Assembly: GCA_041600755.1 (NCBI GenBank)
Contig: JBFIJL010000001.1
Coordinates: 186,896-250,895, forward strand
Length of the DNA: 64,000 nucleotides
From: Candidatus Saccharimonadales bacterium
GTDB taxonomy: Bacteria > Patescibacteriota > Saccharimonadia > Saccharimonadales > JAXHNE01
Direction: 5' to 3'
Under the pieces are notes generated by a model. That model had not been told where the DNA came from. It saw nothing but the letters and a program-made list of their open reading frames with translations, and searched no databases. This document shows, one piece after another, positions 1 through 64,000 of the stretch. Position 1 is the first letter of the stretch. Each line of letters opens with the position of its first letter. A program made the translations under genes and the position numbers.

Positions 1-35
1 TGGAAAAAATATCTCGCAGTAATGCCTGCGCCAGC

Positions 36-554
36 CTACTTCTTTTTTTTCTTTTTCTTGCCTGAACGTGTCTTGGACCTGGCTCGAGGCTTTGGCTTCT
101 TGACGCGCGCTTCAACACTTTTTTTAGGTAAAGAGTTACTGTTGTCAGCAACTGGATTTGTAGTATCAAGTTCAATGGGTGCGGTAAATGATTGAGTATT
201 GCGATTAATCAATATCCAAGTTCCACTGCCAATCCCAATCAGTAAAGCAATCGGTGCGATAAGCCATAAACGATCACTTGGCTCCTCAACCGCCTCAATA
301 GCCGGAGCGGAAGCTGGCTGGCCAGCAGGAATAGATAGTCCCGTAGCCGAGTCGAGCACCTTATATGCAGTTGATTCTTGCACAGAGCCGGTTGCTGGAA
401 TAGTGCCAGTCTGAGTTGATTGAGGACTTTGGGTGCTTGGCACTGTTGGTGCGGTAATTTGTTGAGCACTAGAAACTGACGATGCAAAAACAATAATAAA
501 CGCCACTGCGATAGCTGCGCTGGCCACCTCTTGTAATTTACGTAAATACCTCAT
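36..554 (-). CDS. hypothetical secreted/membrane-anchored low-complexity protein
   Basis: ORF 36..719 begins with TTG. An internal ATG (cat at 552-554) gives a signal-like N-terminus, MRYLRKLQEVASAAIAVAFIIVFASSVSSA. It is followed by an S/T/Q/P-rich stretch, one TM (LWLIAPIALLIGIGSGTWILI) and a poly-Lys tail. No family recognised. Confidence 0.45.
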   Translation of the reverse strand: MRYLRKLQEVASAAIAVAFIIVFASSVSSAQQITAPTVPSTQSPQSTQTGTIPATGSVQESTAYKVLDSATGLSIPAGQPASAPAIEAVEEPSDRLWLIAPIALLIGIGSGTWILINRNTQSFTAPIELDTTNPVADNSNSLPKKSVEARVKKPKPRARSKTRSGKKKKKKK

Positions 555-758
555 ATTTACAGTTATTGTAGCATGCGAATGACGGCACAAAATTGTGTAA
601 AAATACTTGACGGCTGGTAGTTTGACAGCGTAGCCTAGGGTGTATGGTCGCGGAGGGTAGCGAACTATGGTTGGCACGCCTAAACTGAGGCCGTCAAAAC
701 CAAAAACTATAATAGGCAAGACTTTGATTCATCAAGGTTTTGCCTATTTTTTATACTC

Positions 759-1484
759 TCAAAGCCAGCCAACGCCCCTCCAGAATGGCTCAAATATATC
801 TGTTTCTGGCGTCAAATAGACTGACTCAAGCTCATCTATTGAGGGATTTTCGTCAATACATACCAAGTTTGGAATGTCTGACGCTACAGCAAGCGGAGTC
901 TGCTCATTGCCCTCACCCGTGACGACTGTGGCGCCTGCAGCTATGCCCTGCGCACGGTTCGACACACTTCGCTCAAGCGTGTTGCCAAAAATATCTTTGG
1001 CGCCAATGTAGCTCTCGAGCGCCTTGAATCCGCTATGAGCGATGCAAATACCCACAGAACCGCGACGTAGTGGCATTGATGAGCTGTCACTTATAACCAG
1101 CCCCAATGGTTTGCCATAGGCTTTGGTCAAAGCTGCACGCAGCGTATTGGCAGAGAACTGAGGGTTGCGCGGCCACAATATGTACTGCCCGTTGCCATTG
1201 CTGCTGTCTACTCCTGCAGAGCCGATCAAGGAACCCTTAGCAATAGTAAAGTGATAGCCATACTTGTTTAGTGTTGGATCAAGCCAAAGATCAGCTTGCT
1301 CTTTAATGAGTGCCTCACGATCAGTGTTAGTGATTGGCACTACGGCACCTTCAGAAATTGCGACAATTTTAGAACTCACCACAATGACGCTATGCGATGT
1401 GATTTTGGGAATTGCAGCCAAAATTATATCAACAAGATCAACTTTGGAGGTGATGCGCGGCGTTTTATAGCCTACGATGTGCAC
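759..1484 (-). CDS. CofE-like protein (F420-0:gamma-glutamyl ligase family fold)
   Basis: 241 aa. The N-terminal pattern DLVDIILAAI...SVIVVSSKIVAISEGAVV and the Gly-rich core resemble CofE-family ligases as I remember them. GTG start; overlaps the aspS 3' end by 13 nt. Confidence 0.5.
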   Translation of the reverse strand: MHIVGYKTPRITSKVDLVDIILAAIPKITSHSVIVVSSKIVAISEGAVVPITNTDREALIKEQADLWLDPTLNKYGYHFTIAKGSLIGSAGVDSSNGNGQYILWPRNPQFSANTLRAALTKAYGKPLGLVISDSSSMPLRRGSVGICIAHSGFKALESYIGAKDIFGNTLERSVSNRAQGIAAGATVVTGEGNEQTPLAVASDIPNLVCIDENPSIDELESVYLTPETDIFEPFWRGVGWL

Positions 1485-3232
1485 GAAATGCCAAGCTCCT
1501 TAAGCTGTTGCTCATCAACCCTGCTTGGTGACTGCATCATAAGATCAACACCAGATCCATTTTTAGGAAATGCCACGACTTCGCGAACATTGTCTACGCC
1601 CGTCAGCACCATAAAAATTCTATCCAATCCTGGCGCAGCACCAGCGTGCGGTGGCGCTCCAAACTTGAAGGCGTTAAGCATTGCACCAAATTTTTCTTCA
1701 ACATAAGCTGCGTCGTACCCAAGCACACCAAATGCCTTGTACATTATTTCGGGGTCGTGGTTTCGAACCGCACCAGATGCGCACTCGTAGCCATTCATGA
1801 CGAGGTCATACTGATCGGCGACAATCGATAGCTTATCTTCAGCGTCAAGCCCTTCTAGCCCACCTTTTGGCATAGAAAACGGATTGTGTCCAAAATCTAT
1901 CTTTTTGGCTGCTTCATCCCATTCATAAAATGGAAAATCTACAACCCACAGTGCCGAAACTACGTTTGGGTCTTTTAGCCCTAGCTCGTCCCCAAGGTGA
2001 CTCCTAAGCCCGCCAAGAACTTTGTTAACCTTCTCACGACTATCCGCCCCAAATAACAATAAGTCTCCATCTGATGCGCCTGTTTTCTCTACGATCACAG
2101 ACAGGTCTTCGTCACTAAAGAATTTAGCGATCGATGAGGTGGCCTTACCAGCTTCTATCGTCATGTAAGGCATGCCGCCTGCACCAAGTTGCTTGGCGCG
2201 TTCTGTAAGCTTGTCGAGCTGCGAACGACTCATATCAGCTTTACCTGATACAACTATCGCCTTAACAGAACCTCCGCCCTCTATGGCCTTGCTGAATACG
2301 CCGAAACCACATGACGCAAGCTCAGAACTAAGATCGACCAACTCCATGCCAAAGCGCAGGTCTGGCTTATCGCTACCAAATCGGTTCATTGCGTCATCAA
2401 ACGTCATTCGCGGCAGATCTTCATCAAGCAAAGTCTTGCCAGCAAAGTCCTTCACTAAATTCTTCACGAGTGGATCAATCATATTACGAACCACCTCACC
2501 ATCTTCGACGAAACTCATTTCCATATCTAGCTGATAGAAGTCTCCGTATAATCTATCTGCTCTTGGGTCCTCGTCACGAAAACAAGTTGCAAACTGGTAA
2601 TAGCGGTGTACGCCACCAACCATCAACAGCTGCTTGAATTGCTGCGGAGCCTGTGGCAATGCATAGAACTTCCCAGGATGGAGTCGGGATGGCAACAAAA
2701 AATCTCGAGCCCCTTCAGGACTAGAGTTAGCCAAAATTGGTGTCGCTATCTCTGTGAAATCATTAGCCTCCATATAGCTACGAATAAAACTGTAGTAAGC
2801 TGCGCGTTTCTTAAGCATGTCCTGCATGTGTGGACGACGTAGATCAAGGTAGCGGTACTTAAGTCGTGTCTCTTCACTCGATAGATTTTCGTCGCTCACC
2901 TGGAATGGGAGTGGCTCTGCTTTGTTCAGCAGTCGCAAGTTTTGCATAACCAACTCAACCGACCCCGAGACAATGTTGGGGTTCTTGAGCGACTCGTCAC
3001 GTTCAACAACCTGTCCGGTCGCTTCGATCACAAATTCATCTCGCAAGCCTTCAACCATTTCAAAAGTTGGCTTGTCCACTTCATCGGGACGAATTGTTAA
3101 CTGCGTTAGGCCGCTATGATCACGCAAATCAATAAACACCAACCCACCATGGTCTCTGCGACTCTGCACCCAACCGGCAACCGTCACCGTTTCGCCAACC
3201 TTGTTCTGTATATCTTTACTAAAAATTCTCAT
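1472..3232 (-). CDS. aspS: aspartate--tRNA ligase (bacterial type)
   Basis: 586 aa. OB-fold N-terminus GWVQSRRDHGGLVFIDLRD, class II motif 2 FRDEDPRADR, and C-terminal GAAPGLDRIFM. Ends in TAG. Confidence 0.95.
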   Translation of the reverse strand: MRIFSKDIQNKVGETVTVAGWVQSRRDHGGLVFIDLRDHSGLTQLTIRPDEVDKPTFEMVEGLRDEFVIEATGQVVERDESLKNPNIVSGSVELVMQNLRLLNKAEPLPFQVSDENLSSEETRLKYRYLDLRRPHMQDMLKKRAAYYSFIRSYMEANDFTEIATPILANSSPEGARDFLLPSRLHPGKFYALPQAPQQFKQLLMVGGVHRYYQFATCFRDEDPRADRLYGDFYQLDMEMSFVEDGEVVRNMIDPLVKNLVKDFAGKTLLDEDLPRMTFDDAMNRFGSDKPDLRFGMELVDLSSELASCGFGVFSKAIEGGGSVKAIVVSGKADMSRSQLDKLTERAKQLGAGGMPYMTIEAGKATSSIAKFFSDEDLSVIVEKTGASDGDLLLFGADSREKVNKVLGGLRSHLGDELGLKDPNVVSALWVVDFPFYEWDEAAKKIDFGHNPFSMPKGGLEGLDAEDKLSIVADQYDLVMNGYECASGAVRNHDPEIMYKAFGVLGYDAAYVEEKFGAMLNAFKFGAPPHAGAAPGLDRIFMVLTGVDNVREVVAFPKNGSGVDLMMQSPSRVDEQQLKELGISCTS

Positions 3233-3423
3233 GATTTCCTCGCTATTTGTTCTGCTAATTAGTGTCGACTAAAATCGGACCGTAAAGCTGAAATGCGCGT
3301 CGATATTTGTCGCCTACAGCTTGGCCCGAGAATTGTTATTTTGTTGCAGTGAATTCATCTTGTGTGAAGTATAGCCGAAAACTAGTCGTTTGATAAGGTG
3401 ATTGTATCTGTTGGAGCCTCAGC

Positions 3424-4449
3424 TCATTTTTCAACTGGATGCTCATGACTAGCGTGATCACTGGCTGCGGCCCGAGATGCAACCGTGCGCATGTCGTCAT
3501 ATTGATCAAACTCATCTACAATTTGTGTTCCGAGTATTCGCTCAAAAACATCTTCTATAGTCAAAATTCCAACATATTCTTCAAAACCATTCACCACAAT
3601 AAAAAGATGTTGGTGAGTGCGAAGAATTGCACTGAGCGCCTGCTCTAACACCTGCTCTTCATGAATATATAAAACTTCTTTTTTCATAACTGATGAAACA
3701 GGACCGGATCGTTTTTTTTGCACCAAATCGCGAAGATATAAAATACCGACGATATTATCAGGGTTACCCTCGTACACTGGGAATCTTGAAAAACCTGTTT
3801 TGTGTAGCTCGTCCATAAAAACTGGCCCGATTGTGTCGCTAGCTTCAACCATGTGCACAGCACGGCGCGGCACAAGCACCTCGGCAATCGGCACACTTGC
3901 GTACGACAGGGCATGTGCGGCAATCTCTAGTGCACTAGCCGACACCTGGTTATCCGGTTGTTTCTGCTGCATATCAAGAAGATCAATTAAGTCATCTTGA
4001 TCATACAGGCCGGTATGTACATGAATCGGGAAAAGTTTTCTCATTTTATCCAACACAAACTGCACAGTCGGATAGATAATGCTCGCAAGCCGAGCGAGGA
4101 CTGGCGAAATTCGAGCAGCCATTGAAAATGTCAGGCTGGTGACCCTTCTGGCCGGCAACCATATAAAACCAAACCAAAGAATTGCAGCACTAAGCAGCGC
4201 GGCAAACCATGCGACAGTGGCACGAGAAACATAGACAAAGAATATAACGTGCGCCACAAGCACAAAACACTTAAGAATTAGTGATAGGCTCGGACCGTAC
4301 GCTGCGGAGCGGTATAGCAGCTTCGCAACTTCATCGCCATCCCTAGCGCGCTTCTTTAATTCACGCGCAGGAATGCTTTGATATGCACGATTCACAAGAA
4401 CTGAACTGACTGCAAAACTGGCAAGTAAGAGAACAATAAATAATGTCAT
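3424..4449 (-). CDS. CNNM/DUF21 transmembrane domain + CBS-pair protein (HlyC/CorC family, short form)
   Basis: 341 aa. N-terminal multi-TM region followed by two CBS-like segments (VMKKEVLYIHEEQVLEQAL..., VVNGFEEYVGILTIEDVFERI). The protein ends shortly after the CBS pair, so the usual CorC_HlyC C-terminal domain appears absent. Confidence 0.8.
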   Translation of the reverse strand: MTLFIVLLLASFAVSSVLVNRAYQSIPARELKKRARDGDEVAKLLYRSAAYGPSLSLILKCFVLVAHVIFFVYVSRATVAWFAALLSAAILWFGFIWLPARRVTSLTFSMAARISPVLARLASIIYPTVQFVLDKMRKLFPIHVHTGLYDQDDLIDLLDMQQKQPDNQVSASALEIAAHALSYASVPIAEVLVPRRAVHMVEASDTIGPVFMDELHKTGFSRFPVYEGNPDNIVGILYLRDLVQKKRSGPVSSVMKKEVLYIHEEQVLEQALSAILRTHQHLFIVVNGFEEYVGILTIEDVFERILGTQIVDEFDQYDDMRTVASRAAASDHASHEHPVEK

Positions 4450-4490
4450 ACGTTAATGGTACAATATGATGGCTAATTTGAGGGAATTAT

Positions 4491-5144
4491 ATGAATAAAC
4501 AGTTTGTTATTATTATGGCGATTGCGGTTGCCTTGTTCGGTGGAATTATCTTTACACAAAAAAAATCAGACAACTCACAAACGAGCTCGGTTGAACCAAG
4601 CAGCTATACATATGGCGTTGACCCGGAAGCTGTTGACGACGCTGCCGTTGTAGTTAACTTAACTGAATACGGGGACTTCCAATGCCCGGGCTGTGGCTCG
4701 TACTTTCCTGTCGTGAAGGAAATTAAAGAAAAATATAAAGACCAACTCACCTTCCAGTTTCGCAACTTTCCATTGACTAGCCTTCACCCGAATGCCTTTG
4801 CTGCGCACCGATCTGCGGTAGCCGCCGGTAATCAGGAAAAGTTTTTTGAAATGCACGATTTGCTTTATGAGCGTCAAGCCGCCTGGAGCTCAAGCACCAA
4901 CCCAAGTCAAGTATTCCGTGGCTACGCCGAAGAATTAGGGCTTGATATGGAAAAATATGACGTTGATGTAGCGAGCGAAGCAACCAATGCAATCATTCAA
5001 GCAGACTTAAGTGCAGGAAGGGCACTCAACATAACAGGCACGCCTACATTCTTGATAGATGGCGAGGTTATCGAGACACCCTCCTCAATAGAAGCCTTTG
5101 AACAAGTCATCGAAGACGCGCTTGAGACCAAAAAGACCAGCTAA
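4491..5144 (+). CDS. DsbA-family thiol:disulfide oxidoreductase, membrane-anchored
   Basis: 217 aa. N-terminal TM, thioredoxin-type active site FQCPGCGSYF, and a C-terminal GTPTFLIDG motif typical of DsbA/thioredoxin folds. Confidence 0.8.
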   Translation: MNKQFVIIMAIAVALFGGIIFTQKKSDNSQTSSVEPSSYTYGVDPEAVDDAAVVVNLTEYGDFQCPGCGSYFPVVKEIKEKYKDQLTFQFRNFPLTSLHPNAFAAHRSAVAAGNQEKFFEMHDLLYERQAAWSSSTNPSQVFRGYAEELGLDMEKYDVDVASEATNAIIQADLSAGRALNITGTPTFLIDGEVIETPSSIEAFEQVIEDALETKKTS

Positions 5145-5164
5145 TAACTAAATACATTAAAACT

Positions 5165-5198
5165 AAAAAGCCTGTAGTGAATTACTACAGGCTTTTTA
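5165..5198 (+). terminator. rho-independent (potentially bidirectional) terminator
   Basis: AAAA-AGCCTGTAGT-gaatt-ACTACAGGCT-TTTTT. A perfect 10-bp stem flanked by an A-run and a T-run, 21 nt after the DsbA-like stop. Confidence 0.7.
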
Positions 5199-5465
5199 GG
5201 TATTCAGCTATTTAATAGTGAATAAACTGTTGCCATTTCGGGCGTCGTACTTGAACTTCCACGCGACTACCTCTTTGATTTTGTGTTTTTATTTGCACGT
5301 TCACCAAAAACCCTTTCCATCGCAAAAGCTTAATAATACTTCTGCGCTCACTTTTTTTATTTTTAATTTTTTGTTTCTACGATAGCGACTATGTCTCGAT
5401 AGTTGCTACTGTTGTAGTGCGTCTATTTTTGCACGCTTTGGGGGCCCAAGTCAACAGGCTTTTGC

Positions 5466-5942
5466 TTATTTTTTGTTTATATCTTTTCGGAGGAATGTTT
5501 GTAGCGCTTTGCCCGCTCCACGCAAACTCAGCCGTCTTTGATGCTCAGCCTGAATGCGCGCGTGTAGCTTATGCACAGCTGGTGCAACCTTGTTATCATC
5601 ATGAAGTTTTTTGAACTCATTATCGATATCTGCAAGTTCTTCATCGGTCAGGCTTTCAAGTCCTACAAAACTATCTCGAGCTTTTGAAGCTCGAATCAGC
5701 TCATCTAACTTAAGTTGTAACGCCTTTCCATCACGATTCTGGGTGTTCTGAATGAGAAACACCATCAAGAATGTCACGATTGTAGTACCGGTGTTGATAA
5801 CCAATTGCCAGGTATCAGAATATTCAAAAAATGATCCAGTGACAGCCCATGCCAGCACCACCAAAAATGCAATCATGAACGCATAGGGACTACCGGCAGA
5901 TTGGGAAACTTTGTTGGCTATTATGCGAAAGAATTGCTTCAT
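5466..5942 (-). CDS. low-affinity iron permease family membrane protein
   Basis: ATG at 5942 gives MKQFFRIIANKVSQSAGSPYAFMIAFLVVLAWAV...TIVTFLMVFLIQNTQNRD followed by a coiled C-terminus. This matches my memory of the Fet4-like/low-affinity iron permease family (PF04120). Confidence 0.65.
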   Translation of the reverse strand: MKQFFRIIANKVSQSAGSPYAFMIAFLVVLAWAVTGSFFEYSDTWQLVINTGTTIVTFLMVFLIQNTQNRDGKALQLKLDELIRASKARDSFVGLESLTDEELADIDNEFKKLHDDNKVAPAVHKLHARIQAEHQRRLSLRGAGKALQTFLRKDINKK

Positions 5943-6011
5943 GGTTTTATTTACCTTACGCTTATTGTACAATTAATCCAACTAAAATTAATAACAGAAA
6001 CAACTAAACAC

Positions 6012-7709
6012 ATGCATGGCAATATATTCACTGAACTCAGTCTCTTATTAACTATAGCTGTTGGTATTTCGCTAATCATGAAGGCGCTGCGTCAGCCAAT
6101 GATCGTTGGGCACATTCTGACCGGAATTTTAGTAGGGCCAGCGATTTTTGGATTTGTGCAGTCCCCTGAAACAATTGCCGACTTTGGTACATTTGGTATT
6201 GCGCTGTTGCTATTCGTCGTTGGATTAGGACTAAATCCTAAAGTCATCAAAGAAGTGGGTCGCGTTGCCCTACTAACTGGTTTCGGCCAGGTTATTTTCA
6301 CCTCTTTGATTGGGTTTGGAATGATTAGGCTGCTTGGCTATTCACCTATAGTGTCTCTTTATATTGCGGTGTCGTTAACTTTCTCGAGCACTATTATTAT
6401 CCTCAAACTGCTGAACGACAAGAAAGAGCAAAATAAGCTGCACGGCAAGATCTCGATTGGCTTCTTGCTTGTACAGGACGTCCTGGCCACATTCGCACTT
6501 GTTGTAGCTTCCGCCACTAGTGATGGCAACTTCAGCCCTGCAACACTAGGGTTCTTAGCACTGAAGGGATTTGGCCTAGGACTTGCAATTATGCTGATAT
6601 CAAAATATGTACTTAAACCTATGAACAACTTTCTGTCTCGCTCCCAGGAGCTATTGTTTCTGTTCGCGATAGCCTGGGGATTCGGTATTGGCACACTATT
6701 CTTCGAACTTGGCTTCTCGCTAGAAATTGGAGCACTTGTTGCTGGAGTGGCTCTGTCTACAATGACCTATGCGCAAGAAGTTAGCTCTCGCCTTCGACCC
6801 CTGCGTGATTTCTTTATAGTTATATTTTTTATAGCACTTGGTGCCGGTCTGGACATTAGTAGTGTTGGGTCAATAATCTGGCAAGCTATCGGGCTGTCGA
6901 TTTTCGTACTTGTCGGAAACCCGACAATTGTGATGATAATTATGGGCGTCTTGGGATACACTAAAAAAACTAGCTTTAAGGCGGGGCTTGCAGTTGCTCA
7001 GATCAGTGAATTTTCTTTAATTTTTATTCTCTTGGGGCGATCTAATGGACAAGTTGACGATCTGGCTGTTTCACTGGTCACCGTGGTTGGTATTATTACA
7101 ATTGCCGCCTCGTCATATATGATCACTTACTCTGATAGCCTATACGAAAGCTTTGAAAAATATCTATCATTATTCGAGCGTCGCAAGGTGAAGATGGACC
7201 AAGAATCCAGGAACGAATATGAGCTCATTTTGCTAGGTTATCAAAAGGGTGGCCACGAATTTGTTAAAGTATTTCAGCAGCTCAAAAAACGCTTTGTGGT
7301 CATAGACTACGATCCAGATGTGATTGACGTTCTTGAAAACAGAAAGGTTAACTATCTATACGGCGACGTAACCGATATCGAGATGCTTGAAGAAGCTGGA
7401 GTAGATACCGCCAAGCTTGTCGCTTGCACAGTTGGTGATTTCGAAACAAATAGCTTCATTGTCGCATTGCTAGAAAAACTCAATCCCTCTGCAGTGGTCA
7501 TCTGTCGAGCCGAAACGATACATGACGCCGAGAGACTATACGCTCAAGGCGCCAGCTATGTCGTGATGCCACACTTCGTTGGCAGCGAGCGAATGGGCTT
7601 ATTCCTTCACAAAAATGGCCTAAGCAAAGCTGAATTCAAGAAGCATAAAGCACTTCATCTAAAATTCATACAAGATCAATTAGCTACTGAGTCATCTGAC
7701 GAAGCATAA
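6012..7709 (+). CDS. cation:proton antiporter with C-terminal RCK/TrkA-N domain (Kef-like)
   Basis: ATG at 6012 (MHGNIFTELSLLL). About 12 TM Na+/H+-exchanger-type core, then a Rossmann-like ELILLGYQKGGHEF...VVIDYD segment. The upstream extension to 5901 overlaps the divergent gene and is rejected. Confidence 0.85.
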   Translation: MHGNIFTELSLLLTIAVGISLIMKALRQPMIVGHILTGILVGPAIFGFVQSPETIADFGTFGIALLLFVVGLGLNPKVIKEVGRVALLTGFGQVIFTSLIGFGMIRLLGYSPIVSLYIAVSLTFSSTIIILKLLNDKKEQNKLHGKISIGFLLVQDVLATFALVVASATSDGNFSPATLGFLALKGFGLGLAIMLISKYVLKPMNNFLSRSQELLFLFAIAWGFGIGTLFFELGFSLEIGALVAGVALSTMTYAQEVSSRLRPLRDFFIVIFFIALGAGLDISSVGSIIWQAIGLSIFVLVGNPTIVMIIMGVLGYTKKTSFKAGLAVAQISEFSLIFILLGRSNGQVDDLAVSLVTVVGIITIAASSYMITYSDSLYESFEKYLSLFERRKVKMDQESRNEYELILLGYQKGGHEFVKVFQQLKKRFVVIDYDPDVIDVLENRKVNYLYGDVTDIEMLEEAGVDTAKLVACTVGDFETNSFIVALLEKLNPSAVVICRAETIHDAERLYAQGASYVVMPHFVGSERMGLFLHKNGLSKAEFKKHKALHLKFIQDQLATESSDEA

Positions 7710-8296
7710 AGCCCCTGCTGAGAAATATAGGCTGAAACTTGAGGATCTAATGCTTGTGGGCTTTCGCGATTCTTTAACTGACTTCGTACTACCGAAGAGC
7801 TTACTCGCACCAGTGGACTTGGAATAAACATATGGTTAATCGGTTGGTTTCTGATCGAAGAAATGGCAGCAATCCTGGTTTTGGCCAGTTCTTCGTGTTT
7901 TCTAATCCCAATTATGAACGAAACACCTGTAAGCAGCTTATCGATATGTGGCCATTCGTGCATATGCGTCAACATATCGTCGCCCATGATTAACGTTAGC
8001 TCTGCACCCTCAAAACGTTTCTTGAGTATTGGTAGAGTCTCGTGAGGAGTAAAGCGTAGCTGGTCGATAATGATCGAACCTAGCTTGTCATCTTGTTCAA
8101 TTGCCAACTGCATCATTGTTTGGCGATGCTCAAATGCTCGCACACCTTGCTTGCGGCGGGGGCTTCGTTCGACCATAAAATACACACGATCAAGTGAGCC
8201 AGCATCTATGGCGTCACGTGCAAATGCAATGTGCCCGGTATGAACAGGGTCAAACGTTCCCGAAAAAATACCAATTTTCTGCAATTTGCTTTTCAT
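7676..8296 (-). CDS. nadD: nicotinate-nucleotide adenylyltransferase
   Basis: 206 aa. IGIFSGTFDPVHTGHIAFA (HxGH nucleotidyltransferase motif) and typical NadD length. Overlaps the convergent antiporter gene by 34 nt. Confidence 0.85.
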   Translation of the reverse strand: MKSKLQKIGIFSGTFDPVHTGHIAFARDAIDAGSLDRVYFMVERSPRRKQGVRAFEHRQTMMQLAIEQDDKLGSIIIDQLRFTPHETLPILKKRFEGAELTLIMGDDMLTHMHEWPHIDKLLTGVSFIIGIRKHEELAKTRIAAISSIRNQPINHMFIPSPLVRVSSSVVRSQLKNRESPQALDPQVSAYISQQGLYASSDDSVAN

Positions 8297-8320
8297 AACA
8301 CCAATACCTCATTGCTCGGC

Positions 8321-8479
8321 TTAAACATCCTGTGGAGCACCTTCACAGCATTTTGTCTTATAGTGGCACTGCGGACACTCGTAGTGACCATGAGCGGGAT
8401 ATAGCGGATAGTAGTCACATATCTCGCAAAAATACTCAATTGAACAAACTTTGCCATTTTCATCAGTAATTTCATTCAC
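8321..8479 (-). CDS. candidate small zinc-ribbon protein (52 codons, absent from the ORF track)
   Basis: Hand translation of the minus strand gives VNEITDENGKVCSIEYFCEICDYYPLYPAHGHYECPQCHYKTKCCEGAPQDV*. Cys pattern is C-x6-C-x2-C...C-x2-C...CC. The only in-frame start is GTG 8479. The frame is continuous with the upstream gene across its TAG (8489-8491). It competes with the tracked 60-aa ORF 8293..8475. Confidence 0.4.
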   Translation of the reverse strand: MNEITDENGKVCSIEYFCEICDYYPLYPAHGHYECPQCHYKTKCCEGAPQDV

Positions 8480-8488
8480 ACCTCCATT

Positions 8489-9736
8489 CTACCCTTTTCC
8501 ACCAGCTTTTTTATCACATCCACGACACAATCCGCATGGACCACACATTTTCTTTTTCTCTTTTTCTTTCGGTGGTGCTTGGCACGACACACAAAACCTA
8601 TAAGCATTAAAGCTGTAACTTTCTTCGCTGCTTGACTTGCTTCCAAATCCCAACGCTTCCAGAATTGATTTTTCTCCAGAATCAACCCCGGCGCCAAAAG
8701 ATGAGCCGCAGCCACTGAAAGTTTGACCGGCAGCTGCCGCAGCATGGCCAGCGCTCGTGAGAGCCTCGCTGAGTAATGTGTGCTGTACGACCAACGGCCC
8801 GGTAAGCATATTATCTCGGCCTGAATATGTATCAGAGGAATGTATCATTTCTGCGGTCGGGACTGAAAACTGTTGATTATTGTAACGCTGACTAAGCAGT
8901 GCTGCAAAATTGTACATCGATTGGTCGTTTATGGTTCCACGCAAAACTTCTTGAACTGCGTGTTTTACAATATCTGTTTGCTGCAGCACGAACTCATAGG
9001 TATTTTGCTTATTTTCTACGACTTCACGACCAGCGAAATAAATTCCTCCATCATTTTTATGTAACGTTCTGTCATAGACGCCAACCAGCTCTTCGGTCAG
9101 TTTATCGGCCGTCTTATCGGACTGCATGTGCATACGTTGACCCAACAACTCACCAGGTTTTGCATCCTCGCCAAAATGATCGTAGAGCGCCTCAAGTGCA
9201 GCTCGATTACTGCCATCGAGTGTCTGAGAATACATCTCTAAAGTATCTCCGTCTCTTCGAATGACTCGCAAAAATGTCTGCCTTCGCCTCACATTGTATC
9301 CGCCAACATCCACCGGGTAGTGCATCAGCTCATGCGGAAAATCCGAAACAACAATCATTGTGTTTGGGCCGTCTCCCTGCATCAATTCAAGCATCTCATG
9401 ATATTCGTCGAGCTCATGTGCACGGCGGCGTTTTTCAAAGGCAAGCTGGGGTTGTGATTTAATCAGTTCATCGGCATGAACCAATGCGTCATCGAATATA
9501 GCGCCAAGTGCCGACCCATCCTCTGCGTGCAACTCATTTGACGAAACATCATACCTATAACTAGTTGGCGTGCGCATCTGTCCGTCAAGAGCCTCTGCAG
9601 CCCATGTAACGAAGTCTTCACGAACCCGGTACTCTCTATCGAATGATTGACGATAGTCTTGGTTAATTTCAAGGCTTGGAATATCGAACCCAAAGTTCAG
9701 ATTATTTTGTGTTTCAATTCCAGCTGCGACGGCCAT
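8489..9736 (-). CDS. hypothetical protein with Cys-rich C-terminal tail (no family recognised)
   Basis: ATG at 9736 (MAVAAGIETQ...), purine-rich RBS AAGAAGGG 4 nt upstream. 415 aa, no TM or signal peptide. The tail is FCVSCQAPPKEKEKKKMCGPCGLCRGCDKK. Confidence 0.6.
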   Translation of the reverse strand: MAVAAGIETQNNLNFGFDIPSLEINQDYRQSFDREYRVREDFVTWAAEALDGQMRTPTSYRYDVSSNELHAEDGSALGAIFDDALVHADELIKSQPQLAFEKRRRAHELDEYHEMLELMQGDGPNTMIVVSDFPHELMHYPVDVGGYNVRRRQTFLRVIRRDGDTLEMYSQTLDGSNRAALEALYDHFGEDAKPGELLGQRMHMQSDKTADKLTEELVGVYDRTLHKNDGGIYFAGREVVENKQNTYEFVLQQTDIVKHAVQEVLRGTINDQSMYNFAALLSQRYNNQQFSVPTAEMIHSSDTYSGRDNMLTGPLVVQHTLLSEALTSAGHAAAAAGQTFSGCGSSFGAGVDSGEKSILEALGFGSKSSSEESYSFNAYRFCVSCQAPPKEKEKKKMCGPCGLCRGCDKKAGGKG

Positions 9737-9740
9737 GTTA

Positions 9741-9925
9741 CCCTTCTTGCTCGGTGAGCAAAAGAGCAACCGACCTTAGTGGGTGTACTGCTCCTGCTCG
9801 GGAGACTTTTGTTGCTGTATCGGACTTTTTAGCTATTACCTATGTAGGCAGGCTATTACCGTTGCGGCACAGTGAGGGAATTACACCCTACTTCCAGCAT
9901 TACTATGTTAATTACTCACCACTAT
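9741..9925 (-). promoter_or_regulatory. candidate cobalamin riboswitch (aptamer about 9811-9905, expression platform about 9741-9810)
   Basis: The minus-strand read is UGCUGGAAGUAGGGUGUAAUUCCCUCACUGUGCCGCAACGGUAA...AAAAAGUCCGAUACAGCAAC. This matches the remembered core GGGAAG..GGGUG.AAUCCC..C.C.G..CCGC(A/C)ACUGU plus a degenerate B12 box. UGCUG and CAGCA can pair as the box-closing helix. A hairpin at 9743-9764 covers the RBS. Confidence 0.55.
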
Positions 9926-9986
9926 ACTTCAAAATATACCCGCTACATATAGTATTTTTGTATACATTCGCTACACTAGAGTGACT

Positions 9987-10973
9987 ATGATTGAAATTAT
10001 TGATGAGAAATACATTATCGACACGGATCTATCGGATTTTCGTTCTGAAGAAGAAACAATTAATGGCGTCATGCAGCAAGCTGTTAGTGGTCATCAAAAT
10101 GAGCACGACCATTTTACGCCACTGGAATACAACCCAGAAGACTACCCTTTCCAACGTGCGGATTGCATAGGCATGATTGGTCGGGCCGCCACAGCTGACA
10201 CCTTCAAAGGGCTTGCACCTCTGATATTTCCAGCATTCAACGATGTGGTCGACAGAACTATTGATGAACGCGAGGATTTGCTTAATCACTGTGCAGATGT
10301 ACTAGAGCGTGATGATCTGCACGTACTTACCGACCACCGAGATGTAGTTGGAGTAGCTGTAGGCAGTTCACTGATTGCAGCCTCACTCTACACCTCTGGA
10401 AAAGTCTCTCATGACCACATAACTACATCAATTGCAGTCAGCACTATGCTAAAGAACACGGCAATACTTGGATTGCCAGCAGAAAATCTCTTAGTAGACG
10501 TATTCTCCACCACTATGTTTGTCGTTCCTTCATCAAACCCACAAAATAAGCTTCAATTGCCGGCAAACTACTCTAAAAACTTCAATAATGCCAGTCAGGC
10601 TCACACGCCAGAGCGTACCAAGAATGACCTAACGGCCGTTGCCCCAAGCGGAACTCGTGATATTCGCGTTCATCGTTCACTTCGCCCTGGGCACCCGAAA
10701 CCCGGCTACTACGTCGGGCCGCCATCCAACGGAACTATAGAAAAGTACATGACCAATGCTTATTGCCTAGATATGGGGATAGATCTCTCAAAAGAATCAG
10801 ACGGAGTCTATATCGGTGAGATATGGACGCCAAAAGGCAGCTCAGCTGCTCGACTAGCAATAATGGAACATATCGCTAATGGAATATCAGAAACTACTGG
10901 CGTCAAGAGCTACTTCGTCCCAGAACGAGACAAATTCAACGAGCTAAAGAAACATCTGAAAGAACAGTCTTAG
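9987..10973 (+). CDS. hypothetical protein (weak PlsC-type acyltransferase-like motifs)
   Basis: ATG at 9987 (MIEIIDEKY). VLTDHRDVVGV and VAPSGTRDIRV loosely resemble acyltransferase blocks I and III (NHxxxxD / FPEGTR). HX4D is not intact. Confidence 0.3.
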   Translation: MIEIIDEKYIIDTDLSDFRSEEETINGVMQQAVSGHQNEHDHFTPLEYNPEDYPFQRADCIGMIGRAATADTFKGLAPLIFPAFNDVVDRTIDEREDLLNHCADVLERDDLHVLTDHRDVVGVAVGSSLIAASLYTSGKVSHDHITTSIAVSTMLKNTAILGLPAENLLVDVFSTTMFVVPSSNPQNKLQLPANYSKNFNNASQAHTPERTKNDLTAVAPSGTRDIRVHRSLRPGHPKPGYYVGPPSNGTIEKYMTNAYCLDMGIDLSKESDGVYIGEIWTPKGSSAARLAIMEHIANGISETTGVKSYFVPERDKFNELKKHLKEQS

Positions 10974-11395
10974 TTAGCCGGCGTGGAGCTGTCTTCTTGA
11001 ATTGTAACGCTACTAACGTTCACTAGCTGCTTACTAGAAGGACGGTACAAAATTGCGAGCTTACTTTGCGCATAGATGAGTGTCACGTCACCATTTTCAG
11101 CATTTGCAAAAAACGGCTGATCGGTGAGTTTGCTCTTGTCGTTGACTGTAGCTACACTTGGTTCCTCGTTGGCGGGTAGTGCGTATAGCTCACCGACTTC
11201 TGCAACGTATCGGTTAACTTCTTCACGTGCTGCAGCATCGGGATCGGTCTTGAATTCTTCAAGTTTAGCTTGTGCCTCGTTGGCTTGGCTGCGAGCATCA
11301 CTGGCTGCCTTGCGTTCTCGAACATACAAAAATCCTAAAGCACCTACTGCGACAACCAAGACGGCTATCAAAACACTGGTTATAACTTTTTTCAT
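10970..11395 (-). CDS. hypothetical N-terminally anchored protein
   Basis: 141 aa. One N-terminal TM (VITSVLIAVLVVAVGALGFLYV), a charged helix, then a small beta-rich C-terminal domain. 4-nt convergent overlap with the previous gene. Confidence 0.55.
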   Translation of the reverse strand: MKKVITSVLIAVLVVAVGALGFLYVRERKAASDARSQANEAQAKLEEFKTDPDAAAREEVNRYVAEVGELYALPANEEPSVATVNDKSKLTDQPFFANAENGDVTLIYAQSKLAILYRPSSKQLVNVSSVTIQEDSSTPAN

Positions 11396-11457
11396 ATCTA
11401 TGGTTCCCTCTTTCGTTTCTTATGCTTACCTTATCTTACAAGTATGCTGAGGCACCG

Positions 11458-12279
11458 TCAACGAGTAACTACAAGAAGAAGTGCTAGTGAGGCAGCGCTG
11501 ACAAATCGGTAGTACGCAAATGGCCGGATACTGTAGCGCGATACGAATCCAATCAAAAATCGAATTGCCAGCATGCCACTTATAAATGCCGCCAAGAATC
11601 CAACCGCAAACATTGATGCGTTTGCACTAATCTCTGCTCGCGCCTCATTGCCTGCCAAGATTTTTAGTGATGCACCTGCAATAATCGGCAAAGCCATCAA
11701 AAATGAAAAACGCGTTGCTTCAACACGCTTCATACCCAAAAAAAGTCCCGCACTAATTGTCGCACCCGAACGAGACACGCCAGGAACAAGCGCACAGGCT
11801 TGAAGCAATCCGATCTTCACGGCGTCTACTCTAGTCAGATCAAGCATCTTAGTCTTATTCTTAACATCGTCGGCGTAATTTTCGGCTAACAGCATCACAC
11901 CACCAAACACAGCCAGCATCAAGACAACCACCCAGGGTGACCGCAAACTTGTGTCGACAATATCCTGCAAAAGCACTCCGACAATCACCGCGGGAATCGT
12001 AGCAATAGCCAGCATATATGCTAACTTCTTTTGTTTGTCATCGCCTTTGAAATATCCGGAAATTATCTCCCATATATCTCTCTGGAAGTACAAAAATACT
12101 GCCAACAGCGTTCCAACATGAAGTGCAATATCGAAGGCCAGCACACCTTCTTCCATGCCTAGCAACTGATGAAATAACACCAAGTGCCCCGAACTCGAAA
12201 CCGGAATAAACTCAGTAAGTCCCTGCACAATTCCAAGAAGTATCGCCGCAATCATGCCAGCATTATACATCGTAAGCAT
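11458..12279 (-). CDS. uppP: undecaprenyl-diphosphate phosphatase
   Basis: EFIPVSSSGHLVLF and PGVSRSGATI signature motifs. Start taken at ATG 12279; ATG 12270 and 12255 are also possible. Confidence 0.9.
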   Translation of the reverse strand: MLTMYNAGMIAAILLGIVQGLTEFIPVSSSGHLVLFHQLLGMEEGVLAFDIALHVGTLLAVFLYFQRDIWEIISGYFKGDDKQKKLAYMLAIATIPAVIVGVLLQDIVDTSLRSPWVVVLMLAVFGGVMLLAENYADDVKNKTKMLDLTRVDAVKIGLLQACALVPGVSRSGATISAGLFLGMKRVEATRFSFLMALPIIAGASLKILAGNEARAEISANASMFAVGFLAAFISGMLAIRFLIGFVSRYSIRPFAYYRFVSAASLALLLVVTR

Positions 12280-12321
12280 AGGTACTTTGCTTCGGCATCC
12301 ATTTTCTGGGAAGATACATAT

Positions 12322-13224
12322 ATGAAACAACCCCAAAACATTATAGAAGTTACAAACCTACACAAGAAATTCGGCACCTTCAGTGCCCTCGACGGACTCG
12401 ACTTATCTGTTGTCAAAGGCGAAGTTCACGGCTTCCTGGGGCCAAACGGTTCAGGAAAATCCACAACTATTCGCATCCTACTGGGACTATTAAAGAAATC
12501 TGAAGGAAATGTGACTGTGCTTGGCCAAAATCCATGGGATGACGCAGTCAAGATTCACAAAGACATCGCTTACGTTCCTGGCGATGTTGAGCTATGGCCA
12601 CAACTTACAGGTGGTGAAGTGATTGATATTCTTGGCGAGCTCAATGGTGGACTCAACGAAGCAAAGCGAAAAATTCTACTTGAAAGATTTCAACTTGATC
12701 CACGCAAGAAATTTCGTACATATTCCAAAGGAAATCGCCAAAAAGTCGCAATTGTCGCTGCCTTTTCGTCAAACGCCGAAGTCTACATACTCGATGAACC
12801 AACCTCTGGCCTTGATCCACTAATGGAGGCTGCATTTCAGACATGTGTTGAAGAGGTTAAGGAAGATGGCAAGACTGTTCTGTTGTCTAGTCATATACTG
12901 GCAGAAGTTGAAGCTCTTTGTGACCGTGTCACCATTATCAAGGATGGCAAGACGGTAGAAACTGGCACGCTCAGTGAACTGCAGCATCTCCACCATTCGG
13001 CAATCACTGTCCAGACCAAAAAACAGCTGCCTGACCTGGGCAAAATTAAAGGTGTGCATAACTTAAAGCTAATTGATAAAAACTCTGCAACATTTGAATT
13101 AGAGTCGGCTGCATTTGATGAAGTAATGAAAAAACTGAGCAATCTGGGTATCACAAAGCTTACAAGCCATCCACCAGCACTAGAAGAGCTATTTCTACGA
13201 CACTATCAAGCTGAGGGTAAATAA
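12322..13224 (+). CDS. ABC transporter ATP-binding protein (ABC-2/DrrA-like exporter)
   Basis: ATG at 12322. Walker A GPNGSGKST, signature YSKGNRQKV, Walker B VYILDEPTSGLD. Confidence 0.9.
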   Translation: MKQPQNIIEVTNLHKKFGTFSALDGLDLSVVKGEVHGFLGPNGSGKSTTIRILLGLLKKSEGNVTVLGQNPWDDAVKIHKDIAYVPGDVELWPQLTGGEVIDILGELNGGLNEAKRKILLERFQLDPRKKFRTYSKGNRQKVAIVAAFSSNAEVYILDEPTSGLDPLMEAAFQTCVEEVKEDGKTVLLSSHILAEVEALCDRVTIIKDGKTVETGTLSELQHLHHSAITVQTKKQLPDLGKIKGVHNLKLIDKNSATFELESAAFDEVMKKLSNLGITKLTSHPPALEELFLRHYQAEGK

Positions 13225-14859
13225 ATGAAGGAGTTCAAAGGAACACTTAGACTTCTCCGGCTCATTCTGCGCCTGGACCGAATCAAGCTAGGGTTGTGGG
13301 TTATTGGTATCTTGGTGATTGTCGCCACTAGCGCAGCTGCACTTAGCGACGTGTATGGCAACTATGAAGCACAAGTCCAATACGCCGCCACAACGGCCCC
13401 AAGTATAGCTGGGAGGGCGTTTGGTGGACTTGTGGACGGTCCTTCACTTGGATCGATCGCCATGGTTGAGCTTTTCAACTTCACTGCAGTTCTAATTGCA
13501 TTTATGAGCACAATGTTGGTCGTGCGTCATACACGAAAATATGAAGAACTTGGCACGAGCGAAATCATTGGTGCTGGCAGTGTTGGACGCTTTTCTGGGC
13601 TAGCTGCTGCTTTGTTAGCAGCTCTTCTTACGAATATTGTACTGACGATTGGCATGCTGGTAATTCTCAGCACCACCGAGCTAGAAATTACTGGAGCGAT
13701 CGGATTCAGTCTTGCGCTTGGGGCTGTCGGTATACTGTTTGCTGGCTTGGCTGCTGTTTCTGCCCAGCTTGCAGAGTCTGGACGTGGCGCTAATAGTATC
13801 GCTGGTGGTTCAATTGGTGTCGCCTTTGCACTCCGCGCAATTGGCGATGGATTTGGAAAGGTTGGAGTCGATGGCTTAAGCGCCACCCCGATATGGCCAA
13901 CTTGGCTATCTCCTATTGGTATTGCGTATCAAATTTCACCGTTTACCAGTCAGCGCTGGTGGCTTTTTGCAGTTTTGGCGACGCTTATTGCAAGTAGCGT
14001 ACTGGCAGCGTTCTTTATCCTTGGCCGAAGAGATGTTGGACTTGGCCTGCTTCCAAGCCGTCCAGGACCAGCCCGCGCCAAGCAAAATCTACTTCGTTCT
14101 TGGGGGCTTAGTTGGCGCCTACAGCGCGGAACGCTGATTGGCTGGAGTGTTGGGTTTTTGTTGTTTGGTTTAATTATTGGAGGTATGGCACACGAATTTT
14201 CCGACCTGCTTGCTAGCAATCCCGAAGCCAGTGAGGCGCTAGCAGCATTCGGCGGAAGCAACACCAGCATTACTGATGTTTTTTTTGGCGTAACCTTTAG
14301 CTTTGCAGGCATTATTGCAGCGGGCTATGGTGTTCAGTCAATTCTAAGAATTCGTAGCGAAGAAGCCAGTGGACATGTCGAACCTCTACTCGCAACCTCG
14401 TTAAGTCGTGGAAAATGGCTAATCTCTCATATTGGGCTATCGTTTTTGGGGTCTCTATTGCTGCTGGTGGTAGTTGGCACGTCAAGTGCCGTTGTGCATG
14501 TATTTGCATCTGGGGCAGCCTGGAGCGAAGTTCCACGCCTGCTAATTGCAGCACTCAATCAAGCACCAGCCGTACTTGCATTCAGTGGTTTTGTTGCCTT
14601 CATAGTAGCCGCTACGCCACGTTTTGCTGCTTCGATTTCCTGGGCGGCATTCATTGGCAGCTTTATGCTTCTTCAACTTGCGACACTGTTGCGCCTCCCA
14701 GAATGGGTAGTCAATGTATCCCCTTTTACACATGCAGGTGCAGCACCATCCCAACCCGCAGCACTACAAAGCTTAGTAGTGTTATCGATTTTTGCTGGCT
14801 GTTTTACGCTTGCAAGTTTTGTGAGTTTCTGGCGCCGCGATATTAGCTCGAACGCTTAA
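13225..14859 (+). CDS. ABC-2 type exporter permease (12-TM fused form)
   Basis: 544 aa polytopic protein immediately after the ATPase (TAA then ATG). Composition and length are typical of fused ABC-2 permeases. Confidence 0.75.
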   Translation: MKEFKGTLRLLRLILRLDRIKLGLWVIGILVIVATSAAALSDVYGNYEAQVQYAATTAPSIAGRAFGGLVDGPSLGSIAMVELFNFTAVLIAFMSTMLVVRHTRKYEELGTSEIIGAGSVGRFSGLAAALLAALLTNIVLTIGMLVILSTTELEITGAIGFSLALGAVGILFAGLAAVSAQLAESGRGANSIAGGSIGVAFALRAIGDGFGKVGVDGLSATPIWPTWLSPIGIAYQISPFTSQRWWLFAVLATLIASSVLAAFFILGRRDVGLGLLPSRPGPARAKQNLLRSWGLSWRLQRGTLIGWSVGFLLFGLIIGGMAHEFSDLLASNPEASEALAAFGGSNTSITDVFFGVTFSFAGIIAAGYGVQSILRIRSEEASGHVEPLLATSLSRGKWLISHIGLSFLGSLLLLVVVGTSSAVVHVFASGAAWSEVPRLLIAALNQAPAVLAFSGFVAFIVAATPRFAASISWAAFIGSFMLLQLATLLRLPEWVVNVSPFTHAGAAPSQPAALQSLVVLSIFAGCFTLASFVSFWRRDISSNA

Positions 14860-15301
14860 GCTCACTTAGCCGAGTAATAAACGACTGAGCAGCGCCCTCA
14901 AGCCCGAGTACGCGAAGTGCTCCAATCAAAACATAGAGTTTGTCCAACTCATCGTCCGGTGCGGCAGAATGCTCTACTTCAGCAAATATGTGATCAATTT
15001 TTTGGATCAGCCATTTTTCTTCTGATTCACTTACTGCATTTGTTGATAACTTTTTACTGGCCTCAGCTGGCGCCAGCACCTCAAGCGAGCGTGCCTTGTT
15101 GTCGCGCTTCACTAGATGACCTCGCTTTATTAGACTGTTTACGTGCAGCGCAACGGTTGCGACAGATGTGTAGTTACAGCCAGTCATAATTTCGCGGTAG
15201 CTTGGACTGTAGCCATGCTCGGAAATAAAATCAGCAATAAACTGCAGTGTCTCGCGTTGTTTCTTGGTGGGCCGGATAGCGGTTTTGTCTGCCTCTGCCA
15301 T
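14843..15301 (-). CDS. LexA-type winged-helix DNA-binding protein lacking the S24 peptidase domain
   Basis: KKQRETLQFIADFISEHGYSPSYREIMTGCNYTSVATVALHVNSLIKRGHLVKRDNKARSLEV resembles the LexA N-terminal DBD. The C-terminal 70 aa are helical, with no Ser/Lys peptidase motifs. Confidence 0.65.
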   Translation of the reverse strand: MAEADKTAIRPTKKQRETLQFIADFISEHGYSPSYREIMTGCNYTSVATVALHVNSLIKRGHLVKRDNKARSLEVLAPAEASKKLSTNAVSESEEKWLIQKIDHIFAEVEHSAAPDDELDKLYVLIGALRVLGLEGAAQSFITRLSELKRSS

Positions 15302-15303
15302 AT

Positions 15304-15753
15304 TTATTTTCTCTTAGTTCGTGCTTTTTGCTTATTTGGGCGCTTTTTCTTAGCAAATACCCAAAGCGTAAAGAGTAGCCAGTTCCAGACTGTAAAGAAT
15401 GCCGAGCTTATAAACTGACCAATGTAGGGCGTAACGCCAATTTCACGTAATCCGCCCACAATCCCCAGATCAAGAACAAAGTTCACTAGCATCAATCCAT
15501 AATACTTACCTGCACTGGTTTGGATTTGTTTTTTCGATACATTTTTGACGCGAAACACCCAGAAGCGTTCGAGTAAATAATTGACCGTCACGCCCAAGAA
15601 GTAAGAAATCGATTTTGCCCACCAAAAAGAAATGCCAAAAACAGCATCAAATAGAGCATAGGCAGCATAGCCACTCCAAAATTGCGCACCACCGCTCACC
15701 ATATACTCGGCAAATCGTCGAAGCTCGCGCTGCTGTTTCTTTTTGAGTTTCAT
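15304..15753 (-). CDS. GtrA-family membrane protein (polyprenyl-phosphate-sugar handling)
   Basis: 149 aa, four TM segments, basic N- and C-termini, typical GtrA-like architecture. Confidence 0.75.
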   Translation of the reverse strand: MKLKKKQQRELRRFAEYMVSGGAQFWSGYAAYALFDAVFGISFWWAKSISYFLGVTVNYLLERFWVFRVKNVSKKQIQTSAGKYYGLMLVNFVLDLGIVGGLREIGVTPYIGQFISSAFFTVWNWLLFTLWVFAKKKRPNKQKARTKRK

Positions 15754-15821
15754 TTTTGTGTTCCTTTTATGGTAAATAGTATACCACTATCAATTTGTCT
15801 TCGGTGGTACAATGGTGGTTA

Positions 15822-17243
15822 ATGAAGAACAATGCGTCAGTTTTTTATGCGGTCATTCTAATTATTGGTGATGCCCTTGCGCTAATTGCAGCCTTTAGTG
15901 TGGCCTATATACTGCGCGTAAAACTCGACACCCGTTCACTCATCGAGCCAATCACTTCAATAGAGTTTCTATACACTTTTCTTTCGGTTCTGCCGTTCTG
16001 GTTAATTGTTCATGCTTCAATCGGACTATATCGTAATGATGTCTACGAAAAACGGTTTACTGAAATTGGGCGACTCATAACCGGGACATTTGTTGGAATC
16101 CTGGTAGTAATTGGCTATGATTTTGTGATTCAGGGCGCTCTGTTCCCCGCCAGACTCGTGCCAGTCTATGGTTTCTTCTTGGGATTTAGCTTTCTGCTGC
16201 TCTTTCGTACCACCGCACGCATAGTTCGACGTATTCTGTTTAGATTCAATATCGGAATAAGCGACATCCTAATAATTGGCAATACCGACGCTAGCGTTGA
16301 CCTTGCTCGTCTGATTTCTGATACTCGAACCAGTGGAATGCGCGTGGCTGGTATCGTGGGCATCAAAAGCCCTCGCTTTAAATGTTTCAAGGATTTTGCC
16401 GATGCAGTTCAAAAACTACCAAGCATGCCGCATGGAATTATTCATACCGAACTTTACCGTGATGATGTCAAAAATTCAGAGGTAGTTCGCTATGCTCAGG
16501 AAAATCACGTCTCGTACCGCTTTCTACCAGGCAATAGCACACTGTTTGTTGGCAATATTGAGGTTGACTTGTTTGCTGGCCAGCCGATGATTGCTGTTCA
16601 TCAAACCAAGTTGATTGGCTGGGGACGAATAGCCAAACGACTCTTTGACTTAATTGGCAGCACCACAGCACTTATTATTCTATCGCCTGTGTTATTGCTT
16701 GTAATCATCGCCCTAAAGCTAAGCGACCCACGCGGGCCGGTGTTTTTTAGGCAGATTCGCCTAACTAGGTTTAACCGTGAATTCAGGGTTTTCAAGTTTC
16801 GCACTCACCGCGCCGACATCAGTGGACTAACCGACAAGCAAGCTTTCGCCAAAATCGGAAAGCCAAAAATGTACGAAAAATACGTTGCAAATGGTTACGC
16901 ATTAGATCGAGACCCCCGCGTCAGCAGACTTGGTCGATTTTTACGCCGAACCAGCCTGGACGAACTCCCACAACTTTTCAATGTACTAATTGGAGATCTT
17001 AGCCTAGTTGGGCCGCGCACCCTCATTCCTGCCGAACTAAATACCTACAAGCGTAAACACGCTATTCTGAGCGTCAAAGCAGGTATTACTGGACTAGCCC
17101 AGATATCTGGTCGCGAAGATATTAGCTTTGATGAACGGCGACGCCTTGATGTTTTTTACGTACAAAACTGGAGCTTTTGGTTAGATATTAGTATTTTGTT
17201 TAGAACTATTCGCGCCGTACTAGGCGGCGTCGGAGCCAAATAA
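15822..17243 (+). CDS. polyprenyl-phosphate hexose-1-phosphate transferase (WbaP/CpsE-type initiating sugar transferase)
   Basis: ATG at 15822. N-terminal TMs, and a C-terminal bacterial sugar transferase domain (RLFDLIGS...PVFFRQIRLTRFNREFRVFKFRT...DELPQLFNVLIGDLSLVGPR). Confidence 0.9.
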   Translation: MKNNASVFYAVILIIGDALALIAAFSVAYILRVKLDTRSLIEPITSIEFLYTFLSVLPFWLIVHASIGLYRNDVYEKRFTEIGRLITGTFVGILVVIGYDFVIQGALFPARLVPVYGFFLGFSFLLLFRTTARIVRRILFRFNIGISDILIIGNTDASVDLARLISDTRTSGMRVAGIVGIKSPRFKCFKDFADAVQKLPSMPHGIIHTELYRDDVKNSEVVRYAQENHVSYRFLPGNSTLFVGNIEVDLFAGQPMIAVHQTKLIGWGRIAKRLFDLIGSTTALIILSPVLLLVIIALKLSDPRGPVFFRQIRLTRFNREFRVFKFRTHRADISGLTDKQAFAKIGKPKMYEKYVANGYALDRDPRVSRLGRFLRRTSLDELPQLFNVLIGDLSLVGPRTLIPAELNTYKRKHAILSVKAGITGLAQISGREDISFDERRRLDVFYVQNWSFWLDISILFRTIRAVLGGVGAK

Positions 17244-17274
17244 TGCAGGGATCAGTAAAGGTAATATCTAATAG

Positions 17275-17652
17275 ATGATAGATGAAAAGATTACCAAATT
17301 CGAGGATATGCCAGTGTGGAACGATGCAATTAGCCTTGCAGTTCTTGTGTACGAAATAACAAAACAATTTCCGAAAGAAGAGCAATTCTCTCTCACCAGC
17401 CAAATTCGACGAGCGGCAACCTCTATTTCTGCAAACATAGCTGAAGGTTTTGGCAGAAAAACAATCAAAGATAAGTTGCATTTTTACGTAATAGCGTATG
17501 GTTCATTACTTGAAGTAAAGAACTTTGTATACTTAAGTACTAGGCTGGATTTTATTACTGAATCTCAGCAATCTTCAATACTTGATTTATGTGTAAGTCT
17601 CCAGAAACAAATAAATGCGATAATGAGGCATATGAAAGAATCTTCGTCTTGA
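17275..17652 (+). CDS. four-helix-bundle protein (23S rRNA intervening-sequence protein family)
   Basis: 125 aa. The QIRRAATSISANIAEGFGR motif and overall pattern are typical of the TIGR02436-type family. Confidence 0.85.
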   Translation: MIDEKITKFEDMPVWNDAISLAVLVYEITKQFPKEEQFSLTSQIRRAATSISANIAEGFGRKTIKDKLHFYVIAYGSLLEVKNFVYLSTRLDFITESQQSSILDLCVSLQKQINAIMRHMKESSS

Positions 17653-18785
17653 GCTCATCACCTATCACCTATCAAAATTCACCTATCGACGGTTGCAAAG
17701 TTGCGATAGTGCATGACTGGCTGTACGGCGGTGGCGCCGAGAAGGTTGTACTCGAAATGCACAGGATGTTTCCCGATGCACCAATTTTCACCAGCTACGC
17801 CAGTAAAGAATGGCGGGAAAAGCTTGATGGCAAAGTTGTTACTAGCTACATGCAGCATTGGCCATTGTCTCGTCTTCGTAGGTTTCTGCCCATCCTAAGG
17901 CAAATTTGGTTTCGAAACCTAAACCTCACAAAGTTTGATGTAGTTATAAGTTCGAGCGGCAACGGCGAAGCAAAGTTTGTTCGTGTTCCAGAAAATGCCG
18001 CGCATATTTGCTACTCGCACACGCCGACGCATTTTTACTGGCGTCATTACGACGCCTATATTGCTAACCCTGGCTTTGGCATGTTCAATAGCCTAGCGCG
18101 TCTTGGTCTCAAAGTTCTAGTAAGGCCACTTCGTAAAGCCGACTACAAGGCAGCACAACTTGTTGATCATTTTATAGCCAACTCAACGCACATCGCTCGT
18201 GACATTCAAGAATACTATGATCGCGACTCGACAGTAATATTCCCGCCGGTAGATATTGAGCGATTCGAATCAGTCGACAGTCAGAGTGAACGAGCCGGCT
18301 TCGTGACGCTTGGTCGCTTAGTGCCAAATAAGCGCGTGGACCTAATTATAAAAGCCTGCAACCAATTAAAAGCACCTCTAACGGTTATTGGGCGCGGACC
18401 AGAACTAAAGTCGCTTAAAAAGCTCGCCGGTCCAACAATTGTCTTTCGCTCAAATGCTTCAGATGATGAAGTATCTCAATTATTATCTAAAGCAAATGCG
18501 TTCGTGTTTGCAAGCTTTGAAGACTTTGGCATTGCACCAGTAGAGGCGCTTGCCAGCGGGACGCCAGTCATAGCCTACCGTGCCGGTGGAGCATTAGACT
18601 ATGTTATTGAGGGAGTAAGTGGAGAATTCTTCAACGAGCAGACCACCCTGTCGTTGGCGGCGGCACTTAATTCATTCGAACCATCAAAATATAACTCACG
18701 TGATATAAAAAAGGTTGCCAAAAAGTTCTCTCAATCAAAATTTCAAGAAAACTTGCACAACTACATGCACGGCGTTCTACAATAG
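17649..18785 (+). CDS. glycosyltransferase family 4
   Basis: KVAIVHDWLYGGGAEKV N-terminus and a C-terminal EDFGIAPVEALASGTPVIA GT4 motif. Start uncertain: TTG 17649 (TTGA overlap with the previous stop) or GTG 17707. Confidence 0.85.
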   Translation: MSSSPITYQNSPIDGCKVAIVHDWLYGGGAEKVVLEMHRMFPDAPIFTSYASKEWREKLDGKVVTSYMQHWPLSRLRRFLPILRQIWFRNLNLTKFDVVISSSGNGEAKFVRVPENAAHICYSHTPTHFYWRHYDAYIANPGFGMFNSLARLGLKVLVRPLRKADYKAAQLVDHFIANSTHIARDIQEYYDRDSTVIFPPVDIERFESVDSQSERAGFVTLGRLVPNKRVDLIIKACNQLKAPLTVIGRGPELKSLKKLAGPTIVFRSNASDDEVSQLLSKANAFVFASFEDFGIAPVEALASGTPVIAYRAGGALDYVIEGVSGEFFNEQTTLSLAAALNSFEPSKYNSRDIKKVAKKFSQSKFQENLHNYMHGVLQ

Positions 18786-18828
18786 ACCCTGCGCGGAAAT
18801 ATCAAATTGAAATTAGTAGGACGTATAC

Positions 18829-20664
18829 ATGTGTGGAATTGTTGGCTATATTGGCAAAAAAGGACAAGCAAAGCAGTTTGTAATTGATGGTTTGGAGTCG
18901 TTAGAATACAGGGGTTACGACTCGGCAGGCATTGCTATTGTTGACGGCGCTCATGGACTACTCGAAAAGCAAGCTGGGCGAGTAGAGAATCTTATAGAGG
19001 CGCTCGAAGCCTCAGGAGAATTTGGAACAGATATGCGAGCGATTGGACACACGCGTTGGGCTACTCACGGCTCTCCCACCAAAGCCAACGCACACCCGCA
19101 CACTAACCAAAACCAGACAGTATTTGTAGTTCATAATGGGATTATCGAAAACTATCAAGAGCTTCGAGATAGGTTAGTCGATAAAGGTTACGAATTTGCA
19201 TCAGAAACCGACACAGAAGTTATTCCACACCTAATTGATCAGTACATGAGCGAACACAAATCGTTTCAAGCTGCATTTCAAGCTGCAATCAAGGACCTAA
19301 GGGGCGCCTACGCTATTGCAGCAATTAGCACTACTGAGCCCGATACAGTCTACGCCGCTAAGCTTTCAAGCCCCTTGGTGATAGGCGTTGGAAACTCAGA
19401 ACACTTTTTAGCATCGGACCCTGGTGCGCTCTTGCACAAAACCAAGAAAGTATTGTACCTAAACGACTATGAGGTTGCTAAAATTACCCCGGGGAAAGTC
19501 ACAATTCATAATTTACAAAAAGCAATTGAAGTGCAGCGAGACCATGAAGAACTAGACTTTGATGCCGAGAGAGCGCAGCTTGGAGACTACGAGCATTTTA
19601 TGATCAAAGAAATCAATGAGGCACCTCAAACTGTCCAATCGGCCACGCGAGGCCGTGTGCGCCCGGAGTCTAACACTATCAAACTTGGTGGGCTTGAAAG
19701 CGTAGACGAACAGTTGCGATTTATTGATCGTATTGTAATCGTTGCCTGTGGCACCTCGTACTATGCAGGACTGGTTGGAGAGTATCTGATTGAGGAGCTG
19801 GCTGGGATTCCAGTGGAAGTACAGCTCGCGTCAGAGTTCAAATATCGAAACGAGCCATTTTCCCGCAGTACAGCCCTCCTAGCAATCTCTCAATCCGGTG
19901 AAACAGCCGACACAATTGCAGCCATAAAAAAAGTAGAAAACTATGGGGTGCTCACACTTGGCGTCGTTAACGCCGTAGGATCAACTATCGCCCGCATGAC
20001 CAATGCTGGTGTTTACTGCCATGCTGGACCTGAGCAATCTGTCGCTAGCACCAAAGCATTCATCGCCCAGGTCACTGTGCTTACAGAAATAGCTTTGCAC
20101 CTCAGTCAAGGCAAAACACCACTATTCAAGCCAGTTCTTCAAGAATTATCCCTTCTTCCAAATAAAATCGAAGCGATTTTAGATGATGAAAAGTCTATCA
20201 AAAAACTAGCCAATAAATACGCAGATCATGATGATTTCTTATTTATTGGTCGAGGCTATAATTACCCGTCTGCACTGGAAGGTGCACTAAAGCTCAAAGA
20301 AGTCAGCTACATTCACGCCGAAGGCTACGCAGCCGGCGAGATGAAGCATGGACCTCTAGCCCTCATCGACAAATCATTTCCAACCTTTGCAATCGCCACC
20401 AACTCCTCCCTGCTGGATAAAACGCTGTCGAGTATAGAAGAAATAAAAGCACGAGGCGGCCCACTGCTCGCCGTTGCCACCAAGGGCAATAAAAAGGTCA
20501 GCAAGTTAGTTAATGACATTATCTACATTCCAGATACGCTTGAACAATTGCAGCCGTTGCTCGTTGCAACCGTTATGCAGCTTTTTGCATACCACGTTGC
20601 GACCTCAAAAAAGCTTAATGTTGATCGTCCACGCAACCTCGCAAAATCCGTAACAGTCGAGTAG
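18829..20664 (+). CDS. glmS: glutamine--fructose-6-phosphate aminotransferase
   Basis: MCGIVGYIG N-terminal nucleophile, two SIS domains, C-terminal KSVTVE. Confidence 0.97.
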   Translation: MCGIVGYIGKKGQAKQFVIDGLESLEYRGYDSAGIAIVDGAHGLLEKQAGRVENLIEALEASGEFGTDMRAIGHTRWATHGSPTKANAHPHTNQNQTVFVVHNGIIENYQELRDRLVDKGYEFASETDTEVIPHLIDQYMSEHKSFQAAFQAAIKDLRGAYAIAAISTTEPDTVYAAKLSSPLVIGVGNSEHFLASDPGALLHKTKKVLYLNDYEVAKITPGKVTIHNLQKAIEVQRDHEELDFDAERAQLGDYEHFMIKEINEAPQTVQSATRGRVRPESNTIKLGGLESVDEQLRFIDRIVIVACGTSYYAGLVGEYLIEELAGIPVEVQLASEFKYRNEPFSRSTALLAISQSGETADTIAAIKKVENYGVLTLGVVNAVGSTIARMTNAGVYCHAGPEQSVASTKAFIAQVTVLTEIALHLSQGKTPLFKPVLQELSLLPNKIEAILDDEKSIKKLANKYADHDDFLFIGRGYNYPSALEGALKLKEVSYIHAEGYAAGEMKHGPLALIDKSFPTFAIATNSSLLDKTLSSIEEIKARGGPLLAVATKGNKKVSKLVNDIIYIPDTLEQLQPLLVATVMQLFAYHVATSKKLNVDRPRNLAKSVTVE

Positions 20665-20665
20665 G

Positions 20666-21109
20666 TTAGTCTTCTATGCCGATTGCTTGATTGATTCGAG
20701 TTGAAGAATCACGTTTCACAACGTCCTGGCTGCCAACTCCAAAAATCATTTCTATACCGAGTTTTTTGCAGGTTTGTGTTTCGGGAATTGCTCGTTCGCC
20801 GTCACGGTCTCCGCCATTGGCAAATATAAGATCGTCACCTGGATACATGTCGTGGATGTGCTGCAACGTTTCGATAACTGGCGGGTTGGTGTCAATGGCG
20901 AGCATACTCTCGTCAACATCTCGTAGTGCTCGAACCAAACGCAAACGATTGGCCTCGTCCAGTATTATTTTGCCCTTTTTGAGCATTGCCTGCTGATCGT
21001 TATTTACTACAACTATCAGGTAATCTCCAAGCTCCCGGGCAGTCTCAATCATGTCTAAATGACCTCCGTGCAGCGGATTAAAATATCCACTTACAATGAC
21101 GCGCTTCAT
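20666..21109 (-). CDS. cytidylyltransferase-fold nucleotidyltransferase (TagD/HldE-domain-II-like)
   Basis: 147 aa. VIVSGYFNPLHGGHLDMIETARELGDYLIVVVNND (HxGH motif). Substrate not assignable. Confidence 0.7.
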   Translation of the reverse strand: MKRVIVSGYFNPLHGGHLDMIETARELGDYLIVVVNNDQQAMLKKGKIILDEANRLRLVRALRDVDESMLAIDTNPPVIETLQHIHDMYPGDDLIFANGGDRDGERAIPETQTCKKLGIEMIFGVGSQDVVKRDSSTRINQAIGIED

Positions 21110-21873
21110 GAAACTTTTACGATTCCTTCAATCGCGTAAGCTGTGTCCACCCATGAACGTACCGGTATGCAATCAATTCCCATTTCCTCAACTGCAAAGT
21201 CATTCCCACCTGGCATGATTTTGTCGCCCATAAACAGAACATCCTCGATCGATATACCCATGGTGTCAATGAGTTTTTGCATGCCATAACCTTTGTCGAC
21301 ACCAGGAAATGTGACATCTATCGATGTGAGCCCAGCTACCTTTACATTAAACTTAGGTATCATTTTTTGAACTAATTCAGCGATTTCAAGACGCAACTTC
21401 ATGTCAGGATCCCAGGTCTCCTTAATCTGCAATCCCTGCTCTCCTAGCTCTGCTACCACCTCTTGCCCGAGCGGAGATAATGTAATCTGGCTATCTCGGT
21501 CCTCAATTATAGGCCCATATGTTTTCTCAATTTGATGCCCAGATTCCTTTAGTCCGAGCTCTAGCGCGGATATAATTTTCTTCTTTTCCGTGGGCGTAAA
21601 GTCTTCTGCAAACTGCAACTTCCATTCATTGTTTTTGAATCGATAGTAACGAGTGCCACTCGTTGGCAGTAAGTGAAGACGCTCAAGAGAAGCAGGCTCA
21701 GAAGTGATTTGAGAAAGGAACTGTCGTTTGAATAACTCAAACTTGGCGCCAGAAATGACACAAACCTCATATTTTGCGAGCAACTGGTCAAACAAAGCCA
21801 CCATTCGAGGATTAAAATGTGATTTACTTGGCGCTAATGTTCCATCCAAATCGAACGCAATCAACTTTTTCAT
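21106..21873 (-). CDS. HAD-IIB family hydrolase / phosphomannomutase-like protein
   Basis: LIAFDLDGTLAPSK (DxDGT nucleophile motif) and C-terminal MGDKIMPGGNDFAV. ATGA overlap with the downstream nucleotidyltransferase. Confidence 0.65.
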   Translation of the reverse strand: MKKLIAFDLDGTLAPSKSHFNPRMVALFDQLLAKYEVCVISGAKFELFKRQFLSQITSEPASLERLHLLPTSGTRYYRFKNNEWKLQFAEDFTPTEKKKIISALELGLKESGHQIEKTYGPIIEDRDSQITLSPLGQEVVAELGEQGLQIKETWDPDMKLRLEIAELVQKMIPKFNVKVAGLTSIDVTFPGVDKGYGMQKLIDTMGISIEDVLFMGDKIMPGGNDFAVEEMGIDCIPVRSWVDTAYAIEGIVKVS

Positions 21874-21882
21874 ATCTACTCC

Positions 21883-22782
21883 TTATTTTCCAATAACATC
21901 TTGCAAATATTCCCTGAAGTCCGCACCAATATCATCTCTGGCTAATGCAAAATCAACAACCGTCTTGACGTAATCCAGCTTGTTGCCCGCATCGTAGAAT
22001 TTCCCATTTTCAATCTCGCAGCCATAAATCTTATAGCCATCGTCAATCATGTCCTGCATTGCAGTCTGCATGATAAATTCTTCGCCAGGCTGGAGCGTTT
22101 TGCGGCGTTTGTGCAGGTACGGAAAGATTGCCGGGTCAATTATGTAGCCGCTAACAGAAGCAAAGTCAGACCCCGCCGCCTCGCGACTGCCCGGTTTTTC
22201 AATAATTTTGCTTGTTTCTATAATTCCATCAGAGATTTCTTCCCCAGCCACAAAGCCATAGCGCGAATAATCCTCATCAGATTGCGCACGAACACATGTT
22301 AGCTCCATGCCTCCGCGCTCATTGTGAACTGCAAGTAGTTGCTTAAAGCGGCTTGGTGAAGCGCTCACAAAGTCATCTGCAAAAGCAAAATAGAACGGCT
22401 CGTCACCCAGCAGATGCTCGGCACAAAGTAATGGCGTAGCGTTGCCGTACACGCCTTTTTGCCTGATGTAGGCAAAGTTGGCTAGATCAGAAATATGATC
22501 GACTTCTTCTAGTCGGTCAAGCTTGCCGCCCTCAACTAAGTTCTGGCGCAAATCTGCGCTAATTTCATCAAAATGATCCTCGATTGCCCGCTTGTGGTAA
22601 CCAGTTACAATCACGATATCTTCAACGCCAGCCTCAACCAACTCCTCGACGATGTACTGAATAATCGGCTTATCTACAAGCGGCAACATCTCTTTGGGCA
22701 TTGCCTTGGTCTGTGGCAAGAATCGCGTACCAAAACCGGCTGCAGCAATAACTGCCTTTTTTATAACTTTGTCTTTTTTCAT
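21883..22782 (-). CDS. galU: UTP--glucose-1-phosphate uridylyltransferase
   Basis: AVIAAAGFGTRFLPQTKAMPKEMLPLVDKPIIQY signature. Confidence 0.9.
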   Translation of the reverse strand: MKKDKVIKKAVIAAAGFGTRFLPQTKAMPKEMLPLVDKPIIQYIVEELVEAGVEDIVIVTGYHKRAIEDHFDEISADLRQNLVEGGKLDRLEEVDHISDLANFAYIRQKGVYGNATPLLCAEHLLGDEPFYFAFADDFVSASPSRFKQLLAVHNERGGMELTCVRAQSDEDYSRYGFVAGEEISDGIIETSKIIEKPGSREAAGSDFASVSGYIIDPAIFPYLHKRRKTLQPGEEFIMQTAMQDMIDDGYKIYGCEIENGKFYDAGNKLDYVKTVVDFALARDDIGADFREYLQDVIGK

Positions 22783-22806
22783 ACCTAGCTAGTCTACCAT
22801 TTTTAG

Positions 22807-23829
<1,023 letters not shown>

Positions 23830-24378
23830 GTGTCCTGGAAGAAGCTTAGCTCAAAAATTATCTATAAGAATAAATGGTTCTACGTAAGTGAAGATCAAAC
23901 GCTTAACTCCCAAAATAAACCCACTACCTATAGTACATTTACCATTACCGACGACATCGTATATGTGGCGGCCGTAGACCAGGATAAAAAGGTACACCTT
24001 GTAGAGCAGTATCGTTATCCAATACAGGAGAATTCATGGGAGCTAGTTGCCGGACACACAGATAATGACGAGCCTGTTGAAGCCGCAAAACGTGAGCTTT
24101 TAGAAGAGGCGGGCATCGAGGCCGCAAATTACACAAAACTAGGCAGGTACTACATCGACAAAGGGCTGTCTGGATCTGGCTATACGCTTTACTTAGCCAC
24201 AGAGCTCAGTAAAGTAACCGATGAACTTGATCAAGAAGATGGCATAATTCAGACCAAAAAGTTCACAGAAGATGAAATAAACACAATGGTCGCCAATAAC
24301 ACATTAAAGGATGCCCACACTATCGCAGCACTATATGTGGTTTTTGAGCACTTACGCAAAGGAGAGGACAATGAATAA
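23830..24378 (+). CDS. NUDIX hydrolase
   Basis: Nudix box GHTDNDEPVEAAKRELLEEAGIEA. GTG start directly after the rfbB stop; overlaps the rfbC start by 8 nt. Confidence 0.85.
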   Translation: MSWKKLSSKIIYKNKWFYVSEDQTLNSQNKPTTYSTFTITDDIVYVAAVDQDKKVHLVEQYRYPIQENSWELVAGHTDNDEPVEAAKRELLEEAGIEAANYTKLGRYYIDKGLSGSGYTLYLATELSKVTDELDQEDGIIQTKKFTEDEINTMVANNTLKDAHTIAALYVVFEHLRKGEDNE

Positions 24379-24919
24379 TCTGACAGTTAGCGAGTCACCA
24401 ATTCCAGGGCTTTTTGTAATAGACCTTCCCTTGTATGGAGACAATCGGGGTTGGTTTAAAGAAAATTATCAAAAAGAAAAAATGGAAGCGCTTGGTCTTC
24501 CGCAGTTCGATGTTGTTCAAAATAACTTCTCATACAATGAAGAAACTGGCGTTACTCGAGGCTTGCACGCTGAACCATGGGAGAAATACATTTCAGTCGC
24601 CAATGGCCGGGTGTTTGGGGCCTGGGTAGACCTACGTAAAGGCGATAGCTTTGGAGCTGTTTTCACTACCGAAATTACTCCCGACAAAGCAATTTTTGTC
24701 CCACGAGGCGTTGCCAATGGCTACCAGACACTAGAGGCAAACGTAACCTACACATATCTCGTAAACGAACACTGGTCACCTGAGGCAAGCTACACATTCG
24801 TTAACCTATTCGACAAAACTGTTGCCATCGACTGGCCTATTTCGCAAGAGAATGCAATCGTGTCAGACAAAGACAAAGCACACCCAACGCTCGACCAAGT
24901 AATTCCGATGGAGGTTTAG
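24371..24919 (+). CDS. rfbC: dTDP-4-dehydrorhamnose 3,5-epimerase
   Basis: ATG at 24371. GDNRGWFKENY and RGLHAEPW motifs of RmlC cupins. Confidence 0.9.
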   Translation: MNNLTVSESPIPGLFVIDLPLYGDNRGWFKENYQKEKMEALGLPQFDVVQNNFSYNEETGVTRGLHAEPWEKYISVANGRVFGAWVDLRKGDSFGAVFTTEITPDKAIFVPRGVANGYQTLEANVTYTYLVNEHWSPEASYTFVNLFDKTVAIDWPISQENAIVSDKDKAHPTLDQVIPMEV

Positions 24920-24921
24920 TT

Positions 24922-25806
24922 GTGGACGACACAAAAATATTTATCGTTGGGGCTAATGGACAACTTGGAACTGCGCTGCGTGAACAATATCCCAAAGCTG
25001 GGTTTGCAGACATATCAGAACTGGATATAACAGATAAGGAATCTGTAGAGGAGTTCGATTGGACCCCCTACAAAGTCATTATTAATGCGGCTGCATACAC
25101 TAATGTCGATGGCGCCGAAACACCAGAAGGTCGACCTCTTGCCTGGGCAGTCAATGCCGATGCTGTTGCTAATCTAGTGGCCGCAGCCGCACAGCACGAC
25201 ACAACACTGGTGCACATATCTTCAGACTACGTTTTTGACGGCACCGTCAAAGAGCACGACGAAGATGAAGCATTTGCACCATTATCTGTATATGGCGCCA
25301 GTAAGGCCGCTGGCGATTTAGTAGTTAGTCTCACGCCAAAATTTTATATTCTTCGTACAAGCTGGGTAATCGGAGAAGGCAAAAACTTTGTACGCACAAT
25401 GCTAGAACTCGGTAAAAAGGGCATTAATCCAACGGTTGTATCTGACCAAATTGGCCGCCTCACCTTCACTGCAGAGCTCGTTCGAGCCATCGACTACCTC
25501 CTAAACTTATCGATCACTTATGAGTCATCACCCATGGAACAACCTGCTCCATACGGCACCTACAACGTCAGCAATAGCGGCGAGCCAGCCAGCTGGGCCG
25601 ATATTACACGCAAAATATATGAGCTAGCTGGCCTGTCCAACACCGTAACTGATATCTCCACTGCAGATTATTACGCCGGCAAAGAAAATATCGCCTCTCG
25701 CCCTCTGCAAAGTTCATTAAATCTTGCTAAACTAACAGGTACAGGTTTCAAGTCAACAGACTGGGTGGATGACCTCACAAACTACATAGCCAAGGAGCAG
25801 TCATAG
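24922..25806 (+). CDS. rfbD: dTDP-4-dehydrorhamnose reductase
   Basis: GTG start. IVGANGQLG Rossmann motif, SSDYVFDG and YGASKAAGD catalytic region. Confidence 0.9.
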
Positions 25807-25807
25807 C

Positions 25808-26668
25808 ATGAAGGGAATAATTCTAGCAGGAGGTAGTGGCACACGTCTCTACCCAATCACCAAAGGCATCAGCAAGCAGCTCATGCCGATCTATGACAAG
25901 CCGATGATCTACTACCCGCTCAGCACACTTATACAGGCTGGCATTCAAGACATTCTGATAATCACTACACCTCACGATAGGCCGCAGTTTGAGCGACTCT
26001 TAGGCGACGGTAGTGAATGGGGTATATCGCTCACCTACGCCGTTCAACCAAGCCCAGATGGGCTTGCACAAGCATTTATAATCGGTGAGGATTTTATTGG
26101 TGACAACAGTGTGGCGCTGGTTCTAGGTGACAACATCTTCTATGGACACGATTTTGACGACAGCCTCAAAGCCTGCACCAATCCTGAGGGGGGCATTGTA
26201 TTCGCCTACCAAGTTTCTGACCCAGAACGCTACGGCGTCGTGGAGTTTGACCAAAATCTGCAAGCAAAGTCTATCGAGGAAAAGCCAACAAGCCCAAAGT
26301 CTAACTTTGCGGTGGTTGGATTATACTTTTACGATAACTCGGTGGTAGAAATTGCAAAAAATATACAACCCAGCGAGCGTGGCGAGTTAGAAATAACTTC
26401 TATTAACGAAGAATACCTAAACCGTGGCAAGCTAAAGGTCGAGACCATGGACCGCGGGTCAGCTTGGCTCGATACCGGCACCTTCGAATCCATGAACGAC
26501 GCCAGCGAATACATTCGCGTCATCGAAAAAAGAACAGGTTTAAAAATCGGCTGCCCAGAAGAAATTGCCTACCGAGAAGGTTTCATCACAAAAGACCAGC
26601 TTCTTGCCCTTGCCGAACCTCTTATAAAGTCTGGCTACGGCAAATACCTTTCAGGAGTGGTCAAATGA
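25808..26668 (+). CDS. rfbA: glucose-1-phosphate thymidylyltransferase
   Basis: [18 protein letters not shown]...[16 protein letters not shown] signature. Confidence 0.95.
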
Positions 26669-27375
26669 AACAATCAGTAGCGTTCATAATCCCGGCTTAC
26701 AATGAAGCTACTGTGATTCAGGGAGTTATTAAAGACCTCATAAAATCAGCCAAAAAAGAGTCTTTCAACTTCGAAGTTGTAGTCATCGACGATGGGTCAA
26801 AAGATGCAACATTGAATGAAGCAAAAAAAGGCGGCGCAACCGTCATCCGCCACATCCTCAACAGTGGAAGCGGCGGCGCAACAGCAACTGGCCTCAGTTA
26901 CGCCCAGCAAAACGACTTTTTTATTGCAGCAACTCTCGATGCTGATGGCCAACACAAAGCCTCGGACGTGATAAATGGAGTTAACTTGCTACTGAACAAT
27001 AAGTCGACTGCCGATCTGCTAATTGGCAGTCGACTTATTGATTCAAGCGGAATGTCACGTGTAAAGATCCTGGGCAATAAAGGCCTTAGTTTTATTACAA
27101 AACTCATCTTTGGTGTTAGCGTTACCGACTCGCAGTCGGGTCTTCGCATTTATTCGCGCAATGCTCTTGATAACCTAAAATGGAAGACAAGCGGCTTTGA
27201 ATTTTGCTCCGAAATGCTGTGGCGAGCAGACCAACTCAACCTTAAAATTGAGGAATACCCTATAGAGGCAATCTATTCTGATTACTCAAAGGGCAAGGGT
27301 CAGAACAATTGGAATGCCTTCAATATTGTGAAATCACTAATAAAACGAAGATTCGTGGAGGTGTTCGGTGAGTAG
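26665..27375 (+). CDS. GT2 polyprenyl-phosphate glycosyltransferase (GtrB/DPM1-like)
   Basis: ATG at 26665 (ATGA overlap with rfbA). [13 protein letters not shown]...[12 protein letters not shown]...LDADGQH. The long N-terminal extension from 26464 is an out-of-frame artefact over rfbA. Confidence 0.85.
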
Positions 27376-27721
27376 ATATCTAATCCTGGTCCTGTTAAAC
27401 ATTCCACTAATTTCACTGGCTATTCTCAATACAATAATTTCCAGAAAGCTACGTAAGTCATCCCGTAAACGCGCAGTTGCAAAGATTGTTTTCTGGATTG
27501 GAGTTCTCGTGGGGCTAATTCTGGTTGAGCCAATCTACACGTTTCTGTATTCCGAAGGACTCACACAAACCGAAGCACTTAGCCTGTTTGACGTGCTCTT
27601 AATATCATCCTCGATTGGACTCTTCTATCTACTCAACCAAGCATACCTAAAGATTGACGCAATCGAACGGAGACTCAATGACCTCCACCAGGAAGTGTCA
27701 ATTCGTCTATCAAAAAACTAA
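27368..27721 (+). CDS. small membrane protein, DUF2304-like partner of GtrB-type GT2
   Basis: 117 aa, three TMs plus a C-terminal coiled segment. GTG start overlaps the GT2 stop. Position and architecture resemble DUF2304 proteins. Confidence 0.5.
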   Translation: MSRYLILVLLNIPLISLAILNTIISRKLRKSSRKRAVAKIVFWIGVLVGLILVEPIYTFLYSEGLTQTEALSLFDVLLISSSIGLFYLLNQAYLKIDAIERRLNDLHQEVSIRLSKN

Positions 27722-27772
27722 TACAAAAACATGAAATCTGATAGGCTAGTATAAGATACCAAAGGAGTGTAC

Positions 27773-28801
27773 ATGTTCAAAAATAAGACTTTACTTATAA
27801 CTGGCGGGACTGGTTCATTTGGAAACGCAGTATTAAAAAGATTTCTAGACAGCGACATCGGTGAAATTAGAATTTTCTCGCGTGATGAGAAAAAGCAAGA
27901 CGACATGCGAAAAGCGCTTAAGAGCGACAAGGTAAAATTCTACATTGGTGATGTCAGGAACCCAGAAAGTATCCGAGACGCCGTTAAGGGTGTTGACTAT
28001 ATTTTTCATGCTGCAGCACTTAAGCAGGTACCGTCGTGCGAGTTCTTTCCAATGGAAGCAGTAAGGACGAACGTAATCGGTACGGATAATGTGCTGAGCG
28101 CAGCCATAAATGAAGGTGTAAAGAAAGTGGTTTGTCTTTCTACCGATAAAGCCGCCTACCCTATCAACGCAATGGGCACATCCAAGGCGATGATGGAAAA
28201 GGTAATTATAGCCAAATCACGAAACATCGATCCAAAAGACACAACAATTTGCTGCACACGGTATGGAAATGTTATGGCATCCAGAGGATCAGTTATTCCA
28301 CTCTTCGTTAATCAGCTAAAGTCCGGGCAACCAATAACTGTCACAGACCCTGACATGACTAGGTTTCTGATGAATCTGGACGAAGCAGTTGATCTAGTGT
28401 TGTTCGCATTCAAAAACGCACAACAAGGCGACCTATTTGTTCAGAAATCACCAGCGAGCACAGTTGGGGATCTTGCAGAAGCCATTAAGCAGCTTTTCAA
28501 GTCCAAGTCAAAGGTCAAGGTCATAGGCACGAGACATGGTGAAAAAGCACATGAAACCCTTCTCACTAAGGAAGAAAAAGCAAAGTGCACGGATTTAGGT
28601 GATTACTTCAGAGTTCCCGCTGATACTCGTGACCTCAACTATGACAAATATTTCGAAAAGGGCGAAAAACAAGTAGAGCTTATTGAAGAATACACATCTC
28701 ACAACACAAACATTCTTACTATTGATGGAATTATAGATAAACTAAAAACCACCGACTACATACAAGAAGAGCTCATTGGGAACGAGGGGCATGCAATATG
28801 A
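27773..28801 (+). CDS. UDP-N-acetylglucosamine 4,6-dehydratase/5-epimerase (FnlA/QnlA/CapE family)
   Basis: SD AAAGGAG then ATG 27773. LLITGGTGSFGNAVLKRFL, MGTSKAMMEK catalytic region, about 342 aa. Confidence 0.85.
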   Translation: MFKNKTLLITGGTGSFGNAVLKRFLDSDIGEIRIFSRDEKKQDDMRKALKSDKVKFYIGDVRNPESIRDAVKGVDYIFHAAALKQVPSCEFFPMEAVRTNVIGTDNVLSAAINEGVKKVVCLSTDKAAYPINAMGTSKAMMEKVIIAKSRNIDPKDTTICCTRYGNVMASRGSVIPLFVNQLKSGQPITVTDPDMTRFLMNLDEAVDLVLFAFKNAQQGDLFVQKSPASTVGDLAEAIKQLFKSKSKVKVIGTRHGEKAHETLLTKEEKAKCTDLGDYFRVPADTRDLNYDKYFEKGEKQVELIEEYTSHNTNILTIDGIIDKLKTTDYIQEELIGNEGHAI

Positions 28802-29661
28802 ACATACTGGTGCTGGGCGCAGGTGGCATGGCGGGCCACACCGTATCGATTTATCTTCGTGAAAAAGGCCACTCAATAGATACGATATCTGCTACAAATC
28901 CACTAGATAAGAACACTGTTTTGATGGATGTCACTAATAAAGAAAAGCTTGAATCCTATCTTACTGAAAATGATTACGACGTGGTGATTAATTGCATAGG
29001 TCTACTTGTCAAGCAAAGTGAAGACAGGAATGATCTGGCTGTATATCTAAACTCGTATCTACCTCACTTTTTGGAAAACCACTACAAAAAAACTAAGACA
29101 AAATTGATTCATTTGAGCACTGACTGTGTATTTTCTGGAAACAATGCCCCATATCACGAAAACTCTACATATGATGGCGATTTATTCTACGATCGATCAA
29201 AGGCACTCGGCGAGATAATAAACGAAAAAGACCTGACCTTCAGGATGTCAATAATCGGACCCGATATGAAAAAAAATGGCACGGGATTGTTTAATTGGTT
29301 TTACGCACAAAGCGGTGAAATATCAGGATACACTAAGGCTATGTGGAACGGGGTGACTACCCTGGAACTAGCTAAAGGTATCAATGCAGCGATTTCGCAA
29401 GAATTATGTGGACTATACCATTTCGTACCGGCAGAGAATATATCGAAATTTGAACTCTTGAAACTCTTCAAAGAAGTTTTTAACCGAAAAGACATAGTCG
29501 TCAACCCCAGCGACACACTCGAGATCGACAAGACATTAATAAATACAAGAAGCGATTTTAACTATAGTGTGCCCAAATATACAATCATGGTTGAAGAAAT
29601 GAAAAACTGGATTGATGCACACCCGTCGCTATACGCACACTATGAAAGGAATGAAGGATGA
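28798..29661 (+). CDS. RmlD-like NAD(P)-dependent 4-reductase (QnlB/WbvR-like)
   Basis: 287 aa. ILVLGAGGMAGHTV Rossmann motif, STDCVFSG and YDRSKALGE. Sits between the dehydratase and the 2-epimerase with ATGA overlaps. Confidence 0.65.
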   Translation: MNILVLGAGGMAGHTVSIYLREKGHSIDTISATNPLDKNTVLMDVTNKEKLESYLTENDYDVVINCIGLLVKQSEDRNDLAVYLNSYLPHFLENHYKKTKTKLIHLSTDCVFSGNNAPYHENSTYDGDLFYDRSKALGEIINEKDLTFRMSIIGPDMKKNGTGLFNWFYAQSGEISGYTKAMWNGVTTLELAKGINAAISQELCGLYHFVPAENISKFELLKLFKEVFNRKDIVVNPSDTLEIDKTLINTRSDFNYSVPKYTIMVEEMKNWIDAHPSLYAHYERNEG

Positions 29662-30788
29662 GCAGCAAATTAAAGTTAGTGACAGTGGTTGGCACACGAC
29701 CCGAGATCATTAAACTCGCCAAAACCATAAAAGCATGTGACAAGTATTTCGACCACAAGCTGGTTCACACAGGACAAAACTGGGACTATTCTTTAAACGA
29801 AGTATTTTTCAAGGATCTCGGGTTAAGAGAGCCTGATCATTATCTTGACAGTGTAGGTTCAGATCTTGGAGAGACGGTGGGCAATATCATCGCTAAGTCA
29901 TACAAAACACTCCAGGACCTGAAACCAGATGCAATACTAATTCTCGGTGACACCAACAGTGCGCTTTGTGCAATATCGGCAAAACGCCTTAAAATTCCTA
30001 TATTTCATATGGAGTCGGGTAATCGGTGCTTCGATGAAAACCTTCCAGAGGAAATCAATCGAAAAATTGTTGACCACATAAGTGACGTAAACCTTCCCTA
30101 CACCGAACACGCTCGCCGATACTTGCTATCTGAAGGCATAAAGAAAGAGAACATCTTTGTCACTGGATCACCCATGGCTGAATTGCTCGATGAAAGTATG
30201 AGTAAAATACATTCGAGTTCAGTTCTTCAAGATCTCAAATTAAAGAAAAATAACTACATTCTTGTTTCTGCACATAGAGAGGAGAATATTGACAACGATG
30301 CTAACTTCACCTCCCTCATGTCTGCACTAAATGACATTGCAGAGAACTACAAAATGCCAATTATCTATTCCACTCATCCACGCACCAAAAACAAATTAAC
30401 AAAGCATGGGTTTAAACTACATGACTTAATAAGAAACCTTGAGCCGTTCGGGTTTTATGACTACAACCGTCTTCAGCTTGACTCGTTTTGTGTGCTTTCA
30501 GATAGCGGCACACTAGCAGAGGAAAGCTCTATACTTGGCTTCACGGGAGTGTCGTTGCGAACATCCACGGAGCGCCCAGAGGTGCTAGACAAAGGCTCAT
30601 TCATTGTAGGGGGAATCACCACAAAAGACATCACTCAAGCAATGGAGCTTGCCCGAGCAATGAAGGATAACGGTGAACTCTCCCTAGTAGCCGAAGACTA
30701 TCATGACAAAAACGTTGCCGCTAAGATAGTGAAAATAATTCAAAGCTACACTCATATAGTTAACAGGAATGTTTGGCGCAAGCCTTAA
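29658..30788 (+). CDS. UDP-N-acetylglucosamine 2-epimerase family (non-hydrolysing; FnlC/QnlC/CapG-like)
   Basis: VVGTRPEIIKLA, HMESGNRCFD, STHPRT motifs. Confidence 0.85.
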   Translation: MSSKLKLVTVVGTRPEIIKLAKTIKACDKYFDHKLVHTGQNWDYSLNEVFFKDLGLREPDHYLDSVGSDLGETVGNIIAKSYKTLQDLKPDAILILGDTNSALCAISAKRLKIPIFHMESGNRCFDENLPEEINRKIVDHISDVNLPYTEHARRYLLSEGIKKENIFVTGSPMAELLDESMSKIHSSSVLQDLKLKKNNYILVSAHREENIDNDANFTSLMSALNDIAENYKMPIIYSTHPRTKNKLTKHGFKLHDLIRNLEPFGFYDYNRLQLDSFCVLSDSGTLAEESSILGFTGVSLRTSTERPEVLDKGSFIVGGITTKDITQAMELARAMKDNGELSLVAEDYHDKNVAAKIVKIIQSYTHIVNRNVWRKP

Positions 30789-32026
30789 TGAAAAGCTCAA
30801 AAATACTCGTAGTTTGTCAGCATTTTTGGCCAGAGTCATTTCGAATAAATGACATTTGTGACTATTTTATTGAAAAAGGTTTAGATGTGGATGTTCTTTG
30901 TGGCATACCCAATTATCCAAGTGGGCGATTCTTTAAAGGTTACTCCTTTTTTAAAAACAGGCGTCAGATTCACAAAGAAGTGAGGATAAATCGTGCTTTT
31001 GAAATACCAAGAGGCAATAATTCAAACCTTAGAATATTGCTCAACTATATATCATTCCCACTGGCAAGTATTTTTCATATACCCAGACTTCTCTTCATGA
31101 GCTATGACAAAATATTCATATACCAACTGTCGCCAGTAATGATGTCAATATCAGGCATTCTTATTGGCAAAATTAAAAAAACCGAGACTACTATGTATGT
31201 GCTCGATTTATGGCCAGAAAATCTATTCTCTGTTCTAAAGATTAAGAACGTTTTTTTAAGAAAAATCGCAACAGTTGTCTCAAGATGGCACTACAAGCAT
31301 GTAGACAAATTGGTAGTACTGTCGAATATGATGAAAAATAAGCTAGTCCAGGACTGTGGCATACCTGAAGATAAAATAATCGTACTGCCCCAAGCGTGTG
31401 AAAAAATATACGAAACAGATGTCATAGATAAAGACCTCCAGAAGCGATTCTCCAATGGCTTTAACATACTTTTTGCGGGAAATATCAGTCCTGCACAGTC
31501 GTTTGAAACCATGATGTTGGCCGCACAAAAACTCAAAGACGCGGGCATCAACGATGTAAACTGGATAATCGTAGGTGACGGAATGTCAAAAAAAGAAGTC
31601 GAAACAAAGACTATCGAACTTGGTCTAGATAACTTCTATTTTGAGGGAGTTAAGCCCATGGAAGATATTCCAAAATACAGTAACATTGCAAACTTACTTG
31701 TTGGCTGCCTAGTGAAAAGTGAACTTCTAGAGGCAACTATTCCTGCGAAGGTTATGTCCTATATCGCATCTGGCAAGCCTATCGTGCTTGCCATGGATGG
31801 TGAAGTTCAGGATTTAGTGAACGAAACAATAAAATGCGGGTATGCAAGCGCAACTGAGGATGCAGAAGAATTGTACAGAAATATTAAAAAAGTCTATGAG
31901 ATGGACGGATCTGAGCGAATTAATCTGGGTAATAATGCAAAAAAATATCATTTTAAGCATCTAGAGCGGAATATTATTCTAGGCCAACTCTACAATTTCA
32001 TATTTAATAAAAGTTCTATACACTAA
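30788..32026 (+). CDS. glycosyltransferase family 4, WbuB/WcaI-like
   Basis: ATG 30788 (TAATG overlap). ILVVCQHFWPESFRINDICDYF...IPNYPSG N-terminus is typical of WbuB-type transferases that follow Fnl/Qnl genes. Confidence 0.7.
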   Translation: MKSSKILVVCQHFWPESFRINDICDYFIEKGLDVDVLCGIPNYPSGRFFKGYSFFKNRRQIHKEVRINRAFEIPRGNNSNLRILLNYISFPLASIFHIPRLLFMSYDKIFIYQLSPVMMSISGILIGKIKKTETTMYVLDLWPENLFSVLKIKNVFLRKIATVVSRWHYKHVDKLVVLSNMMKNKLVQDCGIPEDKIIVLPQACEKIYETDVIDKDLQKRFSNGFNILFAGNISPAQSFETMMLAAQKLKDAGINDVNWIIVGDGMSKKEVETKTIELGLDNFYFEGVKPMEDIPKYSNIANLLVGCLVKSELLEATIPAKVMSYIASGKPIVLAMDGEVQDLVNETIKCGYASATEDAEELYRNIKKVYEMDGSERINLGNNAKKYHFKHLERNIILGQLYNFIFNKSSIH

Positions 32027-32027
32027 G

Positions 32028-32384
32028 ATGATGGCAAATATAATGTTGGCACTATACGTGCTTTCCACTTCTCTTGGCTTGATATTCATTAAGCTGGGAA
32101 CAACCGATAGTCTTCCGGTTAAATTTCTTGATGGGAAAATCCACCTTAACCTCAATGTACATATTGTTGGCGGAATACTTCTTTACGGCATAAGTTTTAT
32201 GCTTTACACATATCTTATTTCAAAGCACGACCTTGGGTATATAATCCCCTTGACCACCGCACTAGTTTACATTGTTATATTTTTAGCCTCGTATCTTATA
32301 TTTCACGAAGTGTTTACTCTTCTCAAGATAACTGGAATCGGACTCATAGTTATTGGACTTATCCTGTTGAACATAAAGGCTTAG
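32028..32384 (+). CDS. small 4-TM DMT/EamA-like membrane protein (ArnE/F-like candidate flippase subunit)
   Basis: 118 aa, four hydrophobic helices. Follows the GT4 gene by 1 nt. Confidence 0.45.
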   Translation: MMANIMLALYVLSTSLGLIFIKLGTTDSLPVKFLDGKIHLNLNVHIVGGILLYGISFMLYTYLISKHDLGYIIPLTTALVYIVIFLASYLIFHEVFTLLKITGIGLIVIGLILLNIKA

Positions 32385-32440
32385 TTAATTAATTAGATGG
32401 ATTTGCCTGCGCAATATCACAAAATACATCTAGCTTAATA

Positions 32441-33856
32441 CTAGTATAGAGCAACTCCAATATATAAAATACTTATAAACAGAGAGAATGCTGCCGTGCT
32501 TGTTGCGATGATCGAAATTGATCTGTCGCTAGTTTTTAGTGATATCGGGGTTACGTAGGCGATCATCATAATCAACGGCAATAGTAGTGGCAAGAAGTAT
32601 CTTCCTTGAACTCCCTCAACTACTCGACCGGCCAAAGGAGTAAATCCAGCATATAGTGCACCGAATATTGACAACGACGTTAGTAATGCTAAAACCGAAA
32701 GCCATGTGTTTATTTTTCTAAAGTTTTTTAGATCGTCTTTGGCGTAGAAAGCGGTCAATAGCAGCGCTCCAACCAACATAAATGCAATTACAATGGGTAT
32801 CCTGATCGAGTTACCGCTAACTGTAATAAAAAGTCCGCTAAAGTATGCATCTCCGAAGCTGATCAAGCTCCTGATAATTGCCTCCGCAAAAAGATGCGGA
32901 TTGGTCATGGCATATTCTATCTGTGACGATGGAGAGATAATTGCTTGGTCGGCCCTCTGGGTTACAGAGCCTCCTTGCGTAACTTGACTAACGAAAGACC
33001 AGCCAACCGCCGCAACAACCATGACAGCAATTACGGCAACCTTGTATCTGATGCTTTGTTTTTTACCACCCAGCAATTTAGCAGGAATAAATAGCAAAAC
33101 TAAACTTATAAAAAGCTGGTTGGCTTTTGTTAGTGGAGCAAGTATGCTCGTTATCGCAAGTATCCATTTTGAAATAATTTTATCCCGTGGGTTCTTGGTG
33201 ACGAAGAGACTAATGAGTGCCGAAAAGAATAATATAGAGATGGCAATCATAGTATTGTCTGCAGTCACTACTGCTGCCTGAAAGATTGATGTTGGAAGCA
33301 AGGCTAAGCTAAATATTAGCCATTTTACTTTTGTCGATCTTAACAGCCAAAGAGCCACGGCTACAATAACTATATACGCAACAAGTGAAAGAAGTCGTGC
33401 CAACAACAAGGTCATACCCATACTCAAATTTAGTAGCTTAGCGACCAATATTGCAAACACTGGTCCTGGGTATGCCACAGGAGAATAGTTAGCGATAACC
33501 GGGAAGTACCCTCTTGATTCAGAAAATTTCTGTGAACCGAAGGCGGTATATACTTCTGAGTCTGTAACATCCTTTCGATCAAGGATGCTGCCATTTTTGA
33601 CAACGTCAAGGATATCGTGAACTCGGTAATTAAATAGCTCCGAGAAGTTAGTCGGCATCGAGTTGGCGGGGTTGTTTGCGTCCGTATTGGATATAAAACT
33701 ACCTTCAGTAATTTTATATGCTCTAGCAAAATGAGCCTGCTCATCCAGGCCCCAAAGAGGTGGAGTCAGAACCATGAATAAAAGTCCAGAAATCATGGCA
33801 ATTATTGCAAATGTAAGATGAGCTTGTTTTATGAGTAGCTTTGTCTTGTTTAACAT
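32441..33856 (-). CDS. DUF2142-type polytopic membrane protein (GT-C-like glycosyltransferase candidate)
   Basis: 471 aa, at least 10 TMs. The N-terminal PPLWGLDEQAHFARAY motif is characteristic of DUF2142 as I recall it. Confidence 0.6.
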   Translation of the reverse strand: MLNKTKLLIKQAHLTFAIIAMISGLLFMVLTPPLWGLDEQAHFARAYKITEGSFISNTDANNPANSMPTNFSELFNYRVHDILDVVKNGSILDRKDVTDSEVYTAFGSQKFSESRGYFPVIANYSPVAYPGPVFAILVAKLLNLSMGMTLLLARLLSLVAYIVIVAVALWLLRSTKVKWLIFSLALLPTSIFQAAVVTADNTMIAISILFFSALISLFVTKNPRDKIISKWILAITSILAPLTKANQLFISLVLLFIPAKLLGGKKQSIRYKVAVIAVMVVAAVGWSFVSQVTQGGSVTQRADQAIISPSSQIEYAMTNPHLFAEAIIRSLISFGDAYFSGLFITVSGNSIRIPIVIAFMLVGALLLTAFYAKDDLKNFRKINTWLSVLALLTSLSIFGALYAGFTPLAGRVVEGVQGRYFLPLLLPLIMMIAYVTPISLKTSDRSISIIATSTAAFSLFISILYIGVALY

Positions 33857-33945
33857 GAAAATCCAGAAAATTAACTATTATACTTGCTTTGTATCTCTTG
33901 GTTGTTAGTATATAATGATTTAAGCGTTAATGCTAAAATAAAAAC

Positions 33946-34539
33946 ATGAAAATAAAAAAAACATCCACAAGAAAAAAGAAGCTAATTTACGCTTCAATCA
34001 TTCTTATAATTATCGTTGGTTCTATTGTTGCACTTCTTAGTAAATCTAATTTTCCTGGTATCAATAAATCTGTCGAACAAGACTCATCCGAAGAAATTGC
34101 CGAAACTACTAGCGAAGAGCCTTCTGCACAGTCTGAATTCGTCAGCACTGACAACCGAGAGCCCGGAAACACAATCAGCGAGCAACGAGGTTCAGCGATC
34201 ATATCTGATGAGGCAGGAAGTATTGATGACAGCACCGATACTAGCAATCCAATCTCTTCTTCATCAGGAGAGATTTCGGTTTACACACCTAGTCAACAAT
34301 CGATAGTAAGACAAGGGTCTAGCATTTCGGGGACCTCTACACTCAACAAGATTAATTACCGAATTATTGACAACGTATCTGGAGTTATAGCACTTGGGGA
34401 GCTGAGTGTCGTTAATGGGCGGTTTGCTGGAAAATTAGATTTCACCACCAACGCCACTGAAGGTCGAATTGATATATATAGCGTGACAGATCAAGGTGTT
34501 GAATTCAGTAACGTAAACATTACCGTGAGATTTAAATGA
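33946..34539 (+). CDS. anchored extracytoplasmic protein with acidic S/E-rich linker and Ig-like (Gmad2-like) C-terminal domain
   Basis: N-terminal TM (LIYASIILIIIVGSIVALL), low-complexity linker, beta-rich C-terminus (ISVYTPSQQSIVRQGSSISGTS...RIDIYSV). TATAAT at 33910-33915. Confidence 0.45.
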   Translation: MKIKKTSTRKKKLIYASIILIIIVGSIVALLSKSNFPGINKSVEQDSSEEIAETTSEEPSAQSEFVSTDNREPGNTISEQRGSAIISDEAGSIDDSTDTSNPISSSSGEISVYTPSQQSIVRQGSSISGTSTLNKINYRIIDNVSGVIALGELSVVNGRFAGKLDFTTNATEGRIDIYSVTDQGVEFSNVNITVRFK

Positions 34540-36254
34540 TAGATTATATACGATCTGCTCTATGTTCAGTCGTTTTGGCATCTGGTGCAATCATAATAAT
34601 TGGCCTAACCGCACCAAATAATGTTAGTGCGGCCCAAGATCCTGGCAGAATTTTAGACGATGCACTGTTTCTTGATGCGAACATTATGACCAAGGAAGCC
34701 ATCCAGTCCTTTTTGGTGAGTAAAAATAGCGGGCTAGCAAACTTAAGCTATCCACTTCAATGCTATGGCGCAGGCAGCACAGAAAGACAGCTTTATACTA
34801 ATGCTGGAGCTACTTGTGACACCCCCATTCCAGCGTCACACATTATTTATTATGCATCCCAAATTTACGGTGTGAGCCCTAAGGTCATTCTGACCACGAT
34901 GCAAAAGGAACAAAGCTTAGTAACTTCACCAAACCCAACTTCGTGGCAACTAAACCAAGCTATGGGCTATGCTTGTCCAACGTCAGGTTCGTGTGCTGGC
35001 AATAGTACGTTCTCATACCAAATAGACAACGCCACCTGGGCTTTGAGATATCACTTCGAGCGGGCACGCGGAAATATGACATGGTGGAGTACGAGCTCGT
35101 CATGGACTTGCGGAACAACAAAAAACCTATACAGTCCAAATCTATATCCTGGCCAGAATGTAAGGTTTTATGATACTAACGGAACGCACTACGCTACCGT
35201 GTATATTCAAAACGCCACCACCTCTGCCATGTACTGCTATACTCCACACACATACAACAACCCTCAGGGCCTATACGGACGTGCCCCTTATGGCACTACC
35301 GGGCTGTATTATAGCGGCAGCTACAATTTCGTGAGCTATTATGAACTATGGTTTGGTAGTACATTGGCTGCCTTCCATAACGGAATAGACTACTCCCCTG
35401 TTTTTAACGCTGAGTTCTATCTAGACAGATACCCTGACCTCAAACAGGCGTTCGGCAACAATGCTTCATTGGCATTTAGTCATTTTATTGTTAACGGAAT
35501 TCAAGAAGGGCGCCAGGCGAGTGCTAGCTTCAATGTACAGTCATACAAAAACCGCTATCAAGATTTACGAATTAATTACGGAAATGTATTATCGGCATAC
35601 TACGCCCATTTTTCAATTTTTGGATTCCGAGAAGGTCGCGTAGCTACCGGTACAGCAACTCTTGTGCCCATTACTAAATTCAAGGGAATCGATTATGCCA
35701 ACGTTTACGATTTCAATGCCTACATCCAAAATCACTCAGACATGCGCATTCATTTCCAAAATGACGACGCTGGAGCAATTCAGCACTTTGTATCACTCGG
35801 CATGAGAGAGGGTCGACTAGCAAATGCTAGCTTCAATGTACTGTCATACAAGGGTATATATGTGGATTTGCGACGTGCATTCGGAGAAGACAATAAAGCG
35901 TACTACCTGCACTATCTGACTAACGGCAAAAAAGAAGGCCGAATCGCTACCGGAAGCACAGTCAATGGAACATCGGTTCTGGGCGGCGTGAACTATGCGA
36001 GTATCTATAATTTTGAGACTTATCGCAACAACAACAGTGATATTAAGCGCGTGTTTGGATTGAACGACATCGAGGCACTAAGGCATTTCGTTGGTCTAGG
36101 TATGAGTGAGGGTAGAGCTGCCAGCTCAGAGTTCAATGTATACACCTATAAAACCAACTATGCCGATCTGCGCCAAGCCTTTGGATCTGACCTAAAAGCG
36201 TATTATATGCACTATCTGACTAACGGCAAAAAAGAAGGCCGAATCGCTATCTAA
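34536..36254 (+). CDS. secreted protein: N-terminal cell-wall-hydrolase-like region + six tandem YxxxYxDLxxxFG...H(F/Y)xxxGxxEGR repeats
   Basis: Signal/anchor N-terminus, KVILTTMQKEQSLV region, then three double repeat units from about aa 295 to the C-terminus. A 42-nt perfect DNA repeat lies at 35908-35949 / 36208-36249. Confidence 0.55.
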   Translation: MIDYIRSALCSVVLASGAIIIIGLTAPNNVSAAQDPGRILDDALFLDANIMTKEAIQSFLVSKNSGLANLSYPLQCYGAGSTERQLYTNAGATCDTPIPASHIIYYASQIYGVSPKVILTTMQKEQSLVTSPNPTSWQLNQAMGYACPTSGSCAGNSTFSYQIDNATWALRYHFERARGNMTWWSTSSSWTCGTTKNLYSPNLYPGQNVRFYDTNGTHYATVYIQNATTSAMYCYTPHTYNNPQGLYGRAPYGTTGLYYSGSYNFVSYYELWFGSTLAAFHNGIDYSPVFNAEFYLDRYPDLKQAFGNNASLAFSHFIVNGIQEGRQASASFNVQSYKNRYQDLRINYGNVLSAYYAHFSIFGFREGRVATGTATLVPITKFKGIDYANVYDFNAYIQNHSDMRIHFQNDDAGAIQHFVSLGMREGRLANASFNVLSYKGIYVDLRRAFGEDNKAYYLHYLTNGKKEGRIATGSTVNGTSVLGGVNYASIYNFETYRNNNSDIKRVFGLNDIEALRHFVGLGMSEGRAASSEFNVYTYKTNYADLRQAFGSDLKAYYMHYLTNGKKEGRIAI

Positions 36255-36274
36255 GCTACAATCGGTTCTGTGAT

Positions 36275-38206
36275 TTAGCTGTTCTTTTTTGATCCATTGT
36301 CTAGCCTAGCGCTTGCAATATCTCTTCTGAAGCTAGGGTGATAGAATGGATCGTTCTTGATGAGACTTCCCCACTTTTTTATCATCATTTTAATTTCTTT
36401 ATCAAACTCTCCAATATCCCTAACCTTTGAGCCTGGTTGCCCGACAGAGACAGATTCGTGATGGTACAGCTTTACGTGCGGCAGGTATACATTCCTGAAT
36501 CCTTTGTCGTATATCTTCAGGCAAAGGTCTACGTCATTAAAGGCAATCCTAAATTTGTCGTCAAAGCCCTTAACACTATTAAACTTTCCCTTTTCGACCA
36601 TCACACATGCCGCCGTCACTGCCGTAAAGTTTCTCGTGCCACCTACGTATAACTGCTGCGCTGGATCCTGAGGCGGTTCATCGATAAATACTGGGAAGTA
36701 GTGTCCTGCTATCCCTGGTGTATCATTCATGCCCCCAACACCCAATATTACACCGCCATGTTGGAGCTTGTTATCGGGGTAGAGTAACTTGCACCCAACT
36801 GTTCCAATTTCTTCCTGTTGTGCATACGCTAACATGTCCTCAATCCATGAAGGACTTATTACTTCCGTATCATTATTTAAAAACAAGAGATATTCACCTG
36901 TTGAATCCTTAGCTCCATAGTTACACACCGCTGAAAAATTGAATGTTTTCTTCCACTTCAATAGCTTGAAATCAGGAAATATGCTTTTATATTCTTCGTA
37001 TAAGTCCCACACCTTTTCATCGGTTGACCCAGTATCAACAACAATCAGTTCAAAATTCTTGTAAGTGGTAAATTCTTTTATCGATTCTAGACATCTCTTG
37101 ATGTACTCGTATTGATTTTTTGTGGGGATAATAATCGATACTTTGTAGTTCTTCTTTAGTTTGTAGTCAACCCTCCACATAGAAAACGGGATCTGCCATT
37201 CTATTTTAGCCTTGTAGCCCCTTTGTTCAACGTCATCTTGGAGAGCTTTCTTTTGATTTACGTATGCGTAGTCTTTGGCAGAAGGCTGCGATGCGGTGGA
37301 TGTTTCGGATTTTCGCCAACTATACAAAACCTTTGGTATATGATGAATCTTCTGGGTCAAACGACTAACTCTCAGAAAAAGATCCCAATCTTGAGCACCT
37401 TCGTAGCCTGGACGAAATCTGCCTGCTTTTTCGACAATGGTTCTCCGAATAACTGCAAAATGTGTAATGTAGTTAATGGACCGAAGGAATTCTGGGCTCC
37501 AGTCGGGCTTGAAGAATGGATCAACATGCTTACCCTCCTCATCAATTTTGTCTTCGTCAGAGTAAATGAAGTCAGGACTGGCTTCGTTAATTACTTTCAC
37601 TGCCTCGTATAGCGCGTTCGGCCAAAGCACGTCATCGTGGTCCAGTAATGCTATGAACTCTCCTTTTGCTAAATCCAATGCAGAATTGGTAGCGTGACAT
37701 ATATGCCCGTTTTTATCGCGTACAACAAAATCGATGCGCTTATCTTGTTTTGCAAATCTTTTAATTGTCTTGATAACGCTTGGGTCTGTAGAGGCATCGT
37801 CTGCAATGCACAGTTGCCAGTTGTCGTAAGTTTGGTCAATGACCGATTGGATACATTCCGCCAGATAATCGCTATCAGTATTGTATGTCGGCACCAAAAC
37901 ACTCAACAATGGCTTATTTTTCAATTTAGCAACTTCTGTTTTTTGCTTTGCTAACAAATAATTGCTTGGGTAATTGCTCTTTATCCAAGTCTCATATTCA
38001 GCCTTTCGGACAGCAACCGCCGAAGCGGCCGTCATTACCGAATCCACCTTTTTTAGCAATCTAGAATATATTGGTATCTTGGCTGTATACCTATTGATAA
38101 ACACTCTTTTGCCTAGCAGTTGGGTGTGCATCAGCCGGATAGCATGCCCTGCAAAAGGTTTAAGAATTTTTTTAAGAGCGCTCTTTGTTCTGATTTTTAG
38201 ACTCAT
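36275..38206 (-). CDS. bifunctional glycosyltransferase with two GT2 domains
   Basis: LSVLVPTYNTDSDYLAECIQSVIDQTY...ADDASTD and VSIIIPTKNQYEYIKRCLESI...VVDTGSTD...FLNNDTE. Start uncertain: ATG 38206 chosen; in-frame ATGs lie up to 38311. Confidence 0.8.
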   Translation of the reverse strand: MSLKIRTKSALKKILKPFAGHAIRLMHTQLLGKRVFINRYTAKIPIYSRLLKKVDSVMTAASAVAVRKAEYETWIKSNYPSNYLLAKQKTEVAKLKNKPLLSVLVPTYNTDSDYLAECIQSVIDQTYDNWQLCIADDASTDPSVIKTIKRFAKQDKRIDFVVRDKNGHICHATNSALDLAKGEFIALLDHDDVLWPNALYEAVKVINEASPDFIYSDEDKIDEEGKHVDPFFKPDWSPEFLRSINYITHFAVIRRTIVEKAGRFRPGYEGAQDWDLFLRVSRLTQKIHHIPKVLYSWRKSETSTASQPSAKDYAYVNQKKALQDDVEQRGYKAKIEWQIPFSMWRVDYKLKKNYKVSIIIPTKNQYEYIKRCLESIKEFTTYKNFELIVVDTGSTDEKVWDLYEEYKSIFPDFKLLKWKKTFNFSAVCNYGAKDSTGEYLLFLNNDTEVISPSWIEDMLAYAQQEEIGTVGCKLLYPDNKLQHGGVILGVGGMNDTPGIAGHYFPVFIDEPPQDPAQQLYVGGTRNFTAVTAACVMVEKGKFNSVKGFDDKFRIAFNDVDLCLKIYDKGFRNVYLPHVKLYHHESVSVGQPGSKVRDIGEFDKEIKMMIKKWGSLIKNDPFYHPSFRRDIASARLDNGSKKNS

Positions 38207-38341
38207 ATCTCTGAGTGACCTCTCTCCATAAATTATTGCACAATTACACTTTCTAATTTGCATGCGCCATGTATTTGAATTTACGTACATAACGCACGCA
38301 TGGTCGCCCATGCAAAGATGAATTTAAACGGTATTTATCAC

Positions 38342-38374
38342 ACAGTATTATACTGTATCCTACAAAAGACACAA
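38342..38374 (-). promoter_or_regulatory. candidate sigma70-type promoter with palindrome over the -10
   Basis: Minus-strand TTGTGT (38369-38374), 16 nt, TATAAT (38347-38352). The perfect 7-1-7 palindrome ACAGTAT-A-ATACTGT (38342-38356) contains the -10. Confidence 0.35.
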
Positions 38375-38379
38375 TTGCA

Positions 38380-39270
38380 TCAGCGCCGAACTCTTGCCAG
38401 TAAGGCTCTTTTAAACGCCCTCATTGCTTTGGCTGCTCTGAATAATTTCATATTTGTTATCGCATTTAGTTTTTCACTTAACTCTGCATTTTGGTTCATG
38501 AGGTGCTGGTTGTTCAGCTTAGCTTCACGCAACTCCAATAACCGATTTGCAATAACTGACATGTAGTTCATTGTAGATGGATGAGATTTTATGTGTTTAA
38601 GTAAAATATATCTGTTGGCATCTAACTCTTTGACCGTTCCATTTAGCTTATCAGATCTACTAAGCCTGTCGTCGTGAATTCTATAACTCAAGCTCGTTCC
38701 AGATACCGGAACAGCCTTGGCGCCATCCAGACACATTGAAAGAAATATATCCCAATCTTCATAACCAATCCCACTTAGGTTTTTATCGTATGCGTACTGT
38801 TTTAGTGTTTTTGATCGCACCAATGCGCTAGAGTGGATGTAGTTGTGAATTTTCAACTTCTCAAGATTGAAGTCGGACAACTTGATGATTACTTCTTTGG
38901 TTTTTAGGTTAACAGCCTGGGTGTAGCATATGTCAGCCTTATGACTTATCATCTCCCCGACAAGACTTTTCAAATATCCCTTTGGAATAGTGTCGTCAGC
39001 ATCTAGTTGTAGTATGAAGTCGCCACGAGCAGCCTCGATGCCTTTGTTTCTCGTATATACTATACCCTTGTTTTTTTGATTAATTATTGAGAAGTTACTC
39101 GTAGCCTGTTTATTCGTAATGGAAGAAAGGCTGTTGTCGGTTGAGCCGTCGTTTATAACAATCAGCTCAACATTCTTATAAGATTGTTGCAGAACTGAAT
39201 CGATCGCCTCACCCACATAGTTAGCGTAGTTATAGCATGGTATTATTACAGTTACTAATGGGTTCTTCAT
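38380..39270 (-). CDS. glycosyltransferase family 2 with C-terminal coiled-coil
   Basis: ATG at 39270 (MKNPLVTVIIPCYNYANYVGEAIDSVLQQSY...VINDGSTDNS...QLDADD). The C-terminal approx. 60 aa are heptad-like (LLELREAKLNNQHLMNQNAELSEKLNAI). The tracked extension to 39684 is rejected. Confidence 0.8.
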   Translation of the reverse strand: MKNPLVTVIIPCYNYANYVGEAIDSVLQQSYKNVELIVINDGSTDNSLSSITNKQATSNFSIINQKNKGIVYTRNKGIEAARGDFILQLDADDTIPKGYLKSLVGEMISHKADICYTQAVNLKTKEVIIKLSDFNLEKLKIHNYIHSSALVRSKTLKQYAYDKNLSGIGYEDWDIFLSMCLDGAKAVPVSGTSLSYRIHDDRLSRSDKLNGTVKELDANRYILLKHIKSHPSTMNYMSVIANRLLELREAKLNNQHLMNQNAELSEKLNAITNMKLFRAAKAMRAFKRALLARVRR

Positions 39271-40072
39271 GAATATAAAACAATTATACCGCAGAATGTT
39301 TAAAAGGCGCCTAAAGGTATATTGGTGGAGGTACGAATACCCTCGTAAAATGAATTTTGGCGATGAAATTACCCCATTGCTTATTGAACGACTTTTTGGA
39401 CTGCGGTGCGTATGGTATCCCCCTGATACATGCGATCTAGCTGGGGCTGGTTCAATACTAGAAATACTGGATAGAGAATCTGGTAACAACGAGATCAAGG
39501 TTTGGGGAAGCGGATTCATTAAAGACGGTGCACCATTGAAAAGCAAGAACCTTGTTTTCCATGCGGCAAGGGGCAAGATGACACAAGACAGGATTGCAGG
39601 CGACTCAATTGGTCTTGGTGATCCTGGAATTCTAATGAGTAGAGCTTTCCCGATGGTGAAAAAACCAAAGTTTCGAATTGGCATAATTCCCCACTACATT
39701 GATGCCGACCATGAAAAGATTCTAAGCTTAAGAGGCAATGCTAATATTCTAATAATTGATGCTCTCGGACACCCGTTAAATGTTGCGAAACAGATAAACT
39801 CCTGTGAGCTCATACTCTCCTCTAGTTTGCACGGCTTAATATTCAGTGACAGTTATGGTGTTCCGAATTGTCGAATAAAACTATCCGATAAGCTGACTGG
39901 AGGGGACTATAAGTTCAACGACTACTATTCTGTGTTTAATAAAAAGAGTGTGCTTTTTGATATGACAAAAATAAAAGACCGTGGCTATGTCCAGCTACAT
40001 ATCAAAAACTATACAAAACCAGCCAACCTTAGCCATGCGCAAGATGAGCTTGTTTACCACTTTCCATACTAG
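39269..40072 (+). CDS. polysaccharide pyruvyl transferase family protein
   Basis: YPRKMNFGDEITPLLIERLFG N-terminus and ILSSSLHGLIFSDSYGVPN C-terminal motif. ATG 39269 (ATG 39296 is an alternative). Confidence 0.7.
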   Translation: MNIKQLYRRMFKRRLKVYWWRYEYPRKMNFGDEITPLLIERLFGLRCVWYPPDTCDLAGAGSILEILDRESGNNEIKVWGSGFIKDGAPLKSKNLVFHAARGKMTQDRIAGDSIGLGDPGILMSRAFPMVKKPKFRIGIIPHYIDADHEKILSLRGNANILIIDALGHPLNVAKQINSCELILSSSLHGLIFSDSYGVPNCRIKLSDKLTGGDYKFNDYYSVFNKKSVLFDMTKIKDRGYVQLHIKNYTKPANLSHAQDELVYHFPY

Positions 40073-40929
40073 TCGCTCGTTCGTATCATCATTAACAAAC
40101 CACTAATCCAGACCCTGGGCGCTATTCTCTTAAGTTTTTTGCGCCATATTCTAGTGTAAGGATTGAACATGTTGTGCTTTTGGTTTTTGTGTTTGTAAGG
40201 GCGCTTTTTCCAGGGCTTATCGAGCGAGAAATGAAAAAACACCAGGCTATCTACAGGATAGCACCATTCGTTAAACTGCAGTACAAAATTATACTGCGGC
40301 GGTAGATAGACAATCTCTTTCTCCGCTAAGTGCACGTACTGAAAAAGTGAAAATAAACTGTCGTCACCCTTCCGCGGGACACCCTTCTTTAAACTCTCTT
40401 TAAACAAGTGGCCCGTCTTGGATAGAAGACCAATTTCCTTCATTTTCTCATTATTAAAATATACGACTCCCGCGTTAATTCTTCTCCTGTTTGCAATATC
40501 CTGATTGAGATTCCATATTTTTTTTATCTGCCTCCAATCATTACCAAAAATTGCAGAATAGTCGTCGTTCACGCTAGTACTCACCACTCCAGCGATACTT
40601 CTAACCGCAGGTAAACCCTTTAGTGGATTGGAAGTGCACAGTATGTCCCCGTCAATGTATACCGACTTGCTATATCCCTTTTTTAAAAACAGCTCGGGCC
40701 CTGCGAATATGTAATAGCAATCTATAGGGTAGTCCCAGGATCTTGTAAATTTTTCGCTGAGGTCTAGCTCACAAAATTCGATCTTATTTTTGTTAAGTAT
40801 TTTTTTGTCGTATTCTGATAATCCAGAGCTTAATACGCATAAACTAGCATTGGGAATCTGATCCCTCACAGTTAACAGAGATATGGCAGCATATATGGCA
40901 TAGCCTGCATTTGCTGTGGAGTAGAACAT
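40069..40929 (-). CDS. glycosyltransferase family 8-like
   Basis: VYIDGDILC (DxD) and INAGVVYFNNEKM motifs. ATG 40929 chosen; TTG 40977 is also possible. Confidence 0.6.
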   Translation of the reverse strand: MFYSTANAGYAIYAAISLLTVRDQIPNASLCVLSSGLSEYDKKILNKNKIEFCELDLSEKFTRSWDYPIDCYYIFAGPELFLKKGYSKSVYIDGDILCTSNPLKGLPAVRSIAGVVSTSVNDDYSAIFGNDWRQIKKIWNLNQDIANRRRINAGVVYFNNEKMKEIGLLSKTGHLFKESLKKGVPRKGDDSLFSLFQYVHLAEKEIVYLPPQYNFVLQFNEWCYPVDSLVFFHFSLDKPWKKRPYKHKNQKHNMFNPYTRIWRKKLKRIAPRVWISGLLMMIRTSD

Positions 40930-40995
40930 AGTGTCTTCAGCATGAAAGCTATTTTTAGTCACTGCTTCTGCCTCCAATCCACAATAATGAGCACA

Positions 40996-41634
40996 TTAAG
41001 GAGTAGCAACGATCGCATAAAAGTGCGTATTATCCCACCGGTTTGCTTCAGCTGGATAGATGTCCACTACCTCATCAGTATTAAATCCCACTGACCGTAG
41101 AGTTCTGAGCTCTTTATCCAGGTGCCTATACTGTGAATAATACGCTTTGTTTAGCTCTTCTGAGACACCAGACACATTAACATCCTCTTTTACGCCAAAC
41201 TGATTCTTTATTATTAGCCTACCTGTTGGCTTAAGGCAATCTTTATATTTAACGTAGAGGTTTCTAATTTCATCCTCATTGAAGTACTGAACTATTCCAA
41301 ACATCAATACTAAATCATACTTTTTACTAGGAGTGAAGGCTGTGATACTTTCGTTATAAATACTTATGTTGCGTGACTTGGGAATAAATTTTGTGAATTC
41401 AGGAAACACTTCCACTGCGTCTATATGGCCAATCTTCTCAAAGTACTTACTTATGGCCATCCCCGTGCCGCTTGCTAGATCCAGAATCTCACTATTTTTG
41501 TTTGCATACTGCATAATAAACTCTGCATCAACAGTAGTGTAGTCGTTTTGCGGATTAACCTTGGCAGTTTTTTCATTAGGGTTGCTGTCCGCCATGTCTT
41601 GCCAATATTGTATCGCCTGGCTGTGATCCATCAT
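40996..41634 (-). CDS. class I SAM-dependent methyltransferase
   Basis: AGGAG SD then ATG 41634. Motif I ILDLASGTGMAISKY, post-I DAVEV, motif II/III DLVLMFGIVQYF...LKPTGRLII. Confidence 0.8.
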   Translation of the reverse strand: MMDHSQAIQYWQDMADSNPNEKTAKVNPQNDYTTVDAEFIMQYANKNSEILDLASGTGMAISKYFEKIGHIDAVEVFPEFTKFIPKSRNISIYNESITAFTPSKKYDLVLMFGIVQYFNEDEIRNLYVKYKDCLKPTGRLIIKNQFGVKEDVNVSGVSEELNKAYYSQYRHLDKELRTLRSVGFNTDEVVDIYPAEANRWDNTHFYAIVATP

Positions 41635-41659
41635 CTCTCCTGTTATCGTACTATTTCGT

Positions 41660-42085
41660 TTATGCAACTTTTAAATCATCTGCGATACTGACCTTGATTG
41701 CAGACGATGATATTCCTTCGGTACGTCTTGTTACAATAACCTCTTTATTATTGTCTATGCACCATTTCTCAAACTTCTGAATGCTTGGGCTGGTATGCTC
41801 GGGGGCTCTTGCGAAAACATCAAACACCGCTTTTCCTATAAATTCGCCCACCGTGTCGTAAACCACCACCTCGTCAATATACTTGTTTGCTTCTAGCATT
41901 TCTTTTCGCTCCTCAGTATTATACAGTATCTTTGTGTCGGGCTTTTGGCTCAATGTATAGTCACCGTTCTGTACTGCAACAATCAAACGGCACGGCTCAC
42001 CTACTGCGTGTCGAATCTGCTTAAAAAGACGTAAGTGACCAAGATGGTAAAAGTCAAATACGCCAAATGTTATCACTGTTCTCAT
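41660..42085 (-). CDS. cytidylyltransferase (glycerol-3-phosphate/phospho-alcohol cytidylyltransferase family)
   Basis: ATG 42085. VITFGVFDFYHLGHLRLFKQ (HxGH), about 141 aa, TagD-like size. Confidence 0.75.
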   Translation of the reverse strand: MRTVITFGVFDFYHLGHLRLFKQIRHAVGEPCRLIVAVQNGDYTLSQKPDTKILYNTEERKEMLEANKYIDEVVVYDTVGEFIGKAVFDVFARAPEHTSPSIQKFEKWCIDNNKEVIVTRRTEGISSSAIKVSIADDLKVA

Positions 42086-42098
42086 TATTGTAATTATA

Positions 42099-42713
42099 TC
42101 ACAAGGGGTGTTTTGCAATAATGTCTGTTAACAATTTTATTAGTTCTTTTTCCTCGTAAATCACATGGTCCGCCGCAGATAAGCAAAACTTGGATGGCTT
42201 GTGTGACGCACCGAACGCTATGGCTACATCTGCCTTGCGCATTGCCTGAACATCATTATTGCTGTCTCCAACAAAAACTACAGTGTGCCCATCATTTTGC
42301 AACATCTCAACTACATCAGCTTTTTCTAATATGCTGGTAATTTCTAGCACTTCATTGTCGTTTACAATTGCCTTGCTCGAGTAGTATTTACAGCCAATCT
42401 TATTGCTTAGCCCATCCACCCAACAATCAAGATTTCCGGTAGCAATATAGCAATTGTCTCTATTTTCTTGAATAAATTTTACTAGCTTAAGGTGTGTCGG
42501 GGTCTTCTCTAGTAAAATGTCAATTTCATCCACTGGAACGTGCTTCAATAAACCAACCCTACGAACAAACGAGCGCCTCCATGGCAGCTTGCCTGCTACC
42601 GTATCTTTCGTTAATTGCGTCAACTCTTCATGAATTTTAAAGTTTTTGGCAATAATAGGCAAAGTCTCGACAGAGGTTATTGTGCCGTCTAGATCAAATA
42701 CAAATTTCATCAT
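42099..42713 (-). CDS. HAD-superfamily phosphatase (subfamily IB/PSP-like)
   Basis: FVFDLDGTIT motif I and VFVGDSNNDVQAMRKADV motif IV. ATGA overlap with the upstream gene. Confidence 0.7.
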   Translation of the reverse strand: MMKFVFDLDGTITSVETLPIIAKNFKIHEELTQLTKDTVAGKLPWRRSFVRRVGLLKHVPVDEIDILLEKTPTHLKLVKFIQENRDNCYIATGNLDCWVDGLSNKIGCKYYSSKAIVNDNEVLEITSILEKADVVEMLQNDGHTVVFVGDSNNDVQAMRKADVAIAFGASHKPSKFCLSAADHVIYEEKELIKLLTDIIAKHPL

Positions 42714-43969
42714 GATGGATCGATACGCGTAATAGTTTTCCTTAGCTTTCTCTTAATGTTACCTGCCAATAATCGTATTGAGCGCTTGATGCCAAGGAAG
42801 GAGTTTAGTTCGTTGGTCATAAAGGTGACCTTTCCGATTAGGGTTTGTTTTTCGATTCTCAAGCGTTCTGACTCGTTTTTATAACCCCAAAACTCACTCG
42901 ACATCAGGTTATGCATTGCAACATACTCTTGGTCGACTTTATCTTCTAGATACAAACTAATAATCCTCATCCAACTGTCTACTGCCCTGGATGTGAAATC
43001 TTGCCGAAAAATCTTCTTTGATAATTCTTTCTGTGTATGAAGGTATTGTGACGATAACGCTTCGGGGACTTGCTTTACTAGAGCACTGGCTGTTTTTGAT
43101 AACGACACATAGCCTTCGTCGACATACTTTGCGCATCCACTTTTTACACCCGGAACATCAAATTTGTTGATGTTCTTCGAGTATATCGTGACAGGCACTC
43201 CTACATACAGTGCGTCAAAAACAGCACCTGAAATATCACTAATAACTAAATCAGTTCGCGCCAGAAGACCTTTTAGTGAAGCTTCTCCATCATAGAACTC
43301 ATCAGCTATTTTTTGTATTTCTATTTTTACATTTTTAACAGATTTAGGTATTTTTGCCCCAAAATCCCCATAAGGGTGTAATTTCACAATTATTGTATAG
43401 TTCTTCTTCAGTTTAGCTACAGCCGATACAATCCAGCTCAAGTCATTTTGCCCCTCCCAGGATGGAAGGAAAAGAATTGTTTTCTTTTTTGATTGTGTCT
43501 TTATTTGACTCTTATAGCCTACGTACTTCAAGTCTGGCAATAAGTATGTTTTTGAAAAAACACTAAAAATATCCAAATCTCTTTGACTATGCAAAAAATA
43601 GCCATGGTAATGATTAAGTCTGTGAGCTTGATGGGTGAATATGGGCTTCACTGTATGGCTTGGACCATAGCTGTATTTTACATAGTACTTTGCTTCAATC
43701 CCTTGTTCATAATTCGGCGTAATTAATGCCAAGTGATATTTATTTTTTGAGGTCACTTCTCTTATTACGTTACTGAAACCATCCTTTGACACAATGTCGT
43801 GAGTTTTATTAAACATCGCATTTACATTCAGAGGGTTTCCTTTGTGCTTAGGAATGAATATATCGAAAGTTGTGTTGTTTTGTGCAAACTTTTCAAGAAT
43901 TGGCTTTATTGAATCATACTGTGCATCCGTTGCTATTTTTATGCAAACTTGTTTGTAGTACTTATTCAT
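42710..43969 (-). CDS. CDP-glycerol/CDP-alditol glycerophosphotransferase family (TagB/TagF-like) with C-terminal coiled-coil
   Basis: KKTILFLPSWEGQ..., IIVKLHPYG, LLARTDLVISDISGAVFDALYVGVPVTIYS resemble the TagF catalytic core. The last approx. 70 aa are heptad-like. Confidence 0.65.
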   Translation of the reverse strand: MNKYYKQVCIKIATDAQYDSIKPILEKFAQNNTTFDIFIPKHKGNPLNVNAMFNKTHDIVSKDGFSNVIREVTSKNKYHLALITPNYEQGIEAKYYVKYSYGPSHTVKPIFTHQAHRLNHYHGYFLHSQRDLDIFSVFSKTYLLPDLKYVGYKSQIKTQSKKKTILFLPSWEGQNDLSWIVSAVAKLKKNYTIIVKLHPYGDFGAKIPKSVKNVKIEIQKIADEFYDGEASLKGLLARTDLVISDISGAVFDALYVGVPVTIYSKNINKFDVPGVKSGCAKYVDEGYVSLSKTASALVKQVPEALSSQYLHTQKELSKKIFRQDFTSRAVDSWMRIISLYLEDKVDQEYVAMHNLMSSEFWGYKNESERLRIEKQTLIGKVTFMTNELNSFLGIKRSIRLLAGNIKRKLRKTITRIDPS

Positions 43970-45183
43970 TTTATCAATTCAAGTTTGCCTGTTGTTTTCA
44001 TAATGCCGGCAATTTTCGTGTTTTTCGGTATTTTGAAAATCAGCTCACTATTGTAGCCAAAATCTGCAACATTGTAATTTTTTTCTTCGTCTACCAGCAA
44101 TGCCACAATCCGACAATCACCCCAGTTATAACTCTTAAGGTCAAGCTCAAACATTAAGGTGTGTTCTTTTTTGTCATTCGTAATAATATTGTGATGAATT
44201 TTAGCGTTTGTTATCATGATGTTCGCGTTAGAATGTTGAACCACTATCTTGGCATAGACTGGACGTGAGTCGGTGTTCTTATATTTGACCTCGATGCTTA
44301 GTGTGTCTGTGCTTTTCAAGACAGGTGCACCTAATACTTTTGCGCTTATCCACGGGCTATTCAGTACACCTCTCTCGGACTTTTCTTTGTCATTACCGGA
44401 CTTCAAATTTTCCAACATATACTCATCAGCAACTTTGTCTGGGTTTCCAGCAACAACAACTTTGCCGCCTCTTATGAACATAGCTTTGCTACAGTGCTTG
44501 CGCACACTCTCCATGCTATGCGTCACCAATACTACTGTTTTAGTTTTGTCCTGCTTAATTTTTTCGAAATATTCTTCACATTTTCTCTGGAACGCCTCAT
44601 CGCCTACCGCTAAAACCTCATCTAATACCAGAATGTCGGTATTGGCTTGAATAGCAATGGAAAAGGCTAGGCGTACCTGCATGCCTGAAGAGTAGTTCTT
44701 AAGCTTCTGGTCCATGAATTTTTCAAGCTCTGCGAACGCCACTATCTCATTATATTTATTTTCCATCTCCTTACGGGTAAATCCCAGAAGTGCACCATTT
44801 AAGAAAACGTTTTCGCGCCCGGTTAGTTCTGGATTAAATCCAACGCCGAGTTCGATGAATGGAGTAAGCTTGCCGTTAATATGAATAGCGCCGCAGTCTT
44901 GAGAATATATCCCAGCCATGAGCTTAAGCAAAGTACTTTTGCCTCCGCCGTTGCGACCAACTATGCCAAAGAACTCTCCTTTTTTTACTTCAAAAGACAC
45001 GTCTTTAAGTACTTGTTGTTTTTCGTAAGTGCGCTTGTCTCGAAACATGTTCACAAACATCCCTTTAAGGCTTGATGTTTTTTCGTGGGGCAGCTTAAAC
45101 GCCTTACTAACCCCGCTAACTCTTATCGCGATATCTTTCGAGTCCACACCATGTTCATTATCTTGTAGTTTTTTGCTCTTCAT
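43966..45183 (-). CDS. polysaccharide/teichoic-acid export ABC ATPase (Wzt/TagH) with C-terminal approx. 150-aa beta-rich extension
   Basis: Walker A GRNGGGKST, signature YSSGMQVRL, Walker B ILVLDEVLAVGD. The extra C-terminal domain is VLNSPWISAKVLGAP...LELIK. Confidence 0.9.
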   Translation of the reverse strand: MKSKKLQDNEHGVDSKDIAIRVSGVSKAFKLPHEKTSSLKGMFVNMFRDKRTYEKQQVLKDVSFEVKKGEFFGIVGRNGGGKSTLLKLMAGIYSQDCGAIHINGKLTPFIELGVGFNPELTGRENVFLNGALLGFTRKEMENKYNEIVAFAELEKFMDQKLKNYSSGMQVRLAFSIAIQANTDILVLDEVLAVGDEAFQRKCEEYFEKIKQDKTKTVVLVTHSMESVRKHCSKAMFIRGGKVVVAGNPDKVADEYMLENLKSGNDKEKSERGVLNSPWISAKVLGAPVLKSTDTLSIEVKYKNTDSRPVYAKIVVQHSNANIMITNAKIHHNIITNDKKEHTLMFELDLKSYNWGDCRIVALLVDEEKNYNVADFGYNSELIFKIPKNTKIAGIMKTTGKLELIK

Positions 45184-45995
45184 TATAGATTCTCCGCGAA
45201 GTGAGTTGACTCTCGCTTAAAGTAAAGCACCCCTATGATAAGTATTAGTATGCTTATCGCTAAGGGTATTAGCCTGGCGTAGCTAGAGCTAAAGATCTCG
45301 GCGATAGTCACAGTCTCGCTTGTTACTACTAGATTACGTGCATCTTGAATTGCTTGTGCCATGGGGTTTAGCACCAATACTTTTTGAAAGGTCGGGTTGG
45401 TTATAAGCGTGATTGGGTAAAGGATGGGTGTCACGTAAAATCCAGCCTGAATCACAACCTCCCAAACATAACTTACGTCACGATACTTAACAAACGCTGC
45501 CGACAAAAACAGCGACAAACCTAAGGCCAGTATGTATATCTCCGCTAAAACAAAAGGCAACCACAGTATGTAAAGTGTTAATTCAACCTGGTTCACCGCC
45601 ATAAACACAGCCACAATGACCATATTTAATCCAAGGTTAATGACTGCCGATACACTGCTAGATAACACTATCATCCAGCGCGGGATGCGAATCTTACGAA
45701 TTAAATCGCCCCTGCCAACAACAGAAGCAAGGCTTTGGTTAGTCATGTCTGCAAAAAACTGCCATAAAACGATACCAAGCAGTAAGTAGATCGGATAGTG
45801 TGGCACATTGCCTCCAATCCTAAGAAACTTAGTAAATACAACGTACAGAATCAAAAACATAAGCAAAGGGCGCAGCAGAGACCAAGCGTAGCCAAGTACT
45901 GAACCTTGATAGCGCAGCTTGAAGTCTGTTCGGACAAGCTCCGAAAGCAGTGCTTTGTTTTCTTTTGAAAAAATCTTCTTTATTGTGCTCAACAT
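45183..45995 (-). CDS. ABC-2 polysaccharide export permease (Wzm/TagG)
   Basis: 270 aa, six TMs. N-terminal LVRTDFKLRYQGSVLGYAWSLLRP motif is typical of Wzm/TagG. TAATG overlap with the ATPase. Confidence 0.85.
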   Translation of the reverse strand: MLSTIKKIFSKENKALLSELVRTDFKLRYQGSVLGYAWSLLRPLLMFLILYVVFTKFLRIGGNVPHYPIYLLLGIVLWQFFADMTNQSLASVVGRGDLIRKIRIPRWMIVLSSSVSAVINLGLNMVIVAVFMAVNQVELTLYILWLPFVLAEIYILALGLSLFLSAAFVKYRDVSYVWEVVIQAGFYVTPILYPITLITNPTFQKVLVLNPMAQAIQDARNLVVTSETVTIAEIFSSSYARLIPLAISILILIIGVLYFKRESTHFAENL

Positions 45996-46027
45996 CAGAT
46001 AAGTATTATATGATAGCTAGGTAACTT

Positions 46028-47002
46028 ATGAAACCTAATATTGTTGTAGTAATACCGAACTGGAATGGCGCAGAACATATAGGCGCTTGTTTGGAGTCTC
46101 TTGCAAGTCAATCAACTGCTCATACTGCCGTGGTAGTAGACAATGGGTCTGTCGACAATTCCATAGAAGTTATCGAGAAATCATTCCCTACCGTGCACAT
46201 AGAAAAACTTCCCAAAAACCTAGGTTTTGATGGTGGCGTAAACGTTGGAATTGAATGGGCAAAAACACAGAATGCAGAGCTTATTGGAATCTTCAATAAC
46301 GATGCATTAGCAGACAAAGATTGGCTAAAGCACCTGGTTGCACGCATGGAAAAAGACACCACTACCGGCATCGTGAGTTGCAAACAACTCCGAGATGACA
46401 AAACCCACATAGATAGCACTGGTGATTTTTATTCTATATGGGGGCTTCCTTTTCCACGAGGCAGGAACCACGAAGATACTGGACAATACGATGCCGCAGA
46501 AGAATTATTCTGTGCGCCCGCGGGTGCGACGCTGTACCGAACTGCCCTATTTGATGATATTGGTGCATTCGACGAAACGTTCTTTGCATACTATGAGGAT
46601 GTTGACATTAGCTTTCGAGCTCGACTTGCGGGCTGGAAGATTTGGTATGAACCGAAGGCAGTAGTGTTCCATGAGGTGTCTGCCACAAGTAGCAAACTTG
46701 GCGGCTTTACCCGCTTCCACTCAACAAAAAACTTTCATATATTGTTTTTAAAAAATATGCCAGGAATACTGTTCTGGAAATATTTTCCTTTGGCGGTTTT
46801 GCAAAGTCTTCGCCTAGCACTTGGTTCAATCAGCCACGGTCAGCTACTCACGCACTTCAGAGGCTATTTTGCAGCAGTCAAGCTAATTCCGCATGCACTT
46901 ATAGAAAGAAAGCGCATCCAGCGCAGTAGAAAAGTGAGCATCTCGCAGGTAGACGACTGGCTCTACCACGGCAGACCGCCAAAAATTCCAACTATCGACT
47001 GA
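46028..47002 (+). CDS. glycosyltransferase family 2 (rhamnosyltransferase-like)
   Basis: IVVVIPNWNGAEHIGACLESLASQ...VVDNGSVDNS...FNNDA...GATLYRTALFDDIGAFDETFFAYYEDVD. Confidence 0.85.
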   Translation: MKPNIVVVIPNWNGAEHIGACLESLASQSTAHTAVVVDNGSVDNSIEVIEKSFPTVHIEKLPKNLGFDGGVNVGIEWAKTQNAELIGIFNNDALADKDWLKHLVARMEKDTTTGIVSCKQLRDDKTHIDSTGDFYSIWGLPFPRGRNHEDTGQYDAAEELFCAPAGATLYRTALFDDIGAFDETFFAYYEDVDISFRARLAGWKIWYEPKAVVFHEVSATSSKLGGFTRFHSTKNFHILFLKNMPGILFWKYFPLAVLQSLRLALGSISHGQLLTHFRGYFAAVKLIPHALIERKRIQRSRKVSISQVDDWLYHGRPPKIPTID

Positions 47003-48290
47003 TTTTTACGGGCTTTTTGTTGAGCAATGCCAGGCCGGCGAGGGCCCAGAATGTATAGGCTACGGCTTCGTTTGACCAAATGTGTACCAATAAATTTGTA
47101 AAACTCAGGCCGACCAGGCTCATAACTAAAACCAGAGCCAAGGTGTCGTTTTTTTGCTTTAACAACCTTGCGAAAATTAGACCAATAATAGCCAAGAACA
47201 ACCCTAAACCTATAACTCCAACCTCGTGAGCAATTTGTAGATAGTAGTTTTCGTTCAAGATTACCTGTTCGTCGTTACGAATAGACGCCAGTCCTGCTGT
47301 GCCCGGACCATGCCCAAGCGGCTGCTTTACTGTTCGGTCGATTGACTCTTGCCAAAACCTGCTGCGCAGCTGATTTGGATCCTCCATGACGGTTGATTCG
47401 TCGGCGTGAAACACAACATTTTGCACAAAATACTGATCACGCAACACAAAAAGCAAACCAGAGCCAATCAAAACAAGCATAGCACTGCTAATTGCTGCCA
47501 GCTTTAGAGACCTCTTAGGGATTTTTGAGAATTGTGTAGCCGTAAGTGCAATCAGCGCAACAACAAGTCCAAGCCAAGCACTACGCGAGAACGTAAAGAG
47601 CAGGTTTAGCGCACCAAGAGCAAGTAGTCCGCTATATATTTTACGTAACTCCAGGTTTTTGGTCTTTCCAATAAGTACAATGACTGAACTAATTATAAGT
47701 ATCAGATAGGATCCGTATGAGTTTGGATCACGCAACGTTGCCATAATTCGCTCCAACCCAGGCTTGTTGTCTATAGAGAATGTCGGCAAAACACCGTTTT
47801 CCCTGCTATACCCAAAGAATCCTAGCGCAGAATCGGAAAGTACTAAATACTGAGTCATTCCAAATACCAAAACTAACGCTGCCACCCCCAGGACAATCTG
47901 CAGGCTGCGCTTAATTAGCCAAAACCGCTGATAATACTCACCCAGCAGCCCAGCATACAAAAAAATCATCAAAAACCGGGTGTTATACACAACCCCCAAC
48001 ACCTCGGCGTCTGGATCGGTTGGCATGATAGCAGCTAACAGAACCGTAATGCCCACGTACGCCAGTATGGCTACGGATACCGGCTTTCTTAAGAGACTCC
48101 AGAAGAAGCTACGTGAACTCGAGACACAAGCTAGTAAAAATCCAACCACCAGCACAAAGTCCTTGGCTATTTTTGCTTCTTCCAAAATCCCGAAGTTGCT
48201 GCCAATCCAGGTTGAAAGCAGTATGTGTAGCGGAACATAGGCCAACAGGCCAAAGAAAATATATAAACTAGTTCGTTTTATTGTTTGCAC
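46992..48290 (-). CDS. O-antigen ligase/polymerase family (Wzy_C domain) membrane protein
   Basis: Polytopic. FTFSRSAWLGLVVALIAL motif plus a large loop. No ATG in the first 130 codons; candidate starts are GTG 48290, GTG 48323, TTG 48350. Confidence 0.7.
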   Translation of the reverse strand: MQTIKRTSLYIFFGLLAYVPLHILLSTWIGSNFGILEEAKIAKDFVLVVGFLLACVSSSRSFFWSLLRKPVSVAILAYVGITVLLAAIMPTDPDAEVLGVVYNTRFLMIFLYAGLLGEYYQRFWLIKRSLQIVLGVAALVLVFGMTQYLVLSDSALGFFGYSRENGVLPTFSIDNKPGLERIMATLRDPNSYGSYLILIISSVIVLIGKTKNLELRKIYSGLLALGALNLLFTFSRSAWLGLVVALIALTATQFSKIPKRSLKLAAISSAMLVLIGSGLLFVLRDQYFVQNVVFHADESTVMEDPNQLRSRFWQESIDRTVKQPLGHGPGTAGLASIRNDEQVILNENYYLQIAHEVGVIGLGLFLAIIGLIFARLLKQKNDTLALVLVMSLVGLSFTNLLVHIWSNEAVAYTFWALAGLALLNKKPVKISR

Positions 48291-48308
48291 GCTATAATTG
48301 TACGAGAT

Positions 48309-49421
48309 ATGACGCAAAAACACATTGTTATTGATGCAAGAGGGAGACAATCGAGCAGTGGGCGCTATGTTGACAGACTTTTAGAGCACCTCCAATACAC
48401 CGACACTATTAACCGATACACAGTGCTCTTGAAGGCCGCAGACCCCTGGAAACCTCACTCGAATAATTTCGTGGCTACGGTGTGTGAATTTAAGCAATTT
48501 TCATTTAATCCGCTAGATCAATGGACTTTTGCGCGATATTTAAAGAAACTTGAGCCGGATTTAGTGCATTTTTGGATGACTCCACAGGAACCAGTCATGT
48601 ACCGAGGGGTACGCGTCACAACAACACACGACCTCACCATGTTGCGCTTTGCACGACCAGGCAAATATCCTCGTATTTTGCACGAAATTCGCATGGCCGC
48701 ATACCGCTGGCTCCTTGCAAAAAGCCTAAGGCTCGCAGATGCAATAATCACACCAACCGAGTTTGCTAAGCAAGAAATTACCGACAAATACGGCAACAAG
48801 ATTGGCAACAAGATTACTGTCACGCACGAAGCCAGTGAACCTCCGCTCAAAACAGCAGCAAAACAATTAAAATCTGCCAAAAAACCATTTATCTTTGCTG
48901 TGGGATCTGCATTCCCGCACAAGAATTTAGAGAATTTAATAAAATCTTTTGAGATTGTTAAAACTTCACAACCTGAATTAATGTTGGTATTAGCAGGGAA
49001 GAAGGAACACTATTATGAGCAACTCGAGGAATTTGCTAAGGATTCGCCATTCCGTAGTTCGATTATTTTTGCTGGTTTTGTGTCTGACGCCGAACTAAAG
49101 TGGCTGTATCAGAACGCAACCGCATATGTATTCCCTTCCCTTAGTGAGGGGTTTGGACTTCCAGGGCTCGAAGCTATGGCCCATGGTTGCCCAGTTATCA
49201 GCAGTAACGCTACCTGCCTGCCAGAGGTAAACGGCGACGCAGCTATCTATTTTGACCCAGAAGACATTAACGACATGGCCGATAAAATCATCGAGGTAGT
49301 TTCTGACAAAAAACTACAAGCAGACTTGGTAAAAAAAGGCACCGAGCAGTTAAAAAAATTCTCGTGGCAAAAAATGGCCCAACAAACCCTCGACGTCTAC
49401 AATTCGGTTCTAGAAAAATAA
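48309..49421 (+). CDS. glycosyltransferase family 4 (mannosyl/glucosyl-transferase-like)
   Basis: ATG 48309. [26 protein letters not shown]4 motif. TATAAT at 48293-48298 lies only 10 nt before the ATG, with no SD. Confidence 0.85.
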
Positions 49422-49440
49422 GAAGCTATTGTTCGACTGG

Positions 49441-49490
49441 TCAATATTTAATCCCCTTATTCGCGTCGCGAACCCCCATCTGACACGATA
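49441..49490. repeat. direct repeat copy 1 (3' ends of the paralog pair; partner 49995-50044)
   Basis: 50 nt with 2 mismatches; 41-nt exact run 49445-49485 = 49999-50039. Confidence 0.9.
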
Positions 49491-49944
49491 AATACAATGG
49501 GGGCTGATTAGCAAACTCACAAGCAATAAGATTACGGTATGAGTACTTAAAACCTTCTTTGTTATCAAACTCTCCTCGTTTCTTAAAAACAGACTGAGCA
49601 TTAAGGACAGCTTCTTGATCGCCAAAAATCCTGTTGTCCACCCCTTCAGATTTTGAAACTGAATATTTGCAATAAGAAACGCCACCGCCAAACTTCTCTT
49701 GGGTGGTTGCGCAGCCTGATTTAATTTCGAGATCAAGGCCTGTTGCCTGCTCAATTTGTTCTATGGGGATTGAAAAGTCACGGTTTAGACCACGGAGCGC
49801 TTGGGCGTTGTCCCAATCTTTGTATTTAGTATGAGCTGACGCCGATAATGAAAATATGAGGATAAACAATAGTACCGAAACTAGTTTATGGTGCCTGATC
49901 GCGTTGATCAGCTTGTCGTCAAGTCTTAGTTTGGCTTTTTTCAT
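49441..49944 (-). CDS. small secreted 4-Cys protein, paralog A
   Basis: 167 aa. Signal/anchor LVSVLLFILIFSLSASA, conserved C-terminus SCQMGVRDANKGIKY. Paralogous to 49995..50525. Confidence 0.6.
   Translation of the reverse strand: MKKAKLRLDDKLINAIRHHKLVSVLLFILIFSLSASAHTKYKDWDNAQALRGLNRDFSIPIEQIEQATGLDLEIKSGCATTQEKFGGGVSYCKYSVSKSEGVDNRIFGDQEAVLNAQSVFKKRGEFDNKEGFKYSYRNLIACEFANQPPLYLSCQMGVRDANKGIKY
49774..49926. repeat. direct repeat copy 1 (5' parts of the paralog pair; partner 50322-50474)
   Basis: 153-nt aligned block with about 10 mismatches; 76-nt exact run 49793-49868 = 50341-50416. Confidence 0.9.
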
Positions 49945-49994
49945 GTTTTATTGCTTTCCAAATGTTGATTTTCTTCATAGTCGCTTTTTGTTTT

Positions 49995-50525
49995 TCAGTA
50001 TTTAATCCCCTTATTCGCGTCGCGAACCCCCATCTGACAGGATATGTACAGTCTGGAGTTAGAAAACTCACAAGCACTTATTTTCCTATACTTAAAATTG
50101 ACAACCCTTCCATTACTAGACTCATTGTAACCTGAAAAAAGACTGTTTTTTTGGAGTGTTGTTTTCGCAGTTTTCAATTCAGAATTCGGGACAGATCTAT
50201 CAGAAACTATGTATTGGCAAATGTTGACACCACCACCGAACTTCTCTTGAGTGACTGAACAGTTAGATTTCACCTGTAAATCCAAACCAGTCGCTTGTTC
50301 GATTTGTTCAATGAGAATAGGAAAGTCACGGTTTAGGCCGCGGAGCGCTTGGGCGTTGTCCCAATCTTTGTATTTAGTATGAGCTGACGCCGATAATGAA
50401 AATATGAGGATAAACAGTAGTACAGAAACTAGTTTGTGGCGCCGTATTGCGTTGATCAGCTTGTCGTCAAGTCTGGCTTTTGCTTTTGTTTTGTTGGGTG
50501 ATTTCGGTTTGTTGATTTTTTTCAT
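49995..50525 (-). CDS. small secreted 4-Cys protein, paralog B
   Basis: 176 aa. Same N- and C-terminal blocks as paralog A with a divergent middle. The ATG overlaps the TGA of the upstream SGNH hydrolase gene (ATGA). Confidence 0.6.
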   Translation of the reverse strand: MKKINKPKSPNKTKAKARLDDKLINAIRRHKLVSVLLFILIFSLSASAHTKYKDWDNAQALRGLNRDFPILIEQIEQATGLDLQVKSNCSVTQEKFGGGVNICQYIVSDRSVPNSELKTAKTTLQKNSLFSGYNESSNGRVVNFKYRKISACEFSNSRLYISCQMGVRDANKGIKY

Positions 50526-53470
50526 GTTGGCCTCCTGCGTTTAGTATAGACCAGAGTTATTGCAAGGCCAGTCAAAATTATTGGCACACTTACTATTGTC
50601 ATTAAATCCTTGTTCTCCTTGGCTAAAGTATCAGGTAAAGATTCACCTGCTGTTCGTGCTGCCTGGACCTCTCCTGCACCTGGGTCATCTGGACCAGTCG
50701 TTTGTGAACTTGATTGCTCTGGCGGCTGACTTGCGAGGGTTGTAGTGGTTACTTCAGAGAGTCCAGGTGATGGTGGTACTACAGACACACCTCGAGTTGG
50801 ATTACTAATGGCATTGTTTTGCTCAACTGACTCTTCTGTTGTCAGCAGGGCCACCACTGCATCACAACTATCGTCTATGCCGTCTTTGTCTGCATCTTGC
50901 AGTGCATTTTGGATTAACTTACAAGAGTCACTCACGTCCGGAATGCCATCTCCATCAAAATCAACGGTCGTAACGCCTACAAATAACTGTTGGAAATAGT
51001 TAACTTTAACGCCCTGACTGTCATGACTGTAGAGGTGAATTTCATGATAGCCAGGCTCTAGGTATGGAAGCTGTAGTGTAGAAGTAAATTTACCGAACGT
51101 ATCTACCGTGCCAGAGGTAAGCAGTTGTGGGGTTGAGTGCACCTCAACACGCACGTCTGCTCCTGGATACAGACCGGCCTGCTCTAAAATTAGTTCTCCT
51201 TTAGAACTATCCACCATTTCTGACATCGATACTTTTTCTGCTGCCCCTTCGTTCATGTGCTCAACCGCCTCAACGGCCACATCTCCAAAAAGTTCGCTTG
51301 AAGGGAGCGGAATTGGTTGTTGTTCGCCAGGTGCAGGCATTGCTTTTGTAAGACCATTAGTTTGTTTTAGAATTTCCGCTGAATACTTCACAAACCCTTT
51401 GGGATTTGGGTGGTAGGTTTCGTTTCCAAAACACTTACGAATGCATACACTTCCAACAACTGGCAATGCTACAGTCACATCATTTCCAATACTCACACCG
51501 TTTACTAACAGTTGGTCATCTTGAGCTTGATCGCACAGCTTTCCGCCGTCAAATATATTTGTGACGTCAACATAATACACTCCAGCCTCTTGAGCAGCGG
51601 ATTTGACTATCTCATTCATGTACCTCGTAGCTCCGTCGGCGGTTTTTCTCTCTTGATCACTGAGCAGTACGTTGAACGCACAGAAACCTCCTTCGCTTTG
51701 GATGAATGATGGATAGCCATGTACATATACTCGGGCATCAGGCGCAGCTTGTTTAGTTTGGGAATACAACCTAACTAACCGGTTTCTTTGACTGGCAATC
51801 ATTCGTGCCGTGTTTATAGATGCTTCTGTATTTAGTGTTGCTGGGTCACAATTACCAGGATAAAAACAAGCTTTTAGGAAATCGCCAAACCCAGCGTCAT
51901 TTCCGCCAATTCCAAGTGTTATGACTTCTGGTTTAAACAATCTAGGATTTTCATCGTTTGATGTGTCGCCGGTTAATGCTGAAAATTGTTTAGTGAATCC
52001 GGGTTGCCATTCTGAAATATCTGAAGATTCTAAAAATAAATACTGGTTGTCGGGAATTGAAAAGTCTCTAGCTTGACCTCCTTCAAGTCTATCGCCTAAC
52101 AGCCCGCCAACATTATGTATCTTTGCCCCGCTGCAAGCTACAGAGTGAAATAATCCGTCGGCGGGAGGTGACTCTGTATTTTTATTCAGGTAACCGAGCT
52201 CTAGAGCCATCAAGTACGGATAACTTCGCCGCGATAGATGACAAAGGTTGCGACCCTGAAAGCTGCTCTCATCACCCTGTTCATCGGTTCCAGGTTCGTA
52301 CCATTCGCCTCCTCGGTTATCGCCTTCTCCACTTGAGTAGCTATCGCCCATTGCTAGGTAACCTTGTGCGCCAGACACGTATTCGTCGGCAACTAACTTA
52401 TATTCTTGCCAAGAGTATTTGGGTCTATTAACTCCAGATTCTGGTATCCAAGTACCGCGAGAAAAATGAATACTATCTCCATTTTGACTAAAATACACAC
52501 GAAGAGTTTGCCGCGAGCCGTGCCAAAAATCAGCCGGGTTAAATGCTTTGCTGTTCTGCCATGCAACTTCACAACCTGGATATGACTGACTCGCTTGATA
52601 CCTCGGTTTAATCCATTCGTTTTTTTCGTAGCTTGTTTCGCATGATCTTGTGTCAAAAACAGTAAGTACATTTCCGCTATTCACGGTGGCTATGTACTTT
52701 CCATCATTGCTTACCGCAAAATTTCCAAGTCTCACAGGCTCTGTCTGCCTCCCAACCACTGGCGTATATCGCATAGTTGCGAGGTCGACCAGTCCAATAT
52801 GCTGACTATCACCCCACAATATATACCGCCCGTTTCGTGAAAATACATGCTTTTGAACTTGTACCTTCTCCCCATCAGCATACAAAAACTGTGTACTATT
52901 TCTCTGATCGTATGTATCAGGATTTACAGCGAGCTTTTGGGTATATTGGTCTATCTTTTCCTTGGTCCATGATTGGAGGTTTTTCTCTATGCGAACAGTA
53001 TAGTAGCTCGTGTATCCGTCAGGGCGCTGTAACAGTGCAATATTACTGCCATATGGCGCCGGATCAAACCAGGATGTAGTGCCGGCTCCGATGAGTAATT
53101 CATTAAAGTTCGTAGACTTTGCATAGTAGCGCGTTTCGTAACGTGGCGCACTCCAACTGTCTGTATACTGCAAAGCAAATACGCCATTGCCATTTATCAT
53201 ATGACAAAACTCACCCACCGGTTCAAATGTCCGGTTTGCGAACAAATCCATAACAACGTCGCTTCTGCGGGTATCAAATTTAGTTTTGTTGGTGTTTTTT
53301 AGCTCGCAATCTATGGGTAGCGAGGACTCTTTATCATTAAAAACATTTCCCGTTTCTTCAATGTGGGTTGCACCCTGCCAATGTGATGAACTTGCCTGTG
53401 CATATAGCGGTGATCTGACATACAAAATACAAAAAGAGAGTAAGCTTATGAGTACCACCACACGCTTCAT
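50522..53470 (-). CDS. large surface-anchored SGNH/GDSL hydrolase with N-terminal PD40-like beta-propeller repeats and TSP3-like Ca-binding repeats
   Basis: Signal peptide. PD40-like strings (FSRNGRYILWGD, VSNDGKYIATVNSG). SGNH blocks YLAMGDSYSSGEG, TLGIGGNDAGF, ETYHPNPKGF. VDFDGDGIPDVSDSC...DADKDGIDDSCD repeats. P/S/T linker. C-terminal LPDTL + TM + KRRRPT. Confidence 0.75.
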   Translation of the reverse strand: MKRVVVLISLLSFCILYVRSPLYAQASSSHWQGATHIEETGNVFNDKESSLPIDCELKNTNKTKFDTRRSDVVMDLFANRTFEPVGEFCHMINGNGVFALQYTDSWSAPRYETRYYAKSTNFNELLIGAGTTSWFDPAPYGSNIALLQRPDGYTSYYTVRIEKNLQSWTKEKIDQYTQKLAVNPDTYDQRNSTQFLYADGEKVQVQKHVFSRNGRYILWGDSQHIGLVDLATMRYTPVVGRQTEPVRLGNFAVSNDGKYIATVNSGNVLTVFDTRSCETSYEKNEWIKPRYQASQSYPGCEVAWQNSKAFNPADFWHGSRQTLRVYFSQNGDSIHFSRGTWIPESGVNRPKYSWQEYKLVADEYVSGAQGYLAMGDSYSSGEGDNRGGEWYEPGTDEQGDESSFQGRNLCHLSRRSYPYLMALELGYLNKNTESPPADGLFHSVACSGAKIHNVGGLLGDRLEGGQARDFSIPDNQYLFLESSDISEWQPGFTKQFSALTGDTSNDENPRLFKPEVITLGIGGNDAGFGDFLKACFYPGNCDPATLNTEASINTARMIASQRNRLVRLYSQTKQAAPDARVYVHGYPSFIQSEGGFCAFNVLLSDQERKTADGATRYMNEIVKSAAQEAGVYYVDVTNIFDGGKLCDQAQDDQLLVNGVSIGNDVTVALPVVGSVCIRKCFGNETYHPNPKGFVKYSAEILKQTNGLTKAMPAPGEQQPIPLPSSELFGDVAVEAVEHMNEGAAEKVSMSEMVDSSKGELILEQAGLYPGADVRVEVHSTPQLLTSGTVDTFGKFTSTLQLPYLEPGYHEIHLYSHDSQGVKVNYFQQLFVGVTTVDFDGDGIPDVSDSCKLIQNALQDADKDGIDDSCDAVVALLTTEESVEQNNAISNPTRGVSVVPPSPGLSEVTTTTLASQPPEQSSSQTTGPDDPGAGEVQAARTAGESLPDTLAKENKDLMTIVSVPIILTGLAITLVYTKRRRPT

Positions 53471-53510
53471 AAGCTAAACTATACGCCTGTTTTATAAAAG
53501 TTTCAAAACT

Positions 53511-53978
53511 CTAAGATTTTACAGATAGGACAATGTGACGGTCGCGACCTTCGCCTTCTGAGGCGGTTTGTAGACCCTGAGTATCGGCCAGCTTGTGGAT
53601 TATTCGTCTATCGGCAGCATTCATCGGCTTTAGATGCATCGCCTCACCAGATGACTTTACTTGCTCTATCCACTCTAAGGCGGTCTGCTCGAGTCGTTGT
53701 GCGCGTTGCTTTTTGTACTCCGCAACGTCAACATTCACGCGCGATACAGCAAAATTTTGGTTACGAAGTGCGGTACTGATCATGAATTGCAGTGACCGCA
53801 TAGTGTCGCCACGCTGACCAATCAAAAATCCATTGAGGTGGGTACTTGGTACATGAAGTTCGATTACTTCGTTATCTTCTGTGGTGGCGTACACATCGGT
53901 GTTGAGACCAAAGAAAGACAACAAGTCTTCTAGGTATTTTTTGGCATAAATTATTGCTTCGTCGACTGATTCATTCAC
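53511..53978 (-). CDS. jag: Jag/KhpB-type RNA-binding protein (KH + R3H)
   Basis: 155 aa. R3H motif ADRRIIHKLAD...GEGRDRHIVL. Conserved position after yidC. Confidence 0.85.
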   Translation of the reverse strand: MNESVDEAIIYAKKYLEDLLSFFGLNTDVYATTEDNEVIELHVPSTHLNGFLIGQRGDTMRSLQFMISTALRNQNFAVSRVNVDVAEYKKQRAQRLEQTALEWIEQVKSSGEAMHLKPMNAADRRIIHKLADTQGLQTASEGEGRDRHIVLSVKS

Positions 53979-54895
53979 TATCGTTTCCTCCGCTTAGCTT
54001 TCTTAGCTGCGGATTTTTTAGGTTTGGGTTTTTGAATAATTTCACCTTCGATTACGTCATTTTTGGCAGCCTTATCGCTGAATGCCATTAATTCTTCCTC
54101 GTCTTGTCCGAGTACTTTAGCTTGCTGCAAGTAAGCCACAAGGCCACCTACGAACCAATACAGAGCGAGGGCAGAAGCCAAGCCGATAGTAAATACAAAT
54201 ATCATGACTGGAATAAAATACTGCATGGTCTTGCCGGTTGCTGCAGAAACCTCTGATTGATCTGCCTGTTTGCCGTTGCCGGCCTCTTTCAAAATCTCCT
54301 TGAGAGAACGAGCGTTTTTATCGGTAGGCATCAATTGCTTACTGCTTAGGTACTGTGTTATTGCGCTACCAGTAACCAACAGTAACGCCGGGAAGTAAAT
54401 GCCAGCCTCACCTACAGCACTACGAGTTAGATCAATAACTCCAAGGAAGGTTTCGTCAAATTGTGATATGTCGCCGGCAAGTGTTTGTAGCCACGACAAG
54501 TCACGAATCCATCCATAAGAGTAGGTGATGATGCTTTGTGGATCGTCTACAATTCGGCGCAGCCCAGAGTACAGGCCAAGCAAAATTATAAGTTGTACAA
54601 TCAAGATGCCGATTGTTCCAAATGGACTAATTTCTTTCTCTTTATATAGCGCCATGGTCATCAATGACTCTTGTTGGCGATTGCCCTTAGCGGCCTTCTT
54701 GATGCGCTTGAGTTCAGGCTGCAGTGAGCGCATCGCTTTGCTGTGGTGTAGCTGTTTCTTGATTAGTGGCCACATCAACAGTCTAACTACGACTGTAAAT
54801 ATAATAAGTGCGAGTCCAAAGTTGTGTCCAGGGAGCAATGCATAAATAAATACAAGCAGGTTGAAAATTGGCTTTACGATAAAAATATCAAACAT
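53978..54895 (-). CDS. yidC: membrane protein insertase YidC (short form)
   Basis: GLALIIFTVVVRLLMWPL...QPELKRIKKAAKGNRQ motif, five TMs, Lys-rich tail. Confidence 0.9.
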   Translation of the reverse strand: MFDIFIVKPIFNLLVFIYALLPGHNFGLALIIFTVVVRLLMWPLIKKQLHHSKAMRSLQPELKRIKKAAKGNRQQESLMTMALYKEKEISPFGTIGILIVQLIILLGLYSGLRRIVDDPQSIITYSYGWIRDLSWLQTLAGDISQFDETFLGVIDLTRSAVGEAGIYFPALLLVTGSAITQYLSSKQLMPTDKNARSLKEILKEAGNGKQADQSEVSAATGKTMQYFIPVMIFVFTIGLASALALYWFVGGLVAYLQQAKVLGQDEEELMAFSDKAAKNDVIEGEIIQKPKPKKSAAKKAKRRKR

Positions 54896-54936
54896 ATAGC
54901 ACCTATAATACCACAGAGGTGATTGGCTCCAACTGG

Positions 54937-55281
54937 CTAGATAATCTTAGCCTGGGAGAGTTGCGTGCGGATCATTGTGTCTAATTCTTCGTGCGGAATA
55001 GTGGCTGCAGATTCATGAAAAACAGTCACTACAATATCGTAGCTATCATTAATTTTAGGAGCGTAGTGGCGAATGATTTCAAAGATTCGGCGTCTGATCC
55101 TATTTCTAACCACTGCTGATTTATGCACCTTTTTGCTAACCACCACTGCTGCGCGGTATGTCTGTCGCTTTTCGTTGACTATAAACTTTACGGCGCAGAG
55201 CGGACCTCGCACAACCTGACCCGTCCGGTATACGCGCTTGAGACTGCCATAGCCATGAAATCGATGAGTTTTTGAGATCAT
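54937..55281 (-). CDS. rnpA: ribonuclease P protein component
   Basis: 114 aa. VVVSKKVHKSAVVRNRIRRRI RNR motif. Confidence 0.85.
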   Translation of the reverse strand: MISKTHRFHGYGSLKRVYRTGQVVRGPLCAVKFIVNEKRQTYRAAVVVSKKVHKSAVVRNRIRRRIFEIIRHYAPKINDSYDIVVTVFHESAATIPHEELDTMIRTQLSQAKII

Positions 55282-55320
55282 ATATTATTTCTTATTATAG
55301 AGTCTGATGTATTAAGTAAC

Positions 55321-55355
55321 AAAAAACTACACACCAACTTATCTGCAGTGTGTAG
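55321..55355 (-). terminator. candidate intrinsic terminator/attenuator between rpmH and rnpA
   Basis: Minus-strand CTACACAC-(13 nt)-GTGTGTAG followed by TTTTTT. The loop is longer than ideal. Confidence 0.4.
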
Positions 55356-55389
55356 AGATTTTAGCAAAAATCCTGATATCGTAGGAATC

Positions 55390-55527
55390 CTACGCAGAAA
55401 TCTTCGAGCGACCTTTATTTCGGCGGCGCTTTAGTAGAGCTTTTCCAGCCTTACTAGACATGCGCTGCATGAATCCGTGGCGTCGTGCGCGTCGGCGGGT
55501 CTTTGGTTGAAACGTTCGTTTTGGCAT
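55390..55527 (-). CDS. rpmH: 50S ribosomal protein L34 (below the ORF-track size cutoff)
   Basis: Hand translation: [45 protein letters not shown]. Confidence 0.95.
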
Positions 55528-55656
55528 AGGGACTTATTCTACCCTTACCGACCTCTGTTGTCAACACCATAACTTGCTAGCTGCCGCACAATCAACGCTT
55601 TGAACATAGAACTTTAGGGTGAAATTAACAATACTTCTCCCACTAATCCAAGCTAC

Positions 55657-55782
55657 TTATCCACTCTTTTGAATTATTTTTCCACAGATTTTCAGTGTAA
55701 AAATATGCCTGTGTATAAAATCACCCCTGTTAGTATTGATTCTGCGAAAAACAAAGATTGAACACATAAATTCTGTGGAAAA
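55657..55782. other. oriC part 1: DnaA-box cluster in the rpmH-dnaA spacer
   Basis: TTATCCACT 55657-55665, TTTTCCACA 55678-55686, TGTGTATAA 55710-55718 (reverse), TGTGGAAAA 55774-55782 (reverse). Each matches TTATCCACA at 8/9. Confidence 0.7.
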
Positions 55783-55860
55783 CTTTCGTTTGTTTGTTAT
55801 ATTAGGTGTACAAGACTCGTAAAAAAGTTGAGGGACACTAAATAAAGAGGGAGCGCGTGC

Positions 55861-57234
55861 GTGCAAGACAGTTTGTGGCAAGCAGTACTGGGAGAAGTAG
55901 AATTATCTATTTCACGAGCTAGTTTTGTAACTTGGTTCAAAAACACGCGCCTACTTCGCCGCAATGAAACCACTATGGTTATTGGTGTGCCGAATGTCTT
56001 TATAAAGCAGCAGCTTGAGAAAAAATATAATGAACTAATTGTCGGTATCCTCAAAAAGAATGGCCATGAAGCGTTACTTGTTGAATATAAGATTAACTCC
56101 TCTATTACGCCCAAGAAGAAAACTGACGAAGTGTTGGTTTCTCAAAATCAAGGCTCAACAACACAAGCAAAATCTTCTCGCTCCAAGCAGCAGCGCACGG
56201 CACTTACTCATAATTATCGTCAAGGCATTAACGAGCGCTACACTTTCGACAACTTTATTGTCGGATCAGCTAATGAGTTAGCCTATGCAGCCTGCCAAGC
56301 AGTGGCCCAAAACTCCGGAACCAAATACAATCCCCTCTTTTTATATGGAGGAGTGGGCATTGGCAAAACCCACCTGATCCAGGCGGTTGGCAATGAGGTA
56401 GTGAAAAACAACCCGTCAGCCCGAATCGTTTACGTATCTACTGAGCAGTTTGTTCAGGAGTTCCTTGATGCAATTCGATTCAAGAAGAATACAGACTTTG
56501 CCGGACACTATAGAAGTGCCGATGTTTTGATCATCGATGATATACAGTTTATTGCCGGCAAGGAAAAAACACAGGAAGAATTTTTCCATACTTTTAATGC
56601 CCTTCATCAAGCTAATAAGCAAATTATTATAAGTAGTGATAAACCACCACGAGAAATTCCAACCTTAGAGGAACGTCTACAGTCACGCTTTGCTTGGGGC
56701 ATGTCAATCGATATGCAAAATCCTGATTATGAAACGCGATGTGCGATCATCCAAACCAAGGCTGAAACACACAATGCCAGCCTTACGCCTGACGTTGTGG
56801 AATTTTTAGCTAATCTTGTGCAGACCAACATTCGTGAACTGGAGGGTGCACTCAACCAGCTACTTGCCTTTTGTGATATGCGAGGGCTTCAACCGGACCT
56901 CGGAATCGCTAAATCACTACTTGGCGGCAAGCAAGCAAGACCAAAACATGTTAGCGCCAAGCAAATTATCGAACGCTGTGCCAAGCATTTTCACATTGAA
57001 ATGGATGAAATACTCGGACCAAAGCGTGATAAGGACATTGTCGTTCCTCGGCAAGTTGCAATGTACATGTTGCGGAGTGAACTGCACTTAAGTTTCCCAA
57101 AGATTGCACGAGAGCTTGGGCGTAAAGACCATACCACAGCCATACATTCGGTTGATAAAATTGAGAAAGAATCGAACTTCGACCCTGACCTAAAAGCTGC
57201 AATTTCTCAAATCAAGGAGCAGTTATATGCTTAG
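55861..57234 (+). CDS. dnaA: chromosomal replication initiator protein DnaA
   Basis: GTG start (MQDSLWQAVL). AAA+ Walker A GGVGIGKTHL, box VII/sensor motifs, C-terminal HTH ...DHTTAIHSVDKI. Confidence 0.97.
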   Translation: MQDSLWQAVLGEVELSISRASFVTWFKNTRLLRRNETTMVIGVPNVFIKQQLEKKYNELIVGILKKNGHEALLVEYKINSSITPKKKTDEVLVSQNQGSTTQAKSSRSKQQRTALTHNYRQGINERYTFDNFIVGSANELAYAACQAVAQNSGTKYNPLFLYGGVGIGKTHLIQAVGNEVVKNNPSARIVYVSTEQFVQEFLDAIRFKKNTDFAGHYRSADVLIIDDIQFIAGKEKTQEEFFHTFNALHQANKQIIISSDKPPREIPTLEERLQSRFAWGMSIDMQNPDYETRCAIIQTKAETHNASLTPDVVEFLANLVQTNIRELEGALNQLLAFCDMRGLQPDLGIAKSLLGGKQARPKHVSAKQIIERCAKHFHIEMDEILGPKRDKDIVVPRQVAMYMLRSELHLSFPKIARELGRKDHTTAIHSVDKIEKESNFDPDLKAAISQIKEQLYA

Positions 57235-57239
57235 TTTTC

Positions 57240-57480
57240 TGTGTACAACTGGTGCAAAAACAAGCGTACAAGTTGCGTATAAAAGCACCGCCTTATACAC
57301 AAATGCACAGGTAGCTCGATTGTCCGCAAACCATACCACCCGACTTATCCGAAAGCTTGCACAGGATTTGTATGCAACTATCCACACCTTTGTCTGCAAT
57401 TCTCATCTGTTAATCAGTTTTGTACACAGTATCCCCAGGGCCTATAACTATAACTACTTATATATAAGTTAATAAGAAAC
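57240..57480. other. oriC part 2: DnaA boxes plus AT-rich candidate unwinding element in the dnaA-dnaN spacer
   Basis: TTATACACA 57293-57301 and CTATCCACA 57378-57386 (8/9). Weaker 7/9 boxes at 57240, 57345 and 57420. AT-rich CTATAACTATAACTACTTATATATAAGTTAATAAG at 57441-57478. Confidence 0.6.
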
Positions 57481-57490
57481 GAGGAATAAT

Positions 57491-58582
57491 ATGAAGCTAC
57501 AAGTCACTCAGGAAAATCTAAACAAAGCATTAAGTAGTGTTTCCAGAACTGCTAGTACAAAAAGCACTTTGCCTATTCTTTCTAATGTCTTATTAAAAAC
57601 AGTTGGCAATCGTTTGAGTATTGCAGCGACAAACTTAGACATTGCAATCACCCATAACATTGGATCAAAAATTGCGAGCGAGGGCACCATTACGGTTCCT
57701 GCTCGACTTACACAGGATTTTGTAAACAGCCTCCCAAGTGGAGTTATAGACTTAGAGCTTGAAGACAATAAGCTTCACATTTCTACAGAAAAGTATCAGT
57801 CAACCATCAATGGTGTATCTGCAGAAGACTTCCCTGTCATGCCAGAAATTACCGATGGTTCAACGATTACCGTGAAAGCCAAAGTATTAAAGGAATCACT
57901 ATCTCAAGTTATTATCGCTGCTAGTAATGATGAAGCTCGACCAGTATTGACTGGAATCTACATGCATACCAACAACGGAGATTTATATTTTGTGGCGACC
58001 GACAGCTACCGTTTGGCCGAAAAAAAGGTAATGCCACTAACCCAGGACGTAAAGCTATTAGTGCCGGCAAATGCAATGCAGGATTTACTGCGAATTCTTC
58101 CAGACGATGTTGATTCCGTGGAGATTGTGTATGACGACCAACAAGTTTGCTTCAGGGCTGGCGATATTGAGCTGGTTACTCGTATGATTGATGGTGAATA
58201 TCCAAACTATCGTGGTCTAATTCCGTCAGCTTTCGAAAACAGTGCTAGCGTGAGTCGAGCTGATTTCGTGAATATCACCAAAGTGTCTAGTCTGTTTGCC
58301 CGAGAGAGTGCCGGAAGTATCACGCTTAGTATCGATGAGGATAAGAAAGAACTCAGTATTACTTCGGTTGCATCGCAAATTGGTGACAACACCGCTGCCG
58401 CAACTGCCAAAGTTGAGGGTAAAGGTTCTATTACGCTTAATTCTCGTTATGTGCTTGATGGACTTAATGTTTTTAATGGATCAGATGTAGCCTTGCAATT
58501 TAACGGTAAGCTCGACGCCTCACAACTCATTGACCTCAAGCACAACGATTACATACACATTATTATGCCGCTCAAGAGTTAG
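57491..58582 (+). CDS. dnaN: DNA polymerase III beta sliding clamp
   Basis: 363 aa. MKLQVTQENLNKALSSVSR... three-domain clamp pattern. SD GAGGAA upstream. Confidence 0.95.
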   Translation: MKLQVTQENLNKALSSVSRTASTKSTLPILSNVLLKTVGNRLSIAATNLDIAITHNIGSKIASEGTITVPARLTQDFVNSLPSGVIDLELEDNKLHISTEKYQSTINGVSAEDFPVMPEITDGSTITVKAKVLKESLSQVIIAASNDEARPVLTGIYMHTNNGDLYFVATDSYRLAEKKVMPLTQDVKLLVPANAMQDLLRILPDDVDSVEIVYDDQQVCFRAGDIELVTRMIDGEYPNYRGLIPSAFENSASVSRADFVNITKVSSLFARESAGSITLSIDEDKKELSITSVASQIGDNTAAATAKVEGKGSITLNSRYVLDGLNVFNGSDVALQFNGKLDASQLIDLKHNDYIHIIMPLKS

Positions 58583-58599
58583 TCGGCTATAGTGTTGGT

Positions 58600-59655
58600 A
58601 TGATCCAAGATTTACGGCTTCAGCAGTTTCGCTCATACCAAGATGCTTCGTTTGAATTTGAATCAGGTGTAAATATTATCGTTGGTCCAAACGCTAGCGG
58701 GAAAACCAACTTACTTGAAGCCTTATTGGTTCTAGCTAGTGGCAAATCATACCGAGCCAAGGATAGAGACTTAGTACAACATGATATGGATTGGGCGCGG
58801 CTAGATGCCCTCGTGGATAACAAATCCCGGGTATTAAAATTGCAGACGAACACATCCACCGGCCGGGTGCAAAAAACATTCAAAACTCAAGAACTAGAAA
58901 AATCACGTTTACAGCTTGCTGACACGTTGCCGGTTGTAGTGTTCGAGCCAACTGACCTTCAGCTACTTACGGGCTCACCAGTGCGTCGACGTGCGTTTCT
59001 GGATACTCTACTTACTCGCACTCTACCCGACTATTCATCGATCATCCGTGACTACGAAAGAACTCTTGCTCAGCGCAATGCATTATTAAAGCGCGGTAAC
59101 GTCTCACCTGACGAACTGTTTGTTTGGAATTTGCGGCTTAGTGAATTTGGCGGACGAATTGCCAAAGAGCGTTGCGATTTAGTCAAAAACCTAAACAAGG
59201 AAATAAATAATCACTATGAGTCGGTTGCTGGTGTGCGCAAAAATATCTCACTGCAGTATAAAAGTGATATAGCTCAAGATTCGTATGGAACAGGGCTACT
59301 TAAAGCGTTGGAAAAAAATACTAAACTTGATCTGCTGCGCGGCTTTACGGGATCGGGACCGCACCGCGATGATTTTGTTTTACTATTTCATGATCGACCA
59401 ATAGCTGATGTTGCCTCTCGCGGTGAAGTTCGCACCTTGATACTGGGTTTGAAATTACTCGAATTATCGATAGTAGAAGTTGCCAGAAATCAAAAGCCGA
59501 TACTGCTACTTGATGACGTGTTTAGTGAGCTCGACGGCGCTAGACGCAAAGCCCTCACGGATTTTTTGAGCACCCATCAAACTTTTATAACCACCACTGA
59601 CGCCGACGTCGTAGTAGAACATTTCATGAACTCCGCCAACGTCATCGCTCTTTAG
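58600..59655 (+). CDS. recF: DNA replication and repair protein RecF
   Basis: LRLQQFRSY, Walker A GPNASGKTNLLEA, signature and Walker B LLLDDVFSELD. Confidence 0.95.
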   Translation: MIQDLRLQQFRSYQDASFEFESGVNIIVGPNASGKTNLLEALLVLASGKSYRAKDRDLVQHDMDWARLDALVDNKSRVLKLQTNTSTGRVQKTFKTQELEKSRLQLADTLPVVVFEPTDLQLLTGSPVRRRAFLDTLLTRTLPDYSSIIRDYERTLAQRNALLKRGNVSPDELFVWNLRLSEFGGRIAKERCDLVKNLNKEINNHYESVAGVRKNISLQYKSDIAQDSYGTGLLKALEKNTKLDLLRGFTGSGPHRDDFVLLFHDRPIADVASRGEVRTLILGLKLLELSIVEVARNQKPILLLDDVFSELDGARRKALTDFLSTHQTFITTTDADVVVEHFMNSANVIAL

Positions 59656-60947
59656 TTTTTAAGTACATCTAGATAATAGCTGATTAGACTTGAATCTTTT
59701 GACTCATCATCCCTAACCCCAAACACTAGTTCGCCGGTTGATGTGTAGAAAGAATTCTCGACACCGGTTTCGCTTGAGTTGAAACGATGCACCATGCGCA
59801 ATGCATCATCCTTAAAAACAAAAACACCATAATCATTAAGTACGAACAACTGTTCATTAAATGAAATAGCAGAACGTGTGAGGTTGGTGTAGATAGGCTG
59901 CGTAATTAGATTATTACTTTCATCTATTAAACCCAGTGCTTCGTCGGTTACTAAAATGCTTTCAGTATCACTTGACGCTGAGTAGTTAACTGCTGAGCCT
60001 TCAATCTCAAAAGACTCTAATTCATCACCATCCCCAGATAGGATAGCCACATCAATATACTTAGCTTCCTTTTCATCATGATCATGATCATGTTCTCCAG
60101 CATATTCACTTGGAGTTATGCCGGTCGTCACTATGACTTTATTATTTGCAGCAATTATTTTTGAATTTTCAGTATCATTGATGTGTAAAATCTTCTGTAC
60201 TGTTTTTCCTGTGTCGCTACTAGAGTACAATCCTTCACTGGATAATAAGAACAAAGGGCTACTTTTAGAGTGCCGTACAATGTCTTTGAGAGATAGAGTT
60301 ATGGCGTTCAATTCATCGTTTTCAATACCAAACCCCGCCGGCTCTATCCCCTCTTTCGTGTAAACTTTGATGGCAAATTCATTTACACCAAGATTGCTAC
60401 CGTTCTTAAAAAGCCCTATCCCAGTGAATGAAACGTAAATAAACGAATCATTGTCATCCCAGATGATTCGCTTAAGGTAGGGTACGGATATAAAGCCAAT
60501 TTTGGGAGGCTTGAAGCTTTCAGTGTCAAAACTAGTTACGTCACTAGTATCTGGTTGAATTCCTTGAACTAAAGTTCCGTCCTTGATGCCATATGAAACA
60601 GCTCCAAAATAAGCAAAACTTCTGTCGTATGTGTCGCTAACATTTAATTCAATTTGATAAGATTTGAAATTTTCAACAGATAATCCCCGAACACTCATTC
60701 CATCATTATTGGTGGTTCTTATGTAGATGTCCCCTGTTTCCAGGGTTCTGAATGTTGTATCGCCATCCCCAACTTTCTTAAATTCACCATCTTTTTCTGT
60801 CGATACCTCCACAACTGAACTAGTATTCGTCGACACTGTAATCTTTGCTGACTTGAAATAATTGAATATGTTCACCAAGACAACAATCACCAACACTAAA
60901 CACAGTAAAAACACCATGCGCCCCCTTGTAACCAATCTAGCTTCCAT
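59652..60947 (-). CDS. hypothetical N-terminally anchored extracytoplasmic protein
   Basis: 431 aa. One TM (MVFLLCLVLVIVVLVNIF), beta-rich body, HDHDHDEKE acidic/His patch. No family recognised. Confidence 0.5.
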   Translation of the reverse strand: MEARLVTRGRMVFLLCLVLVIVVLVNIFNYFKSAKITVSTNTSSVVEVSTEKDGEFKKVGDGDTTFRTLETGDIYIRTTNNDGMSVRGLSVENFKSYQIELNVSDTYDRSFAYFGAVSYGIKDGTLVQGIQPDTSDVTSFDTESFKPPKIGFISVPYLKRIIWDDNDSFIYVSFTGIGLFKNGSNLGVNEFAIKVYTKEGIEPAGFGIENDELNAITLSLKDIVRHSKSSPLFLLSSEGLYSSSDTGKTVQKILHINDTENSKIIAANNKVIVTTGITPSEYAGEHDHDHDEKEAKYIDVAILSGDGDELESFEIEGSAVNYSASSDTESILVTDEALGLIDESNNLITQPIYTNLTRSAISFNEQLFVLNDYGVFVFKDDALRMVHRFNSSETGVENSFYTSTGELVFGVRDDESKDSSLISYYLDVLKN

Positions 60948-62187
60948 TGCTAATTCCTTCCGTTAGGTTTGCCTTTTTTGATGCCTCAATATTAATTTCA
61001 ACATGCAGGTGATCTGTGTGTGGATTTGTTCCGGTGTAGTTGCGCCAGCCTTCCTTAGAGGGTGTCCAAGTTTTTTGATTCCAGATTACACGCTGTATCC
61101 CAAGCTTGTCCGCATTATTTATTAGGAAATTCCTTATTTCGTTACCCGTACGCAAGCCTTCTGGATTTGTCGCATCTACCATGATGTCGATTGCGCGTCC
61201 CACCCCATGAATACTGGTTGCAGATCCACCGACAATTGATCGACAACTATAGCCACCGACTGACGTTACAGGTGGTGACCAAGCACCTAGAACGAACTGT
61301 CTTAAGTTTTCTGCTCCAGCGGTAAAACTTCCCGTGCAGTTTGATGATTTGTGGCTCCCTGGAGGTGAGCCGTCAACAGTTATCGCAGGGTTGGCATCAT
61401 AATTGGGTTCATTTGTATTAAAAGATCCACTACAACCAGAAGCGCTAGTTGATACACTATTGCCTCCGTACAAATCTAGTATATCTTGAGCTAGTCCAGC
61501 GCGGTTATTTAGCTCATTGGTTGCAGAATTGTCGCCGGTTGGTTGTACCGGGTCAGCCGCCTTACCAGCATCAATGACGGCTTTTGGTCTTTCGAAGAAG
61601 GATAAAAAGATCCATGTAGCTTGTCTCATGTCTGCCGAATCTTTGATACCCTGGTACCCGAGTTGAGAATTGTTCTCAAATTCGTGAAGCAGAAAATCTA
61701 GCTCCAGCTCCAGACTCAAAGTTTCAGACTCTCTACCTTGATCAATAGCAAACTGTCTCCAGTTGGCTTGCCTTCCGCCAGTTGTCCATTGGGCAATTCC
61801 GAACCCAACTCCAGGAACTATCTCACTAGGTGAGTTAATTGTTTGCATGCCAGCACCTTGTTTACGATTTGGAATAACGCCACTCTCCGCAACTAAATTA
61901 CCAACTATTCCAGCCGACTGCTCTGGAGTCAATCCAACACTGCGAAAATAATTAAATGCCACCTCGGCATTATTAGATCCCGCAAATGACCCACCTACGG
62001 AGCATCTACTTGCTTCCGGAATATCGCCCTCACAATTTATTACAGCTACTCCAAGATCGCGCAGTTTCCGTTCGCTACAATTGGGATCAGTCAGTTGAGC
62101 GCTAGCCATGGGTGCGGGTAACGACACAACCAATAACAGAATTACAGTGATAGAAAAAAAGACGTTAATCTTGCGTGAAAGGTACAT
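60937..62187 (-). CDS. secreted two-domain peptidoglycan hydrolase (phage-tail-lysozyme-like N-domain + LAS-type metallopeptidase C-domain)
   Basis: AGGAGG SD then ATG 62187. Signal peptide ...LPAPMASA. SAGIVGNLVAESG motif. HGVGRAIDIM and HTDHLHVEI (H..D / HxH zinc ligand pattern). Confidence 0.65.
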   Translation of the reverse strand: MYLSRKINVFFSITVILLLVVSLPAPMASAQLTDPNCSERKLRDLGVAVINCEGDIPEASRCSVGGSFAGSNNAEVAFNYFRSVGLTPEQSAGIVGNLVAESGVIPNRKQGAGMQTINSPSEIVPGVGFGIAQWTTGGRQANWRQFAIDQGRESETLSLELELDFLLHEFENNSQLGYQGIKDSADMRQATWIFLSFFERPKAVIDAGKAADPVQPTGDNSATNELNNRAGLAQDILDLYGGNSVSTSASGCSGSFNTNEPNYDANPAITVDGSPPGSHKSSNCTGSFTAGAENLRQFVLGAWSPPVTSVGGYSCRSIVGGSATSIHGVGRAIDIMVDATNPEGLRTGNEIRNFLINNADKLGIQRVIWNQKTWTPSKEGWRNYTGTNPHTDHLHVEINIEASKKANLTEGISNGS

Positions 62188-64000
62188 TAACTTCCTCCTG
62201 AGCTTGACCAGTGCCAACATTCGCTCGCTACTGCAGCATTTATTCCGTAACGTGGCGCATTAGTAGCTAGCCAAGCATATACCGGATATGTAGAAGGGCT
62301 AGCTTTACAGGTGGTTAGTGATGGATCGGTTGCTCCAGCTACAATATCAATGTCTATAGCTGCTCCAAACTGGTGATTTGACATTCCAGGCTTGGCTGCT
62401 TCACGACCCCCATTACAAGCCTTAGATACATAGCAATTATATAAATATTCCTGCTTCTCCTGTGATCTAAATGAACTGGATGTTCTAAGATTAATTCCCT
62501 CCATTTGGGCCTTTTTTGCCAACTCAGACCACTGTGCAGCTATGGTTGAATTAACTCGCGCCATACCATTATCGTCGGCGCTGGCAGAAGGTATCTCTGG
62601 GATGCCACACAATCTTATTTGATAGGCATTTCCTGATTTATAGCCAGTTGTTGGTCCAAGGTCTGTAGTATTCACTGGACATGGGGTGTCTGAGGTATTG
62701 CCTACGATCAAAGCTGATTCACCGACGGTTGTTGGAGTTCCCGGTGTGCTTGATACACCAGTGCTTTCTCCGATTTCTTCAGGGAAAAATTCCGCTTCAA
62801 GTCCGTCAATCAAGTCAAGATAAGCCAGATGACCCTTAAACCTTCTAGTTAGGTCTAGATTTGCCAGACAGTCATTCTTGACTTCGCTCTCGTCGTTGAA
62901 TTCTATAGGAGATATTATATCTGTATTTTGCACACAGTTTATGTAGTGATCTTTGAATTCTTCACTTTTGGGCTGCAGATTTTCAGCATCAATATGCCCG
63001 TATGTTATCAAGTAATCAACGTTATTTGGATCTAATGCGTATACCTCAATGTCTGGACGCATCATAACTTCAGGGTTTCCGGCAAAATCTGTCACTATCT
63101 CCTTACCATCCATATAACCACCGTCTATGGTGTATGAACCATACTCAACTTGATCATCTGCGTAGACAGTTGGTGACAAAATAGTTCCAGCAAACCCACC
63201 CCCCAAAAACCCTGTTATGCCACCAGCGAATAAATTGGGCGCACTACTTGCTAGGTTCTCGAGGCCGATAGGAAGTGTTGTTGCGAACTTAAACGCCAAA
63301 GATTCAGTATTATTTGTATCTAAGTAACGTTCAAATAGCGAATCTTTCGCCCTCTCTTCTTTTTGCCAGGCTAAGTAATCGGCCTCCATGCTAGCAAACT
63401 GTTGGGTGGTTACCGGCACCATGCCAGCATCCAAACTTCTTTGTTTGTTAGCCGTGCCTCCTCCAGCAAGTAAGATGGAAGATAGTTCACCACCTGTTTC
63501 TTGCCCCGTAACTGGTAGAGCAAGCTGCTGCTCAATATGCATCTGAGTTAAGATCATGATGCCCTCGAAACTAAGCTCCACCAAGGCTGCAAAAGCAAGT
63601 TGTTTGGCTACTTGCTTAGTAAAAATGCTCCTCACGGCGTTCTGCATAGAAGTTTTTATAGACTGTGTTATTCCCGTTCTGAGTGCTGTTTCTCCGGCAG
63701 CAGCACCGGCGCAGCCAACCCCCGCAGTAAACACGCAAACTACTCCTTTGCCGAAAGTTGTTACCGCCCCGCTAGTAATCTGAGCAACAGGGTTTTGTAT
63801 AACAGAACATTGATTCATGCTGGTGCCAGGAACGTTATCGGTTGCAGACTGTACTGCACCAAAAACCCCAGTGATTTGTCCATCGACCCCGTAAGCTGGT
63901 TTGTTTATATCGTTCTTGGATTTACTGAACATACCCGTGCTAGCTTTAGAGAATCCCGATGAAGATCCAAAATAATTTCCGAAAGTGTCCGCAACAACGA
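62187..64000 (-). CDS. VanY/M15B-type D-Ala-D-Ala carboxypeptidase-domain protein, 5' end outside the window
   Basis: C-terminal SSFRSQEKQEYLY, PGMSNHQFGAAIDI, SECWHWS motifs. The reading frame stays open upstream of the tracked ATG (63932) to the window edge (...VVADTFGNYFGSSSGFSKASTGMFSK...). Confidence 0.7.
   Translation of the reverse strand, partial: VVADTFGNYFGSSSGFSKASTGMFSKSKNDINKPAYGVDGQITGVFGAVQSATDNVPGTSMNQCSVIQNPVAQITSGAVTTFGKGVVCVFTAGVGCAGAAAGETALRTGITQSIKTSMQNAVRSIFTKQVAKQLAFAALVELSFEGIMILTQMHIEQQLALPVTGQETGGELSSILLAGGGTANKQRSLDAGMVPVTTQQFASMEADYLAWQKEERAKDSLFERYLDTNNTESLAFKFATTLPIGLENLASSAPNLFAGGITGFLGGGFAGTILSPTVYADDQVEYGSYTIDGGYMDGKEIVTDFAGNPEVMMRPDIEVYALDPNNVDYLITYGHIDAENLQPKSEEFKDHYINCVQNTDIISPIEFNDESEVKNDCLANLDLTRRFKGHLAYLDLIDGLEAEFFPEEIGESTGVSSTPGTPTTVGESALIVGNTSDTPCPVNTTDLGPTTGYKSGNAYQIRLCGIPEIPSASADDNGMARVNSTIAAQWSELAKKAQMEGINLRTSSSFRSQEKQEYLYNCYVSKACNGGREAAKPGMSNHQFGAAIDIDIVAGATDPSLTTCKASPSTYPVYAWLATNAPRYGINAAVASECWHWSSSGGS

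Follow-up and report, generated by a model that had tools for sequence, protein, structure and literature searches.

The 64,000-nucleotide stretch of DNA analysed here (the window), which comes from a Candidatus Saccharimonadales bacterium, very probably holds a separate small gene at 8479..8321 of the minus strand that was missed by annotation and that encodes a protein of about 52 residues predicted to bind metal. We consider the coding capacity of this frame, its conservation within a family, its independence as a gene and its synteny to be established. The gene for this small CCEG protein, a putative zinc ribbon (8321..8479, minus strand), runs from GTG 8479-8477 to TAA 8323-8321, and its 52-aa product is MNEITDENGKVCSIEYFCEICDYYPLYPAHGHYECPQCHYKTKCCEGAPQDV. 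Upstream of it lies a gene for a 415-aa protein (8489..9736, minus strand), which begins at ATG 9736 and ends with ...CDKKAGGKG at TAG 8491-8489; downstream lies nadD (nicotinate-nucleotide adenylyltransferase; 7676..8296, minus strand; TIGR00482, E 1.7e-34, above the curated cut-off), the ATG of which is 24 nt past the stop of the small gene. Beyond TAG 8491-8489 the frame of the 415-aa gene stays open for 55 sense codons with 7 Cys (NGGVNEITDENGKVCSIEYFCEICDYYPLYPAHGHYECPQCHYKTKCCEGAPQDV), until TAA 8323-8321 is reached, and GTG 8479-8477 is the sole in-frame start of this Cys-rich frame. The 9-nt spacer between TAG and GTG (8480..8488, minus strand; AATGGAGGT) contains, by direct reading of the sequence, a GGAGG at 8485-8481. 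The coordinates, the 7 Cys, the single GTG start and the GGAGG serving ATG 8475 that had been reported in the initial annotation were all confirmed on the minus strand. The 415-aa protein is present in a collection of 15 billion proteins and the 52-aa product is absent from it, indicating that the small ORF is uncalled in this genome.

At a GC content of 43.5%, the chance of a 55-codon open frame is about 4% as calculated from base composition, and the proof of coding comes from conservation rather than from the length of the open frame. The closest homologues of the 52-aa product are 11 standalone proteins of 51-67 aa that are 67-84% identical to it, 10 of them with a Met start. We also collected a first set of 35 Saccharibacteria genome loci with the small gene. 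Pairwise comparison of 33 distinct core sequences gave 0.137, 0.148 and 0.574 differences per site at codon positions 1, 2 and 3, respectively; in other words, position 3 of the Cys-rich frame is about four times more variable than positions 1-2. Codon differences in the same frame comprised 6163 synonymous and 3728 nonsynonymous ones. Judged from these substitution patterns, the Cys-rich frame is under purifying selection. The initial annotation had proposed that this frame is coding and zinc-ribbon-like, and our results agree with it. Among the explanations that it listed, an independent GTG-initiated mini-protein proved to be the correct one, as the relatives are standalone genes with their own starts.

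The alternative that the 60-aa ORF in the +1 frame (8293..8475, minus strand; start at ATG 8475-8473) encodes the real product, or that both frames are translated, deserves consideration, since the GGAGG is well placed 5 nt before ATG 8475, and the TGA of this ORF overlaps the nadD ATG (ATGA) in a layout that is classic for translational coupling. However, the +1 frame is broken by stops in 17 of 33 relatives, and the codon position that varies is position 3 of the Cys-rich frame. Searches with tblastn found the 60-aa ORF at only 6 loci with 45-54% identity, as opposed to 56 loci and up to 84% identity for the Cys-rich frame; matches so few and so weak are what the shadow of an overlapping, conserved frame would be expected to give. 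The sole Pfam match of the 60-aa product is below threshold (TubZ_C_3, 16.9 bits against a cut-off of 27), and this product too is absent from the 15-billion-protein collection. We therefore rejected this ORF as a gene and regard its being the real product, alone or by dual coding, as very unlikely. The impression in the initial annotation that the 60-aa ORF does not look protein-like was well founded, given its interrupted and unconserved frame in the relatives; its option of dual coding did not hold, with the +1 frame interrupted in about half of them; and the comparison of frames that it recommended showed that relatives conserve the Cys-rich frame and not the 60-aa one. Inspection by eye revealed no slippery heptamer for a -1 shift from the frame of ATG 8475 into the Cys-rich frame. 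Some initiation at ATG 8475 is possible and would yield a lineage-specific, unconserved peptide.

The conserved Cys-rich frame belongs to an unnamed family of small proteins, mostly of 45-70 aa, which we refer to by the CCEG motif. All protein matches with an organism name are from Saccharibacteria; for example, P0160, P0177 and P0196 are 'hypothetical protein' entries at NCBI from Candidatus Saccharibacteria or Saccharimonadales. The family comprises 270 clusters at 90% identity, and when 1.84 billion representatives were searched exhaustively with an HMM, members of 45-119 aa were obtained. Its motif is CxxC-x8-HxH-x2-CxxC-x5-CCEG, in which the 6 Cys and 2 His are invariant or nearly so. In close members C18, C21, Y24, P25, H30, G31, H32, C35, C38, C44, C45, E46 and G47 are all invariant; after divergent members are added, this still applies to C18, C21, H32, C35, C38, C44, C45 and E46. 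The window protein has the whole motif in register (C18, C21, H30, H32, C35, C38, C44, C45, E46 and G47; alignments A2 and A3). An HMM derived from A3 recovers it with an E-value of 1.4e-25, a score that is partly circular because A3 includes the window sequence as one of its rows; independent support for membership is provided by the homologues, to which the window protein is 67-84% identical. Neither Pfam nor NCBIfam has a model for the family: the 52-aa product yielded two sub-threshold Pfam matches and no NCBIfam match, the 103 family members compared with Pfam gave generic zinc-ribbon matches only, all below threshold, and our literature searches found no paper on the family. The window ORF resembles the other members in length, motif and its site directly upstream of nadD, but differs from them in its GTG start (1 of 40) and in being uncalled by gene finders. 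As to loci outside Saccharibacteria, those from Bryobacteraceae/Acidobacteria (L036-L037 and L039-L046) represent a different family, sharing PxHGHYEC only and not CCEG. One locus of an Actinomycetota MAG (L038), in which the pattern CxxC...PIHGHYECPxC...SCC is found, may be a true member.

An own in-frame ATG, located a few codons past an in-frame stop, is present in 39 of 40 distinct complete genes of the family, and the window gene is the lone exception. Translation would start at GTG 8479, 9 nt past the TAG of the upstream gene. The Shine-Dalgarno geometry at this codon is poor: only 1 nt separates it from the GGAGG, whose 5-nt distance to the out-of-frame ATG 8475 is ideal. Little protein may therefore be made from the GTG, or its use may require coupling. 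Initiation might take place by termination-reinitiation coupling, or it might use either a weak AAGGG further upstream or the abutting GGAGG. Shine-Dalgarno spacing statistics derived from the window genes were so noisy that no usable optimum emerged. ATT 8470 was also considered as a start and judged unlikely. The absence of an in-frame ATG in this one member of 40 might instead point to a hidden one: the true start would be ATG 8475, and a base would be missing between 8475 and about 8447 because of an assembly indel, giving MKLLMK(N)GKVCS.... The ideal Shine-Dalgarno spacing of this ATG and a run of four A in the interval are in line with such a possibility. Yet NEITDENGK, encoded in the GTG frame, is polar and acidic as in all relatives and resembles ...TDEKVCS of P0129 (compare TDENGKVCSIEYFC of the window protein with TDEKVCSIEYFC of P0129). 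Hydropathy points the same way: NEITDE of the GTG reading scores -1.7 against a family mean of -1.81 +/- 1.11, whereas KLLMKM, read from ATG 8475, scores +0.6 and is beyond the family range (maximum 0.57). The hidden ATG is thus highly improbable, and in residue composition the N-terminus read from the GTG is as polar as is usual in the family.

The headline of the initial annotation was the continuity of the Cys-rich frame with the upstream gene, which it took as a possible sign of an interrupted gene, of readthrough or of dual coding. This emphasis was not supported: the upstream family ends at GGKG, no fused orthologue was found among the representatives searched, and the frames vary among relatives. 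The shared frame is accidental and reflects neither a broken gene nor stop-codon readthrough. Frame continuity as such is unremarkable, because same-strand neighbouring genes have a one-in-three chance of sharing a frame. Four other window ORFs of at least 200 codons, all ended by TAA, also run into in-frame open extensions, here of 182-544 codons, and two of the four are abutting pairs (12184..13224/13225..14859 and 22828..23829/23830..24378).

The end of the upstream gene is informative in this respect. The 415-aa protein, the exact sequence of which is P0001, has 133 homologues and belongs to a Saccharibacteria-specific family with a Cys-rich C-terminal module, CxxC-x12-CxxCxxCxxC. It has no Pfam match, its lone NCBIfam match is meaningless (WcaE, 13.6 bits against a cut-off of 369), and a PDB profile search with the family found no relative. 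About 20 orthologues end with ...CGPCGLCRxCDKKxGGKG followed by a stop, and in alignment A4 the protein closes with the invariant G412, G413, K414 and G415. By this alignment, TAG 8491-8489 is the natural end of the 415-aa gene. Were the locus instead a gene for about 471 aa into which a sequencing error or recent nonsense mutation had put a stop at 8489-8491, with the Cys-rich frame as its lost C-terminal domain, one could understand why the frames are continuous with nothing but the TAG between them and why both the upstream tail and the extension are Cys-rich. This is, however, extremely unlikely. The GGKG terminus is common to about 20 orthologues, and the search with the fused 471-aa query, a check suggested in the initial annotation, revealed no homologue reaching past GGKG: the alignments of the 120 listed among the 133 homologues cover at most 88% of the query. 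The motif of the small protein was not found in the C-terminal tails of the 415-aa homologues. The small domain is always standalone with its own start, and among the 1.84 billion representatives no protein longer than 119 aa contains it, hence no fused orthologue was detected there; the only longer HMM match, a repeat protein of 532 aa, is unrelated.

The remaining explanation for the shared frame is programmed or leaky readthrough of the TAG, owing to a suppressor tRNA or to sequence context, which would produce a minor 471-aa fusion in addition to the two separate proteins. The in-frame arrangement with a linker of 3 codons only is compatible with it, and the small gene is also in frame past the upstream stop in three relatives (L064 and L008 with TAG, L069 with TAA). 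Nevertheless, these in-frame relatives each carry their own ATG, preceded in L064 by AAAGGAG, and seven abutting pairs of large and small genes are out of frame (L049, L050, L055, L080, L084, L085 and L087). When the small gene follows a divergent large gene or a gene of a second family, ZR67 (Cys-rich proteins of 63-68 aa), frames 0, 1 and 2 are all seen, at gaps from -41 to +33 nt. TAG is moreover the commonest stop among window ORFs of at least 200 codons, ending 18 of 49, and it acts as an ordinary stop here. Neither a tRNA gene within the window nor an Rfam element in 6000-12000 was found, which also counts against readthrough. The locus shares with known readthrough and split or fused genes an in-frame ORF behind a single stop codon, but differs from them in that the frame relation is not conserved, no fused orthologue exists in the searched representatives and TAG is a normal stop. 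We consider readthrough to have a very low probability and retain two separate genes as the explanation.

As a separate gene, the small ORF has a recurrent place in the genome. In 29 of the 35 Saccharibacteria loci of the first set nadD is downstream of the small gene, and in 24 of those 29 it lies within about 150 nt, sometimes overlapping it. The cluster takes several forms, in which the large gene is followed by nadD directly, by the small gene and nadD, by ZR67 and nadD, or by ZR67, the small gene and nadD. Most clusters with the large gene and nadD are without the small gene, and in one subgroup the small gene adjoins rsmA and a MarR-type gene instead. Since the small gene is often absent or otherwise placed, neither neighbour is an obligate partner. 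On the minus strand of the window we found no terminator-like or promoter-like site between the three genes, and the small gene is probably co-transcribed with nadD and the gene for the large Cys-tailed protein. The small protein may be functionally tied to nadD or to the large protein.

As for structure, the core of the protein would be a C4 zinc ribbon formed by C18-x2-C21 and C35-x2-C38, and the family also keeps H30-x-H32 together with C44-C45-E46-G47. A PDB profile search detected the eL43/L37a zinc ribbon at an E-value of about 1e-3 in an alignment spanning both CxxC knuckles. The AF2 model obtained with 103 sequences has a beta-hairpin at residues 20-40 (pLDDT about 82), its mean pLDDT being only 66.8; a model from a 12-sequence alignment (pLDDT 56) was unusable. 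In the Foldseek comparison with PDB the top matches are all zinc ribbons, none of them significant (best E 0.74). The likeness to C4 zinc ribbons such as eL43/L37a, PhnA/YjdM and the C-terminal ribbons of RPB9/TFIIS consists of two CxxC knuckles 13 residues apart around a predicted beta-hairpin, although the matches are weak (Foldseek E at least 0.74, Pfam all below threshold). At the same time, the CCEG family adds the invariant HxH and the C-terminal CCEG that are missing from ordinary zinc ribbons, which suggests a second metal site. From the conserved residues, the protein would have two metal sites, most likely for Zn: the four ribbon Cys would form the first, and the two His with the Cys-Cys pair the second.

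The CCEG family also shares the CxxC...CxxC pattern of a zinc site with the hydrogenase nickel metallochaperone HypA/HybF, and the JGI pipeline has so named some members. HypA is a protein of about 113 aa with an N-terminal Ni-binding domain. Sub-threshold HypA matches were obtained for 22 of 103 members (best E 0.016, short of the Pfam threshold), and the window protein had no HypA match in Pfam. Members of 45-70 aa are too short for the Ni-binding domain, and we regard the name as an over-annotation.

It is conceivable, if rather unlikely, that the CCEG protein is an unrecognised two-metal (Cys4 + His2Cys2) metalloprotein acting as a partner or regulator of its gene module, with a trace of fused isoform in this genome. 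In that reading, the module would combine nadD with a large protein that evolves fast and has exchangeable Cys-rich tails and, in some cases, with a second zinc ribbon of 65 aa. If this is the case, the CCEG protein could, for example, make NAD synthesis in these reduced epibionts responsive to zinc or redox status. Apart from this speculation, the gene is nothing out of the ordinary: gene callers overlooked a small member of an uncharacterised family, and the annotation of this genome gains one real gene. More generally, where genes are tightly packed, in-frame continuity past a stop is a poor sign of readthrough. The mechanism is not surprising; nonetheless, the family combines an unusually rigid Cys6His2 signature with a distribution that is so far almost confined to Saccharibacteria, and is part of a variable mini-cluster with other Cys-rich genes beside nadD, making it a reasonable candidate for small-protein studies in work on epibionts of the candidate phyla radiation (CPR).

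The sequence in question lies on the minus strand behind a 415-aa gene (8489..9736) that starts at ATG 9736, ends in ...CGPCGLCRGCDKKAGGKG and is closed by TAG 8491-8489. Re-reading the sequence confirmed the coordinates in the initial annotation and the Cys-rich continuation described there: past the TAG the same frame runs through NGGVNEITDENGKVCSIEYFCEICDYYPLYPAHGHYECPQCHYKTKCCEGAPQDV to TAA 8323-8321, a stretch of 55 sense codons that includes seven Cys. Only one canonical start, GTG 8479-8477, is present in this frame; it gives a 52-aa product. A GGAGG (8485-8481) lies 1 nt from this GTG and 5 nt from ATG 8475-8473, which opens a 60-aa ORF in the +1 frame (8293..8475). This ORF ends in a TGA that overlaps the start codon (ATG) of nadD, which comes next (7676..8296, minus strand; TIGR00482, E 1.7e-34, exceeding the curated cut-off). 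A further ORF of 89 aa (8476-8745, minus strand) covers the 3' end of the 415-aa gene in another frame and ends in a TGA that shares bases with the small gene's GTG (GTGA); rich in lysine and arginine and of low complexity, it is probably spurious. The G+C content of the window is 43.5%.

The 55-residue peptide retrieved 11 standalone proteins, 51-67 aa long and 67-84% identical; ten start with Met and one with an annotated Val. Scanning a single genome for each species gave 40 loci, 29 of them (L007-L035) being Saccharibacteria loci with the small gene. A profile search of 5.8 billion proteins produced 270 clusters at E <= 0.001, in which all organism-named matches are Saccharimonadales or Saccharibacteria, as are all named relatives. 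In an exhaustive HMM search, 1.84 billion cluster representatives yielded just 26 clusters and no fusion of the small domain with the large protein; members are 45-119 aa long, the sole exception, a 532-aa match, being an unrelated repeat protein. Residues C18, C21, H32, C35, C38, C44, C45 and E46 are invariant throughout the family, P25, H30, T42 and G47 are nearly so, and closer members have the core consensus FC[DE]xCGxYP[IL]xPVHGH[FY]xCPxCxxxTKCCEG. Pairwise comparison of 33 distinct core sequences gives on average 0.137 differences per site at codon position 1, 0.148 at position 2 and 0.574 at position 3; with 6163 synonymous against 3728 nonsynonymous codon differences, purifying selection on the Cys frame is clear. 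As judged from these sequence comparisons, the Cys-rich frame is coding and a gene of its own. Of the possibilities raised initially, it is thus the independent GTG-initiated mini-protein that holds, given the standalone homologues, the codon-position bias favouring the Cys frame and the lack of fusions among the 1.84 billion representatives.

Several matches differ from the typical family member. Two long members have 119 aa each: P0152 has ~60 extra residues inserted in the ribbon, after the first CxxC knuckle and ahead of the HxH motif, and P0134 has a ~65-residue N-terminal extension preceding an intact core; these segments could be either real or assembly/annotation artefacts. ORFs from Acidobacteria/Bryobacteraceae MAGs (L036-L037, L039-L046) have only WCxxMHxxPMWPIHGHYECRTCGR in common with the small family, are without CCEG, in some cases form the N-terminus of ~360-aa proteins, and probably represent a different family. 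L038, from an Actinomycetota MAG, carries CGECG...PIHGHYECPACGWRDSCCF and is apparently a genuine member from outside Saccharibacteria.

The uninterrupted frame had also been taken as a possible sign of one longer gene broken at the TAG by an error or nonsense mutation. This did not withstand a search with the fused 471-residue product: its 133 homologues match the 415-aa part, and among the 120 listed, alignments cover 62-88% of the query and none reaches into the extension. One of them, P0001, is the exact 415-aa protein. Moreover, ~20 orthologues terminate at identical residues, ...CGPCGLCRxCDKKxGGKG, followed by a stop, with G412, G413, K414 and G415 invariant and terminal in the alignment of orthologues having this end. 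Since these orthologues stop at the same place and none of the listed homologues extends further, the CxxC-x12-CxxCxxCxxC cluster is a normal, complete C-terminal module of its family. Other family members bear quite different Cys-rich tails, none resembling the downstream peptide. At least four unrelated tail types occur in the family (GGKG, ...KCKTCGISVKC, ...SGSCGCSKKR and ...CRIDxCPTRPGKTKV...) and are apparently interchangeable; the protein body is fast-diverging. Neither a Pfam model nor a PDB relative was found for this family (8489-9736, minus strand; P0001-P0120).

Another initial suggestion was readthrough of the TAG. Abutting pairs of large and small genes are out of frame in seven cases (L049, L050, L055, L080, L084, L085, L087) versus three in frame (L064 with TAG, L069 with TAA, L008 with TAG-ATG). 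Each in-frame small gene has its own ATG, preceded in L064 by AAAGGAG. Where the upstream neighbour is a different gene, all three frames (0, 1 and 2) are seen, with gaps of -41 to +33 nt. Overall, this comes close to the one in three expected by chance. TAG is an ordinary stop, terminating 18 of the 49 window ORFs of at least 200 codons. No tRNA genes were detected in the 64-kb window and no Rfam elements in 6000-12000. Four other long ORFs in the window continue directly into extensions of 182-544 codons that stay open in the same frame. At 12184-14859 and 22828-24378 (plus strand), gene pairs abut in the same frame with the stop codon alone between them, so in-frame continuation past a stop is common in this compact genome. 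These observations argue against readthrough and indicate that the shared frame is without meaning.

Dual coding with the 60-aa frame is likewise not supported. Stop codons interrupt the +1 frame in 17 of 33 relatives, and tblastn with the 60-aa product found only 6 loci (45-54% identity) versus 56 (up to 84%) for the 52-aa product. This is how a mere shadow of another, conserved frame that overlaps it would be expected to behave.

As for the start codon, an in-frame ATG lies a few codons past an in-frame stop in 39 of 40 distinct complete family genes, the window copy being the sole exception. Read from GTG 8479, the protein begins MNEITDENGKVCS..., polar and acidic as in all relatives, with a hydropathy of -1.7 over residues 2-7 (family mean -1.81 +/- 1.11), and parallels ...TDEKVCSIEYFC in P0129. 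If an indel were assumed to join ATG 8475 and the Cys frame, the N-terminus would read MKLLMK..., whose hydropathy of +0.6 exceeds the family maximum. Together these features favour GTG 8479 as the likely start. Since it lies 9 nt past the upstream stop, it could plausibly be used through termination-reinitiation coupling; initiation may be aided by the abutting GGAGG or an upstream AAGGG, and ATG 8475 may capture some ribosomes instead, yielding a non-conserved peptide.

The gene order is conserved on one strand, with the gene for the large Cys-tailed protein first, small Cys-rich genes as an optional middle part, and nadD last. Among 45 metagenome loci, the large gene followed directly by nadD is commonest; the window has the small gene between them, and relatives also have ZR67 there, either alone or followed by the small gene. 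ZR67 is a second family (63-68 aa; C-x3-C ... CVTCPFCKxxVxAxLTxxTIxCPxCKVxVxR) with no Pfam match and is absent from the window. In many Saccharibacteria it lies between the large gene and either nadD or the CCEG gene (L001:4810-5004, L013:3813-4004, L018:3771-3974, L025-L030 at about 3750-3990, L057, L061, L065, L067). In the first 35 Saccharibacteria loci, nadD is downstream of the small gene in 29, within ~150 nt in 24, at times overlapping it. No nadD was found nearby in a divergent subgroup (L031-L035, around 3950-4105), whose proteins end in ...KTKCCEGGVC. In the two subgroup loci examined, L032 and L033, rsmA (RrnaAD) and a gene for a winged-helix regulator of the MarR/ArsR type precede the small gene, which in L032 overlaps the end of the regulator gene by 4 nt. 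On the minus strand of the window, no terminator-like or promoter-like site separates the 415-aa gene, the small gene and nadD, so their co-transcription is likely. From its position, the small protein may act together with the large protein or nadD; neither is an obligate neighbour.

No Pfam/NCBIfam model scores above threshold for the 52-aa product, and 103 family members gave only sub-threshold generic zinc-ribbon matches (HypA, YjdM, TFIIB ribbon and others). HypA matches occur in 22 of the 103 (best E 0.016), and the JGI pipeline name 'HypA/HybF' on some members is an over-annotation. The zinc ribbon of ribosomal protein eL43/L37a matches the family profile at E about 1e-3 over both CxxC knuckles. 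AF2 modelling with 103 sequences gave a mean pLDDT of 66.8 (~82 at residues 20-40) and a beta-hairpin at 27-34; the model's best Foldseek hit in PDB is not significant (E 0.74), the list being nearly all zinc ribbons. From the residue pattern, we read the protein as a putative C4 zinc ribbon with ligands C18, C21, C35 and C38, and H30, H32, C44 and C45 probably form a second metal site.

A literature search found nothing on the CCEG small-protein family. The 52-aa and 60-aa products are both missing from the protein collection that holds the neighbouring 415-aa protein, which confirms that gene callers skipped the gap, probably due to the GTG start and small ORF size. The ORF exemplifies neither recoding nor gene fission nor overlapping genes; it adds a new, unannotated member to an existing, unnamed and unstudied hypothetical-protein family and amounts to an ordinary annotation gap. 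As an uncharacterised, putative metal-binding mini-protein found so far almost only in Saccharibacteria, the family itself is mildly interesting.
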